Shown here: positions 1 through 64,000 of the stretch, in pieces
Position numbering within the stretch: position 1 is the stretch's first letter
Layout: each line of letters begins with the position of its first letter
NCBI GenBank assembly: GCA_963709585.1
Contig: CAVPXI010000021.1
Coordinates: 77,735 to 141,734 of the forward strand
From: Candidatus Dormiibacterota bacterium
GTDB lineage: Bacteria; Chloroflexota; Dormibacteria; Aeolococcales; Aeolococcaceae
Direction: 5' to 3'
Length of the DNA stretch: 64,000 bases
The notes under the pieces: model-generated
Told to the model about the DNA's origin: nothing
What the model saw: only the letters and a program-made list of their open reading frames with translations
Databases searched by the model: none
Position numbers and translations under genes: made by a program

Positions 1-510
1 GTGTCGCTCGTGGTCTTCTCGGGCCGCGCCGCACGCGTGGTCCTCCAGCCCACAGCGTCGGTCGACCTCGCCGAGCAGCGGCTGCAGCGGCTCACGGTGG
101 GCGGGACGACGCCGTTGACCCACGGACTGGTCGCCGGGCTCCGGATCGTGCGCACCGAACGCCTGCGTGACCCGAGCGTGTATCCGTTGGTGGTGCTGAT
201 CAGCGACGGACGGGGGAACATCTCGCTCTTCGGCGAGGAGCCGCTCGTCGAGGCGCAGCGCATCGCGGAACAGCTCGGCGCCGACGGCGTGCACATGCTG
301 GTCATCGACTCAGCGCGCGATCACACGACGCGACCGATACCCCGGGTCCAAGGTCACAGCCGGCCACCGCTCTTCGGGGGCTATGGGTTCAACGCCTGCC
401 GTGATCTCGCCGACCGCGCCGGCGGCGAGTATCTCGGGCTCTTCGATCTCTCCCAGGGCGCCATTGTCGAGGGTGTCGAGAAGACGCTTCGAGGTCGCAT
501 GGCACAATGA
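1..510 (+). CDS. C-terminal vWA domain of Mg/Co-chelatase subunit D-like protein (5' end outside window)
   Basis: GGTTPL and LISDGRGN vWA motifs typical of ChlD/BchD C-termini; overlaps the next AAA gene (ATGA). Confidence 0.8.
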
Positions 511-1571
511 ATGTGATGCAGACCGGCAGAAACGTGTTCCCGTTCACCGCGATCGTGGGACAGGATCGGATGAAACAGGCTCTCGTTCTCAACGCGATCA
601 ACCCCGCGATCGGCGGTGTGCTGATCCGCGGAGAGAAGGGGACTGCGAAATCGACCGCTGTCCGCTCGCTGACGAAACTCCTGCCGGGCCTTGACGTCGT
701 CGCCGATTGCCGCTACGGCTGCCCGCCCGATGACGCCGACTTGCAGTGCACCGAATGCACCGACCGTGTGGTGAGCGGGGAGACGCTGCCGCGCGGGCGC
801 CGGCGGATGCGCGTGGTGGAATTGCCCATCAACGCATCCGAGGATCGCGTCGTCGGGGCCATCGATATCGAGGCGGCGATCAAACGCGGTGAGAAGGAGT
901 TCGAGCCGGGCGTGCTCGCCGAAGCGAACCGCAACATCCTGTACGTCGACGAGGTGAACCTCCTCGACGATCACATCGTCGACGTGCTCCTCGACGCCGC
1001 CGCGATGGGTCAGAACACCGTCGAGCGTGAGGGTGTCTCGGTGTCGCATCCGTCGCGCTTCATCCTCGTCGGCACCATGAACCCGGAGGAAGGCGAGCTT
1101 CGCCCGCAGTTGCTCGACCGTTTCGGGTTGTGCGTCGATGTCGAGGGCATTCGCGATGTTCGTCAGCGCGTCGAGATCGTTGAACGGCGCGAGGCGTTTG
1201 AAGAGGATCCCAGCGCGTTCGCCGCGCGTTTCGAGCCCACCGAGCGGGCGGAGGCCGACCGTATCGCGCACGCGATGTCGATGCTCTCCGACGTGGTGGT
1301 GGATCGCAACATCCTCGTGGCCATCGCCGCGCTGAGCATCGAGCTCGAGGTGGACGGCCACCGCGCCGACATCGTCACGCGCAAGGCCGCGCAGGCGCTT
1401 GCGGCGCACGAGGATCGCGCCGCTGTGGGGATCGACGACGTCGAGCACGTCGCGCCCATGGTGCTGGCCCACCGTGTCAAGCCCGGGCTCTCGGGGAGCC
1501 GCCGCGGGCTCGCCGATCTTGCGGAGATTCTGCGCACCGCGCACGACGGCGACGGCGCGCATCCAGCGTAG
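507..1571 (+). CDS. Mg-chelatase subunit I-like AAA+ ATPase
   Basis: [18 protein letters not shown] Walker [29 protein letters not shown]. Confidence 0.9.
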
Positions 1572-1588
1572 TCATCCCTCCGGCACGC

Positions 1589-3391
1589 ATGCGTCTTGAC
1601 CGAATCCGCAACTTCAGCATCATCGCGCACATCGATCATGGCAAGTCCACCCTTGCCGACCGGCTGCTCGAGGCGACTGGGACGGTGGCGTTGCGCGACA
1701 TGCAGGACCAGGTGCTCGACCAGCTCGACCTCGAACGCGAGCGCGGCATCACCATCAAGGCGCAGGCGGTTCGACTGGCGTACACCGCCGCCGACGGCAT
1801 CGCCTACGAGTTGAATCTCATCGACACCCCTGGCCATGTCGACTTTGCGTATGAGGTGTCGCGATCGCTCGCCGCGTGCGAGGGCGCGTTGCTGGTCGTC
1901 GATGCCACCCAGGGCGTGGAGGCGCAGACCCTCGCCAACGTCTACCAGGCGCTCGACAATCACCTCGAGGTGATCCCGGTCATCAACAAGATCGACCTCG
2001 CCAACGCGGACGCCGAACTGGTCCGGCGTGAGATCGAAGAGGTCATCGGTATCCCCGCCGACGACGCCATCCTCACCAGTGCGCGCCAGGGCATCGGCAT
2101 CGACCTGGTGCTCGAGGCGATCGTCAAGCGTGTGCCGCCTCCCAAGGGCGACCGCGACGGGTCGTTGCGGGCGCTTATCTTCGACGCGAAGTACGACGCG
2201 TACCGCGGAGTGGTCGTCTACGTCCGCATCGTGGATGGCCGCATCGCCGCCGGGATGCGCATCCGGATGATGAACAACCAGAGTGAGTTCGTCGTCGACG
2301 AGGTGGGAGTCTTCGCCCCGGCGATGACGCCCGTCGACGAGCTGCTCTGTGGTGAGGTCGGGTACTTCATCGCCTCGATCAAGAATGTCCGTGACAGCAA
2401 GGTCGGCGACACGGTGACCGATGCCGCGCATCCCACGACGCATCCGCTGCCCGGCTACCGTGCGGTCACGCCGATGGTCTACGCCGGCATCTTCCCGGTC
2501 AACTCCGACGATGTCACCGACCTCAAGGAGGCCCTGCAGCGGCTCAATCTCAACGACGCGTCGCTGGTCTTCGAACCCGAATCGTCGGCGGCGCTCGGGT
2601 TCGGTTTCCGCTGCGGTTTCCTCGGGCTGCTCCACATGGAGATCGTCCAGGAGCGCCTGGAACGCGAGTTCAACCTCTCGTTGATCACGACCGCGCCGAC
2701 CGTCGAATACCGGGTGCGACTCCGCTCGGGCGAGGTGATCGCCATCGACAACCCCGAGATGCTGCCCGACGCCTCGAACATCGACGCCATCGAGGAACCG
2801 CGAACCAAGGCGACGATCATCGTGCCGAGCACATATGTCGGTGCGATCATGGAACTGTGCCAGGAGCGCCGGGGTGAGTTCCAGCACATGGACTACCAGC
2901 CCGGGGACCGTGTCGCGCTCACCTATGACCTCCCGCTGGGCGAGATCATCCACGACTTCTACGACCAGTTGAAGTCGCGCAGCCGTGGCTATGCATCACT
3001 CGATTACGAGATCACCGGCTTCCGCGCCGAGTCGCTGGTCAAGCTCGACATCCTCGTCGGCGGGCAGCGTGTCGACGCGCTGAGCATGATCGTGCACCGC
3101 GACCGGGCGAACGCGAACGGCCGGAAGCTGGCCGAACGCCTGCGCAAGCTGATCCCGCGTCAGCTCTTCGAAGTGCCCATACAGGCAGCCATCGGTGGCA
3201 AGATCGTCGCCCGTGAAACCGTGTCTGCCATGCGCAAGGACGTGCTTGCCAAGTGCTACGGCGGAGACATCACGCGGAAGCGCAAGCTGCTCGAGAAGCA
3301 GCGCGAAGGCAAGCGCCGCATGAAAAGGGTGGGCAACGTGGAGATTCCCCAGGAGGCATTCATGGCAGTCCTCAAGATGGACGAGCAGTAG
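1589..3391 (+). CDS. lepA: Elongation factor 4 (LepA)
   Basis: [45 protein letters not shown]. Confidence 0.98.
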
Positions 3392-3402
3392 GTGGACGCC
3401 TG

Positions 3403-4189
3403 ATGCCACGGCCGAATCCACCTCGCAAACGTCCGCGCCGGCGTCCCGACACCCAGGAACGGTCGGCGCGCGCCGAGGTCTCGCTTGCCAAGCAGACCGC
3501 GCAGGTCAAGGAGAAGAACGGCTCCGCGGACGGCCGGAAACCGTCAAATGCAAAACAGCCGGCGGCAAAGGCCGGCGCCAAGAGGATTCTTCGGGTCGCG
3601 CGGCGGCATGGACGAACCATTCATCCCGTGGGCCAAGCGCTCCTACCTGGTCCTGATCGCCCTGCTCGCCGCCGCCGAGGTCGTGGTCGGGTCGCTGGCA
3701 TTCTTCACCCTCCCGAATCCGAAGCCCGCCTTCGGTCTATACGTCCTCGGGGTCAGCTACAACCCGCTGGTCCCGGTGGCGGCCGCGCTCGTCGCCGCGC
3801 CGCTCGCGAAGCTCATCACCAAGGAGATTCGCTCCCTGCGCTTCATGGAGTCGGCGATGGCGGGGATCATGCAGTACTTCGTCTGGCTGGCCCTCTTCGT
3901 CGCTCTCACGTACCTGATCGGCGGCTTCAACTCGTCGAAGACCGCCGCGACGACCGTCTCGACGCCGACCGCCATCGTCGGGCTCATCGTCATCGACATC
4001 CTCAGCTTCGTGGGAACCTTCTACCTGTATCCGGTGCTCTACAAGTTCATGCGCAGGCGCCCGCCGCCGCGAGCTGCCTCCACGAGGAAGCCGAAGCCGG
4101 CGGAGTCCCCGCAGCGTGCGAAATCGATCGTCGACAGGATGGACGATGCGTCGGCGCGGGACCCACAAGCGAAGGGCCCGACGCCATAA
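3403..4189 (+). CDS. Hypothetical multi-pass membrane protein with basic N-terminus (probable frameshift ~3580)
   Basis: ATG at 3403 reads MPRPNPPRK...; hydrophobic segments continue in the 3485..4189 frame. Confidence 0.6.
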
Positions 4190-4206
4190 CCGCCGGATTC
4201 GACGAC

Positions 4207-5361
4207 GTGCGCTCGCTCTACCTGCACATTCCGTTCTGCGAGCGGAAATGCGAGTACTGCGATTTCACGAGCATCGCCGGAGTCACGGGGTCGGGCGAGT
4301 ACATGGATGCACTCTGCGCTGAGGTCCGCCAGCTGGGCGGACGCCTCGGCAGGCTGTCCCTCGACACCGTCTTCATCGGTGGGGGCACGCCGTCCCTGGT
4401 CGAGCCCGAGCTGCTCGCGGGCCTGGTTGCAACGGTTCGGAGCACGTTCTCGATCGCGGCCGGCGCCGAGGTGACCATGGAGGCGAACCCGTCGAGCATC
4501 AACACCGACCGTGCGCGGGTGTGGAAGGCGGCGGGGGTCAATCGGATCAGCATCGGCGTGCAGAGCCTCGAAGCCGACGCGTTGAGCTTTCTCGGCCGGG
4601 TGCACGACGCGGAGCGCGCCCTGACCGCCGTCGCCGAGGTGCGTGAGGCGGGCTTCACCGCCATCAACTGCGACCTCATCTATGCCGTTCCGGGTCTCGG
4701 CGACACCCGCTGGCGGCGCACCCTCGAGCGCGTGGTTGCTGCCGGCCCCACGCACATCTCCTGCTACGAGCTGACCGTCGAGCCCGGGACCCCGTTGCAT
4801 ACGCGGGTCCGCCGCGGACTGGTGAGGCCGGTCGAGGGCGTTCGCTCGATGCGCCAGCATCGCATCGCCGTCGAGGTGTTGGAGCGCGCGGGCTACGCGC
4901 AGTACGAGGTGAGCAACTTCGCGCTTCCCGGTGCCGAGTGCCGCCACAACCTCGTCTACTGGCACAACGGGTACTACGCCGCTGCGGGCGTCGGCGCCCA
5001 CGGGCATCTCCCGGCGGCGGCGGCCGCGGCGATCGGGCTGGAGGTCGAGGCCGGGGCGGTCTCGATGCGCCACTGGCACGGGCGCGGCATCGCCGCCTAC
5101 GGGCGCGCGGTCAGGGCGGGACAACTCCCCGTGGCCGGCTCGGAGCCGGTCGATCCGGGGATGCGCGAGCAGGAGCGGGTGATGCTCGGGTTGCGCCTCC
5201 GCGAGGGGGTGCGCGTCGGCGCATCGAGCCTCGACGAGGCCCGTTCGCTCGAGGGCCAGGGGCTTGTCGTCATCGACGGCGACCGGGTCCGCGCGACCGC
5301 TCGGGGCGAGGCCGTGCTCAACCAGGTCACGCTCCGATTGGTGGGCGACCAGGCTGCTTAG
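4207..5361 (+). CDS. hemW: Radical SAM heme chaperone HemW (HemN-like); start approximate
   Basis: SLYLHIPFCERKCEYCDF, GGGTPS, YEVSNF, HNLVYW; classic lepA-hemW-hrcA synteny. Confidence 0.9.
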   Translation: MRSLYLHIPFCERKCEYCDFTSIAGVTGSGEYMDALCAEVRQLGGRLGRLSLDTVFIGGGTPSLVEPELLAGLVATVRSTFSIAAGAEVTMEANPSSINTDRARVWKAAGVNRISIGVQSLEADALSFLGRVHDAERALTAVAEVREAGFTAINCDLIYAVPGLGDTRWRRTLERVVAAGPTHISCYELTVEPGTPLHTRVRRGLVRPVEGVRSMRQHRIAVEVLERAGYAQYEVSNFALPGAECRHNLVYWHNGYYAAAGVGAHGHLPAAAAAAIGLEVEAGAVSMRHWHGRGIAAYGRAVRAGQLPVAGSEPVDPGMREQERVMLGLRLREGVRVGASSLDEARSLEGQGLVVIDGDRVRATARGEAVLNQVTLRLVGDQAA

Positions 5362-5370
5362 CTGGTACGC

Positions 5371-5397
5371 TTAGCACTCAACCCTGACGAGTGCTAA
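5371..5397 (+). promoter_or_regulatory. CIRCE element (HrcA operator)
   Basis: Perfect TTAGCACTC-N9-GAGTGCTAA directly upstream of hrcA. Confidence 0.97.
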
Positions 5398-5437
5398 CAA
5401 CGCCGGCGACCGGCCGCACCGTCGCCTCGGGCCACAC

Positions 5438-6475
5438 GTGCAACATCCAGTCCCTCTCGATCAGCGCAAGCAGCAGATCCTCAAGGCCGTCGTCGCGGAC
5501 TACACCCGCACGGGCGTCCCGGTGGGGTCGGCGTCGCTCGCCGTCCATCTCGCCACCTGGTCGTCGGCGACCATCCGCAACGAGCTGGCCACGCTGAGCG
5601 AGGTCGGGTACCTGATCCAGCCGCACACCTCGGCCGGGCGCGTCCCCTCCGACCTTGGCTACCGCTACTACGTCGACTTCCTCATGGACGAGGAGGACGT
5701 CCCGCAGGCGGTGCGGCGGCAGGTCGACCCCTTCTTCGTGGTGATGCCGACCAGCGTCGAGGACATCCTCGAGATCGCCGCGACGGCGCTCGCGCAGGCC
5801 GCTGATGCGGTCAGCCTGGTCACCGCGCCACGCGCGCTCGGCGTCCGCGTCAAGCACCTCGACCTCGTCAAGCTCAACGACGGCCAGGCGCTGCTCGTGC
5901 TCGTTCTCGAAGGCAACCTCGTCCGCCAGCAGGCGCTGAATCTGACCTCGCCGACCGACCAATCGGTGCTCAGTGCCATCGCCGCCGGGCTCAACGCGGT
6001 CGTCGTCGGCCTCAACGCCGCCGGGATGTTGCGGCTTCCCGCGTCGGTCGGCACCCACGCCGCGCTCGAGCGCGACCTGCTCACTCAGATCATCGCCTTC
6101 ATGACCGTGTGCGACGCCCAGCAGGACACGCTCATCCTTCACGACGGGGTGCGCAACCTGCTCCATCAACCCGAGTTCGGCGACGTCGAACTCCTCCAGC
6201 AGGTCATCGAGGTGGTCGAGGAGGAGCGCATGCTCGCCGCCCTGATCAGCGCCGCCGACCTCGATCACGGCATCCAGATCATGATCGGCCGCGAGAGCGG
6301 GATGGCCGAGCTGTCGCGCTGCAGCCTGGTGTTGACCACGTACCGCGCCGGCCCCGAACGCCGCGGCACCATCGGGGTGCTCGGATCCACGCGCATGGCG
6401 TATGCGCAGGTCGGGCCGCGGGTCCGCTACGTGGCCCAGCGGGTGGGGCGAGCCGTCGGGCGTGCTTTGAGCTGA
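5438..6475 (+). CDS. hrcA: Heat-inducible transcription repressor HrcA
   Basis: SSATIRNEL, QPHTSAGRVPSDLGYRYYVD; CIRCE upstream. Confidence 0.96.
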   Translation: MQHPVPLDQRKQQILKAVVADYTRTGVPVGSASLAVHLATWSSATIRNELATLSEVGYLIQPHTSAGRVPSDLGYRYYVDFLMDEEDVPQAVRRQVDPFFVVMPTSVEDILEIAATALAQAADAVSLVTAPRALGVRVKHLDLVKLNDGQALLVLVLEGNLVRQQALNLTSPTDQSVLSAIAAGLNAVVVGLNAAGMLRLPASVGTHAALERDLLTQIIAFMTVCDAQQDTLILHDGVRNLLHQPEFGDVELLQQVIEVVEEERMLAALISAADLDHGIQIMIGRESGMAELSRCSLVLTTYRAGPERRGTIGVLGSTRMAYAQVGPRVRYVAQRVGRAVGRALS

Positions 6476-6494
6476 CCGTGGGCATAGTGAGCGC

Positions 6495-7016
6495 ATGACG
6501 ACGGACGAGCACGACATCGCGGCCACGCGTCCGGAGGTGGAGGCCGCCGACGACGAGGTCATCGCCGAGCAGCCGGATGAGCGTGACGCCCGCTATCTTC
6601 GCCTTGCCGCGGACTTCGAGAACTTCAAGCGGCGCAAGGCCCAGGAGATCGCCGACCTGCGCCGATACGAGAGCGAGGACGCGGCGCTCGCGCTGCTGCC
6701 CGTGCTCGACAACCTGCGCAGGGCTGTCGAGCACGCCGGCGAGGCGGGCGCCGAGGACTTCTTCGTGAGCGGCCTGCAGCTGGTGGTCCGCGAGTTCGAA
6801 ACCGCCCTCGAGCGCATCGGTATCACTCCGGTGCCGGCCGTCGGCGAGCGCTTCGACCCGGCGATCCACAATGCGATTGCCGCAGAGGAATCCGACGACG
6901 TCGAGCACGACACCGTGGTCGCCGAGCTCGTCCCCGGCTACCGCCTCCATGACCGCCTGCTCCGGCCTGCGATCGTCCGCGTGGTGCGGCCCGGCAGCGC
7001 CGCCTCCGGGAGCTGA
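6495..7016 (+). CDS. grpE: Nucleotide exchange factor GrpE
   Basis: RLAADFENFKRR, LLPVLDNL, FDPAIH, GYRLHDRLLRPA. Confidence 0.95.
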   Translation: MTTDEHDIAATRPEVEAADDEVIAEQPDERDARYLRLAADFENFKRRKAQEIADLRRYESEDAALALLPVLDNLRRAVEHAGEAGAEDFFVSGLQLVVREFETALERIGITPVPAVGERFDPAIHNAIAAEESDDVEHDTVVAELVPGYRLHDRLLRPAIVRVVRPGSAASGS

Positions 7017-8135
7017 GTGGTGGCGACCGTCAAGCGCGACTACTACGAGGTGCTCGGGGTCACCCGGGACTGCACCCCGGAGCAGTTGAAGACCGCATAT
7101 CGCAAGCTCGCCATGCAGTACCACCCGGATCGCAACAACGGCGACAAGGGCGCCGAAGACCGGTTCAAGGAGGTCGGCGAGGCGTACTCGGTCCTCAGCG
7201 ACCCCCAGAAGCGGCAGCGCTACGACGCTTTCGGCCACGTCGCCGACGGCCCGCAGCCCGACTTCGGCAACTTCTCATTCAACTCGGCGTTCGACCTCTT
7301 CGACATGTTCTTCGGTGGCGGCGGACGTCGCCGTGCGCACACCGGTCCGCAGCGTGGCGACGACCTTCGCATGAACGTCGAGATCACCTTCGAGGAGGCT
7401 GTGTTCGGCGCCAAGCGCACTGTCGAAGTTCCGCGGGCGACGCAGTGCGCGGAGTGCAACGGCTCGGGAGCCAGGCCGGGCACCACTGCCACGCAGTGCG
7501 CGACCTGCTCGGGGAGCGGACAGGTGCGCAGGACGATGCAGTCCATCTTCGGCCAGGTCGCGAGCGTCACCCCATGCCCGACCTGCCACGGCGAGGGGCA
7601 GGTGATCGCCGAGCCATGTTCGGTGTGTCGCGGGCAGGGCCGCATCCAGGGGCGGCACAACGTCGAGGTCACCATTCCCGCCGGCGTCGACGACGACGTG
7701 ACCCTGCGCCTGACCGGCGAAGGGGAGCCGGGGCCGCGCGGTGGCCCCTCCGGAGACCTCTACCTCGGCTTCCGCGTGAAGCCGCATCCGAACCTCGTGC
7801 GCCGCGGTCAGGACCTGCTCTACGAGCTCCCCGTGTCCGTGCCTCAGGCCGTTCTCGGTGACACCATCACGATCACGACCGTCGACGGTGAGCATCCCGT
7901 CGAGGTCCCGCCCGGTACGCAGCCGGGGCGTCAGATCAAGATGCACGGGTTGGGCGTGCCGCACGTGCGGACCGGGCGTCGCGGTGACCTCATCTGCATC
8001 GTGCGCGTTGTCGTGCCGAGCCATCTGGCCCACCAGGACCGTGCGCTGTACGAGCAGCTCGGGGGCCGCGAAGGCAAGCCGGCTGAAGTGAAGAAGGGGT
8101 TCTTCGACTCGATGCGCGAGGCGTTCCGAGGCTGA
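7017..8135 (+). CDS. dnaJ: Chaperone DnaJ
   Basis: J domain with HPD and four CxxCxGxG repeats. Confidence 0.97.
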   Translation: MVATVKRDYYEVLGVTRDCTPEQLKTAYRKLAMQYHPDRNNGDKGAEDRFKEVGEAYSVLSDPQKRQRYDAFGHVADGPQPDFGNFSFNSAFDLFDMFFGGGGRRRAHTGPQRGDDLRMNVEITFEEAVFGAKRTVEVPRATQCAECNGSGARPGTTATQCATCSGSGQVRRTMQSIFGQVASVTPCPTCHGEGQVIAEPCSVCRGQGRIQGRHNVEVTIPAGVDDDVTLRLTGEGEPGPRGGPSGDLYLGFRVKPHPNLVRRGQDLLYELPVSVPQAVLGDTITITTVDGEHPVEVPPGTQPGRQIKMHGLGVPHVRTGRRGDLICIVRVVVPSHLAHQDRALYEQLGGREGKPAEVKKGFFDSMREAFRG

Positions 8136-8150
8136 GGCCGCCTCGCCGCC

Positions 8151-8495
8151 CTACCCGGGCGGCCAGGTCATCTGGCGTCCACCGAGCAGATGGATGTGCA
8201 GATGATCGACGGTCTGGCCGCCGCTCTTCCCTGTGTTGACGACGAGGCGGAAGCCGCTTTCGTCGATGCCCTCGTCCTGCGCTATGGACTGCGCCACGTG
8301 GAGCATCCGTCCCCACAGTCCGTCCTGGGCGGGTGTCAGCTCCGCCACCGACTCGATGTGCTCGCGAGGGAACACGAGGACGTGGACCGGCGCCTGCGGG
8401 TTCACATCGCGGATGGCCAGCACCTGGTCGTCCTCGCGAACGAAGGTCGCCGGGAGCTCGTGTGCCGCAATGGAGCAGAAGATGCAATCGTTCAT
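8151..8495 (-). CDS. Histidine triad (HIT) nucleotide-binding protein
   Basis: MNDCIFC...HLHIHLLGGR; ATG at 8495. Confidence 0.93.
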   Translation of the reverse strand: MNDCIFCSIAAHELPATFVREDDQVLAIRDVNPQAPVHVLVFPREHIESVAELTPAQDGLWGRMLHVAQSIAQDEGIDESGFRLVVNTGKSGGQTVDHLHIHLLGGRQMTWPPG

Positions 8496-9754
8496 GAGCG
8501 CAGCAGGGTAGCGCGCAGGCGGTCGCCCTCGACGCCATCGGCGCGAACCAGGTCGAGACCTCCCGGGCGAACACCGGAAACGCCTTCCACGACGACCTCG
8601 TGATACCCGGCGGTGAGACCGTGGGCGGTGCGTCCCTCCACCGCGTCCCACGCGACCTCGTGCACACGCCCGCACGCGCGGGCGAGCGACCTCGCGCCGG
8701 AGCGTTTGGTGGCGCGGCGCACCTCGGCGCTGCGACGCCGGGCGGCCGCATCATCCACCCGTCCGGCGATCGCCGCCGCCGGGGTTCCTGGGCGCGAGGA
8801 CCAGCGGAAGACGTGACCCTGGAGAAACCCAACCTCGTCGACGAGTGACAGGGTCTCGGCGTGGTCATCCTCGGTCTCGCCGGGAAACCCCACCATGATG
8901 TCGGTGGTGAATTCGGTCGATGGGTTCACCTCGCGGAGCGCGTGCACCACCCGCAGGTACTGAGCGCGCCGATAACCTCGGTGCATCGCGCGCAGCACTC
9001 GATCGCTCCCGCTCTGAAGTGGCATATGCCAGTGAGAGCAGATCCGCGGGTGCGCGTTGAGCGCCGTCAACGCGCTGGAGACGTCGTTCGCGTTGACGCT
9101 GCTGAGCCGGATGCGCGCGCTCTCCCCGCACAGGTCGAGGAGCGATGCAAGCAGGGTCGCCAGGTCGGTACCGATGTCGCGGCCGTAGGATCCGAGGTCG
9201 ACGCCGCAGAGCACGATCTCTCCATGGCCGGCGTCGATTGCGGCGCGGACGCGATCATGCACGGTGCGCGCGGGGACGCTCGACGACACGCCGCGCGCCT
9301 GCCACACGATGCAGTACGTACAGCGATGGTCGCATCCGTCCTGCACCTTGATGAAGGCACGCGAGCGCATGAGCGGGGCATGGTGCGCCGGGTCGCTCCG
9401 TCGCGACATCGCGAGAACGTGGTCCGCGATCTCGTCCTTGTCACGATTGGCAAAGATCGAGTCGACGGTGGTGTACGCGCCGGGGTTTGCGTCGACGCTG
9501 CAGCCGGTGAGGACCAGGTGCGCCTCGGGGTCCAGACGGCGGAGCCGGCGAAGACGCTGGCGGGTCGTGGCGTCCGCCTGCGCGGTGACCGTGCATGAGT
9601 TGAGCACGCGGACATCGGCGGTCTCGTGCTCCGGGACGACATCGCACCCGCCTGCAGCCAGCTTGCCCGCAAGCTCGGCCATCTCCGCGAAGTTCACCTT
9701 GCAGCCGAGCGCGGTGATCGCGACCCGCAGCGGGCGATCAGCAGGCGAGCTCAT
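8492..9754 (-). CDS. mtaB: MtaB/MiaB-family tRNA methylthiotransferase
   Basis: LGCKVN, NSCTVT, QDGCDHRCTYC; rsmE-mtaB-HIT synteny. Confidence 0.85.
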   Translation of the reverse strand: MSSPADRPLRVAITALGCKVNFAEMAELAGKLAAGGCDVVPEHETADVRVLNSCTVTAQADATTRQRLRRLRRLDPEAHLVLTGCSVDANPGAYTTVDSIFANRDKDEIADHVLAMSRRSDPAHHAPLMRSRAFIKVQDGCDHRCTYCIVWQARGVSSSVPARTVHDRVRAAIDAGHGEIVLCGVDLGSYGRDIGTDLATLLASLLDLCGESARIRLSSVNANDVSSALTALNAHPRICSHWHMPLQSGSDRVLRAMHRGYRRAQYLRVVHALREVNPSTEFTTDIMVGFPGETEDDHAETLSLVDEVGFLQGHVFRWSSRPGTPAAAIAGRVDDAAARRRSAEVRRATKRSGARSLARACGRVHEVAWDAVEGRTAHGLTAGYHEVVVEGVSGVRPGGLDLVRADGVEGDRLRATLLRS

Positions 9755-10521
9755 GCTGGCGGTGATGCTGCCGCCGCTGCATCGAGGTCACCGGCCCGGG
9801 CGAGGAGCAGCGAGGTGGCCACCGCCCCGGCAAGCCGGCTCGGCAGGGTGCGCGGGCCGAGATGAACGGTGATGGCTCCGGCGTCGTCGAGAACGCTGAG
9901 GTCGGTGACGTCGAGGCCGCCCTCGGGGCCGATCACCAATCCGACGTCCGCGGGCGCCGCCGGGACGGCGCGCAGGATCGGCGCCGCGTCCTGACGGATC
10001 ACGCACGCGAGGATCCGGGTGCCGGCGGGCAGCGCGACCAGGGCTTCTCGCAGCGGGAGGATCGAGTGCACGTCAGGGGGGGCGGCGCGCCCGGCGAGTT
10101 GCGCGGCCTCCCGGGCGATCAGCCGCCAGCGCTCAAGCCGGTGGACGACCCGGGAAGGGTCGGGACGGGAGACCGTCCGGTGGGTGAGGACGGGTCGAAT
10201 CGTCGCCGCACCCGCCTCGGTGAGCGCCTCGACGGTCGCGTCCATCGCCTGCGCGGGAACCGCCTGGAGGACGTGCACGGCGAGCCGCGGTTCCCCGTCA
10301 ACCGCCCTGCTCCAGGCGATCGTTCCGCTGACGCGCGTCGGCGTCACCTCGTCCAGCTTCAGCCCGTGCTCGACCCGGCCGGCCTCGACGATCACGATCG
10401 TCTCGCCGACCTGCGCGCGAAGCGCGCGCGAGAGATGGTTGGCATCATTCCCCGTCAAGGTGGCACGGCCGCCCGCGACTTGGTCGGGTTCGACGAAGAA
10501 TCGAGGCACGGCAGCGTGCAT
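9751..10521 (-). CDS. rsmE: 16S rRNA m3U1498 methyltransferase RsmE
   Basis: PRFFV, HLSRALR, IGPEGG, LGPRTL. Confidence 0.9.
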   Translation of the reverse strand: MHAAVPRFFVEPDQVAGGRATLTGNDANHLSRALRAQVGETIVIVEAGRVEHGLKLDEVTPTRVSGTIAWSRAVDGEPRLAVHVLQAVPAQAMDATVEALTEAGAATIRPVLTHRTVSRPDPSRVVHRLERWRLIAREAAQLAGRAAPPDVHSILPLREALVALPAGTRILACVIRQDAAPILRAVPAAPADVGLVIGPEGGLDVTDLSVLDDAGAITVHLGPRTLPSRLAGAVATSLLLARAGDLDAAAAASPPA

Positions 10522-10554
10522 GGTGCGGCACCCGCTGCCCGCTATGGTGGTCGC

Positions 10555-11445
10555 GTGGCCGAGGCGCATCTCACCGCGCGAACAGCCGACGGCGTCGGCC
10601 TGTCGGTCGTGGTCACCGGTGACGGCGACCCGCTGCTGCTCATCCCCGGCCTCGGCGCGGGCCGCTCGGCGTTCAATCCGATCGTCCCCGACCTCGCGAG
10701 GGCCCATCGGATCATCACCTTCGACCCCCGCGGGATCGGCGAGTCCGAGGGCGGCGCCAATGCGACGATGACCGCGATGGGCCTGGACGCGGTCGCGGTG
10801 CTCGACGCGGCGGGTGTCGCATCCGCCGCGGTGTTCGGCGCCTCGATGGGCGGCCTGGTCGCGCAACACATGGTGGTCGATCACCCCGATCGGATCGCCG
10901 ACCTCATCCTCGCCGCCACGTCCCCCGGGGGCGACCATGGCGTCGATCCCAGGCCCGAGGACCAGGCGGCGCTCCTCGGCAAGGGCGCGCGAACCCCGGA
11001 GGAGGCGTACAGGATGGCGTGCACGGTCCTGTACTCACCGCAGTTTCAGCGCACGCACGCGGACTTCATCGAGGCGCAGATCCGCGAGCGCGCGCTCCAC
11101 CCGGTGCGCCCGCGCGTGTTCTCGGCTCAGTTCAAGGCCATGTGGCAACCGGATGACTCATTCGAGCGTTTGGCATCCGTGGCGGTTCCCACGCTCGTCC
11201 TGCACGGCACCGAGGACGTGGTCACCCCGTTCGAGAACGCGCGCATCCTCGCGGGCCGGATCCCCGGCGCGACTCTGCGCCCGTTCGAGGGATGCGGCCA
11301 TCTGTTCTTTCACGAGCGCCCCACCGAGACCGCGCGCGTGGTGAGCGAGCACCTCCGGCGCGCCGGACCGCGTGCTGGTCAGCTTTCGTCGTCGGAGGCC
11401 GTGTCCTCCTCGCCGTCCGGCAAGTCGTCGGCCGACGCCTCCTGA
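10555..11445 (+). CDS. Alpha/beta hydrolase
   Basis: FDPRGIG, GASMGG nucleophile elbow, LHGTED, GCGH. Confidence 0.88.
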   Translation: MAEAHLTARTADGVGLSVVVTGDGDPLLLIPGLGAGRSAFNPIVPDLARAHRIITFDPRGIGESEGGANATMTAMGLDAVAVLDAAGVASAAVFGASMGGLVAQHMVVDHPDRIADLILAATSPGGDHGVDPRPEDQAALLGKGARTPEEAYRMACTVLYSPQFQRTHADFIEAQIRERALHPVRPRVFSAQFKAMWQPDDSFERLASVAVPTLVLHGTEDVVTPFENARILAGRIPGATLRPFEGCGHLFFHERPTETARVVSEHLRRAGPRAGQLSSSEAVSSSPSGKSSADAS

Positions 11446-13010
11446 CGTCCGCCGGCGGGTTCCGCGACGGCGGCACGCACCGGCACCAGCTGAGCCGGCG
11501 CGGTGGCGGTGGCGGTCGTCTCCCGGATCACGGTCACCTTGATCACCCCCGGATATTGCATCTCGGATTCGATCTCCCGGGCGATCTCGCTGGTCAGCGG
11601 CGGCATGTCCGTGTCCTTGACCTGCGACGCCTTGACGAACACGCGAAGCTCTCGACCGGCCTGGAGCGGAAACGCGCGGTCAACTCCATCGTGACGCGTG
11701 GCGATCGTCTGCAGCTGTTCGAGGCGGAGCAGGTAGGTCGCCAGCGTGTCGCGCCGGGCGCCGGGGCGGGACGCGGAGATCGCATCCGCGCAGATCGTGA
11801 GCATCGCGAGGTCGGTTGACGGTTCCTCGTCGAAGTGGTGGGCCTTGACCGCATGGACGATGCCCGGGTCGACGCCGAGCACCCTGAGCAGCTCGCCGCC
11901 GATGATCGCGTGCACCCCCTCGACGTCGTGGTCGACCGCCTTCCCGATGTCGTGGAGCATTCCGGCTTCGCGGGCCGCACTCTGAGGCAAACCCAGTTCG
12001 GCGGCGAGGACGCCGCAGAGATGCCCGGTCTCCTCGCAGTGCAGGAGCGCGTTCTGCCCGTACGAGAAGCGGTGGTGGAGGGTGCCCACCAGCTCGGCGA
12101 GCTCGGGACGACCCTCGATCTGCATGACCCACAGCGCACGCTCACCGACCTCGACGACGCGGCGCTGGGTGGTGCGACGCGCCCGCTGGATGAGCGGGGG
12201 GACCTCGGCCGCCTGCATGCGACGGTCGACGACCTCGAGAGCGGCCTGGCGCGCGATCTCGCGTCCGATCGGATCCACGGTCCGCAGCGTCGCCTGGTGC
12301 TTCTCGGTGTCGATGCCGAGCTCCGCGCCCGTCTGCTCGGCGATCACCGCGAGCGCCGAGAGCACGCGCTCCTGCGCGTGGTCGTCGAGACCTTCGAGCG
12401 AGAAGGGAGAGATCCTTGGCGCGCTGTCGACGTTGGAGGCGTCCTGCCGCTCCACCGCCTGCAGGATCAGGTCGTTCGCGCTCGTCTCGACCCGATCGCC
12501 GACGATGTCCGCGACCGTCGCCTCGACGAGGGCGGCTCGCTCCGCGGCGAGCTCAGACTGAACCCGCTCCAGCACCATCAGGGCAGCGGCGTCGCGGTCG
12601 AGCGCAGCCTTGGCGCGCAGGTTCTCCTCGATCTGAGCACCCTGCTCGGCGACGCGCGCACGCCGTTCCTCGATCTCGTCGCGGCGCTTGCGATAGGCGA
12701 AGCGGCGCTCGTCGAAGATCTCGCGGCGCTCCCGGAGATGCTTGTGGCGCTCGGCGATGACCGCCTCCCGGCCCTCGACCGCGACCAGCCGTTCGTTGAC
12801 CTCTTCCATGGCCGCTTCGTGCAGGTGCAACGCGGCGGTGCGGGCCTCGGCGATCAGCGTGCCGGCGGACTGGTTGGCGTCGGTCAGGCTGGGGCTGACC
12901 AAAGGCGCCGGCGAGCTTTCCCCGGGTCCTCGGCGCGCATTGAGCACGGCGATCGCGCCGACGGCGGCCAGAATCACGGCGATGACGATCAGGACGGCTG
13001 GGATGGTCAT
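11379..13010 (-). CDS. rny: Ribonuclease Y-like protein (TM, coiled coil, degenerate KH, HD)
   Basis: SYGQNALLH, HDIGKA, DAISASRPGARR, QAGRELRV, YPGVIKVTVIRE. Confidence 0.85.
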   Translation of the reverse strand: MTIPAVLIVIAVILAAVGAIAVLNARRGPGESSPAPLVSPSLTDANQSAGTLIAEARTAALHLHEAAMEEVNERLVAVEGREAVIAERHKHLRERREIFDERRFAYRKRRDEIEERRARVAEQGAQIEENLRAKAALDRDAAALMVLERVQSELAAERAALVEATVADIVGDRVETSANDLILQAVERQDASNVDSAPRISPFSLEGLDDHAQERVLSALAVIAEQTGAELGIDTEKHQATLRTVDPIGREIARQAALEVVDRRMQAAEVPPLIQRARRTTQRRVVEVGERALWVMQIEGRPELAELVGTLHHRFSYGQNALLHCEETGHLCGVLAAELGLPQSAAREAGMLHDIGKAVDHDVEGVHAIIGGELLRVLGVDPGIVHAVKAHHFDEEPSTDLAMLTICADAISASRPGARRDTLATYLLRLEQLQTIATRHDGVDRAFPLQAGRELRVFVKASQVKDTDMPPLTSEIAREIESEMQYPGVIKVTVIRETTATATAPAQLVPVRAAVAEPAGGRQEASADDLPDGEEDTASDDES

Positions 13011-13035
13011 GGGTTGAGGAGCTATCGGGGGACGG

Positions 13036-13950
13036 TCAGGCGCTGACCGCCAGGTCGAATGGGTCGCTTGCCTCGGCGATGAGCCGCTGGGCGAAGAGGT
13101 TGGCGGCGGGAGGCAGGGTGCGTCGCCGGTCCCAGCAGAGGGCCATGGTACGCGCGATGGGCGGATCGCGAAGCGGGATCACCGCCACCCGGGTGCTCGG
13201 TACCGGCAGCGGCATGGGCATGAGCGTCGTGCCCAGACCGGCCTCGACCAGCCCCTGGACGATCGTGAAGTCGTCCCCCTCGTAGGCGACGTGGGTGGTC
13301 AACCCCTGGGCGGCGAAGGCGGAGTCGATCACCCGCCGGAGCCCGCTTCGGGATCGGGGCAGGATCAGGGGCTCACCGGCGACGTCCTCGAGGGTGCACG
13401 AACTCCGCCCCACCAGGCGGTGGTTGGTCGGGACCACGACGGCGACGCGCTCCCGGAAGAGGGGATGGATCTCGAGGTCGGCGACCCCGGTTGGCGGCGG
13501 CCCGAGGATGCCGAGGTCGTAGTCGCCGCCAAGGACGCCGCTCATGACCTCTGCGGCCGTGCCCTCCTCGAGGGTGAAGCGGACTGCCGGATAGCTCTCG
13601 AGGAATCGGGCGAGGCGCTCCGGAAGCCAGCGCGCGCCGACGGTGTGGAGGAACGCCACGCAGACCCGGCCGCTCTCGGCCGCCACTGCTCCCTCGGCTT
13701 CGGCGATGGCGTCGCGCAGGTCGTCGAGGATGCGCTCGGCACGCCCGACGAGGCGCCGCCCGGCCTGGGTCAGGCGGATGTTCCGGCCGATCCGTTCGAA
13801 GAGCAGCACCCCGACCTCCTGTTCCAGCCGGGCGATCTTTCGGGATACCGTTGATTGATCAGCCTGCAGCGCTTCGGCCGCGCGGCTGAGATGTTCGACT
13901 TTGGCGACTTCGACAAAAGTGCGGAGAAGATCGGCATTGATGCGGTCCAT
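13036..13950 (-). CDS. LysR-family transcriptional regulator
   Basis: LysR HTH (SRAAEAL...QSTVSRKIARLEQEVG.LLFER) plus substrate-binding domain. Confidence 0.95.
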   Translation of the reverse strand: MDRINADLLRTFVEVAKVEHLSRAAEALQADQSTVSRKIARLEQEVGVLLFERIGRNIRLTQAGRRLVGRAERILDDLRDAIAEAEGAVAAESGRVCVAFLHTVGARWLPERLARFLESYPAVRFTLEEGTAAEVMSGVLGGDYDLGILGPPPTGVADLEIHPLFRERVAVVVPTNHRLVGRSSCTLEDVAGEPLILPRSRSGLRRVIDSAFAAQGLTTHVAYEGDDFTIVQGLVEAGLGTTLMPMPLPVPSTRVAVIPLRDPPIARTMALCWDRRRTLPPAANLFAQRLIAEASDPFDLAVSA

Positions 13951-13958
13951 GCATCAAT
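13936..13958. promoter_or_regulatory. Putative LysR binding site (T-N11-A dyad) over the lysR start codon
   Basis: Perfect inverted repeat ATTGATGC-N7-GCATCAAT between divergent genes. Confidence 0.7.
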
Positions 13959-13970
13959 CTCACCCTAAAT

Positions 13971-14495
13971 GTGCTGTTGATGTCAATGAGCACACCGGGT
14001 AGGCTAGGCAACGTGATACGAGAACCCGAGGTACTGGATCGTAGTCAGGTAGTCGACCCGGGGCTTCTCATCGAGAGCGCCACCGAAGAGGTGCACGCCG
14101 CCCGCCGCAGGCATCGCCGCGAGGTTGTCGAGCGGACCCGTCTGCGCCGGCTGGTCGAGCGGGTCGACAGCGCAATCGAGCTCTGCGAGGAAACCCACCT
14201 CCAGGGCATCAAAGAGGTCCCCTCGGATGTCGCGGAACGGGCGCACAAGGTGTTCGTCTTCGCACGCGGCGCCGTCCGGAAGACCGGCGACGTCGACGCA
14301 CTCTCCACGGTCGAGACAGCCCTCGCGCGCCGTCAGGTCAAGATCACCGAGGTCATGGACATCCTCTGGACGATTCAGGAGGTCGTGTTCGACCTGATGC
14401 TCCCCTGGCGGACGCAGCTTCCCGAGGATGTCGAGCCCGAGGGCGACGAGGCGTCGTTGGTGGGTTTCTGGAGAGAGTTCCGCCTCCACCCGTAA
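13971..14495 (+). CDS. Hypothetical helical protein divergent from lysR (similar to 59599..59892)
   Basis: Genome-typical codon usage; start uncertain. Confidence 0.7.
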   Translation: MLLMSMSTPGRLGNVIREPEVLDRSQVVDPGLLIESATEEVHAARRRHRREVVERTRLRRLVERVDSAIELCEETHLQGIKEVPSDVAERAHKVFVFARGAVRKTGDVDALSTVETALARRQVKITEVMDILWTIQEVVFDLMLPWRTQLPEDVEPEGDEASLVGFWREFRLHP

Positions 14496-14511
14496 ACGCC
14501 ACAATCCGCGG

Positions 14512-15810
14512 ATGGAGTCGCGAGTTGCGGTCGATCGGATGGTGGTCACGGGGCATCGGATCGATGTTCCGCTGGACTGGAATGAGCCTTCGGGGGCGAC
14601 GATCAGTGTCCATGCGCGCGAAGTTGTCGCGGCGGAGCATGCGGATGATGCGAAGCGTCCGGCGATCGTGTGGTTTCAGGGCGGCCCGGGACACGAGGTC
14701 GCGTTTCCTGATCAGCGTGGGAGCTGGCTCGCGCAGCTGTTGACGCGGTATCGGGTGCTGCTGCTCGACCAGCGAGGCACGGGGTTGAGCACACCGCTCG
14801 AGGCACGTTCGCTGCCGTTCTCCGACCCGGTGGCGTTGGGTGACTACCTGCGCAACTTCCGCCAGGACTCGATCGTGCGCGACGCTGATCGTCTGCGCGC
14901 GGTTCTCTATGGAGCGGACACGGACTGGTATGTCTTCGGACAGAGCTTCGGTGGATTTTGCTCGCTGACATATCTGTCGCTGCTGCCCGAGCACATCCGG
15001 GGGGTGATCATCACCGGCGGCTTCGCTCCAGTGCTGAATGAGACCGAGGAGATCTGTACCCGGCTGTTCAATCACGTGGCCACCCGCAACGCGGACTACT
15101 ACGCACGCTTTCCCGATGACGCAGCGCGGGTGCGCCGGATCGTCGATCATCTCGAGACCGGCAACGAGGTCGACGGGCGGGGCCAGCAACTCAGCGCGCG
15201 CCGCTTTCTCATGCTCGGTATCAAGCTCGGTCTCCAGCACGGGGCTGCCGAGCTGCACGGCATCATCGAGCGCGCCGACAACGATCTCGAACAGCTGCGC
15301 ACGCTCAGCGGCGTCGTCCACGCGCATGTCGCTGCGACGATGTCACCTGCGACGAATCCCATCTACACGGTGCTGCACGAAGCCGCGTACTCCAACGGCC
15401 CGGCGACGCGCTGGGCGGCGGAGCGTGCGCGGCTCGCCGATCCGCGCTACGCCCTCGACGCGCAACCGGTGCCGTACTTCACGGGGGAGGCCGTGTTCCC
15501 GTGGATGCTGGACGAACTTCGCGAGCTGCAGCCGCTGCGCGACGTCGCCGACGTGCTGGCGGAGCATGAGGGCTGGCCGCGCCTCTATGACATACCGCGA
15601 CTGCGGGCGAACACCGTCCCTGTTGTCGGCACCGTGTACTGGGACGACGAGTATGTGGAGCGGACCATGGCGCTCGAGACGGTTTCGCTGCTGGGCAACT
15701 GCCGTCCGTGGATCACCAACGAGTACGAGCACGGTGCGTATCGCGTCGACCCTTCGCGCGTGGCCGATCGGCTGTTCTCGATGCTCGATGACCTCACCGC
15801 ACGCGGGTAG
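14512..15810 (+). CDS. Proline iminopeptidase-like alpha/beta hydrolase
   Basis: FQGGPG, LLDQRGTGLS, GQSFGGF, WITNEYEH. Confidence 0.88.
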   Translation: MESRVAVDRMVVTGHRIDVPLDWNEPSGATISVHAREVVAAEHADDAKRPAIVWFQGGPGHEVAFPDQRGSWLAQLLTRYRVLLLDQRGTGLSTPLEARSLPFSDPVALGDYLRNFRQDSIVRDADRLRAVLYGADTDWYVFGQSFGGFCSLTYLSLLPEHIRGVIITGGFAPVLNETEEICTRLFNHVATRNADYYARFPDDAARVRRIVDHLETGNEVDGRGQQLSARRFLMLGIKLGLQHGAAELHGIIERADNDLEQLRTLSGVVHAHVAATMSPATNPIYTVLHEAAYSNGPATRWAAERARLADPRYALDAQPVPYFTGEAVFPWMLDELRELQPLRDVADVLAEHEGWPRLYDIPRLRANTVPVVGTVYWDDEYVERTMALETVSLLGNCRPWITNEYEHGAYRVDPSRVADRLFSMLDDLTARG

Positions 15811-15814
15811 GCGC

Positions 15815-16285
15815 TCAGAGATCCTTCTTCATCCGGATCGACGTTTCGCGATAGCCGAGGCTTAGGTATAGGTCCCGGGCAACCTTGTTGTGGCCGAACA
15901 CGTTGAGCGCCAGCGCGCGTAGCCCGTACCGCTTCGCCTCCTCCTCCGCGAGTTGCATCGCCTCGCGTCCGTAGCCGCGCCCCCGGAAAGTCTCGTCCAC
16001 CTCGATGTTGTAGATGAAGCCCACACCTACGTCGCCTAATGGGTGCTGTAGCGAGAGCCAGAGCCAGCCCACCGCCTGGTTCTCGACGTCCAGGCGGAAG
16101 ATCAACTGTCCAGGAGTGTCGAGTCCTTGAGGCAAGACCTCCGCGTCTTCGCGTCGCGCTTGTTCCTCAGCGACGGCGCGACTGAGGCCTCCCGACGCGA
16201 CGATCTCGTCGATGTATCCCTCGAGTTCCTGCACTGACCAGGCAGCGTACTCATCGGGCGTGGGACGGCGAAGGGTGACGTTCAT
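15815..16285 (-). CDS. GNAT acetyltransferase
   Basis: FRGRGYG motif A, LNVFGHN..ARDLY..LGY. Confidence 0.9.
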   Translation of the reverse strand: MNVTLRRPTPDEYAAWSVQELEGYIDEIVASGGLSRAVAEEQARREDAEVLPQGLDTPGQLIFRLDVENQAVGWLWLSLQHPLGDVGVGFIYNIEVDETFRGRGYGREAMQLAEEEAKRYGLRALALNVFGHNKVARDLYLSLGYRETSIRMKKDL

Positions 16286-16493
16286 CGCGCTGCTCCATTC
16301 CTTTCCCTATGCGCTCGTCGTCGCGGATGCGGATTCGAGGCGGGGCGATGATAGCCATCTGACTGCACAAGATGCGAGCACCTTCGACCGGCCGCCCACA
16401 TTGCCAAGGTGTTGAGCGCATATCGGTTGTCGTCGTCTTCGTGATCTGCGCAAGCAACTGGCGCCGCATGCGGTCGGTATCTTGCCGCTGGAG

Positions 16494-16514
16494 CGAACAT
16501 CTGTTTGCTATAAT
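16494..16514 (+). promoter_or_regulatory. LexA (SOS) box overlapping an extended -10 promoter
   Basis: CGAACATCTGTTTG-C-TATAAT, ATG 6 nt downstream (leaderless). Confidence 0.8.
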
Positions 16515-16520
16515 ATTCAA

Positions 16521-17486
16521 ATGCAAAACCTCGGCGCTGTTGAACTTCAGGAGCGCGTCGGCGTGCTTGCGGCGCGCATCAACGCCGCTACAGCGGAACT
16601 GGTACAGCTGAGCGCAAACCTCGACACCGGCCCGTGGGCGGAAATCGGCGTGCGGTCGTGCGCGCATTGGCTGTCGATCAACATCGGGTGCGACGTCTGG
16701 AACGGTGGAGAGATGGTTCGCGCGGGCCACGCACTCGAGGAACTCCCGGTGCTCAAAGCCGCATTCGCAGAGGGCCGGTTGTCCTTTGACAAGGTCCGAG
16801 CCGTCACGAAAGTCGCGACGCCAGACGATGACGAGATGTGGTGCCTAGTGGCACTGCACGCGTCCGGAGCTCAGCTCGCGCGCATCTGCCGAGGTGTCAA
16901 GCAGGCGCTTGATGCCGATGATCCTCGCCGCGCCGGCGACGCCCTTCTCAACCGCCGGCGTCCGGACGTGGTGGCGTGACGACGGAATGTTGCAGTTGAT
17001 GGCTGTGCTTCCCCGCGAAGACGGTGCCGTGGTCGTGGCTGCGCTCGAGGCGGCGGCACACCTGGTCGCGACGGAACAACGGCACGTCCCCTCTCCGGAT
17101 CAACCGGAACTCGCTGCCGAGCACCGCACGCATCCGATGCTGCGCGCAGACGCTCTGTTTCGCCTGTGCGAGACGTGGATCGTGGCGGATGCAACTGTCC
17201 CGGTTGTCGCGCCCACGACGCAGGTCGTCGTCCACGTCGACGCTGACGCGTTGAGCGGCAATTTCACCGGTGGGCGGTCGCACATTGAGAACGGTCCGTG
17301 GCTCTCGCCTGCCGCGGCGCGGTGGCTCAGTTGCGACGCGGACGTCGTCACCGTGACCGAGCGCGATGGGCTGCCCCCCGCGATGGCGGTGCGCCGTACA
17401 GCCGGGAGTACGCCGTGTCGGCGCTCGCGGACGCCTGTGTCTTTGTGCGTGCCGCCGGCGCGGCGGCAAGAGCGGGTCCGGCGTAG
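16521..17486 (+). pseudogene. DUF222 (13E12-like) protein, frameshifted and lacking the HNH domain
   Basis: SCAHWLS, ALEELP..AAFAEGRLSFDKVR, RADAL, VVVHVD, RWLSCDA; shifts near 16955 and 17375; no RDxGC/HH HNH motif. Confidence 0.75.
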
Positions 17487-17507
17487 TCTGGCCGCGGCGC
17501 GGCGATC

Positions 17508-19073
17508 CTAAGAGAAGTCTTTGAGCCGTCCCCACAATTCCGGGAGCGGGCGGTTGAGCGTGCAGAACGTCACCGGCGCGCCTTGTTCGAGATTCACGAC
17601 TTCGTACGGCACGACGAGATGCGTAACGAGCTTCGTGGACGTGCACATCCAGGCGAGGTCGGACGGTGCGTAGCCGACCATGAGCGCATCGGTTGCAGCG
17701 AGATCCTTCGGAAGCCAGTACCAGTCACTGAGCTGAGGACTGAAGCTCGCCGGAAGCAGCTTCGGGTTGCCGAAGATCTGGAGCGCACCGGCGACGCCGT
17801 AATCGGACGAGACGATGACCGTCGTGGCGCGCTGGGCGGGGGAAAGCGCCCCATAGATCGCCGTCAACTGGTTGGTGATCTCGGGCCAGCCGACGGTGGA
17901 AGCGAGGTCGGTATCCAGCGTGTCGAGGCCGGTCGCGTGGAACTGATCCGCTGGCGTCAGTGGGATGGTGATCTTCGCGAGGCTGACCAGTCCGACCAGG
18001 CTCGCGACCACCACCGCGACTGCCAGCCCAGACCGAAGCCGTGGCCGTTTGACGTTCGACAGCGCAATGAGGCCGGCGGCCATGACGATGGGGATGGTCG
18101 GTCCCGGGTAGTAGTACTTCCCGACCAAGAGGTAGACGACCATCGGCGTCGCACACGCGATCCCAATCGGGCGGATGCGTGCGTTGCCGAACAGTGAGAT
18201 GAAGCCGGCGATCCAGAGCGGCGTGAGCAGGAAGAGAAGGACCAGGAAAAAGACAATGAAGTCAGTAACTCCACCACCGGACTGGATCGCTGCCGTGTGA
18301 TTCGAGATGTATACGAGCGTCGGAAAGCCATTCGCGATCTGCCACACGACGTTTGGCATCCAGATGATCAGCGCCAGTGCCGCCCCGATCCAGGGATACC
18401 TCGTGCTGAGATCCTTGCGCAGTGACGGCGTGAGAAGGACCGCGAGTCCGATGCCGGCGATGAGCGGGAGGATGAGGTACTTGATCTCGAGGCCGACGCC
18501 GAGGGTGATGCCGAGCAGGATCCAGGTGCGGGGCTTCCGATCGATGACGATCGAGAGGAACCAGTAGAGCGAGAGCATCCAGGCGAGCTGGTCGAAGACC
18601 ACGGTCTGGAAGAGATACGTGCCGAGGATGAGCGGCTCGGTGACCCCGGCGAGCATCGCGAGCGCCTGAAAACCCAGCGAGCCGCCGAGCTTGCGGACGT
18701 AGGCGCCGCAGAGGATGACGTTGACGCCGCCGAGGAGTGCCGGGATCAGCCGCAGCGCCCATGGCGTGATCCCAAGCACCGTTGTCTCAAGCCTGCCGAC
18801 GAGGGGGACGATCGGCGGGTAATCCACATACCCGAAGGCGGCGTGCTGGCCGCTCGCCAGGTAATAGAGCTCGTCGATGTGGAACCCGAGATTGCCATTG
18901 GTCGCGAGGTGGAGGGCGATGAGGCAACCCGCGGCAACCCCATAGACAAGGAGCATGGCAAGACGCGGCTGTTGCTTCGCGACCCGCGTGACGCCTCTCA
19001 AGAAATGGTCACGAGCGGGTTTCTGTCGACGGGGTTCGCGCTGCAGCGGTTGGTCTGTAGCTGACACACCCAA
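17508..19073 (-). CDS. Glycosyltransferase family 39 (ArnT/PMT-like) membrane protein
   Basis: GFHIDELYY, GYVDYPP, many TM segments. Confidence 0.85.
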   Translation of the reverse strand: MGVSATDQPLQREPRRQKPARDHFLRGVTRVAKQQPRLAMLLVYGVAAGCLIALHLATNGNLGFHIDELYYLASGQHAAFGYVDYPPIVPLVGRLETTVLGITPWALRLIPALLGGVNVILCGAYVRKLGGSLGFQALAMLAGVTEPLILGTYLFQTVVFDQLAWMLSLYWFLSIVIDRKPRTWILLGITLGVGLEIKYLILPLIAGIGLAVLLTPSLRKDLSTRYPWIGAALALIIWMPNVVWQIANGFPTLVYISNHTAAIQSGGGVTDFIVFFLVLLFLLTPLWIAGFISLFGNARIRPIGIACATPMVVYLLVGKYYYPGPTIPIVMAAGLIALSNVKRPRLRSGLAVAVVVASLVGLVSLAKITIPLTPADQFHATGLDTLDTDLASTVGWPEITNQLTAIYGALSPAQRATTVIVSSDYGVAGALQIFGNPKLLPASFSPQLSDWYWLPKDLAATDALMVGYAPSDLAWMCTSTKLVTHLVVPYEVVNLEQGAPVTFCTLNRPLPELWGRLKDFS

Positions 19074-19085
19074 CGGCGCCGACGA

Positions 19086-21965
19086 TCACTCGTCGCGCGC
19101 AGCGGCGCGGCCCTCGTCGCAGACGGTCCGGAAATCGCAGCGCTGACACTGCCAGCGCGAGGGCTTCGGTGGAAACGATCCGGTGCTCGAGGCCAGCGCC
19201 AGCTCGCGCGCCGTCGCAGACAGGTGCCCGTGCGCCTTGCGCAGGAAACCCTTGTCTGCGACCACGCGGGTGACGGCTCCCTGCAGGTAGTGGAACTCCA
19301 CCGCGACCGCGTCGGTCTGCTCGCGCTGCGCGAGTCCCACGGCATACGCACGCAGCTGCAGGTCCGAGCGCAGTGCCGCTTCCTCCTTGGGACGACCCGT
19401 CTTGTAGTCCACGACGGTCGGAATGCCGTCCAGGCGTCTGTCGACGCGGTCGAATCGACCTGCGGCATCGGCGTGGTCGAGGCTGATCGTCACCGGCTCC
19501 TCGACCTGGTCGATGGTGGTGTCGATCCACCCGGGTGACTCCAGATAGCGGCGCAATTGCTCCTCGCCGTGTGCGCGCAACTCTGCGTGACGTCCCTTGG
19601 GGCCGCGCGACTGGTCCCAGGCCGCGTGCCAAAGGGATGCCACCACATCGTCACTGACCGCCTCGCCCGCGATGCGCCGGGTTGCCGCCGAGCGCAGCAC
19701 CTCGTGAATCATTGTGCCGTACCAGCTCCGCGCGTCGGGGCGCACCGGGAGATGCCAGCGTCGCAGGTAGTTGTAGCGGCGCGGGCAACTCCTGAACACA
19801 CCCAGATCGGACACGGCGATGGACAGGCGCTGGAGCACCGGAGCGCCCGCGGGACGCGGCGCCCGCACGGCAACTGTGCTGTCGGCCGGAAGCTCCTTGG
19901 ACAGCACCGAGCCGCCGCGCAGCGACATCGCCATTGTGAGGAACGGTGTGCATGACTCCTCGCTCGAGGGCTGCGGGTACGAGCGCGCCCACGTGTACAC
20001 GAGCCGGTCTCGGGCGCGCGTTGACGCCACGTAGAACAACCGCCGTTCCTCGTCGACCGCCACGTCTCCCGGAGGTGGCGGTTCCGGAACCAGGTCGTCG
20101 GGGAGCTGCAGGTCCGACGACGACCTGGTGCGTCCCTGCCAGCGCCGCTCGGTGCATCGCGAGAGAAACACGACGGGCCACTCGAGTCCCTTGGAGCCGT
20201 GAGCGGTGAGCAGGACGACACCGTCCTCGATCGCCTCGATGCTCGGCAGCTCGCCGCCGTCGCGGCTGTCCCGGAGCACGCCGAGGTAGCGCAGCGCGGT
20301 GCTGACGCGCCGATCATCGCTCCAGTCGGCGAAGGTCTCCAGCAGCTCACCGAGCTTGTTGAGATTCGCACCCATCTGCAGGCGGGCGACGCCGGACTGC
20401 TCGTCGATGATGCCGAGAAATCCGCTCGCCTCGAGCGCGAGCTGAAACAGGTCGCGAACGTCTTCACGCTGCGACGCCGCGTGAAGCTCGTGAATGTCCT
20501 GCACGCACTGCTGCGCGGCCGCCAGGTCCACCGCATCGAGATCCTCGACGGCACCATCGGCGACGAGCACGACCAGCGGGACGTCGTGCTGATGGGCCGC
20601 GCGCACGAGCGCGACCCGGCCGGCGGTGGTGACGCCCCAGCCGGGGAGCGTGAGGCAGCGCAACACGGCCTGAGAATCGTCGGGATCCTCGATGGCGGCG
20701 AGCAGCGCCAGCGCGTCCTTGACCTCGCGTTCCTGGAAGAAACCGCGACCACCGGCCACCTGGTAGGGCACGCCGCACTGACGCAGCGCGCGCATCGCTG
20801 GTTGCATGTCGACGTGCTGGCGGAAGAGCCATGCAATGTCGGCGGGCCGCATTCCCGACGCGATGAGACGGGCGCATTCACGGGCCACGGCCATGGCCTC
20901 GCTGCGCTCCTCAGGGGCGCGCCACACCTCCACCGCGGCCCCAGGTCCGCGATCGGCGATCAACCGCTTCTCGATGCGGGTCGCCGGGCTGGCGACGCTG
21001 ATCAGCGCGCGCGACGCCGCAACGATCTGGTCGGTGCTCCGGTAGTTGTGCGTGAGCACGAGCTGGCGATGCTCCGGATACTCGCGACCGAATCGGTCGA
21101 GGTTGGCACGGCTCGCGCCCCGGAACTTGTAGATGGACTGGTCGTCGTCAGCGACGACGAAGAGGTTGCGATGACCGGCGACGAGGGTTTCGACGAGCTT
21201 GGCCTGCGCGTAATTGGTGTCCTGGTACTCGTCGACCATCACGTGGCTGATGCGGTTCGCGACGGCGCTGCGCACCGCCGGGTGCTCGCGGATCAAGCGC
21301 TCCGCGTAGAGGATGCAGTCGTCGAAGTCGAACACCCCCGCACGCCGGTAGCGTTCGTCGAGGCGCGCGTAGAGACGCGCCACGTCCTGGTGGCGTTCGA
21401 GGACGATCCGCTCGGCCGGGTCGTCGCAACCCTCGAGCCGTGCCGCCGCCCACATCGCGTAAGCGTCCGGCGTGACCAGCTCCTGTTTCGCGGTGCCGAT
21501 GACCTCGAGGAGGGGATCCATGAGGTCGTGGGGCCGCAACGGGTTCCACAGCAGCGGTGGGCGCAGCTCATCGAGGACCGCCTCCACGTGGAGCCAGCGC
21601 TCGGCGGCATCGGCGATGCGGAGGACGGGGGAGATGCCGAGCAGCCAACCCCACTCACGCACGACTCGGAGACCGAACGAGTGGTAGTTGGTGAGCGGGG
21701 CGTCGTCTCCGAACGACCCGTGCGCCCGTTCCACCCGCGCGCGCATCTCGTCCGCGGCCTTGCGCGTGTAGGTGAGCACGAGCTGCCTGCCCGCCCCGAC
21801 ACCGAGCGCCGAGAGGCGGTGGAACCGTTCGACGATGATCCGTGTCTTGCCGCTGCCCGGTCCGGCGATCACCAGGCACGGGCCGTCACCATGCTCGACC
21901 GCGACGCGCTGCTCGTCGTCGAGCGCTGCGGTGGGTGGGGCGTCGGGGAGTGCAATGCCGGTCAT
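19086..21965 (-). CDS. UvrD/PcrA-type helicase fused to C-terminal PD-(D/E)XK nuclease (AdnA/AdnB-like)
   Basis: AGPGSGKT, VDEYQD, DDDQSIYKFRGA, HGSKGLEW, EERRLFYVA; CPRRY...GRFDRVD...VDYKTG...CQRCDFRTVC. Confidence 0.9.
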   Translation of the reverse strand: MTGIALPDAPPTAALDDEQRVAVEHGDGPCLVIAGPGSGKTRIIVERFHRLSALGVGAGRQLVLTYTRKAADEMRARVERAHGSFGDDAPLTNYHSFGLRVVREWGWLLGISPVLRIADAAERWLHVEAVLDELRPPLLWNPLRPHDLMDPLLEVIGTAKQELVTPDAYAMWAAARLEGCDDPAERIVLERHQDVARLYARLDERYRRAGVFDFDDCILYAERLIREHPAVRSAVANRISHVMVDEYQDTNYAQAKLVETLVAGHRNLFVVADDDQSIYKFRGASRANLDRFGREYPEHRQLVLTHNYRSTDQIVAASRALISVASPATRIEKRLIADRGPGAAVEVWRAPEERSEAMAVARECARLIASGMRPADIAWLFRQHVDMQPAMRALRQCGVPYQVAGGRGFFQEREVKDALALLAAIEDPDDSQAVLRCLTLPGWGVTTAGRVALVRAAHQHDVPLVVLVADGAVEDLDAVDLAAAQQCVQDIHELHAASQREDVRDLFQLALEASGFLGIIDEQSGVARLQMGANLNKLGELLETFADWSDDRRVSTALRYLGVLRDSRDGGELPSIEAIEDGVVLLTAHGSKGLEWPVVFLSRCTERRWQGRTRSSSDLQLPDDLVPEPPPPGDVAVDEERRLFYVASTRARDRLVYTWARSYPQPSSEESCTPFLTMAMSLRGGSVLSKELPADSTVAVRAPRPAGAPVLQRLSIAVSDLGVFRSCPRRYNYLRRWHLPVRPDARSWYGTMIHEVLRSAATRRIAGEAVSDDVVASLWHAAWDQSRGPKGRHAELRAHGEEQLRRYLESPGWIDTTIDQVEEPVTISLDHADAAGRFDRVDRRLDGIPTVVDYKTGRPKEEAALRSDLQLRAYAVGLAQREQTDAVAVEFHYLQGAVTRVVADKGFLRKAHGHLSATARELALASSTGSFPPKPSRWQCQRCDFRTVCDEGRAAARDE

Positions 21966-22027
21966 CGAGGTCGATTCTGGGCCGACCCGGCGACAGCGGG
22001 GTGTCGCGCGCGGTGGAGAATTCGAGC

Positions 22028-22918
22028 ATGGAGCCGGGTCCCATCACCGACGCTGCGCTCACACCGGGCCTCGCCGATGCTCTGCCCTGGCTGCGCCGTG
22101 CCCGGCGCATTCTCGTGTTCACCGGCGCGGGCATCTCGACCGAGTCCGGCATCCCCGACTTCCGGGGACCGAACGGCGTCTGGAAGACGACAGACCCGCA
22201 GCGATACTCGATCGAGAGCTACGTCGCCGATCGCTCGGTGCGCGTCGAGCGCTGGCGCGCACGGCTGGAGGGACGCTTCTCGAACGCACAGCCGAATGCG
22301 GCGCACCTGGCGGTCACAAGGCTCCAGCGGGCCGGCCTCGCCCCGGTGGTGGTGACGCAGAACATCGACGGGCTTCACCAGAAGGCGGGCACGGTCAATG
22401 TCATCGAGCTGCACGGCACATCCTCCGAGGCGGTCTGCCTCGACTGCAAGCGGCGGATGCCCATCGAGGTCGCCCTCGATCGGGTGCGCGAGGGTGACGA
22501 CGACCCGCATTGCGAACTCTGCGGCGGTCTGCTCAAGACCGCGACGATCAGCTTCGGCCAGCCGCTGGTGGCTGCCGACATGGATCGAGCCACCGAGGAG
22601 GCGCGCCGCTGCGACGTCTGTCTCACGGTCGGGTCGACGCTCTCGGTCTGGCCCGCGGCCGCCGTTCCGGTCGAGGCGGTCCGGAACGGTGCGAGGCTGG
22701 TGATCGTGAACGATGGGGCCACCGACCTGGACGGCATGGCGAGCCTGATGCTCGCGGGGCGGGCGGGCACGGTGTTGACCGAGCTGGTGGCGGCGCTGCT
22801 TGGTGGCGAGGAGTTGAAGGTAGAATTCAAAGTCCGAGCCGGTGAGGCCCGGGTTCAGCCGAAAGGAGGTGATTCCGACCGTGTCGGAAGTGAAGGTCCG
22901 CGAAGGCGAGACCTTTGA
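22028..22918 (+). CDS. cobB: NAD-dependent deacylase (sirtuin, CobB-like); 3' end may be over-extended
   Basis: [28 protein letters not shown], two CxxC. Confidence 0.9.
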
Positions 22919-23063
22919 GAGCGCGTTACGACGGTTCAACAAGAAGATCAAGCAGAACGGCATCCTCTCCGAGGTTCGCAGACGCGAGCACTACGAGAAG
23001 CCGTCCGTGCGCCGCAAGCGAAAGCTGCTTGCAGCGCGTAAGCGTCGCGTCAAGAGCGCCTGA
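22881..23063 (+). CDS. rpsU: 30S ribosomal protein S21
   Basis: Strong SD AAAGGAGGTG; ESALRRF...[15 protein letters not shown]. Confidence 0.96.
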
Positions 23064-23076
23064 CGCCCCTGCCTCC

Positions 23077-23520
23077 GTGCGGGTGACCGTCATCCGCGAT
23101 CCGTGTCTCAGTACGCGGCAACGTCGCGTTGTTGCTGACGCACGCCTCGGCTCCTTGCTCCGCGCCTGCGGAGACCGGCTCGACGTACCCGTTCGAGCGA
23201 GCCTGAGCGTGCGCCTGACCGGTGATGCGGAGCTTCGCGATCTCAACACGCGCTTTCTCGGGATCGACGCCCCGACCGACGTGCTCGCGTTTCCGGCGGG
23301 CGAACCGGGTCGCATCGGTGACGTGGCCATCTCGGTGGAACGGGCGATCGGTCAGGCCCCGGATGGTGTCGCCGAGCTTCGCCTGCTCGCCGTGCACGGA
23401 TTCCTCCACTGTCTCGGACACGACCACGCCCTGCCGGAAGCCGCCGCAGCCATGACCGCCGCGACCCGGATGCTGCTGCCGGATGCAGATGTCCCCGATC
23501 TTCAAACCGCCGGACTGTGA
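23077..23520 (+). CDS. ybeY: rRNA maturation RNase YbeY
   Basis: LNTRF.G.D.PTDVL.F, HGFLHCLGHDH. Confidence 0.9.
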   Translation: MRVTVIRDPCLSTRQRRVVADARLGSLLRACGDRLDVPVRASLSVRLTGDAELRDLNTRFLGIDAPTDVLAFPAGEPGRIGDVAISVERAIGQAPDGVAELRLLAVHGFLHCLGHDHALPEAAAAMTAATRMLLPDADVPDLQTAGL

Positions 23521-24092
23521 CCCAGCTGATCATCGGCCTTGGCAACCCAGGAGGTGAATACGCGCGTACCCGGCACAATGTCGGGTGGATGTGCCTTGAC
23601 GAGCTCGAGCGCCGCGGCAAGTTCGGCCGCGAGCGGCGCGAGGGGTCGGCACGCGTGCGCGAGGGAACCATCGACGGCTATGACGTGCTCACGGCTCGCC
23701 CGCAGACCTTCATGAACCTCAGTGGCAAGGCGGCGGCGCAGCTCACCAGCAAGCGCGGCATCCCCCCGGGGGATGTGATCGTCATCCACGACGAAGCCGA
23801 TTTCCCGCTCGGGCGCGTGAAGATCAAGCTCGGCGGCAGCGCCGCCGGGCATCGCGGGGTGCAGTCGCTCATCAACTCGTGGCGCACCGATGCCTTCCCC
23901 CGAATCCGCATCGGTGTGGGCAGGGACGGCGACAGCAATGACCTGATCGAGCATGTGCTCGACCCCTTCCTTCCCGATGAGCGTCCGCTGGCCGAGGCGG
24001 CGATCGCGCGGGCCGCCGGGATGGCGGTGGCGATCATGCGCGATGGGCTCGCGGTGGCAATGAACCTCTGGAACCGTGCCGGCCCGGACTGA
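23517..24092 (+). CDS. pth: Peptidyl-tRNA hydrolase
   Basis: GLGNPG, TRHNVG, TFMNLSG, GHRG. Confidence 0.95.
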   Translation: MTQLIIGLGNPGGEYARTRHNVGWMCLDELERRGKFGRERREGSARVREGTIDGYDVLTARPQTFMNLSGKAAAQLTSKRGIPPGDVIVIHDEADFPLGRVKIKLGGSAAGHRGVQSLINSWRTDAFPRIRIGVGRDGDSNDLIEHVLDPFLPDERPLAEAAIARAAGMAVAIMRDGLAVAMNLWNRAGPD

Positions 24093-27000
24093 TCGCCGCC
24101 TCACCTCGACCGCGGTGGCGTCGGCGACCCTGCGAGAACGCCTCGACCAGCTGCCCGAGCTCGCTGAGCTCGGTGGCGCTCACGGGGGCATCGTCGCGGG
24201 GGTCCCTTCCGGTGCCGTCGGCCTCATCGCCTGGTGGCTGCGCGAGAAGACGGAGCGGACGGTCCTCGTCGTCGCCGCCGAATCGGAGCGCGTGTACGCG
24301 GACTCGCTGGTCTGGGATGGTGGCACCGGTGCGGCGATCTTTCCCGCCGGCGACACCCCGCCGTTCGACAGGGTCCCGCCGTCAGAAGAGGTGACCCGCG
24401 CGCGGCTCGCGACCCTGATGCGACTGCATGCCGGCGTTGCGCCGCTTCTCGTCGTGGCCTCACCGCGCGGCCTGCTGCGGCCGACTCTGTCGCGCGCGGT
24501 CGTCGAGGCGGGGCTGACCGAGGTGAAGCGCGGAGCCCGGCTGCCTCGCGACCAGCTTGTGGCCCGCCTCGTGGAACTCGGCTACCGGCGCGAGAGCGCC
24601 GTCTCGAGTCCCGGGGACTTCGCGGTCCGTGGCGGCATCGTCGACGTGTTCGGCGTGGATCGTGCGCGCCCCTGGCGCGCGGAGTGGTTCGGCGACGATG
24701 TCGAGGACCTGCGCGCCTTCGATCCGGCAACCCAGGAGTTGATCGCCAAGCTCGAATCGGCACAGGTCTGGCCGGCGCGCGAGCTCGACCTCAGCCGCGA
24801 GTTGGTGGGCCGAGCCCTGGAGTCGGTCGCAGGTCTCGACGCCGCCTCGCTGCGCGACGAGGTTCGTGAACAGTGGGACAGCGACTGCGAGCTGCTGGCG
24901 TCGGGCATGTACGAGGAAGGGCTCGACCTGTTCTTCCCGTACCTCGGTGGCCGGCCCGCGGCGACGCTGCTCGACCACCTCCACGACCCGATCGTCCTGC
25001 TGGACGGCGGCCGCGAGCGACTCACCGCAGCCGCTGAGCGCCACGCGGCCGAGATCGAGGACCTCCGGGTGCAGGAGGAGACGAGAGGCGAGCTCCCCCA
25101 CGGCGCCTCGTCGGGCCTGGTCGACGTGGGCGATCTCTTCACCGCACTCGATCGCTATCCGTGCTTCGAACTCGTCCGCGAAGCGCCGAGCAGCGCCGCG
25201 GTCGCAACTGACCTCGCATGGCGCGGTGTGGACAGCTACGTCGGCCGTTTCGACGCCTTCGTGCGCGAGGCGATCCACGAGCGCGAGGAACGCGGATGCG
25301 TGCTCGTGGTGTCCCGGCAGCAGCATCGCGTCGAGGAGCTCGCGGCCGAGCACGGTGCGGATACCGTCGATGCGACGGACTTTGCGGCGGCGTCGACACC
25401 GCTGCCTGCAGGCGCGATCGTGGTCGCGTCCGCCGACCTGACTCAGGGGTTCGCCGTCGCCGACGGGTCGGTGCACGTGTACACGGATGCCGAACTGTTC
25501 GGTGCCATCAAGCGGCGTCGCTCGGTGCTCGCGCGCGGGTCGCGTCGCGCCGTGTCCACGTCGGCGCGCGGTTCACGCCGTGCCGCCAGCGGAAGCGCCG
25601 CGCGCGAAGCCTTCGTGCTGCAGTTCGCGCCCGGCGACCTGGTGGTGCATCGCGACCACGGGATCTCCCGTTTCGTCGAGATGCGCGCGGTCACCGACGA
25701 CGGTGGCGCGGTGCACGAGTACATGCTCCTCGAGTACGCCGACGGCGATCGACTCTTCGTTCCCACCCAGCACCTCGATCGGGTTGACCGCTATATCGGA
25801 GGCGCGGAGTCGCATCCGAAGCTGTCCCGGCTGGGCAGCGGCGAATGGGAGCGCACGCGACGGCGGGTCAAGGAGCGCACCGAGGAGGTCGCGCGCGAAT
25901 TGCTCGGTCTCTACTCGCGACGCGAGCAGGCGCAGGGCCATGCGTACGCGCCCGACGGTGCTTGGCAGCAGGAGCTGGAAGGGTCTTTCCCGTACCAGGA
26001 AACGCCCGACCAGGTGCTCGTTCTCGAGGAGATCAAGCGTGACATGGAGGCGTCGCGGCCCATGGATCGCGTGGTGTGCGGCGACGTCGGGTTCGGCAAG
26101 ACCGAGCTGGCCGTGCGCGCCGCATTCAAGGCGGCGATCGAAGGCCGTCAGGTCGCGATGCTCGTGCCCACCACTGTCCTCTGCCAGCAGCACTTCATCA
26201 CGTTCACCGAACGCCTCGCCGCGTTCCCGGTCACTGTGCGCCAGCTGTCGAGATTCGTGAGCGATGAGGAGATTGCGCGCACCCTTGCGGGCCTGCGCAG
26301 CGGGGCGGTCGACATCGTCGTCGGTACCCACCGCCTGCTCCAGAAGGATGTCGAGTTCAAGAATCTCGAACTCGTCGTGATCGACGAGGAGCAGCGGTTC
26401 GGGGTGCTCCAGAAGGAGCGGTTCAAGGAGTTGCGCGTGGCGGTGGACGTGCTCTCGCTCTCCGCGACACCGATTCCGCGCACGCTGCACATGTCACTCG
26501 CCGGCATCCGCGACCTCTCCGTGATCCAGACACCGCCCGAGGAGCGCCAGCCGATCAAGACGTATGTGACTGCGCGCGAGAACTCATTGATCCGCGAGGT
26601 GATCACCCGCGAGCTGGCGCGCGGCGGCCAGTGCTTCTTCCTGCACAACCGGGTCGCGGGCATCGAGGCGGTTGCCGACCGGCTCCGGGGCCTCGTCCCC
26701 GAGGCGCGTATCGAGGTCGCCCACGGGCAGATGCCGGAGGGGATGCTCGCGGCGGTGATGCGCGACTTCGGTGACGGCGAGATCGATGTGCTGCTGTGCA
26801 CGACCATCATCGAATCCGGTCTCGACATTCCGAACGCGAATACGATCGTCATCGACGACGCGCACCGGTTGGGACTCGCGCAGCTCTATCAATTGCGCGG
26901 ACGTGTGGGCCGTGCGGGGCAGCGTGCCTACGCGTACATGATGTATCCGCCCGCGAGATCGTTGACGGAGAAGGCGGACAAGCGCCTCGATGTCATCGGC

Positions 27001-27642
27001 GACCTGCAGGACCTCGGCGCCGGCTTCAAGCTGGCCATGCGCGACCTCGAAATTCGCGGCGCGGGCAACCTGCTCGGCGAGGAGCAAAGTGGGGAGATCG
27101 CCGCCGTCGGATTGGAGCTCTACAACCACCTGCTTGCCGATGCGGTGACCACGCTGCAGGGCAAACCGGTGCTGGAGTCGCCGGCCCAGGTCACCGTGAC
27201 GCTCCCGGTGGCCGCGTTCCTCCCCGCGGACTACGTGTCCGACGAACGCCTTCGCCTGCGTTGCTACCAGGAGCTCGCCGCATGCGTCAGTGAGTCGGAG
27301 CTGGAGCAGCGTGCGCGCGGACTGGTCGATCGATTCGGGCCCATGCCGGCGCCGACGTCGGCGCTGATCAACTCGTTGCGCGTCCGCCTGCTCGCCGCCG
27401 CCGCGGGCGCGCTCGGCGTCGAGACCGAGCGTGGTCGCGGCGTCGTGATCCGGCTCACCCTGGATCACGGGCTCGACCTGCAGAGCGTGGCCGCGCAGTT
27501 CCGCGGGATGACGGCGACGCCGTCGCAGCTGCATCTCGGTGATGCATGGCAGACGACGCTCACACCGGTGCTGCGGGAACTGGGCCGCCTGGTGCGAGCC
27601 CGGCAGCGCGAGCCGGTTGCGGCGCAGAACGCGCATGCGTGA
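24076..27642 (+). CDS. mfd: Transcription-repair coupling factor Mfd
   Basis: RGGIVD, CGDVGFGKTE, DEEQRFG, SATPIPRT, QLRGRVGR. Confidence 0.97.
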   Translation: MPARTDRRLTSTAVASATLRERLDQLPELAELGGAHGGIVAGVPSGAVGLIAWWLREKTERTVLVVAAESERVYADSLVWDGGTGAAIFPAGDTPPFDRVPPSEEVTRARLATLMRLHAGVAPLLVVASPRGLLRPTLSRAVVEAGLTEVKRGARLPRDQLVARLVELGYRRESAVSSPGDFAVRGGIVDVFGVDRARPWRAEWFGDDVEDLRAFDPATQELIAKLESAQVWPARELDLSRELVGRALESVAGLDAASLRDEVREQWDSDCELLASGMYEEGLDLFFPYLGGRPAATLLDHLHDPIVLLDGGRERLTAAAERHAAEIEDLRVQEETRGELPHGASSGLVDVGDLFTALDRYPCFELVREAPSSAAVATDLAWRGVDSYVGRFDAFVREAIHEREERGCVLVVSRQQHRVEELAAEHGADTVDATDFAAASTPLPAGAIVVASADLTQGFAVADGSVHVYTDAELFGAIKRRRSVLARGSRRAVSTSARGSRRAASGSAAREAFVLQFAPGDLVVHRDHGISRFVEMRAVTDDGGAVHEYMLLEYADGDRLFVPTQHLDRVDRYIGGAESHPKLSRLGSGEWERTRRRVKERTEEVARELLGLYSRREQAQGHAYAPDGAWQQELEGSFPYQETPDQVLVLEEIKRDMEASRPMDRVVCGDVGFGKTELAVRAAFKAAIEGRQVAMLVPTTVLCQQHFITFTERLAAFPVTVRQLSRFVSDEEIARTLAGLRSGAVDIVVGTHRLLQKDVEFKNLELVVIDEEQRFGVLQKERFKELRVAVDVLSLSATPIPRTLHMSLAGIRDLSVIQTPPEERQPIKTYVTARENSLIREVITRELARGGQCFFLHNRVAGIEAVADRLRGLVPEARIEVAHGQMPEGMLAAVMRDFGDGEIDVLLCTTIIESGLDIPNANTIVIDDAHRLGLAQLYQLRGRVGRAGQRAYAYMMYPPARSLTEKADKRLDVIGDLQDLGAGFKLAMRDLEIRGAGNLLGEEQSGEIAAVGLELYNHLLADAVTTLQGKPVLESPAQVTVTLPVAAFLPADYVSDERLRLRCYQELAACVSESELEQRARGLVDRFGPMPAPTSALINSLRVRLLAAAAGALGVETERGRGVVIRLTLDHGLDLQSVAAQFRGMTATPSQLHLGDAWQTTLTPVLRELGRLVRARQREPVAAQNAHA

Positions 27643-28450
27643 CCAGGCCGTCGACGCGCTCCGCGCGCTGAACGAGGTCGTCGAGCGGCTGCGCGCCCCG
27701 GGCGGATGCCCGTGGGACCGCGAGCAGACGCATCGAAGCCTGCGCCCCTATCTCCTCGAGGAGACCTACGAAGTCCTCGAGGCCATCGACCGCGGCGAAA
27801 CCGGAACGTTGCGCGAGGAGCTCGGCGATCTGCTGCTCCAGGTGCTCATGCACAGCGCCATCGCGATGGAGGCGGACGGTGGCTTCGACATCGGCGACGT
27901 TGCCGACGAAGTGCGCGCCAAGATGATCCATCGCCACCCGCACGTTTTCGGCGATGTCGCGGTGGACGGGCCCGCCGGCGTTGTCGTGAACTGGGAAAAG
28001 CTCAAGACCGCCGAGAAACGCGAGCGGTTGTCGCTCCTCGACGGCGTGCCGGCGGCGCTGCCGGCGCTGGCCCAAGCGCAGGGGGTGCAGAAGCGCCCCG
28101 CGCGGATTGGGTTCGACGAGACGCCGACCGCTCCGGTGGCTCTCGACGCGGTCCGGCTGGCGCTCGATCGGGTCGAGGATGTCGCCGGCGGCCTGGCCGA
28201 GGCGGAACGCGGGGAGGATTGGGCAGCCGAAGCCGGCGATCCCGAAGCCGCGATCGGCGACCTGCTCTTCGCGGTGGTCGCCCTGGCGCGACGCCTCCGC
28301 GTCAACCCGGAAGAGGCGCTGCGCGGACGCACCCTGGGCTTCGCAACGCGATTCCGATCACTCGAGGCACGTGCCCGCGAAGACGGCGTCGACCTCCACG
28401 ACCTTGACGATGCCGAATGGCAGGCGCGCTGGGAGGCGACAGGAACCTGA
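27635..28450 (+). CDS. mazG: Nucleoside triphosphate pyrophosphohydrolase MazG
   Basis: GGCPWDREQT, EETYE, EELGDLLLQ, RHPHVF. Confidence 0.95.
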   Translation: MRDQAVDALRALNEVVERLRAPGGCPWDREQTHRSLRPYLLEETYEVLEAIDRGETGTLREELGDLLLQVLMHSAIAMEADGGFDIGDVADEVRAKMIHRHPHVFGDVAVDGPAGVVVNWEKLKTAEKRERLSLLDGVPAALPALAQAQGVQKRPARIGFDETPTAPVALDAVRLALDRVEDVAGGLAEAERGEDWAAEAGDPEAAIGDLLFAVVALARRLRVNPEEALRGRTLGFATRFRSLEARAREDGVDLHDLDDAEWQARWEATGT

Positions 28451-28607
28451 TCTATTGTCAAATCCGGCCCTGGGCCGCATCCTATCCCGGCACCCGGCGT
28501 CACATCGCCCCATTCGTCTCACTCAGCGCCGGGAAGAGGACTGAGTCATCCGTCCCACCCCGCGTCCGACGATCGACAGCCCAATCACGCTGCGCCGGAT
28601 TGCAGTC

Positions 28608-29018
28608 GTGCTCATCGCCGGGGTCTGCGGACTGGTCGCATTCGCGGTGTACGGACAGGTCGCTCAAACCCGCCAGCTCGACGCCCAGGTCAGCGCGCTC
28701 GCTGCGCAGAACACGGCGCTGACGCAGCAGATCTCGGACCGCGAGCGCGAGATCGCTGACGCCCAGACGGTCGCCTGGCTGGAGCAGGAGGCGCGGCAGC
28801 TCGGCTACATCTTCCCCGGAGAGCAGCTGTACGTCATCGTTCCCCCGGGCGCGGCGCGGGCGTCGACGGGCGGCGTGCCGGCGGCAATTCCAACCTACAA
28901 AGCACCGGCAACACCAACGCCCGTCCCGTCTACGACTCCAAAGCCGAGTGCAAGCCCGAGCCCCAGCCCAGGCCACGGGCCGACAGCCTCTCCGACCCCC
29001 ACGCCGGCGCCGCACTGA
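28608..29018 (+). CDS. Septum formation initiator (FtsB/DivIC family) with Pro/Thr/Ser-rich tail
   Basis: TM, coiled coil, EQEARQLGYIFPGE; synteny with mazG-tilS-ftsH; start may lie further upstream. Confidence 0.8.
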   Translation: MLIAGVCGLVAFAVYGQVAQTRQLDAQVSALAAQNTALTQQISDREREIADAQTVAWLEQEARQLGYIFPGEQLYVIVPPGAARASTGGVPAAIPTYKAPATPTPVPSTTPKPSASPSPSPGHGPTASPTPTPAPH

Positions 29019-29065
29019 GTGCCGTTTGCGCCGAGGAGGCAATGCCACGTGCGGTATCCTCTGAG

Positions 29066-29137
29066 AGCGGCGTGGAGCAGTGGAAGCTCGTCGGGCTCAT
29101 AACCCGAAGGTCGTCGGTTCGAATCCGACCGCCGCAA
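29066..29137 (+). tRNA. tRNA-fMet (CAT), initiator; CCA not encoded
   Basis: Cloverleaf with unpaired 1:72, anticodon stem TCGGG-CTCATAA-CCCGA, T loop TTCGAAT. Confidence 0.93.
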
Positions 29138-29160
29138 TTTCTTTCCCCAGCAGAATGCTT

Positions 29161-29236
29161 GGCGGTTTAGCTCAGGTGGTAGAGCAGCCGGTTCATACCC
29201 GGTATGTCCCTGGTTCGAATCCAGGAACCGCCACCA
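29161..29236 (+). tRNA. tRNA-Met (CAT), elongator type
   Basis: GGCGGTT/AACCGCC acceptor stem, GCCGG-TTCATAC-CCGGT anticodon arm, encoded CCA. Confidence 0.93.
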
Positions 29237-29968
29237 TGCCCGGAGCATCCGGCAGGCTGACGCCGAGGGAGCGAACCGCCGCGGTGGCGCGGGTGCGGCG
29301 CGCGGTCGCGACCGCCGTGGACCGGCGAGGCGTGATCGTCCCGGGTGAGCACGTGCTGATCGCGTGCAGCGGAGGACCCGAACTCGACCGCGCTGCTCGA
29401 CGGTCTGGCGCGTCTCGCGCCACCGCGTGGCTGGCGCCTGTCGGTCGCGCACGTCGACCACGGGCTTCGCGCCGGCTCGGCGGCAGAAGCCGAGCTCGTG
29501 GCGCGTCTTGCCGCCGATCGAGGACTGGCGTTTCGGGCGCTCTCGGTCCGGGTCGCGCTTGGGGGGTCGCTGCAGGATCGCGCCCGCACCGCGCGTCACG
29601 CTGCGCTGCGCGCGGAGGCGGCGCGGGTCGGCGCCGCGGTGATCGCTCTCGGCCACACCGCGGACGATCAGGCGGAGACCGTGCTCATGCGCGCGCTCTC
29701 GGGCGCATCCCCGGCGGGGCTTCCCGCAATGGCCGAGCGCGAGCGTGGACTGGTGCGCCCATTGCTCCGGGTGTGGCGCGACGCCACGATCGCGTACTGC
29801 GCCGCCCTGGGCATCGACCCACTCGACGATCCGAGCAACTCGGACCCGCGATTCCTCCGCAGCCGGGTGCGCCACCAGGTGATCCCCGCACTCGAGGCGG
29901 TGTTCCCCGGCGCCCGCCGCCGGCTGGTCGTGCTCGCCGAGCGCCAGCGGCGGCTGCTGGGGGGTTGA
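29236..29968 (+). CDS. tilS: tRNA(Ile)-lysidine synthase, short form (frameshift ~29381)
   Basis: ACSGGP, HVDHGLR, GHTADDQAET, DDPSN, RSRVRH; PP-loop split by a 1-nt indel. Confidence 0.88.
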
Positions 29969-29996
29969 GATCGGGGACCCCTGGTAGACTGAGTTC

Positions 29997-31945
<1,949 letters not shown>

Positions 31946-31959
31946 AGGTAGACTCTGGC

Positions 31960-32091
31960 CGACCGGCCACCGTGGCCGTCGACGGCTCAATGCGACCCGG
32001 GGACGCCGCGTGCGCCTCGAGGCTCGCTGCCGGCGGCGGGGTAGGTGACCTGGCTCGAAGAGCGCTTGGATCCACCCAGGAGGACCGAGAC
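31960..32091 (+). promoter_or_regulatory. Structured leader of the pan operon (possible pan RNA motif)
   Basis: -10-like TAGACT at 31949 followed by a ~130-nt GC-rich leader ending in AGGAGG; identity with the pan motif not verified. Confidence 0.35.
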
Positions 32092-32949
32092 GTGGAGGGA
32101 GTAGGCACGCCGACGTTGGCGATCATCGGCGCCGGCCGCGCCGGGTCGGCGCTCGCGATCGCCGCGCATGACGCCGGGTATCGCGTGGCCGCGGTCGCCA
32201 GCCGCCGGGGCGAGATGGCCGTACGGCTCGCGGACACGGTTGGCGCTCGTGCCGTGGCCACCCCGCTCGCGGCCGTTGCCGAGGCGGATCTCTCCCTGCT
32301 GGCGGTGCCGGATGGGGCGATCTCGGAACTGGCGGATTCGATCGCCGCGTCCGGGGTCTCGCTCCATGGTCGTGGCGTCGTCCACCTCGGTGCCCGGTTC
32401 GGCCCCGAGATCATCGGATCCCTGCGCATCACCGGCGCCGAGGTCGGAGTGCTCCACCCGCTCCAGGCGCTCGCCGGCCCGGACAGCGCCTCGCTCCTGG
32501 AAGGCGCGTACTTCCGCATCGATGCCACCGGGACGCTTCGGCAGCGGCTGCTGGCGCTGGTATCCGCGCTCCACGCGACGCCCCTCGAGATCGATCCGGG
32601 GAAGGCGCCCCTGTACCATGCGGCCGCGGTGCTCGCCGGCAACGCCCCGTTGGCGTTGCTCGCCGAGGCGACGCGACTGCTCGAGGCTGCGGGCCTGAGT
32701 GCCGAGACCGCGCATGCGGCGCTGGCGGCGCTGCTCGAAGGCGCCGCCCACAACGCACGCCGCGCCGGACCCGCCGCGGCGCTCACCGGACCCGTCGCCC
32801 GGGGAGATCGCGACGCGATCGCCGCGCACCTCGACGCGCTCGCGCCCCACCCCGAGGCGCGCGATCTTTACCTGCACCTCACCCGGGCGATGGAGTCGCT
32901 GCTCGCGACCCGACCGGTCGACAGTGACACCGGCGCCCGGGTGGCGTGA
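32092..32949 (+). CDS. Rossmann-like/DUF2520 oxidoreductase (PanG-like putative ketopantoate reductase)
   Basis: IIGAGRAG, AVPD, LHPLQ, YHAAA, LTGPVARGD; first gene of pan cluster. Confidence 0.85.
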   Translation: MEGVGTPTLAIIGAGRAGSALAIAAHDAGYRVAAVASRRGEMAVRLADTVGARAVATPLAAVAEADLSLLAVPDGAISELADSIAASGVSLHGRGVVHLGARFGPEIIGSLRITGAEVGVLHPLQALAGPDSASLLEGAYFRIDATGTLRQRLLALVSALHATPLEIDPGKAPLYHAAAVLAGNAPLALLAEATRLLEAAGLSAETAHAALAALLEGAAHNARRAGPAAALTGPVARGDRDAIAAHLDALAPHPEARDLYLHLTRAMESLLATRPVDSDTGARVA

Positions 32950-33755
32950 GCATGGCGGTCAGCATCCGCGACCTGGCGGCGTGGAAAGCCAGCGGCACGC
33001 GGTTCGTGATGCTCACCGCGTACGACTACCCGACCGCGCGGCTGCTCGCCGAGGCCGAGGTGCCGGTGCTCCTTGTCGGCGACTCACTCGCCGACAACGT
33101 CCTCGGCTATCCCAACACCATCCCGGTGACCATGACCGAGATGCTCCACCACGCTCGCGCTGTGGCACGGGGCGCCTCGGGCCAGCTGCTGGTCGGGGAT
33201 CTCCCCTTCGGGAGCTATCAGCGCTCTTGTGCGGACGCGGTCGAGAACGCCGTCGAATTCCTGAAGGCCGGGATGCACGCGGTCAAGCTCGAGGGCGCCG
33301 GGTGGGTCGTCGAGACCGTCGCCCGTCTGATCCAGCGGGGCATACCGGTGATGGGCCACCTCGGACTCACGCCCCAGTCGGTCAACGCCTTCGGCGGCCT
33401 GAAGGTGCAGGCGAGAAGCGCGGCGGACCGCGAGCGGCTCATCGCCGACGCACACGCGCTCGAGGATGCGGGGGCTTTCGCGCTCGTGGTCGAGGGGATA
33501 CCGCGGGACCTGGCTGCCCAGGTCACGAGCGAGCTGGTGATACCCACGATCGGCATCGGCGCCGGACCCGACTGCGACGCCCAGGTCCTGGTCATCCACG
33601 ACCTGCTCGGCATCACCGGTCACCTTCGCGGCACGGTGCCGAAGTTCGTGAAGCCCTATGCTGACCTGGGCGAAAGCATCGTCAGCGCGGCGCGCGCATA
33701 CGCGGACGACGTCCGCGAGGGCCGGTTCCCCGACGATGCCCACTCCTTCCACTGA
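32946..33755 (+). CDS. panB: 3-methyl-2-oxobutanoate hydroxymethyltransferase
   Basis: LTAYD, LVGDS, VKLEG, GHLGLTPQS, IGIGAG. Confidence 0.97.
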   Translation: MSMAVSIRDLAAWKASGTRFVMLTAYDYPTARLLAEAEVPVLLVGDSLADNVLGYPNTIPVTMTEMLHHARAVARGASGQLLVGDLPFGSYQRSCADAVENAVEFLKAGMHAVKLEGAGWVVETVARLIQRGIPVMGHLGLTPQSVNAFGGLKVQARSAADRERLIADAHALEDAGAFALVVEGIPRDLAAQVTSELVIPTIGIGAGPDCDAQVLVIHDLLGITGHLRGTVPKFVKPYADLGESIVSAARAYADDVREGRFPDDAHSFH

Positions 33756-34632
33756 CGCGCCAGAGCTACTCGCGACCCCCGCGGAGCTCCGCCGGCGGTC
33801 CACGACGTGGCGCGAGGCCGGCCTGTCGGTCGGGATGGTGCCGACCATGGGTGCCCTGCACGCCGGCCATCGCGCGCTGATCGACCGCGCGGTCGCGGAA
33901 AACGACCGGGTGGTCCTGACCATCTTCGTCAACCCGGCTCAGTTCGGGCCCGGCGAGGACTTCGCCCGCTACCCGAGGACGATGAGCGCCGACCTCGCCG
34001 TGCTCGCCTCCGCCGGGGTGGACGCGGCGTTCGCCCCGACCGTCGAGACGATGTACCCGCCCGGCATCGTCACCCGGCTCGACGTCGCCGGGCCGCTCGG
34101 CAACCGGCTCGAGGGGGCCAGCCGCCCGGGCCATTTCAACGGGGTCGCCCTGATCGTCACCAAGCTGCTCGTTGCCGGTCTGCCCGACAGGGCCTACTTC
34201 GGGCAGAAGGACGCGCAGCAGTGTGCGGTGGTCCGCCACCTCGCCCGCGACCTCGACACCGGCGTCGAAATCGTTGTCTGTCCAACGGTTCGAGACGTCG
34301 ACGGCCTCGCGATCTCGAGCCGCAATGTCTACCTCAGCCCCGAAGAACGAGCGCGGGCCTCGGCTATTCCATCGAGCCTGAGGATGGCGATGGCTCGATT
34401 CGATGCCGGTGAGCGAGACGCCACAGCGCTGGCAACAGCTGTTCGGTCCTTCCTGGAGAACGAAAGACTGGACGTCGACTACGTTGCCGTGGTAGAGGCG
34501 GAAGACTTCGCCGAGGTCGAAACCGCAGTCCCCACAAACCAAATCGTACTGGCTGCTAGAATAGGGAACACACGGTTGATTGATGTCGTTCGGCTGGGGG
34601 TCGACACAGCGCCCGTAGGTCGTGGCGTCTAG
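33736..34632 (+). CDS. panC: Pantoate-beta-alanine ligase
   Basis: VPTMGALHAGH, FVNPAQF, RPGHF, FGQKDAQQ, SSRN. Confidence 0.97.
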   Translation: MPTPSTDAPELLATPAELRRRSTTWREAGLSVGMVPTMGALHAGHRALIDRAVAENDRVVLTIFVNPAQFGPGEDFARYPRTMSADLAVLASAGVDAAFAPTVETMYPPGIVTRLDVAGPLGNRLEGASRPGHFNGVALIVTKLLVAGLPDRAYFGQKDAQQCAVVRHLARDLDTGVEIVVCPTVRDVDGLAISSRNVYLSPEERARASAIPSSLRMAMARFDAGERDATALATAVRSFLENERLDVDYVAVVEAEDFAEVETAVPTNQIVLAARIGNTRLIDVVRLGVDTAPVGRGV

Positions 34633-34641
34633 GGGAGATCA

Positions 34642-34821
34642 GTGCAGCGGGTCATCATGAAGTCGAAAATCCACCGCGCCACCGGGACGCGACGGGTCGA
34701 CGGCTTCGCAAGGTCGTGTGGCAACGCGCCCGAATCGATGCGCACCACCCGAAGCGTGGCGCGCGAGCTCATGCGCGTGAACGCTAATAGCCGCATTGCT
34801 GAGCAGGCGGCGATCGCGTGA
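34642..34821 (+). pseudogene. panD: Aspartate 1-decarboxylase remnant (59 aa, core missing)
   Basis: MQRVIMKSKIHRAT matches the PanD N-terminus, but the Gly-Ser cleavage site and core are absent. Confidence 0.7.
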
Positions 34822-36401
34822 TCAACGGAGCCGCACCGACGGATTACGACGTGGTGGTCGTCGGGAGTGGCATCGCGGGACTTCAGCTGCACTCACCGCC
34901 GCGCCGCGCGCACGGGTTGCGGTTGTCACCAAAGGCGCGCTCGACGATGGGTGCAGCCGGTTCGCGCAGGGCGGGATTGCAGCCGCGGTGGGCGACGGTG
35001 ATTCACCGGAGTTGCATTACGAGGACACCATTGCAGCGGGTCGAGGGCTCTGCCATCCGGACGCTGTGCGCGTGCTCGTCGAGGAAGGACCGGCACGCAT
35101 TCGCCAGTTGATCGAATGGGGCGTGGCGTTCGACACCCAGGACGGCGAGCTTTTGCTGGCGCAGGAGGCAGCGCATTCGCGCCCGCGCATTCTCCATGCA
35201 CGGGGCGACGGGACCGGGCTCGAGGTGGAGACGGCGTTGATCCGCCGACTCCGCGCCAGTGATGCCCGGGTCATCGAACATGCTGATGTCACCGGGATTC
35301 TCACCACCACCGACGGCGTCGGCTGCGGGGTGTCGATCACGACCAATTCCTCTGATACGCACACGACGACCCTGTCGTCAGCGGCGGTCGTGCTGGCAAG
35401 CGGCGGAGCGAGCCGTCTCTGGCGAAACAGCACGAATCCCGAATCCGCAACCGGCGACGGTGTCGCCCTCGGCTACGCGGCCGGCGCCGATGTCGCGGGC
35501 ATGGAGTTCGCGCAGTTCCATCCCACAGCGCTCGCCATGGAGGGCGCGCCGAGGTTCCTGATCAGCGAGGCGGTACGCGGCGAAGGCGCGTGGATCGTCA
35601 ACCGTGACGGCAGGCGCTTCGTGCTCGACGTCGACCCGCGCGGCGAGCTCGCCGGTCGGGACGTCGTCGCCCGGGCGATCTGGGAGGAGCTCGAACGCAG
35701 CGGCGAGCGCTGCGTCTTCCTCGACTGCTCCCCGGTCGGTGAGCGGGTCGCGGTGCGCTTTCCGACCATCGCGGCGACCTGCGCACGATACGGCCTCGAC
35801 ATCGCGCGCGATCCGATCCCGGTGTCGCCCGGCCGCGCACTACATGATCGGCGGGGTGCGGACCGACCTCGATGGTGCAACCACCGTCCCGGGCTTGTAT
35901 GCCTGCGGTGAGGTGGCCCACAGCGGGGTGCACGGCGCGAACCGGCTGGCGAGCAACAGCCTGCTCGAATCCCTGGTGTTCTCGCAGCGCGCGGTGCAGG
36001 GCGCACTGGGCTGGGCGGCGGAATCGCCACCGGCTCAAGCCGCGCAGGCGACCCGGGCCTCGAGCCCGCGCGCATCCACGCCCGACATTCTTGATGGATG
36101 GAACACGCTGCGCGACGCGCTCTGGACGGGCGCGGGCGTGGTTCGAGACGAAGCCGGGCTACGCGCAGCATCTCGCGAGTGCGAGGCAGTCGCCGCAGCG
36201 ACAGCGGGAGCCACATCGCTCTCGACGATGCAACTGCATGCCGCCGCGTCGACGGCGTCGCTGGTGTGCGCGGCGGCCCTGGCTCGTGAGGAGAGCCGAG
36301 GATGCCACCTCCGTTCTGATCTCCCCCAAGCAAGCGATCAATGGCATGGCGATCTCGTCATGCACAAGGACAGAGGAGCACGCTTTGACCGTCACCTTTA
36401 G
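34818..36401 (+). CDS. nadB: L-aspartate oxidase (frameshifts ~34885 and ~35830)
   Basis: [51 protein letters not shown]. Confidence 0.93.
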
Positions 36402-37251
36402 ACCCATCACCGAGGCGCTTTCGTCGGAGAGCATCGACCTGCTCATCGAGTCGGCGCTCGCCGAGGACGTCGGAGCTGGCGATGTCACGACCCAGGCAGT
36501 GATTCCCGCCGACATGACCTGTCGGGGCAAGATCGTTTGCAAGCAGGATGGTGTCATCGCCGGGCTGAGCATCGCGCAGCGCGTGTTCCAGCGTGTGGAC
36601 GAGCGCATCCAGTTCGACGCCAAAACCAAGGATGGGGAGAAGGTCCAGGCGGATCAGATCGTCGCGCGGCTCTTCGGTCCTGCCCGCGGGATGATGACCG
36701 CGGAGCGTGTCGGTCTCAACTTCCTACAGCACCTGAGCGGGATTGCGACCATAACCGCCAGGTATGTGAAGGCGGTCGACGGCACCAAGGCGAAGATCCT
36801 CGACACTCGCAAGACCACCCCGGGGCTGCGTGCCATCGAGAAGTACGCGACCCGCATGGGCGGCGCCGTGAACCACCGGATGGGGCTGTACGACGCGGTC
36901 CTGATCAAGGACACCCATCTCGCGCTCGTCGGCGGGATCACCCCGGCGCTGCGCGCCGCGCGCAAGGCATACCCGGAGATGGAGATCCACGTCGAGGTGA
37001 GCAACCTCCAGGAGCTGGAGCAGGCGCTCGCCGACAAGGCGTCGCACATCCTCCTCGACAACTTCTCCTGCGGTCAGGTACGCGAGGCGATGCAGCTGAT
37101 TCGCGGCCGCGCCACCGTCGAGGTCAGCGGCGGCGTCCAGGTGACCAACGCCCGGGCATACGCGCTCGCAGGCGCGGATTTCATCAGCGTCGGTGCGTTG
37201 ACGCACTCGGCGGTGGCGCTGGATTTCTCAATGAAGGTCACTCGCTACTGA
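36385..37251 (+). CDS. nadC: Nicotinate-nucleotide pyrophosphorylase
   Basis: [41 protein letters not shown]. Confidence 0.96.
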
Positions 37252-37360
37252 AGCAGGCGTTGTGGCGGGTGGGTCCTGTCATCGCGGGGACCCCTCGCCG
37301 ACGCGCTTGTGGCGCGTCGGCGCTTCCCCCCGCGATGCCACCCACCGTCCGTCCTGCTTC
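37250..37360. repeat. ~110-bp imperfect palindrome (REP/MITE-like or terminator hairpin)
   Basis: Nested arms GAAGCAGG/CCTGCTTC, GGTGGG/CCCACC, CATCGCGGGG/CCCCGCGATG, CGCCGACGCGC/GCGCGTCGGCG. Confidence 0.75.
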
Positions 37361-37434
37361 AGGGCTCGTAGTGCGGGTGGTGCTTTTGGGGCGCGGCGTG
37401 GCCACTGCACGAGCTTTGCGTAGTTAGGTAACTG

Positions 37435-38058
37435 ATGCCTACGTTTGTTGATGGGCCTACGGTTACTTTGCATGCGTTTGCGGTCGCGCATCCCTGGTTG
37501 ACGCCGGTCGTGATTGGGGTCACGGCTGCGTTTATTTTCCTGTGCCCTCTTTGGTTCATCTTTATGGGGGTATGGGAGCGGCGGTTGAGGCCGGGGGTTG
37601 CGGCGTTGTTGGGGCTGGGGTTGACGCAGTGGGCGAGTCATGAGGTTGGCAAGCTGGTGTACCAGCCTCGGCCGTTTGTGGTGATGAAGTTCACGCCGCT
37701 GTATCCGCATCCGATGAACAACTCGTTTCCGTCGACCTTGACAGCGTTTGCTGCGGTGGCGGGCGTCATCGCGGTGCTTGCATGGCGGCGCAGGGGATTG
37801 GTGCTCGTGTTCGGCACCGGGGTGGTAGCGGTCGGTTGTGTCTACGTCGGAGTGCATTACGTGAGCGATGTGATCGTTGGCGCAGCGCTCGGCGCTGCGT
37901 GCGGAACGGTCACGTGGATGGTCGTCGGGTTGCCGCCCGTGACCCGGGCGCTCAGCGTGGTGGAGCGTCGCATTCCTGGGCGACGCCGTTCTCACGGCGC
38001 CGCCGCGACCGACCCGCGTCCTCGGGAAGTCCTCGAAGTCGCTACAGCAGCGAGTTGA
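37435..38058 (+). CDS. PAP2-family membrane phosphatase (BcrC-like)
   Basis: K..YQPRPF, NSFPS, YVGVHYVSDV. Confidence 0.8.
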   Translation: MPTFVDGPTVTLHAFAVAHPWLTPVVIGVTAAFIFLCPLWFIFMGVWERRLRPGVAALLGLGLTQWASHEVGKLVYQPRPFVVMKFTPLYPHPMNNSFPSTLTAFAAVAGVIAVLAWRRRGLVLVFGTGVVAVGCVYVGVHYVSDVIVGAALGAACGTVTWMVVGLPPVTRALSVVERRIPGRRRSHGAAATDPRPREVLEVATAAS

Positions 38059-38635
38059 CCAGGGCCTCGAGCTGACTCAGCGTCGCCGGCGTCGCTGTCG
38101 CGACCGCCGCCACGACGGTCGTCCCCTTGGCCGCGACAACACCCTCGTTGTCCTTGCCACCGCCGAGAGAAACGACGAATGACCGCGCCTCATCGCCGAC
38201 TCCCGACACCGGCTTGTACGCCACCGGGAAATTCGCGCTGTACTTCGATATGTAGGAAGCAGGGATGTTCTGGAGCACGGTGATGATCACGTTCTCGGTG
38301 GTTGTGTGGTAGTTGCACACGATGCCTGTCGCACCGCTTGGGAGCTGGGCTGTGCTACCACCGACAACATTGGTGGCATCTGGGAGCGTCGTGCCGAGCG
38401 CGGATCCTACCGACGAGCCGCTGGGGCACTGCGCGGCTGCCGCCGCCGCCGTCGGCGTCGGAGCGGCGACGGTCGGGGTGGCCGTGGCGGCGCCTGACGA
38501 TGCTGTCGGGGTTGTGCTTGACCCCCCGCAGGCAGCGAGGGTCGCTGCGAAGGTCAGCGCGGTCAGCGGAATCCACCGCGAGTAGCTGCGTGTCACGTGG
38601 GATGCCCTCCGTCTCAACATCGAGGTGTGAAGCAC
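38042..38635 (-). CDS. Putative lipoprotein
   Basis: LAAC lipobox followed by a Ser/Thr/Ala/Pro linker; start uncertain. Confidence 0.7.
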   Translation of the reverse strand: MLHTSMLRRRASHVTRSYSRWIPLTALTFAATLAACGGSSTTPTASSGAATATPTVAAPTPTAAAAAAQCPSGSSVGSALGTTLPDATNVVGGSTAQLPSGATGIVCNYHTTTENVIITVLQNIPASYISKYSANFPVAYKPVSGVGDEARSFVVSLGGGKDNEGVVAAKGTTVVAAVATATPATLSQLEALVNSLL

Positions 38636-38726
38636 TCGACCAACGCACTATGCCCCACTTGCGGGCCGCCGCGCAGGGTGATCAGACTTATCCAATTCGC
38701 GCCCGGTTGCTCGTTCCGAGGAGGCT

Positions 38727-39026
38727 ATGACGATGGTGGATCACGGTCATCCCTCGGTTGGTCCGCAGAGCTCGAACGAGGAGCCGCAGTCGCATCTGAC
38801 CCCCACGCCGCATGGCGGCGGATGGCGCATGTTCACGGCGCCGGTGGAGGTCGAGGCGTTCCTGGGTCAGACCTGGGTCAGCGTTTTGGTGGACGGGTTC
38901 GACGAGGAAAGCGCTGAGATCTGGGCGCGGTGGCCGCCGGAAGGCCACACCGCCGGAGACGTCCACCATCAGGTGATCGACGCCTCGCACTATCGCGCGC
39001 CCAGCGGTGGTTTCCCGGCCGCCTGA
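38727..39026 (+). CDS. Hypothetical protein
   Basis: Strong SD GAGGAGG; genome-typical codon usage. Confidence 0.6.
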   Translation: MTMVDHGHPSVGPQSSNEEPQSHLTPTPHGGGWRMFTAPVEVEAFLGQTWVSVLVDGFDEESAEIWARWPPEGHTAGDVHHQVIDASHYRAPSGGFPAA

Positions 39027-39031
39027 AGCGC

Positions 39032-39063
39032 AAAGAAAAGCCCCACATCTTGCGACGCGGGGC
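39032..39063 (-). terminator. Intrinsic terminator
   Basis: Minus strand GCCCCGCGTC-GCAA-GATGTGGGGC-TTTTCTTT. Confidence 0.8.
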
Positions 39064-39180
39064 CTTCAGTACGGGAGGCGGTGCCCTTCGGTGACCCTCA
39101 GGCTCGACCCTCGTCCGGACTGATGGGCCACCATCATCCCGGGCCGTCCACTCGTCATTTCTGGCTCGTGGACCCGCAAC
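39032..39180 (-). ncRNA. Candidate ~150-nt structured small RNA
   Basis: TTGCAA-N17-TAGAGT promoter (39214-39186), internal stems, intrinsic terminator, no credible ORF. Confidence 0.55.
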
Positions 39181-39279
39181 AGGTGACTCTACAGAGCCGC
39201 CCAACGCTTTGCAACAACTTTGGCGATGTCCGTCGCCGGAGGGCACACGTCATCTCGACAGCGGGCGATCCGAGCTACC

Positions 39280-39368
39280 AAAGAAAAAGGCCGGGCAAGC
39301 GCCCTTCGGGTCGCCTGCGAACGGCGGCCGTCAGGAGAGAGGGGGGACTTTCTGCTTTGCCCGGCCCG
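39280..39368 (-). ncRNA. Candidate ~90-nt small RNA with C/U-rich loop
   Basis: -10-like TACTCT (39380-39375); closing stem GGCCGGGCAA/TTGCCCGGCC followed by TTTTTCTTT. Confidence 0.5.
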
Positions 39369-39431
39369 AAACTGAGAGTACCCAGATCCTTCGGCAGTCA
39401 CTCGGGCCGCGCCTGCCGAGCTCCTCGACGG

Positions 39432-39882
39432 TTACGAGTTCGAGGGCCGCGACCAGCTCCTCCTGGAGATAGCCCAGGGCGATAAGGACGCCGTACTCGG
39501 GCTTCTGCTTGGTGGCATCGGTGGCGGTGTCCTCCCAGCCGTCACCCTCGATGCCCAGGATCTCGCCGGCAGCAACGCGGAGGTGATTGAAGGCACGGAG
39601 CCACCCGAGGGTCTGCGCCTCGGTGAGCGGCAGGGTGTCCTCGCCCCCGCTGAGCGCGTCGCGCACCATGGTGAGGTCGACCTCACGACCTTTCTCGATG
39701 TCCGGCCGGACCCAGCGGTCGTACTCGGCCTGGAGCTTGGCGTCGTCATAGGCGCGCGGGGCCGACGCCAGGGGTGCGGCCAGCCGGGGACCGAGCGAAT
39801 CGATGATCCCGATCAGGGCTTCACGTTCGCGCTTGTCGACCTTCACCTGGATCCTCCCACGGCGACGGAGCACCTGGGCCAT
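39432..39882 (-). CDS. DUF2017-family protein (probable frameshift just before the stop)
   Basis: WLRAFNHLR, LGYLQEELVAAL; clpS-DUF2017 synteny as in Actinobacteria. Confidence 0.8.
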
Positions 39883-39899
39883 GTGAGGAGCTCCCGGGC

Positions 39900-40211
39900 T
39901 CAGGGACGGCCCAGGGTCGCCTGGAGTTCGAAGGAGTGGAGCTGCGCGACCGAGACCTCGGCCTGTTCCCGCGGCTGGGTCGCGACCACGGCGCGGCCCT
40001 CGTTGTGCACCTGGAGCATCAGATGCGTCGCCGTCGCGTGGTCGTATCCGAACATCCGGCGGAGCACCAGCACGACGTACGACATCAGCGTGATCGGGTC
40101 GTTCCAGACCATCACGTTCCAGCCGAACTCACGCTGGTCGCTCTCCTGGCGGCCGGGGGCTTTCGCCGGGGCCGGAGCCTTGGTCCGCGTCGGCGCGGAG
40201 GTGGTCGCCAT
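39900..40211 (-). CDS. clpS: Clp protease adaptor ClpS
   Basis: VWNDPITLMSYV, MLQVHNEGRAVV. Confidence 0.93.
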   Translation of the reverse strand: MATTSAPTRTKAPAPAKAPGRQESDQREFGWNVMVWNDPITLMSYVVLVLRRMFGYDHATATHLMLQVHNEGRAVVATQPREQAEVSVAQLHSFELQATLGRP

Positions 40212-40239
40212 GACAGCTAGCGTAGCTCAGGTCTCGCCA

Positions 40240-40536
40240 TCAGTACCACCGCCGATCGGTTCCTTCCGCCCCCCTCCTCAAGCTGTCCGGCAACGGGGCT
40301 CCCGCAGGAGCGACGTCGCTCAGGCGGCGCGGAAGTCGACGACGCCCGCCCACGCGGACGGAGTCCGGGAGGGCTGGGCTGCAGGAGCCGTTGTCGGGGA
40401 TGGTCACTCCGTCGAGCACCGCTTGCAGCGGCAGCTCGCAGTTGTGGCACACGATCCAGATGGGACCCGGCTCGCTGACACGCCGTTCGAGACGGTGGCG
40501 CTCGCCGCATTCCTCGCAGGTGATGGTCACTCGCAT
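40240..40536 (-). CDS. Small zinc-ribbon protein
   Basis: MRVTITCEECGERH...IVCHNCELPL, two CxxC pairs; upstream of and co-oriented with clpS. Confidence 0.55.
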   Translation of the reverse strand: MRVTITCEECGERHRLERRVSEPGPIWIVCHNCELPLQAVLDGVTIPDNGSCSPALPDSVRVGGRRRLPRRLSDVAPAGAPLPDSLRRGAEGTDRRWY

Positions 40537-40788
40537 TTCGTGGCGCAGCGTCGCACGGCGGTTGCGACGCCTCGCTGATGGCACTGTCGCGGCGCGCGCC
40601 AACGGTGTGCAACGAATCGGCGAAAGAGGATCGATCTGCCTCGGGTGATACACTCGGCGAGATCGTGATGGCATCGGTGCAAACGCGCCATTCAAGCCCC
40701 AAACACGATCATTTGAAGGCGAAAGCCACGCGACCCTGACCGGCGAGACGGATTGTTCTGAAGGCAGGAGTACGAGCAAAGGAGTGCA

Positions 40789-42370
40789 TTGACCCCGACG
40801 ACGGCCCAGGAGCCCGAGACGCTCACCATGGAGGACCTCCTGCGGGAGGACCAGAATTCGATCAGGGCCCTGGCCCACGGTGACATCGTCGATGGTGTCG
40901 TCGTCCGTGTCGATCCCGACGAGGTCCTCGTCGACATCGGCGCGAAGAGCGAGGGAATCATCTCCAACCGCGAGCTCTCGGCACGCGGGGAGCAGACGGT
41001 CACCCTCAACTCCGGTGACCAGGTCAAGGTCTACATCATCCAGCCCGAGGATGAGCACGGCAACGTCGTCCTCAGCCTGCGCAAGGCGCGCGCCGAGGGC
41101 ATCTGGCAGGCCGTCGCAGAGAAGGAGTCCGAGGGCGAGATCCTCGACGCCGAGGTGCGCGAGCAGAACAAGGGCGGCCTGATCGTCAACATCATGGGCC
41201 TGCGCGGGTTCCTGCCCAGCAGCCAGGTGGCGCGCCAGTTCAGCGGCAACCTCATGGAGCTGGTCGGCACCAAGATCCCGGTCAAGATCCTCGAGGTCAA
41301 CCGCAAGCGCAACCGGCTCATCGTGTCGCAGCGCGCGGCCCAGGATGAGGATCGCGCGCGCCAGCGCGAGGAGCTCTTCGAGAAGCTCAAGGTCGGCGAC
41401 GTCATCACCGGCAAGGTGAGCGGCGTCACCTCCTACGGCGCCTTCGTCAACCTCGGTGGCGCCGACGGCCTGATCCACATCAGCGAGCTGTCGTGGGATC
41501 GCATCAACAACGTCAGCGACGTGCTCACCGTCGGTGATGAGGTGTCCGTCAAGGTCATCAAGCTCGACCCCGAGCTGTCGCGCATCAGCCTCTCGCTGCG
41601 CCAGATGTCACAGGATCCCTGGGACACCATCGAGCAGCAGTTCCCGCCCGGCAAGGCGGTGCCCGGCATCGTCACCAAGACGAAGAAGTACGGCGCGTTC
41701 CTCCAGATCGCCGACGGTGTCGAGGGCCTGCTCCACATCAGCGAGCTGTCGTGGGATCACGTCGAACGCACCGAAGATGTCCTCAAGGTCGGCGAGGAGG
41801 TCGAGGTCATGGTGCTCAGCGCGGACAAGGTCCGGCGTCGCATCAGCCTCTCGCTGCGCCAGCTGCACGGCGGCGGTCCGACCGGCGAGGGCGATGAGAT
41901 CACGCCACCGTCATATGACTACCCCGAAGATGACGACGACGAGAGCGACACCGTGGTCACGGCGGTGACGCCGATGGCCACCGCGCTCGCCGACGCCGGC
42001 GTCGAGGGGACCACCCGGGCATCCGTTGAGCATGCGGTCGCGGCGGGCACCGCCAGCGCCGAGGAGATTGCCGCCGACAACGCGCTCGCCGACGACGCGG
42101 CTGCGGACGACGCCGTCGCGGACGATGCCAGTGACGACGCGGCAGCCGCCGACGAGGAAGCCGAGGTCGACGCCGATACTGAGGATCACGACGACGACGT
42201 CGAGTCCGAGCTGGAGGCCGAGGTCGAGGAAGCCGCGGCGGCGAGTCCGGCGACGAGACGGCGGCAGCGACAGCCGCGCGCCGATGCGGCCACGGATGCC
42301 GCGCTGGAACCCCCGCGCGGACGGGGCCGGCGCCGGCGCCGATATCGAGGCTGCAGAACCGAAAGCCTAG
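40789..42370 (+). CDS. rpsA: 30S ribosomal protein S1 (four S1 domains, acidic tail; frameshift in tail)
   Basis: VDIGAKSEG, GFLPSSQ, YGAFV..GLIHISELSW repeats; SD AAGGAG. Confidence 0.92.
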
Positions 42371-42561
42371 GGCGCCGTCACCAGGACGGTGACGCCGACG
42401 GTTGTGCGCAGCGACGAGGCCGTTTCGACGGAGCTACCAGCCCGTATTCGCAAAGTTGCTTAGCTGTCCGCCAACCCGGGTAGTATGAGGGGCGTTACAG
42501 CAGTGCCCGGGGTCTGACCCTTTCCATCCACGGGGGGGCCGGAAGGGCAATGGAGGCGGTT

Positions 42562-45073
<2,512 letters not shown>

Positions 45074-45094
<21 letters not shown>

Positions 45095-45381
45095 CCTGCA
45101 CCCTGCAGGAGGGTGAAATGTCTCTGAACCTTGGGAGCATCGCGGCGTGCGCTGGCTAGCTAGTCGCCCGCGCTGGCTGCTGCTCGGCGTGCTTGTGGTC
45201 TTGATTCTCTGTGTGGTGCTCGGTGCCGTGCTACGCAACGTGGTGCTCGGCTCGGCGATTCTGCTGGTGTTCTTTGTCTTCTTCGCGACTCTCATGGCCT
45301 TTGTGGGGCGCCGTGAGAGTCGTCGCCCTCGCAGCCCGCACTGATCCCTTCCGGCGGCCGCCCAGCGCACCTCCCGCGGAG
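45074..45381 (+). repeat. 18-bp direct repeat of the clpC 3' end flanking a small gene
   Basis: AGCGCACCTCCCACGGAG (45074-45091) and AGCGCACCTCCCGCGGAG (45364-45381). Confidence 0.6.
45147..45344 (+). CDS. Small two-TM membrane protein
   Basis: 65 aa, two hydrophobic helices, SD GGAG. Confidence 0.55.
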   Translation: MRWLASRPRWLLLGVLVVLILCVVLGAVLRNVVLGSAILLVFFVFFATLMAFVGRRESRRPRSPH

Positions 45382-45388
45382 GAGTTGC

Positions 45389-45814
45389 TCAGCGCGGCGG
45401 CAGGGTCACAGTGGCGCCGTTGGTGCCGTCGATGATGTTGACCGTCACCGTCTGGCTGACGTCGAGCGCGGCGGGGGTCGTGATGATGCTTGTGGTCGCG
45501 GTGAGGTCGGCGGTGCACGGGCCGGAGTCCGGGGCTATGACCGTGATCCGCAACTGGTTGCGCTGGGGGACGACGAGGCTTACCGGAAGTCCTGGGCACG
45601 ATCCGCTCCCCCAGGTCACCAACGCCATCCGGCCGGGCGCCCCCCAGACGGCGTCATCGCGCACAGCGCCACCTTCGCCGAGGCCGGGGACGCCGGGCGC
45701 GATGCCGCGGTAGTACCGCACCAGAAACGACGGACGGATTCCCGAGTCGCCGCAGGCGCCGACGAGCAGCATCGCCACAGCTACCGCCACGAGTGACGAG
45801 ATGCGACGTTTCAT
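45389..45814 (-). CDS. Putative lipoprotein
   Basis: MKRR...LVGAC lipobox; TWGSGSCP and CTADL motifs. Confidence 0.7.
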   Translation of the reverse strand: MKRRISSLVAVAVAMLLVGACGDSGIRPSFLVRYYRGIAPGVPGLGEGGAVRDDAVWGAPGRMALVTWGSGSCPGLPVSLVVPQRNQLRITVIAPDSGPCTADLTATTSIITTPAALDVSQTVTVNIIDGTNGATVTLPPR

Positions 45815-45855
45815 GTGTGTATTACGCCAGATGCGCCCCGGAGATCCCAGTCCTG

Positions 45856-46351
45856 TCAGACGCCGGTTGGCGGGGTCTCGCCGGGAGCGAAGCGACCCAG
45901 GTCTGCTCCAACCTTCTTGCCGATGTTGGCGATGTGGAGGTGAATCTCGTCGAGGAGATCCGTGGCCTTCTTCACCTGCGCGGTGAGGGCGGTGTTCTCG
46001 GCGAGCAGCGTCTTGATGTCATCGGTGTTGTTCTCGGTGTGCAGCGCCACCTCAGACGCAACCGCGTCAGCTCGTTTCGCGGCGATCAACAGGGCTGCCG
46101 CTTGAATGCCCGCCAGCATCGAGAGAAACAGGTTGAGCAGGATGAATGGGTACGGGTCAAATCCCGACTTTCCGCCGACGTGAAGCACGCCGTTGACGAC
46201 GGCCCAGATGATCATGACCCCGAAAAAGACGAAAACGAAGGGCCACGACCCCATCCCGTTGCGCATCTTGTCGGCGGCTCGCTCCCCGAGTGAGAGTTGG
46301 TCGGCTCGCTCGTACCGTCGGATGTTTCGCCCATTGAGGTTGCCAAGCCAT
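45856..46351 (-). CDS. DUF1003 membrane protein (frameshift near start)
   Basis: GERAAD..GMGSW, FDPYPFILLNL. Confidence 0.85.
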
Positions 46352-46451
46352 GGTCGATCTCCTTTGGAACGGATGCCACCTGCGTCACGTGCGGTTAAGG
46401 CTACGCCGCAAAGTTGACGACTCTGCAAGCGCTGCATCACTCTCAGTCGCG

Positions 46452-46928
46452 TTATCGAGATAGCTGGACCTGGGTGGGGTGGGGGGCTTCACTCAGCGAG
46501 GCGATGCAGGCAGTGAGCAGGCGCCGCATCTGATCTTGTTCGCTGACATCCAGATTGGCGAGCATGTCTTGCTCGACGCGGCGAACCGCTGCGCTGGCCA
46601 CCTTGAGCTGGCGGCGCCCGCGGGCGGTCAGCTCGGTCGGCAGGGCCCTGCCGACGGGTGCCTGTGCCGGACGAAGAACGAGGCCTTGGCGTTCGAGGGC
46701 CTGCAGCAGCGCATGCATCGACTGCCGGGTGACGAAGGCGCCGCGGGCAAGCTCGGAGTTGGACAGACCCGGTCGCTGGGCAAGCAGCTCCAGGCAGGCG
46801 TAGTGGGTGATCGTCATGCCAAGCGGCCTCAGCACGGTCTCGAGGGCAGAGTGGAGGACGCTGGCGGCCGCCTTCAGCATGTACCCCAGCGATGTGTCCA
46901 GCTCGACCCCGGGCTCGCCTTGACTCAT
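46452..46928 (-). CDS. MarR-family regulator
   Basis: SNSELAR..FVTRQSM, LERQGLV.R, LTARG. Confidence 0.9.
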   Translation of the reverse strand: MSQGEPGVELDTSLGYMLKAAASVLHSALETVLRPLGMTITHYACLELLAQRPGLSNSELARGAFVTRQSMHALLQALERQGLVLRPAQAPVGRALPTELTARGRRQLKVASAAVRRVEQDMLANLDVSEQDQMRRLLTACIASLSEAPHPTQVQLSR

Positions 46929-46973
46929 GTCAGTAGTCTGACATACACTCCTGGTGTGTCAGAAGACTGACAT
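46927..46973. promoter_or_regulatory. Two tandem palindromic MarR operators
   Basis: ATGTCAG-tagt-CTGACAT (46927-46944) and TGTCAG-aaga-CTGACA (46957-46972) between divergent marR and VOC genes. Confidence 0.8.
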
Positions 46974-46993
46974 ACTAAGAGGAGGCAGCCATC

Positions 46994-47362
46994 ATGGCCG
47001 TCACAGGACCCGACTTCATTTCACTCCAGGTGCGCGACCTGGAGCGATCCGCCGCTTTCTACGAGCAGTACCTGGGGCTGAAGCGCTCCGACGCAGGACC
47101 GCCGCACGCCGTCGTGTTCGACACCAAGCCGATCGCGTTCGCCGTCCGCGACGTCGTCGCGGGCGTCGACCTGGACGCGATCGCGCAGCCGGGCCAGGGA
47201 ATGGCGCTGTGGCTGCACGCCGCCGACGCGCAGGACATTCACGACGCCCTCGCCGCCGCCGGCACGACGATCATCTCAGCGCCCCTCGACGGGCCGTTCG
47301 GCCGCACGTTCACGTTCGCGGACCCCGACGGCTACCAGGTGACCCTCCACGACCGCGGCTGA
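46994..47362 (+). CDS. VOC/glyoxalase family protein
   Basis: LQVRDLERSAAFY, PFGRTFTFADPDGY. Confidence 0.92.
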   Translation: MAVTGPDFISLQVRDLERSAAFYEQYLGLKRSDAGPPHAVVFDTKPIAFAVRDVVAGVDLDAIAQPGQGMALWLHAADAQDIHDALAAAGTTIISAPLDGPFGRTFTFADPDGYQVTLHDRG

Positions 47363-47375
47363 GCCGCAGGTCCAG

Positions 47376-47501
47376 CTATTCGTCGTGCAGCGCTAATCCT
47401 CGGTCGACCAATGCGTTGCGGAGGATGGCAAGCGCCCGAGGTCCCATGCCGTGCAGCGCGAGCAGGTCTGGCGCGCGATGCGCGGAGTTGGGAATGGTGA
47501 C
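47376..47501 (-). pseudogene. C-terminal half of a small helix-hairpin-helix DNA-binding protein
   Basis: Translates VTIPNSAHRAPDLLALHGMGPRALAILRNALVDRGLALHDE*. Confidence 0.7.
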
Positions 47502-47512
47502 CTGTCTGTGGC

Positions 47513-48725
47513 TTAGGGCGGCGGCTCGACGACGGCAACGCCATCAGCGATGTGGATGCGCCAACCCTGCTCGTGCACCCGGCGGTGGTGCGTCCGGCAC
47601 AACGAGACCAGGTTGTGGAGCTCGGTAGGACCATCCGGCCAGTGGATGATGTGGTGGCCATCGGTCCACGCGGGCGGGCGATCGCAGCCCGGAAACCGAC
47701 ACCCCTGGTCGCGCAGGTTGAGCGCGGTGCGGAGGTGTGCCGGGATGGTGCGCGTTTCCCGTCCGACCGCGAGCGGCAGGACCGGTGGGCGGATGCCCGT
47801 CCACGCCGAACCTTCACTCGGCGGCGCGACCGCCACCACCGTCAGCGCCGCGTCACAGGCGATGCGCCGGGCGGTCTCGGGATGGATCGGTCCCACCCCG
47901 CGCAGCTCGGCCGGCCAGCCATCGGCGTCACCACGGAGGGTGTCCGCGCTCACCGTGAGGGTGAGATGCGGCCGCTGCCCGTGGACATCGCGGTGGTCCC
48001 CGCAGCGCAGCTGGGTGGCGGCGAGCTCGACGAGCGCGTCGGCCCGGCGCTGCGAGCCGGTTCGGGTCTCGTCACGGTTCAACCCGTGACTGAGCGCGTC
48101 GATCGCGGTCTTCACCAGCGCGCCACCTTCGGCATCGAGCTCACCCCGGAGGACGAACACGCCTCCGTAGGTTTGCTCGCACTCGAACCAGCGCCGCTCG
48201 TGGGCGCGGTTGTCATCGGCCAGCACCCCGTCGGGATCGATCCGGAGTCGCGCCACCTGCGTGACGGTGCGCATGTCACCGAGGTCGAGCGTCTCCGCCG
48301 CGCCCACCAGGATGTGCTCCAGTGCCGCCACCTGCTCGACGCCGACATCATTGGCGAGCTGGGCGATCATGGTCACGTTGCCCAGGGAGGCGCGACCGGC
48401 CCGGGCGCTGTCGAGACTGGAAGGTAGCTCGCCGAGCGTGCGCGCCAGCCGGACGCGATAGGCGCCCGCCTTCCATGACAAGGCGCAGTGATCGCGGACC
48501 CAGGACGCGGTGCTGCCCGCCCCGTCCGCCAGCGCTCCGTGGGCGCGATCGAAGCGGTCCAGGCGACGGAGGAACTCGGCTTCGAGGCGATCGGCAGCCC
48601 GCCGGAGGTCGACGAGATCGGCGCCCAGCGCCTGGGTCGAGAAGCCGTCGATGGACTCGCCGACGAGTGCATCCACGTGCCTCGGTCAGCCGCTGTCGGG
48701 CATCCGGTATGGCGAACGCTTCCAT
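47513..48725 (-). CDS. DUF222 + HNH endonuclease (frameshift ~48678)
   Basis: QRRADAL, ARRIACDA, LRDQGCRFPGC...HHIIHW..GPT...NLVSLCRTHH..VH. Confidence 0.88.
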
Positions 48726-48732
48726 ACACAAT

Positions 48733-48753
48733 ATTATACCAAACACCTGTTCG
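48733..48753 (-). promoter_or_regulatory. LexA box overlapping an extended -10 promoter
   Basis: Minus strand CGAACAGGTGTTTG-G-TATAAT, ATG 7 nt downstream. Confidence 0.8.
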
Positions 48754-48850
48754 CCACAGCACGGACAATGTGCTCCCGCGCAGGGTAGAGACATCTCCGG
48801 CAAATGACATGCTCACCGCGAGGTTGTCCGTCGTGAATGATGTGTCGTTG

Positions 48851-48925
48851 CACGCCGATGCTCGCCTGGGCTCGGGTTGCGGGGGAGCTCCGATGCGTGG
48901 CAACTCGTCTGCGATCCCGCGCTCC
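48851..48925 (-). pseudogene. N-terminal part of the same HhH protein
   Basis: Translates ERGIADELPRIGAP/ATRAQASIGV with a small indel. Confidence 0.6.
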
Positions 48926-48938
48926 CTAAGCGCGCCGG

Positions 48939-49903
48939 TCAGGGACCGGCGGCGTAGTCGATCGTGAACGAGCCCGAGCCGGTTGGAGGTCCGTCCCAGG
49001 CGGCGTACAGCTTGGTGCTGTAGCCGGCGAGTGCCGGGGCGCCTTCCGCGCTCGACGGAATGACCACCGCGGAGGTCCACGTCGAGCCCTTGGACGTGCG
49101 GTAGTGAAGAACGTTGGTGTTGTTCTCCCACGCGACGTAGAGGATCTTGCTCCGGACGGCGGCCGCCGGCGCACCGAGCGCACTGGAGGACACGATCGTC
49201 GATGGACTGGACCACGTCGTTCCACTGAACTTGGAGTAGGTGATGGCTCCGTTCTGATCCCAGAAGTCGTACAGATGTCCTCCGTAGGAGGCCAGGCCGG
49301 GCCCGCCTGAATACGGCCCGCTGATGAACGACGACGGGACCGTCGCCTGCCCGGACCAGGATCCACCCGTCACCGACTGGTACCAGACCGCGCCTCCGGT
49401 AGACCCGATCCACGAGAAGTACAGCGGACCGCCGAAGGACGCGATCGACGGGCTGTGGTACTGCTCGGTGATCGCGGAGGGCACCATTGTCTGCGCGGTC
49501 CAGGTGCTGCCGTTGAACTCCGCGAACCAGAGGGTGTAGGGGCTCGTCTCGCCCGTCCATGCCGCCTAGAACTCACCCTCATAGTTGGTCAACGCCGGGG
49601 CGGTGTATTGCGTCGTGAGCGCCGAAGGGATGGTCGCTGCCGCCGACCAGGTGCTGCCGCTGAAGCGGGAATACCAGATCTGATACGGGCTGGTCTGACC
49701 GACCCACGCGGCGCAGAGGTAGCCGCCAACCGAAGCGAGCGCGGGATCCGAGTAGCTCGCTGCGGACGGATCGCGTGCGCCGCGCCCCAGGACCCGTTCC
49801 CATCTCGAGCAGCCCGAACCGCGACCGGACCGAATGCGCCCGCGACAACCAGACCGGTTACAACGAGCGGTAGCCCGAGTGTCCTGACAACACGCGGCTG
49901 CAT
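48939..49903 (-). pseudogene. Secreted beta-propeller-like repeat protein, disrupted (frameshift ~49770, in-frame TAG at 49566)
   Basis: Signal peptide then ~6 repeats of P(AL)A..GG.LY.AW...Y..F.G.TWS. Confidence 0.65.
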
Positions 49904-49978
49904 GGGCGCGAGTATGGCCCCCGACAACCGCGGCGCACAAGCTACTCAGCCGGGCGGGGCCGCCGCCGTCAAGCGCCC

Positions 49979-50024
49979 AAATGGGTACCGGAAATGAGTA
50001 CCCGAATGAGCCTTTCCCCCGATG
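49979..50024 (+). promoter_or_regulatory. Triple-heptamer motif, copy A
   Basis: AAATGGGTACCGGAAATGAGTACCCGAATGAGCCTTTCCCCCGATG; -10-like TAGAGT at 50046. Confidence 0.7.
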
Positions 50025-50059
50025 GCGACATCAACGCATGCGCCATAGAGTTCGCGCTC

Positions 50060-50188
50060 ATGCAGCCACCCACACCATCCCTCCTACCCCCGCAGCGCCC
50101 CCACCAGGCGAAGCCGCCGTCGCTGGCGGCTCTCCTCGTGGGCTCCATCGTCGGGCTCGCGGCGTCCGCGTCGTGGTGGGCGCCATGA
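50060..50188 (+). CDS. Microprotein 1 (42 aa, Pro-rich plus TM)
   Basis: MQPPTPSLLPP...LLVGSIVGLAASASWWAP; ATGA overlap with next ORF. Confidence 0.45.
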   Translation: MQPPTPSLLPPQRPHQAKPPSLAALLVGSIVGLAASASWWAP

Positions 50189-50316
50189 AGGTCATCAAGG
50201 TCAAATACGGCACGTGGTCCAAGGGCAAGCTCACCGGCCAGTGGGCCGTGATACTCCTGTTCGGGGTGATCCCGGTGTGCGCTGAGGCGAGTGTCGGCAA
50301 GGTGGCCAAGCCATGA
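50185..50316 (+). CDS. Microprotein 2 (43 aa, basic plus hydrophobic)
   Basis: MKVIKVKYGTWSKGKLTGQWAVILLFGVIPVCAEASVGKVAKP; ATGA overlaps at both ends. Confidence 0.5.
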   Translation: MKVIKVKYGTWSKGKLTGQWAVILLFGVIPVCAEASVGKVAKP

Positions 50317-50447
50317 CCACGCTCCACGCGGCGACGCAGTGCGACAGCGCGGGCCAATGCACTCCACTCATCCCTGGGTGGCTCTTTGTTGTCCTATTCG
50401 CCCTGGCGCTTGTGGTGGCGTTCGGGCAGCGCCACAACGATGACTGA
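50313..50447 (+). CDS. Microprotein 3 (44 aa, C-x5-C plus TM)
   Basis: MTTLHAATQCDSAGQCTPLIPGWLFVVLFALALVVAFGQRHNDD. Confidence 0.5.
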   Translation: MTTLHAATQCDSAGQCTPLIPGWLFVVLFALALVVAFGQRHNDD

Positions 50448-50649
50448 CGCCGCTTGCGACTGCACCGAATGCACCGCGTCCCCGACGTACGCCAACTACT
50501 CAGCCGCGATGGACGCCGCCGAACGTCACCGCGTCGCCTTCGCAAACCACTCGCGGGGATGGTGGCAGCGGTTCGCGCCGGACACAGAGATGCCGCCGAT
50601 CAAGGCCGGACGCCGGAGCCGCTTCGTCGGGGACGTCTTTAGTCGCTAG
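50440..50649 (+). CDS. Microprotein 4 (69 aa, CxCxxC...H)
   Basis: MTDAACDCTECTASP...AAERHR; overlaps the previous stop. Confidence 0.45.
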   Translation: MTDAACDCTECTASPTYANYSAAMDAAERHRVAFANHSRGWWQRFAPDTEMPPIKAGRRSRFVGDVFSR

Positions 50650-50690
50650 GTTGTTTGCCTGGCGAGGGTCGAACTCCACTTCCCATCCCG

Positions 50691-51218
50691 TCATGCTACG
50701 TGACGCGGAGACTTGGCACTCCGAGGTGGCCACCCAACCCTGATGGCGATACTCAACAACGGTAATCCAGGGATTCGGAGCGCGCTGACCAAGCGTCCCG
50801 ACTGACGAAGGTAGGCGAATCGCAATGCCGGGCGCGACCGCCGAACCAGCAGGCCTCGTTTCCTGTGGTAACGCAGTCTCACGCCGAGCATCCGCAGCCT
50901 CAGGCTGTCGGGAATAGGTCCCGCTGCCTCGAGGTGACGCGCCACAATCAGCCCGTCCTGCAGCGCATGGTCACCGGCAGAAAGTGGTGTGCCAGCCAGC
51001 ACGTGGGTCGCTCGCTCGGCGAGGCTGTTCCCGAGGTGGGTTGCCAGTTCCGGCCAGGCTCTCGCAATGGTACGCACTCGTTTTGTCTGGAGCTGTTGGG
51101 ATGTTGCCCTCATCCCGCGGAGATCCGAGCCGGCGGAGTAGGGCCCGCCGGCCGAGAGCGAGCGGAGGAAATCCGCTTGCATTGAGCCTAAACGCTGGCG
51201 CGCCGTGTCCGTGGTCAA
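50691..51218 (-). CDS. Putative DUF692 partner protein
   Basis: Q..FLRSL...KR.R.IARAWPEL...LG; overlaps the DUF692 stop (TTGA). Confidence 0.7.
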   Translation of the reverse strand: MTTDTARQRLGSMQADFLRSLSAGGPYSAGSDLRGMRATSQQLQTKRVRTIARAWPELATHLGNSLAERATHVLAGTPLSAGDHALQDGLIVARHLEAAGPIPDSLRLRMLGVRLRYHRKRGLLVRRSRPALRFAYLRQSGRLVSALRIPGLPLLSIAIRVGWPPRSAKSPRHVA

Positions 51219-52048
51219 GTCGGGTTGCCGAGGCGCCGCGCGGCTCCGCGCTCGACGGCCATCCGAATGGCTTCCATCTCAGCCTCCAGCTCTGACCCTC
51301 GCGGAAAGCCGTCGTCACGTTCCAGCATCACCCCGGGCGGCACAATCCGCGAACAGAGCTCTTCAAGCAATGCCAGCGGGCCCGCTCCCACGGGGTGCGC
51401 GTGAGTGTCGTGATACAGACCTTCGCGGACGGTACCGCCGGCCACGTGAACGTAGGCCAAGCGGGCGAGCGGCAGCCGGCCCAGGGCCGCCACCGGATCC
51501 CACCCGCCGTTGCGCGCGTTCGCGTACATGTTGGAAACATCGAAGAGCAGCGCCGTATCCGTTCGCTCGAGGAGCTCGGCCAGGAACGAGGCTTCATCCA
51601 TCGCCGCTCCAGGCCACTCCACCAGCGTGGCGATGTTTTCCAACGCGAGCGGGAACGGCAGCATTCTCTTGGCCAAGGTCACGTTGTCGACGATGACCTC
51701 CAGGGCCTCGCGAGTTCGCGGGACCGGAAGCAGATGACCCGCTTCCACGCCCTCGGCGCGCACGAAGGCGAGATGCTCGCTGACCAGCGTGGCGCCTAAT
51801 CGCTGGGCCACGCGGACCAGGTGGTCGAGCCGCCGCGCATCTGGCCGCTCGGCGCCTCCAAGCGAAAGGCTGAGGCCGTGCACGATGACGGGGACCCCCC
51901 GGGTGACCAGCCGCGTGAGCGCCGGCGGGATGTCGTCAAGCCGGATGTTCTCCGCCGTTACTTCGACAAAGCCGAGCGCCTCGCGCCGCTCGATTGCGAG
52001 CGCCAGTTCAGGTCGCCAGCCGATTCCGAGACCCAGCGACGGCATCAT
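51215..52048 (-). CDS. DUF692 multinuclear non-heme iron oxidative enzyme (MNIO)
   Basis: GLGIGWR, HGLSLSLG, SEHL, LENI, FDVSN, YVHVAGG, DTHAH, MLERD. Confidence 0.92.
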   Translation of the reverse strand: MMPSLGLGIGWRPELALAIERREALGFVEVTAENIRLDDIPPALTRLVTRGVPVIVHGLSLSLGGAERPDARRLDHLVRVAQRLGATLVSEHLAFVRAEGVEAGHLLPVPRTREALEVIVDNVTLAKRMLPFPLALENIATLVEWPGAAMDEASFLAELLERTDTALLFDVSNMYANARNGGWDPVAALGRLPLARLAYVHVAGGTVREGLYHDTHAHPVGAGPLALLEELCSRIVPPGVMLERDDGFPRGSELEAEMEAIRMAVERGAARRLGNPT

Positions 52049-52801
52049 CCGCACCCGCATCCGCCACACCCGCCGCACCCACCACACCCGCCACATCCAC
52101 CGCAGGCCCCGCGGTTGTTTCTCTCACGCTTGAGTGCGCGGCCAACGTCGTTGAGCGGACCGCCTTCGAGGATCGCCGGCCCATAGATGGCCACTGCCAG
52201 CGCCAGATCCGTCGGCGTCAGCACCGCCGGTGCGTGCTCCGCACTTTCTCTGAGTGCCACGTGCTCCTCCTGCAGCTGCGTCAGAAGTGCGTTGCCACGT
52301 GCGGTGCGGCGTCGGAGTTTGATGAGGTTGTAGGTCGCGACGAGCGCGACGACCAATCCCCAAAACACTGAGTTCGACGAGATGCCACCGGTGATCGCAC
52401 TCAGTACTGCGATGCAGGCGGTTATGAGTCCGCCGCCGATCGCCAATGCGCCGGTCCAGAGATCCCGCTCGCTCAGAAGCAAGCCCGAAGCTCGGAGAGC
52501 ATCACGCACTGGGTGCGTAGCGGCCTCGGCATATTTTCGAATGTCCTCGACTGAGCTGGGGCGCTCCGACCCTGACACGCAGCGGACCACCGACTGCTGA
52601 ACTGGATCCTGCAGAACGCTCGGCGGCGGCTTCAAGGCAACCACCGTGCGGTCGCTTCGCACCATGATCAAACCCATGTGCGCCAGTCCCGCAAGGGAGG
52701 AGCCAACCGCCCTGGGGACTCCCTCGGCAAGGTAGGCGGCCTCAAGTGGACTCAGCTCTACCGCAGAGAGCAAATCAGCAGCTCGAACTCTCGATCGCCA
52801 T
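52045..52801 (-). CDS. TIGR04222-type membrane protein with C-terminal (CGG)n tail (frameshift near start)
   Basis: LSPLEAAYLAEG, two TM, RRTARG, ALAVAIYG, ends GACGGCGGCGGCGGCGGCGCG; SD AGGAGG before ATG 52801. Confidence 0.85.
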
Positions 52802-52861
52802 GGGTTGCCTCCTGTTGTCCTTCAGATGGCGCAAGCATCCGACGGGAGACACGGCGGAGAA

Positions 52862-52905
52862 ATCCGGGAAAAGGCTCAGGCGATGCTCATATAGGTGCTC
52901 AATTT
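52862..52905 (-). promoter_or_regulatory. Triple-heptamer motif, copy B
   Basis: Minus strand AAATTGAGCACCTATATGAGCATCGCCTGAGCCTTTTCCCGGAT. Confidence 0.65.
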
Positions 52906-53034
52906 GTCGTCGCAGCCCGGTGGGTCACCGCTCCGACCCTCCATCACCGGCGCGACTGGGTGAGCCCTGAGCCACCCCCACCCGCTTGATTGTCACGACG
53001 ACATCGTGCAAGTGGAAACGTGGACTCGCTCCGG

Positions 53035-53080
53035 AAATGAGCACCGATAAATGAGTACCGGATAGGCAGTTTCGCCGATG
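53035..53080 (+). promoter_or_regulatory. Triple-heptamer motif, copy C
   Basis: AAATGAGCACCGATAAATGAGTACCGGATAGGCAGTTTCGCCGATG. Confidence 0.65.
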
Positions 53081-53114
53081 CCTGGCCGCCATCAGAGCCG
53101 CTTGAACTCACGCC

Positions 53115-53235
53115 ATGAACTTCCCGAGTTCGGCGGCACTGGGTGTGGGTGCTCGGCGTGGCGTTGATGGTGCTCGAGACACTTGCGTTGTGGTTCGTCT
53201 GGACTCACGCTTCCCCTCCCTTCGGCGGCCACTGA
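53115..53235 (+). CDS. Small single-TM peptide (needs a 1-nt shift after ATG, or GTG start at 53143)
   Basis: RRHWVWVLGVALMVLETLALWFVWTHASPPFGGH*. Confidence 0.4.
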
Positions 53236-53239
53236 CGAA

Positions 53240-54271
53240 CTACGTACCCGTGATCTGCGCGATCCTCGCGGATTCTGCCGTTGCTATCGCCTCCGCCACG
53301 CTCGCGGACGCCGCCGAGACGCCGCACAGGATGCCGCCTTGAAGGAACGCGACCTGCGTCCCCACACCCGTGACACACTCGAACTCGTCGGCCTTGTCGG
53401 CCGTCCCAACGGTTGGATGAGTCGACGTGCTCTGTCCCCCTGGCGGGCAGGAGGCACTCACAAATGCCGGGTAATCAGTGGCGGCAGCTGCACCGCCGCT
53501 GTCGACCACCACCGCGATAACGAGACTCACCGTGCCGTCATTTGCGATATAGGTGCGCATATCGGTACCCGCGAGACCGCCCATCTCCGCGTCGGTGAAA
53601 CTGCTGACCGGGACCGCGCCGTGGACAGCACTCGAAGCGTCGGTGGCGTTCAGCAGCAGCGGGGTGACGGACGAATCCACGCCCGGTGCCGGGGGCACGG
53701 GAGACGGCGCCGCGCCGCCGGTCACGTACTGGACGGTGATCTCCGTGGTCGCGCCTGCGGCCACGAAGGTCACCTCGAACTGTGCAGATGACCCTTTCCT
53801 GCTGAACTGCCAGGTGTCGCCGCTCGCCGCCTGAGCAGGGTCGGACGCCTGCACCGTCCATCCGTTGGTGGCCAGCGCACTCTGGTAGAACGTCTCGACG
53901 TCGATCAGCGAACGAGGGTCGTCGATGACGAGTGTTTCTGCGCTCTGCCCCCCTCCACTGAGCTCAAAGTTGTCGCTCACCGATGCCGCGCCGGCTTCCG
54001 CTGGGAAGTGCCGCAGCGGACTGCTGCTGAAGCTGGTGGCAACGACAACCACGACCACGAGGACGATGATCAACGCGATCACGCCGCACCCTCCACAGCC
54101 GAAGAGCCACCAACGACGACGGCTCCGCCGCGCCGGTGGGGTCGCCGGGAACGGAGGCGGTGAAGGAGCCCAGGGGCCGGGCGATGCCGACCATTCTCCG
54201 GCTCCGCCGGCGGACGCTCCAGGAACCGCTGTTGACCGGCCCACTTGAATGGGCCATATCGGGTGGTCCAC
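53240..54271 (-). CDS. Membrane-anchored protein (Pro-rich N-terminus, GCGGCG-TM, extracellular domains)
   Basis: SD GGAGG before GTG; RRWWLFGCGGCG..TM. Confidence 0.75.
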   Translation of the reverse strand: MDHPIWPIQVGRSTAVPGASAGGAGEWSASPGPWAPSPPPFPATPPARRSRRRWWLFGCGGCGVIALIIVLVVVVVVATSFSSSPLRHFPAEAGAASVSDNFELSGGGQSAETLVIDDPRSLIDVETFYQSALATNGWTVQASDPAQAASGDTWQFSRKGSSAQFEVTFVAAGATTEITVQYVTGGAAPSPVPPAPGVDSSVTPLLLNATDASSAVHGAVPVSSFTDAEMGGLAGTDMRTYIANDGTVSLVIAVVVDSGGAAAATDYPAFVSASCPPGGQSTSTHPTVGTADKADEFECVTGVGTQVAFLQGGILCGVSAASASVAEAIATAESARIAQITGT

Positions 54272-54340
54272 GTTACGCCTCCCCGCGTGTGTGACATCAA
54301 CTGCTTCGATTCAGAAGCTAGACGCGCGGGTTGATGCCGC

Positions 54341-54386
54341 CATCCGACGAAAGGCTCATGTGAGTACTCATTTTTGGTACTCATTT
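54341..54386 (-). promoter_or_regulatory. Triple-heptamer motif, copy D
   Basis: Minus strand AAATGAGTACCAAAAATGAGTACTCACATGAGCCTTTCGTCGGATG. Confidence 0.7.
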
Positions 54387-54417
54387 CGGTGATTGACCGG
54401 CTGTAGACTGCGAGCTT

Positions 54418-56088
54418 GTGAAGGGCTGGGCATCGACCCGAGGGCAGCTCGCCGGGACGCTCGCATTTGCTGTCGTTGTCACCGGCGGCCTCGCCGCCGC
54501 GACCAGGTTCGCCGGCACGGCCGGTCCGTGCGAGCAAGTCCTGATCGCCTCATCCCAGGAGAAGGCGAGCATGTTGCAGGGCTTCGCCGTCTCTTATGAC
54601 GCTGGGCGGCCGCGCGTCGACGGACAGTGCGTGAGCGTGAGCGTCGAGAAGGTCGACTCAGGTGACGCCGAGCTCGCCCTGGCGAACGGTTGGGCCGGGT
54701 CGACGCGACCGGAGGTCTGGTCACCCGCCAGCTCGGCCTGGGTCAACCTGCTCAAGGCGCAAGCGCCCGCGGTGGCTGCACGACTGCTGCCGGTGAGCAT
54801 CGTCAGCCTCTTCCAGTCACCGCTTGTGATCGGGATGCCTGAGCCGATGGCAATGGCACTGCACTACACCACAACGCCGATCGGGTGGGCGCAGATTCTC
54901 CAGCTGGCACAGAACCCGCGTGGCTGGGCGGTCTACGGTAAGCCAGAGTGGGGCAAGTTCAAGCTGGGCAAGACCAACCCGACGATCTCCACGTCCGGAC
55001 TGCATGCCCTGATCGGTGCTTATTACGCTGCCCCCGGTGACGGTGCCCTCAGCGTCGACACGGTCTCGTCGGCTCCGGTCAAGGCTTTCATCCGCGCGAT
55101 CGAGGAAAGCGTCGTTCACTACGGTGAGACAGCTACCGATTTTCTGCAGCACCTTCGCTACACCGACCTTCAAGGACCGGACGCCCCGCTGGGCTACATC
55201 TCAGCCATCGCGGTTGAGGAGCAGGAGCTGGCGGATTACAACGCCGGTCTCGTGGGCGGCATTCAGTACTCCCCCCCGCGGGTCAAGCTGGTCGCCATCT
55301 ATCCGTCGGAGGGAACTCCTGTTGCCGACCATCCCTATGTCGTCCTGGGCTGGTCAAGCGACGGACAGAAGGCGGCAGCGCTCGATTTCGAGAACTTCAT
55401 TGAACGACAGGTGACCAGCATCGAGGCGCGTCACTTCAGGTTCGGTAACGTTGCCACCCCGGCGCTCGCCTCGTTGGTGTACCCGGATGGACACCTCCCA
55501 GCTCTCGTTCGGTTGGAGTCGCCTGCCGGCCCTGTTCTACAGGCCATGCTCCGGGGCTGGAAACAGGTGCGTAAGGCTGCGCGAGTGCTGTTCCTGATCG
55601 ATACTGCAGTCGCCCCCGGCGCACTCAGCGATGCGACCCGGGACCTGGCCGGAGCCGCCTCGGCTTTCTCATCTCAGGACAAGGTTGGCGTCTGGACCTT
55701 CCCTTCCCCCGGAGAGGGGACGGCATCGCACACCGTTTTGCGCGACGTCACCGAGTACTCGGGATCGCTGGGTGTCACCCTGGCCCGCATTAGACCCGTG
55801 ACGGGTCATTCCGAGCTTGAAGGCGCGCTCTACGATGCGGTGACGGAGATGGTCGCGAATTACGACCCGACTGCGATCAATGCCGTGGTCGTGCTCGAGC
55901 TCTCCCCCGGGAATCAGGCGGCAAGTGCGGACACGGGATTTTTGACCAGTAAAGCGCCGTTTGTGCGGGTGTTCACGGTCGGCCCGGCCAGCGACCTGCT
56001 CAGGGCGATCGCGACCCTCGCCGGCGGGACGTTCTACGAACCGGGGGCGGCGAGCCATTTCCTCAACGACGCGATCTCCAACTTCTGA
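54418..56088 (+). CDS. Exported solute-binding domain plus degenerate vWA domain protein
   Basis: SSQEKA, VWSPASSAW, QSPLVIGMP, KTNPTISTSGL, YPSEGT..ADHP; C-terminal vWA-like VLFLID...LYDAV..NAVVVL..VRVFTVG. Confidence 0.8.
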   Translation: MKGWASTRGQLAGTLAFAVVVTGGLAAATRFAGTAGPCEQVLIASSQEKASMLQGFAVSYDAGRPRVDGQCVSVSVEKVDSGDAELALANGWAGSTRPEVWSPASSAWVNLLKAQAPAVAARLLPVSIVSLFQSPLVIGMPEPMAMALHYTTTPIGWAQILQLAQNPRGWAVYGKPEWGKFKLGKTNPTISTSGLHALIGAYYAAPGDGALSVDTVSSAPVKAFIRAIEESVVHYGETATDFLQHLRYTDLQGPDAPLGYISAIAVEEQELADYNAGLVGGIQYSPPRVKLVAIYPSEGTPVADHPYVVLGWSSDGQKAAALDFENFIERQVTSIEARHFRFGNVATPALASLVYPDGHLPALVRLESPAGPVLQAMLRGWKQVRKAARVLFLIDTAVAPGALSDATRDLAGAASAFSSQDKVGVWTFPSPGEGTASHTVLRDVTEYSGSLGVTLARIRPVTGHSELEGALYDAVTEMVANYDPTAINAVVVLELSPGNQAASADTGFLTSKAPFVRVFTVGPASDLLRAIATLAGGTFYEPGAASHFLNDAISNF

Positions 56089-56519
56089 TGTCGCCACCGC
56101 CGGCGCTTCGCCACATCGCCGTTGCCGCAATCGCAGCGGCCACGGTGTTGGCAAACCTCGCGCTCGGCGTGGCCTGGTTGGTTGCGTTGCTGGCGGGCGC
56201 GTTGGTCATGCTGTTTGGTGAGCTGTCGCCGCGACTGTGGCGTGCGCGCCCGCCGGCAGCCATCCACGCCCCCACATCGGTTGCGGAACTCGGACGTCCT
56301 GGGGCCTACCCGTTGACCCGGAAGGAGGTCGAGGTAGCCATCCTGGTCGCGCAGGGCAAGACCAACAAGGAGATCGCAAGCCGGCTGTTCAATTCGGAAC
56401 GCACTATCGATAACCACGTTCAGCACATCTACAACAAGCTGACCATCGATTCTCGTGCTGAACTGGCGCTCTGGGTGCAGGAGCGTGGATTGCTGACTCC
56501 TGTGATCGGAGCGAAGTAG
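56088..56519 (+). CDS. Membrane-anchored LuxR-family HTH regulator
   Basis: N-terminal hydrophobic helices; LTRKEVEVA.LVAQG.TNKEIASRLF.SERTIDNHV.HIY.KL. Confidence 0.9.
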   Translation: MSPPPALRHIAVAAIAAATVLANLALGVAWLVALLAGALVMLFGELSPRLWRARPPAAIHAPTSVAELGRPGAYPLTRKEVEVAILVAQGKTNKEIASRLFNSERTIDNHVQHIYNKLTIDSRAELALWVQERGLLTPVIGAK

Positions 56520-56526
56520 GCGAGGC

Positions 56527-56547
56527 CGAACATACGTTTGCTATGCT
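56527..56547 (+). promoter_or_regulatory. LexA box overlapping the extended -10 of uvrA
   Basis: CGAACATACGTTTG-C-TATGCT. Confidence 0.8.
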
Positions 56548-56634
56548 CTGACGCCATGGTCCGCGTCCGGCATCCTCACCCGCCCCCATGGCGCAGGTTG
56601 GTCATCGACACCACTTGGGTACGCTAGACGGTCA

Positions 56635-59554
<2,920 letters not shown>

Positions 59555-59598
59555 TGCGCACCCGCAACTCACTGTGGGTGCGCTAACGTGGTGCCACG

Positions 59599-59892
59599 AT
59601 GACCTCCATGGACGGCGAGGACAGACGCCTTCGGCTCCGGCGTCTCGACGACTGCCTCGACGTGCTCGAGCAGGCGCATGAGCTCAACCTGACCGAGGTC
59701 AGCGAGCGCATGGCCGAGGCGTTGAGCGAACGGGTTCCGACCGTCCATACCGGGATGCTCATCGCCGACGCAATCGAAGAGGTGTTGCGTCAGCAGGAGC
59801 CGTACATGGTGCAGATCCGCCCCGAGGTTTCACGCAGGGTTCGCCGCCGCCGCGACCCATTCGACGTGAGGCTGCTGCTCCAACGCCGCTGA
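59599..59892 (+). CDS. Small hypothetical helical protein (similar to 13971..14495)
   Basis: RLRRLDDCLDVLEQAH...IADAIEEVLRQQE. Confidence 0.65.
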   Translation: MTSMDGEDRRLRLRRLDDCLDVLEQAHELNLTEVSERMAEALSERVPTVHTGMLIADAIEEVLRQQEPYMVQIRPEVSRRVRRRRDPFDVRLLLQRR

Positions 59893-59938
59893 CCCTGAAG
59901 CTTTCGGCGGACCGTCCGCAGGTACACTCGGTGACCAC

Positions 59939-62900
59939 ATGAGTGCCTTCGGCTTCGATCCAGAGCAGATTTTTGCTCGACGGCGCTCCCGTCCACGGAT
60001 CGTTCGTCCGCCAGGTCAGCTCCGGCGCCGGATCATCATCGGCGGCGTCATCGCGGTCATCATCGTGCTGCTCATCGTCGCCCGATGGCTGCTGGGACTG
60101 CGCGCTGAGTACCTCTATTACGCGAGCGTCCACCACACCAACGTCTTCTGGACGCCGCTGATCGCGCACATCATCCTCTTCTTTGTCGGGTTCGCGATCA
60201 TCGCCGTGATCTTCGGCGCGGCCGTCGTCGGCTGTTCGATGGCGGCGGCGAATCTCGACCGGCGCGGGCGCCGCATCGTGTTGTGGTCCGGCGCGGTGAT
60301 CGCCGTCATCGCCGGCATCGCGGGCGGATCGACGCTCTCCGGCGAGTGGCAGGACATCCTGCTCTGGCTCCACTCGGTGCCGTTCGGGGCCACCGACCCG
60401 GTCTTCCACGCCGACTACTCCTTCTTCGTCTTCACCCTCCCGGCGATCGACGACCTCATGGGGCTGCTCTGGGGCGGCGTGATCCTCGGGATGCTCGCCG
60501 CGATCGCGGTCGCGGTCGTCTCGATCACGGTGATGAACGCCCCGGAGGAGCTGCCCCTGCCGCTCGAGCCGCCGGCCGGTCGCTCGCCCGAGGACGCGCT
60601 CCGCGCCGCCATCATCACCGGCGGCATCGGGCTCGCCGCCATCTTCGTCCTTGCCGCCTTCGGCGCCCACTTCGGCGTCTACCACCTGGCCACGAGCACC
60701 CATGCCACCGGCAATGGGAGCAGCGGAACGCCCTACGTGGGGCTCGATGCGACCCAGCGCGCGGTGATCCAGCCGGTCCTCGGGTTCCTCCAGGTCCTCG
60801 CTGCCGTCCTGGCGGTGGTGACGCTGGTGCTCGTGGCGATCCGCTGGCGGCGGGCGTCGACGGGGACCGCGATCGCGTTCGGCGCGATGCTCGGCGGCTG
60901 GCTGCTCGTCGCCGGGCTGACCCAGGGCATTCCCGCGGCCGTGTACCAGGGAGCCAGCGTCGGGCCCAACGAGCAGACCGCGCAAACGCCGACGATCGGC
61001 GACTACCTCACGACCAGCCGGTACGCCTGGGCGATCCAGAGCACGGGTACGACTCCGCAGGTGCAGAGCGGGAGCTTCGGGACGCCGCACGCCCCGACGC
61101 TCAGCGATCTCGAATCCGACCTCGGCACGCTCCAGAACGTCCGCATCCAGGACCCGACGCAGCTGCCCGACACGCTGGCGCAGATCGACCGGAGCCGCAG
61201 CTACCAGACGTACTCGACGATCTCGGTGGATCGCTATCCCAACCCGAACACCGGGGGCGACACCGAGGTGATGCTCGGACCGCGCGAGATCGCCGAGGCG
61301 GACGTCCCCAACGCGTCCTTCGTCAACACCTCGCTGACCTACACGCACGGCTACGGCGTGACCGCGGTCTCGGTGAACGCGGTCGCCGGTGAGGGCAAAC
61401 CGCAGGTCCTCGTCGGGCAGCAGCCGATGACCCAGGTCACCCCGGGCTCGCCACCCGACCTCTCGTTCGGCAACAACCCGGCCCCTGATCCGGCCATCTA
61501 TTGCGGCCTGGACACGACCCAGAGCGTCATCTCCGGCACCACCCAGCCGGAGTTCAACTATCCGTCGGGGAGCGGTGACAACCAGGTCCATGGCACCACC
61601 GCCGAGGACGGGATCCCGATCACCAACCCGATCGACAAGCTCGCGCTGTCGCTCGAGGATTTCGGCGGATTCAACCTCTTCCTCAACAACTCGCTGACCC
61701 CCAGCAGCCGCGCGCTCGTCAACCGCCAGATCTCGACCCGCATCACCTCGCTGGCGCCGTTCCTCACCGTTGACGGGGATCCGTACATCGTGGTCGACCC
61801 GCAGACCGGTCACCTGATGTGGATCGCCGACGCGTACGTCAAGACCTCGCTCTTCCCCGAGGCGTACCAGCAGACCGACGGCACCTCGTACATGCGCAAC
61901 GCCGTCAAGGCGGTGATCGACGCCAAGACCTGCCAGATCACGCTGTATGCGGTAAACCTGAACGAGCCGATCACGGCGGCGTGGAACGCGATCTACCCCG
62001 GGTTGCTCACCCCGCTCAGCGACATCTCGACGTACCTGCGCTCGCATCTTCGTTACCCGGAAGACCTGTTCAACGACCAGGCGCAGGCATACGCGCAGGT
62101 GCACATCACCAGCCCGACGGTCTTCTACAACGGCAGCGACCTGTTCAACATCGCGCAGCAGACCCTCAACGGGACCAACCAGGCCACCACCGCGTACTAC
62201 GTCGAGGCAACGCTGCCGGACACGAGCAGCCCACAGTTCGTGCTGCTGCAGACATTTTCTCCGGGAGCCAGCGGGGGAGGCGCCACCGCGAACAACATGA
62301 CGGCCTGGCTCGCGGCCGAGTGCGACTACACGAGCACCAATGACCCGCAACTCGTCTCGGTGCGTCTCAACAACGCTGACAACGTGCTCGGGCCGCTGCA
62401 GTTCGACAACAACATCAACACCAACCAGGTGATCAGCTCGGAGATCAGCCTGCTCGATCAGCACGGGTCGACGGTCACCCTCGGCAACGTGATCATCCTG
62501 CCGTTCAACAACAACTCGTTCCTCTACGTGCGGCCGATGTACGTCACCGCCGGCGCCAACGGCGGTACCGCGTTCCCGCAGCTGCAGTACGTGATCGTCG
62601 GCGACCAGAGCAACGTGCAGCAGGGCACGTCGTTCGCCGCCGCAGTTGCGAATCTGCTCAACAACGGCAACCCGGTCCAAGGCCTGCCGCTCCCGACGGG
62701 AACGGGCACCACGTCACCGTCGCCATCACCGTCGACATCGCCGTCACCGTCGCCGAGCCCCGGGACATCGCCGACGCCGACGAGCATCCCGACCGGCACG
62801 ATCCAGCAGCAGATCCTCGCGCTCGACAGCAAGCTCATCACCGACAACGCGGCGGCCCAGACAGCGCTCATGGCCGGCAACTACACCGCCTACGGCGCCG

Positions 62901-62980
62901 ATGAGGCCAAGGTGCAGGCAGACCTCAAGGCATTGCAGGCCTTGCTCGCCCAGCAGGCGGCGGCGAGCCCGAAGCCATAG
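59939..62980 (+). CDS. UPF0182 family membrane protein
   Basis: FGATDPVF..DYSFFVF.LP, YTHGYG, APFL.VDGDPY, SYMRNAVKAVID, HLRYPEDLF. Confidence 0.93.
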   Translation: MSAFGFDPEQIFARRRSRPRIVRPPGQLRRRIIIGGVIAVIIVLLIVARWLLGLRAEYLYYASVHHTNVFWTPLIAHIILFFVGFAIIAVIFGAAVVGCSMAAANLDRRGRRIVLWSGAVIAVIAGIAGGSTLSGEWQDILLWLHSVPFGATDPVFHADYSFFVFTLPAIDDLMGLLWGGVILGMLAAIAVAVVSITVMNAPEELPLPLEPPAGRSPEDALRAAIITGGIGLAAIFVLAAFGAHFGVYHLATSTHATGNGSSGTPYVGLDATQRAVIQPVLGFLQVLAAVLAVVTLVLVAIRWRRASTGTAIAFGAMLGGWLLVAGLTQGIPAAVYQGASVGPNEQTAQTPTIGDYLTTSRYAWAIQSTGTTPQVQSGSFGTPHAPTLSDLESDLGTLQNVRIQDPTQLPDTLAQIDRSRSYQTYSTISVDRYPNPNTGGDTEVMLGPREIAEADVPNASFVNTSLTYTHGYGVTAVSVNAVAGEGKPQVLVGQQPMTQVTPGSPPDLSFGNNPAPDPAIYCGLDTTQSVISGTTQPEFNYPSGSGDNQVHGTTAEDGIPITNPIDKLALSLEDFGGFNLFLNNSLTPSSRALVNRQISTRITSLAPFLTVDGDPYIVVDPQTGHLMWIADAYVKTSLFPEAYQQTDGTSYMRNAVKAVIDAKTCQITLYAVNLNEPITAAWNAIYPGLLTPLSDISTYLRSHLRYPEDLFNDQAQAYAQVHITSPTVFYNGSDLFNIAQQTLNGTNQATTAYYVEATLPDTSSPQFVLLQTFSPGASGGGATANNMTAWLAAECDYTSTNDPQLVSVRLNNADNVLGPLQFDNNINTNQVISSEISLLDQHGSTVTLGNVIILPFNNNSFLYVRPMYVTAGANGGTAFPQLQYVIVGDQSNVQQGTSFAAAVANLLNNGNPVQGLPLPTGTGTTSPSPSPSTSPSPSPSPGTSPTPTSIPTGTIQQQILALDSKLITDNAAAQTALMAGNYTAYGADEAKVQADLKALQALLAQQAAASPKP

Positions 62981-62999
62981 CCGGGGGTCCGCGCGAACC

Positions 63000-64000
63000 A
63001 TGAGCGACGCGGTTGACATCGCACCCGGAATCCGTCAGCTCGACACGCTGCTGGGCGGCATGGATCAGCTCACCGCCGGCTTCCTCATCGACGGGCCGAT
63101 GCCCGCATTGGTCGAGACCGGATCGCAGTCGAGCGTCCCCGCCGTGCACACCGCGCTCGACGCCCTCGGACTCGGCCCGACCGACCTGCGCTGGATCATC
63201 GTCACCCACATCCACCTCGATCACGCCGGCGCCGTCGGGGACCTCGCCGCCGACTTCCCCAACGCCACCGTGATCGTGCACGAGCGCGGCGCGCGCCACC
63301 TCGTCGACCCGAGCCGGCTCATCGACAGCGCCTCGCGCGTCTACGGCCCGCTGCTCGACAGCCTCTACGGGCGCATGACCGCGGTCCCGGAGGACCGCCT
63401 CATCGCCGCGGGTGACGGGTACCGGGTCGACGTGGGCAACGGCCGCGAACTCGTGCTCGTCGATTCCCCAGGGCACGCCAAGCACCACCACGCGGTCCTG
63501 GACGAGCACACCGGGACGCTTTTGGTCGGCGACGCCGTCGGCGTGCTCCTGCCCGACCTCGGCGTCCTCCGCCCGGCGACCCCACCACCCGACTTCGACC
63601 TCGAGCAGGCGGTGCACAGCCTGCGGCGTTTCGCCGAGCTGCGCCCCGAGCGCATGGTGCTCACCCACTACGGCCCGGTCGCCGACGCGCAGGCCACCCT
63701 CGCCGAGGCCGAGGACATGCTCCACGGCTGGGTCGAGGTCGCCGAGCGCGTCATCGAGGAGTTGGCGGACGCGGGCATCGACGACGTCGCAGCGGCGCTC
63801 GCGGAGGCATTCGCGCTCGACCCGGAGACGCTGCCCGAGGCCATCCGCGAGAAGGCCGAGGTGCTCAACGGCGTGCACAGCAACGCGGCCGGCATCGTTC
63901 GCTACCTGAGTCAGCGGCAGCCGCGCCGGTCGAATGACCACGGCCGCCCGGCGGCGCGACCGGCTCATCGCCGCGGTGGTCCTGAGCGCGGTGATCGGCC
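63000..64000 (+). CDS. Metallo-beta-lactamase fold hydrolase (frame open to window end; true stop probably ~63937)
   Basis: ATG 63000; THIHLDHAG, PGHAKHH, GDA, THYG. Confidence 0.88.
   Translation, partial: MSDAVDIAPGIRQLDTLLGGMDQLTAGFLIDGPMPALVETGSQSSVPAVHTALDALGLGPTDLRWIIVTHIHLDHAGAVGDLAADFPNATVIVHERGARHLVDPSRLIDSASRVYGPLLDSLYGRMTAVPEDRLIAAGDGYRVDVGNGRELVLVDSPGHAKHHHAVLDEHTGTLLVGDAVGVLLPDLGVLRPATPPPDFDLEQAVHSLRRFAELRPERMVLTHYGPVADAQATLAEAEDMLHGWVEVAERVIEELADAGIDDVAAALAEAFALDPETLPEAIREKAEVLNGVHSNAAGIVRYLSQRQPRRSNDHGRPAARPAHRRGGPERGDR

Follow-up and report, generated by a model that had tools for sequence, protein, structure and literature searches.

Results

An HhH gene interrupted by a DUF222-HNH cassette

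The window, that is, the whole 64-kb stretch of DNA that was analysed, carries between 48933 and 47376 two pieces of one small helix-hairpin-helix (HhH) gene, placed around approximately 1.36 kb of other DNA. The resemblance is real and not due to chance. The features of the locus, all on the minus strand, are as follows.

48845..48933, minus strand: N-terminal fragment of the HhH gene, located by its translations and by tblastn of the metagenome protein P0003
48804..48844, minus strand: approximately 40 nt between the HhH fragment and the cassette core, from the alignment with G063:C317; also the site of a 47-nt deletion
47512..48803, minus strand: REP13E12-like cassette core, common to four other copies in the genome (80-82% identity)
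48740..48753, minus strand: SOS (LexA) box-like motif CGAACAGGTGTTTG, CGAAC-N4-GTTTG, directly upstream of a -10 hexamer
48723..48738, minus strand: -10 hexamer TATAAT (48738-48733) and conserved start ATG (48725-48723), 7 nt apart
47513..48676, minus strand: open frame of 387 aa that begins at an internal GTG, the longest in the DUF222-HNH gene, with Pfam DUF222 and HNH domains
47487..47512, minus strand: 26 nt between the DUF222-HNH stop codon and the resumed HhH reading
47376..47486, minus strand: C-terminal fragment of the HhH gene with its stop codon, 86-88% identical to the metagenome proteins P0002 and P0003

The N-terminal piece reads ALRERGIADELPRIGAP at 48933-48883 and, past two extra C in the C5 run at 48885-48881, continues as ATRAQASIGVQR at 48880-48845, and the C-terminal piece at 47486-47376 reads SAHRAPDLLALHGMGPRALAILRNALVDRGLALHDE followed by its own stop codon. 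The two extra C shift the frame by 2 nt; they are absent from the G063 orthologue, which reads through. Between the stop codon of the upstream gene and the conserved motif, no in-frame ATG or GTG was found for the N-terminal fragment. A search with the C-terminal piece retrieved two intact metagenome proteins, P0003 (69 aa) and P0002 (70 aa), each of which spans both pieces in order and reads ...DELPRIGA(P/S)ATRALASIGV(K/H)RLSQV(AD/SE)HRAPDLLALHGMGPRAL.... When P0003 was compared with the whole window by tblastn, three collinear matches were obtained for residues 2-17, 16-29, and 36-69 (E 5e-4, 5e-4, and 7e-16), with nothing else at E < 0.02. The initial annotation had proposed that an HhH gene was split by an insert, and the alignment of both fragments, in order, to single homologues agrees well with this proposal. 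Eighteen further metagenome loci encode members of the HhH family at 42-63% identity, with the same 12-residue spacing of the two hairpin motifs. Against Pfam, family members reach 23 bits for HHH_5 (cut-off 27) and 20 bits for RNA_pol_A_CTD (cut-off 23.8), and the sole match of P0002 and P0003 is Cdd1 at 14-15.5 bits (cut-off 25.5). Since these scores lie under the cut-offs, HhH is a reasonable, non-curated label. No paralogue was found in the window's own genome; among 60 relatives just two weak matches appeared, and a scan of the genome contigs gave none.

Homology places the junctions at 48845/48844 and 47487/47486, and not at 48851 and 47501 as first supposed. The distance from the end of the DUF222-HNH frame to the junction, formerly given as 11 bp, is therefore 26 nt. 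A seamless "...SIG-VT..." join had also been suggested. However, the 1358 nt at 48844-47487 stand where the homologues have LSQV(A/S)(D/E), between "...GV(K/H)R" and "HRAP"; the join is imperfect, with 4-6 HhH codons absent, and VTIPN, which precedes "SAHRAP" in the window, fits no HhH relative. The filler at both junctions (approximately 40 nt at the 5' side and 26 nt at the 3' side) matches neither the HhH family nor other cassette copies nor the compared genome regions. Comparison of the two junctions of the window copy revealed no target duplication: their top-scoring local alignment had a score of 14, equalled in 757 of 2000 shuffles. No inverted repeats were found at the ends of the insert. 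The earlier observation that transposase and terminal repeats are lacking is thus borne out by ORF content, inverted-repeat, and junction checks, and the three hallmarks of an insertion sequence, namely a transposase, terminal inverted repeats, and a target duplication of fixed length, are all absent here.

The cassette gene, its promoter, and its product

As the initial annotation had it, the DUF222-HNH gene is the sole ORF between the HhH pieces and has an SOS box upstream; the box lies at 48753-48740. The frame matches Pfam DUF222 with E 1.7e-28 (100.3 bits, cut-off 24.4) and HNH with E 1.6e-4 (22.2 bits, cut-off 21.4). The spacing between the -10 hexamer and the ATG suggests a leaderless mRNA. 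It can be observed that the window copy carries one extra base near 48677-48679, after codon 16, in comparison with all sister copies, which puts the conserved ATG out of frame. Contigs from three of four public sequencing runs omit one base at this position, and one of these contigs, over 491 nt, has 4 mismatches. Either polymorphism or an error of assembly may therefore account for the frameshift. Furthermore, the stop codon is TAA in the window copy, TGA in 23 of the 24 other aligned copies, and AGA at that codon in L071. In comparison with the orthologous G063 copy, 47 nt have been lost, and with them the unit's 5' end and one half of its inverted repeat. A subterminal hairpin had been described for this insert; the inverted repeat is kept in other copies, but most of it is deleted in the window copy. 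Across 46400-50400, no joint skipping the cassette was seen in contigs of the four public runs, which are short and uninformative with regard to excision.

The SOS box is invariant in all 25 aligned cassette copies, and the start codon is ATG in 23 of them and GTG in two. Elsewhere in this genome, the same box with a TAnnnT hexamer is found upstream of several further genes, one of them RecA-like, and lexA is itself preceded by a GAAC-N4-GTTTG site. Judged from the presence of the motif and its likeness to the lexA and RecA-like sites, control by LexA and the SOS response is putative here. Such wiring is not new for the family, since PMC3381160 reports LexA binding to, and control of, 13E12 genes in M. 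tuberculosis.

Residues C341, C346, H356, H357, N370, C375, H378, H379, and H383 vary little or not at all among 75 diverse homologues, and the same HNH and zinc-binding Cys, His, and Asn residues are readable in the window ORF. An AF2 model of the intact C5 copy (pLDDT 93.9, pTM 0.80) displays a long helical N-terminal part and a C-terminal HNH domain. With VIA-align, the model matched the HNH domains of McrA, IscB, Cap5, and Cas9 at Z 5-7.3, and residues 47-177 weakly matched the DNA-binding domains of ParB, KorB, and Spo0J at Z 5-6.4, a value within the range of common helical arrangements. The DUF222 domain is helical and probably binds DNA. Foldseek returned nothing at E <= 0.001, the only match in a PDB sequence search was the IscB HNH domain (E 0.23), and NCBIfam holds no model for the protein. 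No transposase or recombinase fold was among the VIA-align or Foldseek results, although a missing match proves nothing.

Age of the insertion

The contig G063:C317 aligns with window 49942-48713 at 89% identity, across the HhH/cassette 5' junction and up to the contig end. The insertion must therefore have preceded the divergence of the two species-level genomes, and with the decay of the window copy this leaves no room for an element "caught" in the act of insertion. At the syntenic locus of G064, which corresponds to window 45136-46417 at 91-94% identity, an uninterrupted but decayed HhH pseudogene is present, with neither cassette nor MarR-glyoxalase duplicate. The final 20 kb of the contig are mosaic and closer to the genomes of other species. 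An artefact of assembly or binning may thus affect the surroundings of the locus, although the 5' junction is also reproduced in contigs of the public runs. In the region of the locus, the MarR-glyoxalase segment (46482-47393) is a 92.7% duplicate of C15, and window 50717-56522 is 82-87% identical to C14, where a cassette likewise follows, 190 nt downstream of the block and with the same orientation. For ClpC, a neighbouring gene, the closest relatives (86-99% identity) come from MAGs labelled Dormibacterota.

A multicopy family with ragged limits

The cassette is a discrete 1.3-kb unit found at many unrelated sites. The window genome contains nine DUF222 matches, five of which are copies at the DNA level, namely the window copy and four others at 80-82% identity to it. 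Among the matches listed, those in the cassette range occur in at least 35 of the 42 genomes that make up the genus here and number as many as 13 in a single genome, and the DUF222-HNH family amounts to 20,503 cluster representatives at E <= 0.001. The shared core runs from GGTTAYTGCC... through the stop codon, and by our own parsing the full reading frame is kept in about 13 of 25 copies. Copies in G003, G023, G027, G031, and G006 are interrupted at one point (query 2067-2086), which may hint at an attachment site within the repeat for a serine-integrase prophage of the phiRv1 type.

Pairwise homology overshoots the core by 4-39 nt, and sometimes by as much as 168 nt, at the 5' end and by -1 to +32 nt at the 3' end. 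Among the copies of G064, which are 97-99% identical, homology is lost at the stop codon and, upstream, no more than 8 nt from a common 5' point. The limits of the cassette are ragged and are not the exact ends of a transposon: comparison across copies gave no common exact ends, and the description of a delimited element cannot be kept, as the window copy also has no target duplication. In the 5' inverted repeat GTTATTGCC/GGCTATAAC, 77.6% of cells are paired, compared with 26-52% in slid controls, and no covariation beyond shuffles was detected, so that it may be a conserved palindrome rather than a proven structure. A flanking direct repeat of at least 12 nt within 440 nt is absent in 23 of 25 copies. 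Against a 95th percentile of 11 for mismatched pairs, C6 (16 nt) and L070 (11 nt) alone stand out. Empty sites were sought for three young copies of G064. For L055, homology of the flank with G063 stops 227 nt short of the cassette; for L054, none was found in five genomes; and for L056, the site is occupied in G063 as well.

tRNA-linked copies

An insert of 1598 bp, beginning 4 nt past tRNA-Arg(CCT), contains the C6 copy. The insert is bordered on both sides by CCGGGGCTACCAACGT, a 16-nt repeat of the tRNA end, and no integrase was found within it. Both flanks of the site are adjacent in ten genomes, and all seven fetched loci run straight from the tRNA into the right flank. The earlier reading of a mobile, SOS-wired cassette is partly supported by clean empty sites at tRNA-Arg, together with the occurrence of the unit at unrelated positions; the words "caught" and "delimited" find no such support. 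In G008, the copy at this tRNA-Arg has tRNA fragments on both sides. Six of 25 copies are located 150-730 nt 3' of a tRNA gene (Arg, Met, Leu, or Val) in the same direction, and one further copy follows a tRNA-Met fragment. At tRNA-Val, homology between genomes stops at or within approximately 50 nt of the tRNA end in 40 of 42 genomes, a second 45-nt copy of the tRNA end is present in at least ten, and a cassette lies within approximately 3 kb beyond the tRNA or beyond the 45-nt repeat in at least 16. Moreover, the same hairpin sequence occurs within 23 nt after two different tRNAs, ahead of the cassette. The 16-nt repeat at C6 and the tRNA fragments around the G008 copy look like site-specific integration and are at odds with a pure break-repair model. 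Given that 23 of 25 copies lack a flanking repeat, such repeats therefore record particular events and no general rule. The window copy has neither a repeat nor a nearby tRNA, the nearest being 29.1 kb away, and so does not have the features of a tRNA-targeted integrative element.

Concerted evolution of the copies

In a maximum-likelihood tree of 29 cassette copies, those of a single genome group together with 100/100 support in G012 (three copies), G008 (two), G064 (four), G010 (two), and G032 (six of seven), and four copies of the window genome, G000, group at 98/96. When copies were constrained by site, with the groups chosen after the tree was seen, placing the tRNA-Arg copies of G000 and G008 together cost 347 log-likelihood units (p-AU 4e-12), and placing six tRNA-Val copies together cost 1180 (p-AU 1.5e-6), so that both site-based groupings are rejected. 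G000 and G008 have collinear flanks around their tRNA-Arg copies, and at tRNA-Val a downstream gene is common to G000 and G012; the sites therefore look orthologous. Because copies at orthologous sites nevertheless group by genome, high identity within a genome is no evidence of recent jumping. Gene conversion is the simplest reading to which this clustering points, and repeated re-insertion at the same tRNA-linked sites may be an alternative. Gene conversion between REP13E12 loci is reported in a preprint (PMC13061034). The window copy itself groups with copies of G064 and G010 and not with the other four G000 copies (p-AU 0.001 against such a grouping), in keeping with the mosaic make-up of the contig's final 20 kb.

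Discussion

Origin and maintenance of the cassette

The reading that we favour, with a probability of roughly 70%, is that an old, decaying cassette of the REP13E12 type resides in the HhH gene, and that its predicted nuclease is selfish and kept by break-induced conversion rather than by cut-and-paste transposition. By its insertion, the cassette killed a small gene for a putative (HhH)2 DNA-binding protein; the host is a soil bacterium, probably of the phylum Dormibacterota. The selfish nuclease gene would be expressed upon cleavage of LexA, and the cassette would persist and be homogenised through break-induced gene conversion between its copies. New sites would be reached only seldom, when the host repairs a break or when another element carries the cassette along, and such a route would be expected to leave ragged junctions containing filler.

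A stronger role for the nuclease may be considered, although we regard it as doubtful: DUF222-HNH cassettes would form a separate, nuclease-driven class of selfish elements, in which SOS-induced cutting is followed by host repair that copies the cassette in. The cut targets would be sister copies and structured or conserved sites such as tRNA 3' ends. Cutting would result either in conversion of sister copies, a drive within the genome, or in rare insertions with variable junctions, bearing duplications of 16-60 nt, small deletions, or filler DNA. The HhH and tRNA-Arg insertions would then be two outcomes of one mechanism.

It is unlikely that site-specific integrases or other mobile elements carry the cassettes in trans as passengers, with the HhH insertion as a by-product. 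The tRNA-linked copies are what gives this view its appeal, namely the insert after tRNA-Arg(CCT) with its 16-nt repeat and an empty site in all seven fetched relatives, the tRNA fragments around the G008 copy, the six codirectional copies 3' of tRNA genes, the tRNA-Val end as a recombination hot spot with 45-nt repeats in at least ten genomes, and the hairpin shared after two tRNAs. Against it, the window copy is remote from any tRNA and without a repeat, and the C6 insert contains no integrase. Moreover, the tRNA-Val cassette lies beyond the distal repeat of the island, so it is a site resident rather than island cargo.

Improbable, in our estimation, is an autonomous transposon with the DUF222-HNH protein as its transposase and the window copy as one insertion. 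A discrete 1.3-kb unit that holds only this gene at many unrelated sites, near-common homology limits among the 97-99% identical G064 copies, and an inverted repeat conserved at the 5' end are all as expected of such an element. However, no terminal inverted repeats span both ends, the window copy has no target duplication, nearly all copies lack a flanking repeat, and the ends vary between pairs of copies. The modelled fold contains only an HNH nuclease and a helical domain, and the identity of copies within a genome is explained by conversion, since copies at orthologous sites group by genome.

Rearrangement or mis-assembly, in place of insertion into the HhH gene, is hardly credible: the region is mosaic (the MarR-glyoxalase duplicate of C15; 50717-56522 resembling C14 with its downstream cassette), and PMC13157036 describes inversions mediated by 13E12 repeats in M. 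tuberculosis, but the HhH pieces directly flank one cassette in the correct order and direction, an arrangement in which recombination between two cassettes would not place both gene halves, and G063 as well as contigs from independent runs share the 5' junction.

The cassette, which we read as an old resident kept by conversion, is a member of a known family, and the locus itself does not reveal how that family moves. DUF222-HNH genes are very common; the locus adds a clear gene-disrupting insertion outside Actinomycetota, with the SOS-box wiring kept in another phylum and copies that evolve in concert. The most useful new leads are this concerted evolution and the genus-wide set of occupied and empty tRNA-linked sites, which can be used to look for the target of the nuclease.

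Comparison with known systems

Compared with tRNA-targeted islands of the tyrosine-integrase type, the C6 and G008 copies are similar in being bounded by repeats of the tRNA-Arg 3' end, with empty sites in relatives. They differ in that the 1.6-kb insert has no integrase, and the window copy and most others have no repeat.

The free-standing HNH homing endonuclease genes of phages (I-HmuI, MobE, and the like) are presumably a suitable second comparison. Similarities are a nuclease gene that stands alone under its own promoter, a presence or absence that varies between genomes collinear in other respects, and a spread that would be expected to proceed via break repair rather than transposition. 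In contrast to the one cognate site of the phage genes, the cassette family occupies many unrelated sites per genome. Judging by the HNH fold matches, the large DUF222 domain is not known from the phage enzymes.

The closest likeness is to REP13E12 of M. tuberculosis, a dispersed multicopy unit of approximately 1.3-1.4 kb with one DUF222(-HNH) gene. The present feature has a DUF222 domain, an HNH motif with its key residues, and the form of a dispersed multicopy repeat. Both have an SOS-box promoter, with LexA binding in M. tuberculosis described in PMC3381160, and gene conversion between copies, which is probable here and which the preprint PMC13061034 relates for REP13E12. The present family differs from REP13E12 in its host, which is probably a member of Dormibacterota rather than Actinomycetota, and in the linkage of several of its copies to tRNA genes.

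Sequence surrounding the window copy of the cassette

The region in which the DUF222-HNH cassette splits the HhH gene of the source genome was compared with the remainder of the bin and with relatives of the genus. Two features adjoin the split gene:
46482-47393: MarR and glyoxalase genes, duplicate of C15:29148-30059 in the same bin (92.7% identity)
48939-49487, minus strand: 182-aa ORF with many internal W/Y/S repeats, upstream of the HhH fragment

The C15 pair is the genus-conserved copy, and the duplicate is missing from the syntenic locus of G064. Contigs from the public sequencing runs X2 and X3 connect position 46457 to 47455. The 182-aa ORF has no match in Pfam, and within the genus it was detected in G063 and G017 only. 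In addition, a repeat of roughly 50 nt adjoins the HhH pseudogene of G064 (L051 1764-1866); it matches five places in C14 of the source genome, one of them 126 nt after the C14 cassette.

Both features lie in the terminal 20 kb of the contig (about 45800-64000, C21:122000-141734). Copies with 80-93% identity in other parts of the bin (C14, C15) cover 43-100% of this stretch, against 0-2% for four control contigs. Parts of it share 91-98% identity with G064, G015 and G063. Horizontal transfer could account for this, as could a duplicated region or chimerism at the end of the contig.

Broken and decayed cassette copies

Many cassette copies in five relatives (G003, G023, G027, G031 and G006) are broken by roughly 80-160 nt at a single point, which corresponds to query positions 2067-2086 of the genus comparison, near 47915-47934 of the window; one run contig omits 26 nt at 47915-47942. 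Besides the copy splitting the HhH gene, the window holds a further relic:
16494-17511, plus strand: second DUF222 relic

This relic has kept an SOS box of its own with a TATAAT (GCGAACATCTGTTTGCTATAAT, at about 16494); its ATG appears leaderless. Its reading frame holds for about 150 codons before it breaks, and no HNH part is present.

Cassette copies at tRNA genes

Directly after a tRNA-Arg gene on contig C6 of the source genome, an insert was found of which the DUF222-HNH cassette is the sole content:
L005 1124-2744 (C6:115368-116988): 1598-bp insert at tRNA-Arg(CCT)

This insert is bordered on both sides by a 16-nt repeat matching the tRNA end, and the site is cleanly empty in all seven relatives fetched. 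A hairpin, GGCCACC(C/T)GTCTCA(C/G)GTCA..GGTGGCC, sits ahead of the cassette, 22-23 nt beyond the tRNA end, and does so at two different tRNAs: tRNA-Arg in the source genome and tRNA-Val in G008, G036 and G026. Its positions in the fetched loci are:
L005 1146-1172
L069 634-660
L078 1428-1454

This tRNA-linked hairpin may be an arm of an integrating element. At tRNA-Val(GAC), in loci such as L103-L114, the homology that genomes share ends at the tRNA end or within about 50 nt of it in 40 of the 42 genomes. The tRNA end recurs as a second copy of 45 nt in at least 10 genomes, the two copies being 6-13 kb apart where both are located on one contig. These paired ends are read as island attachment sites.
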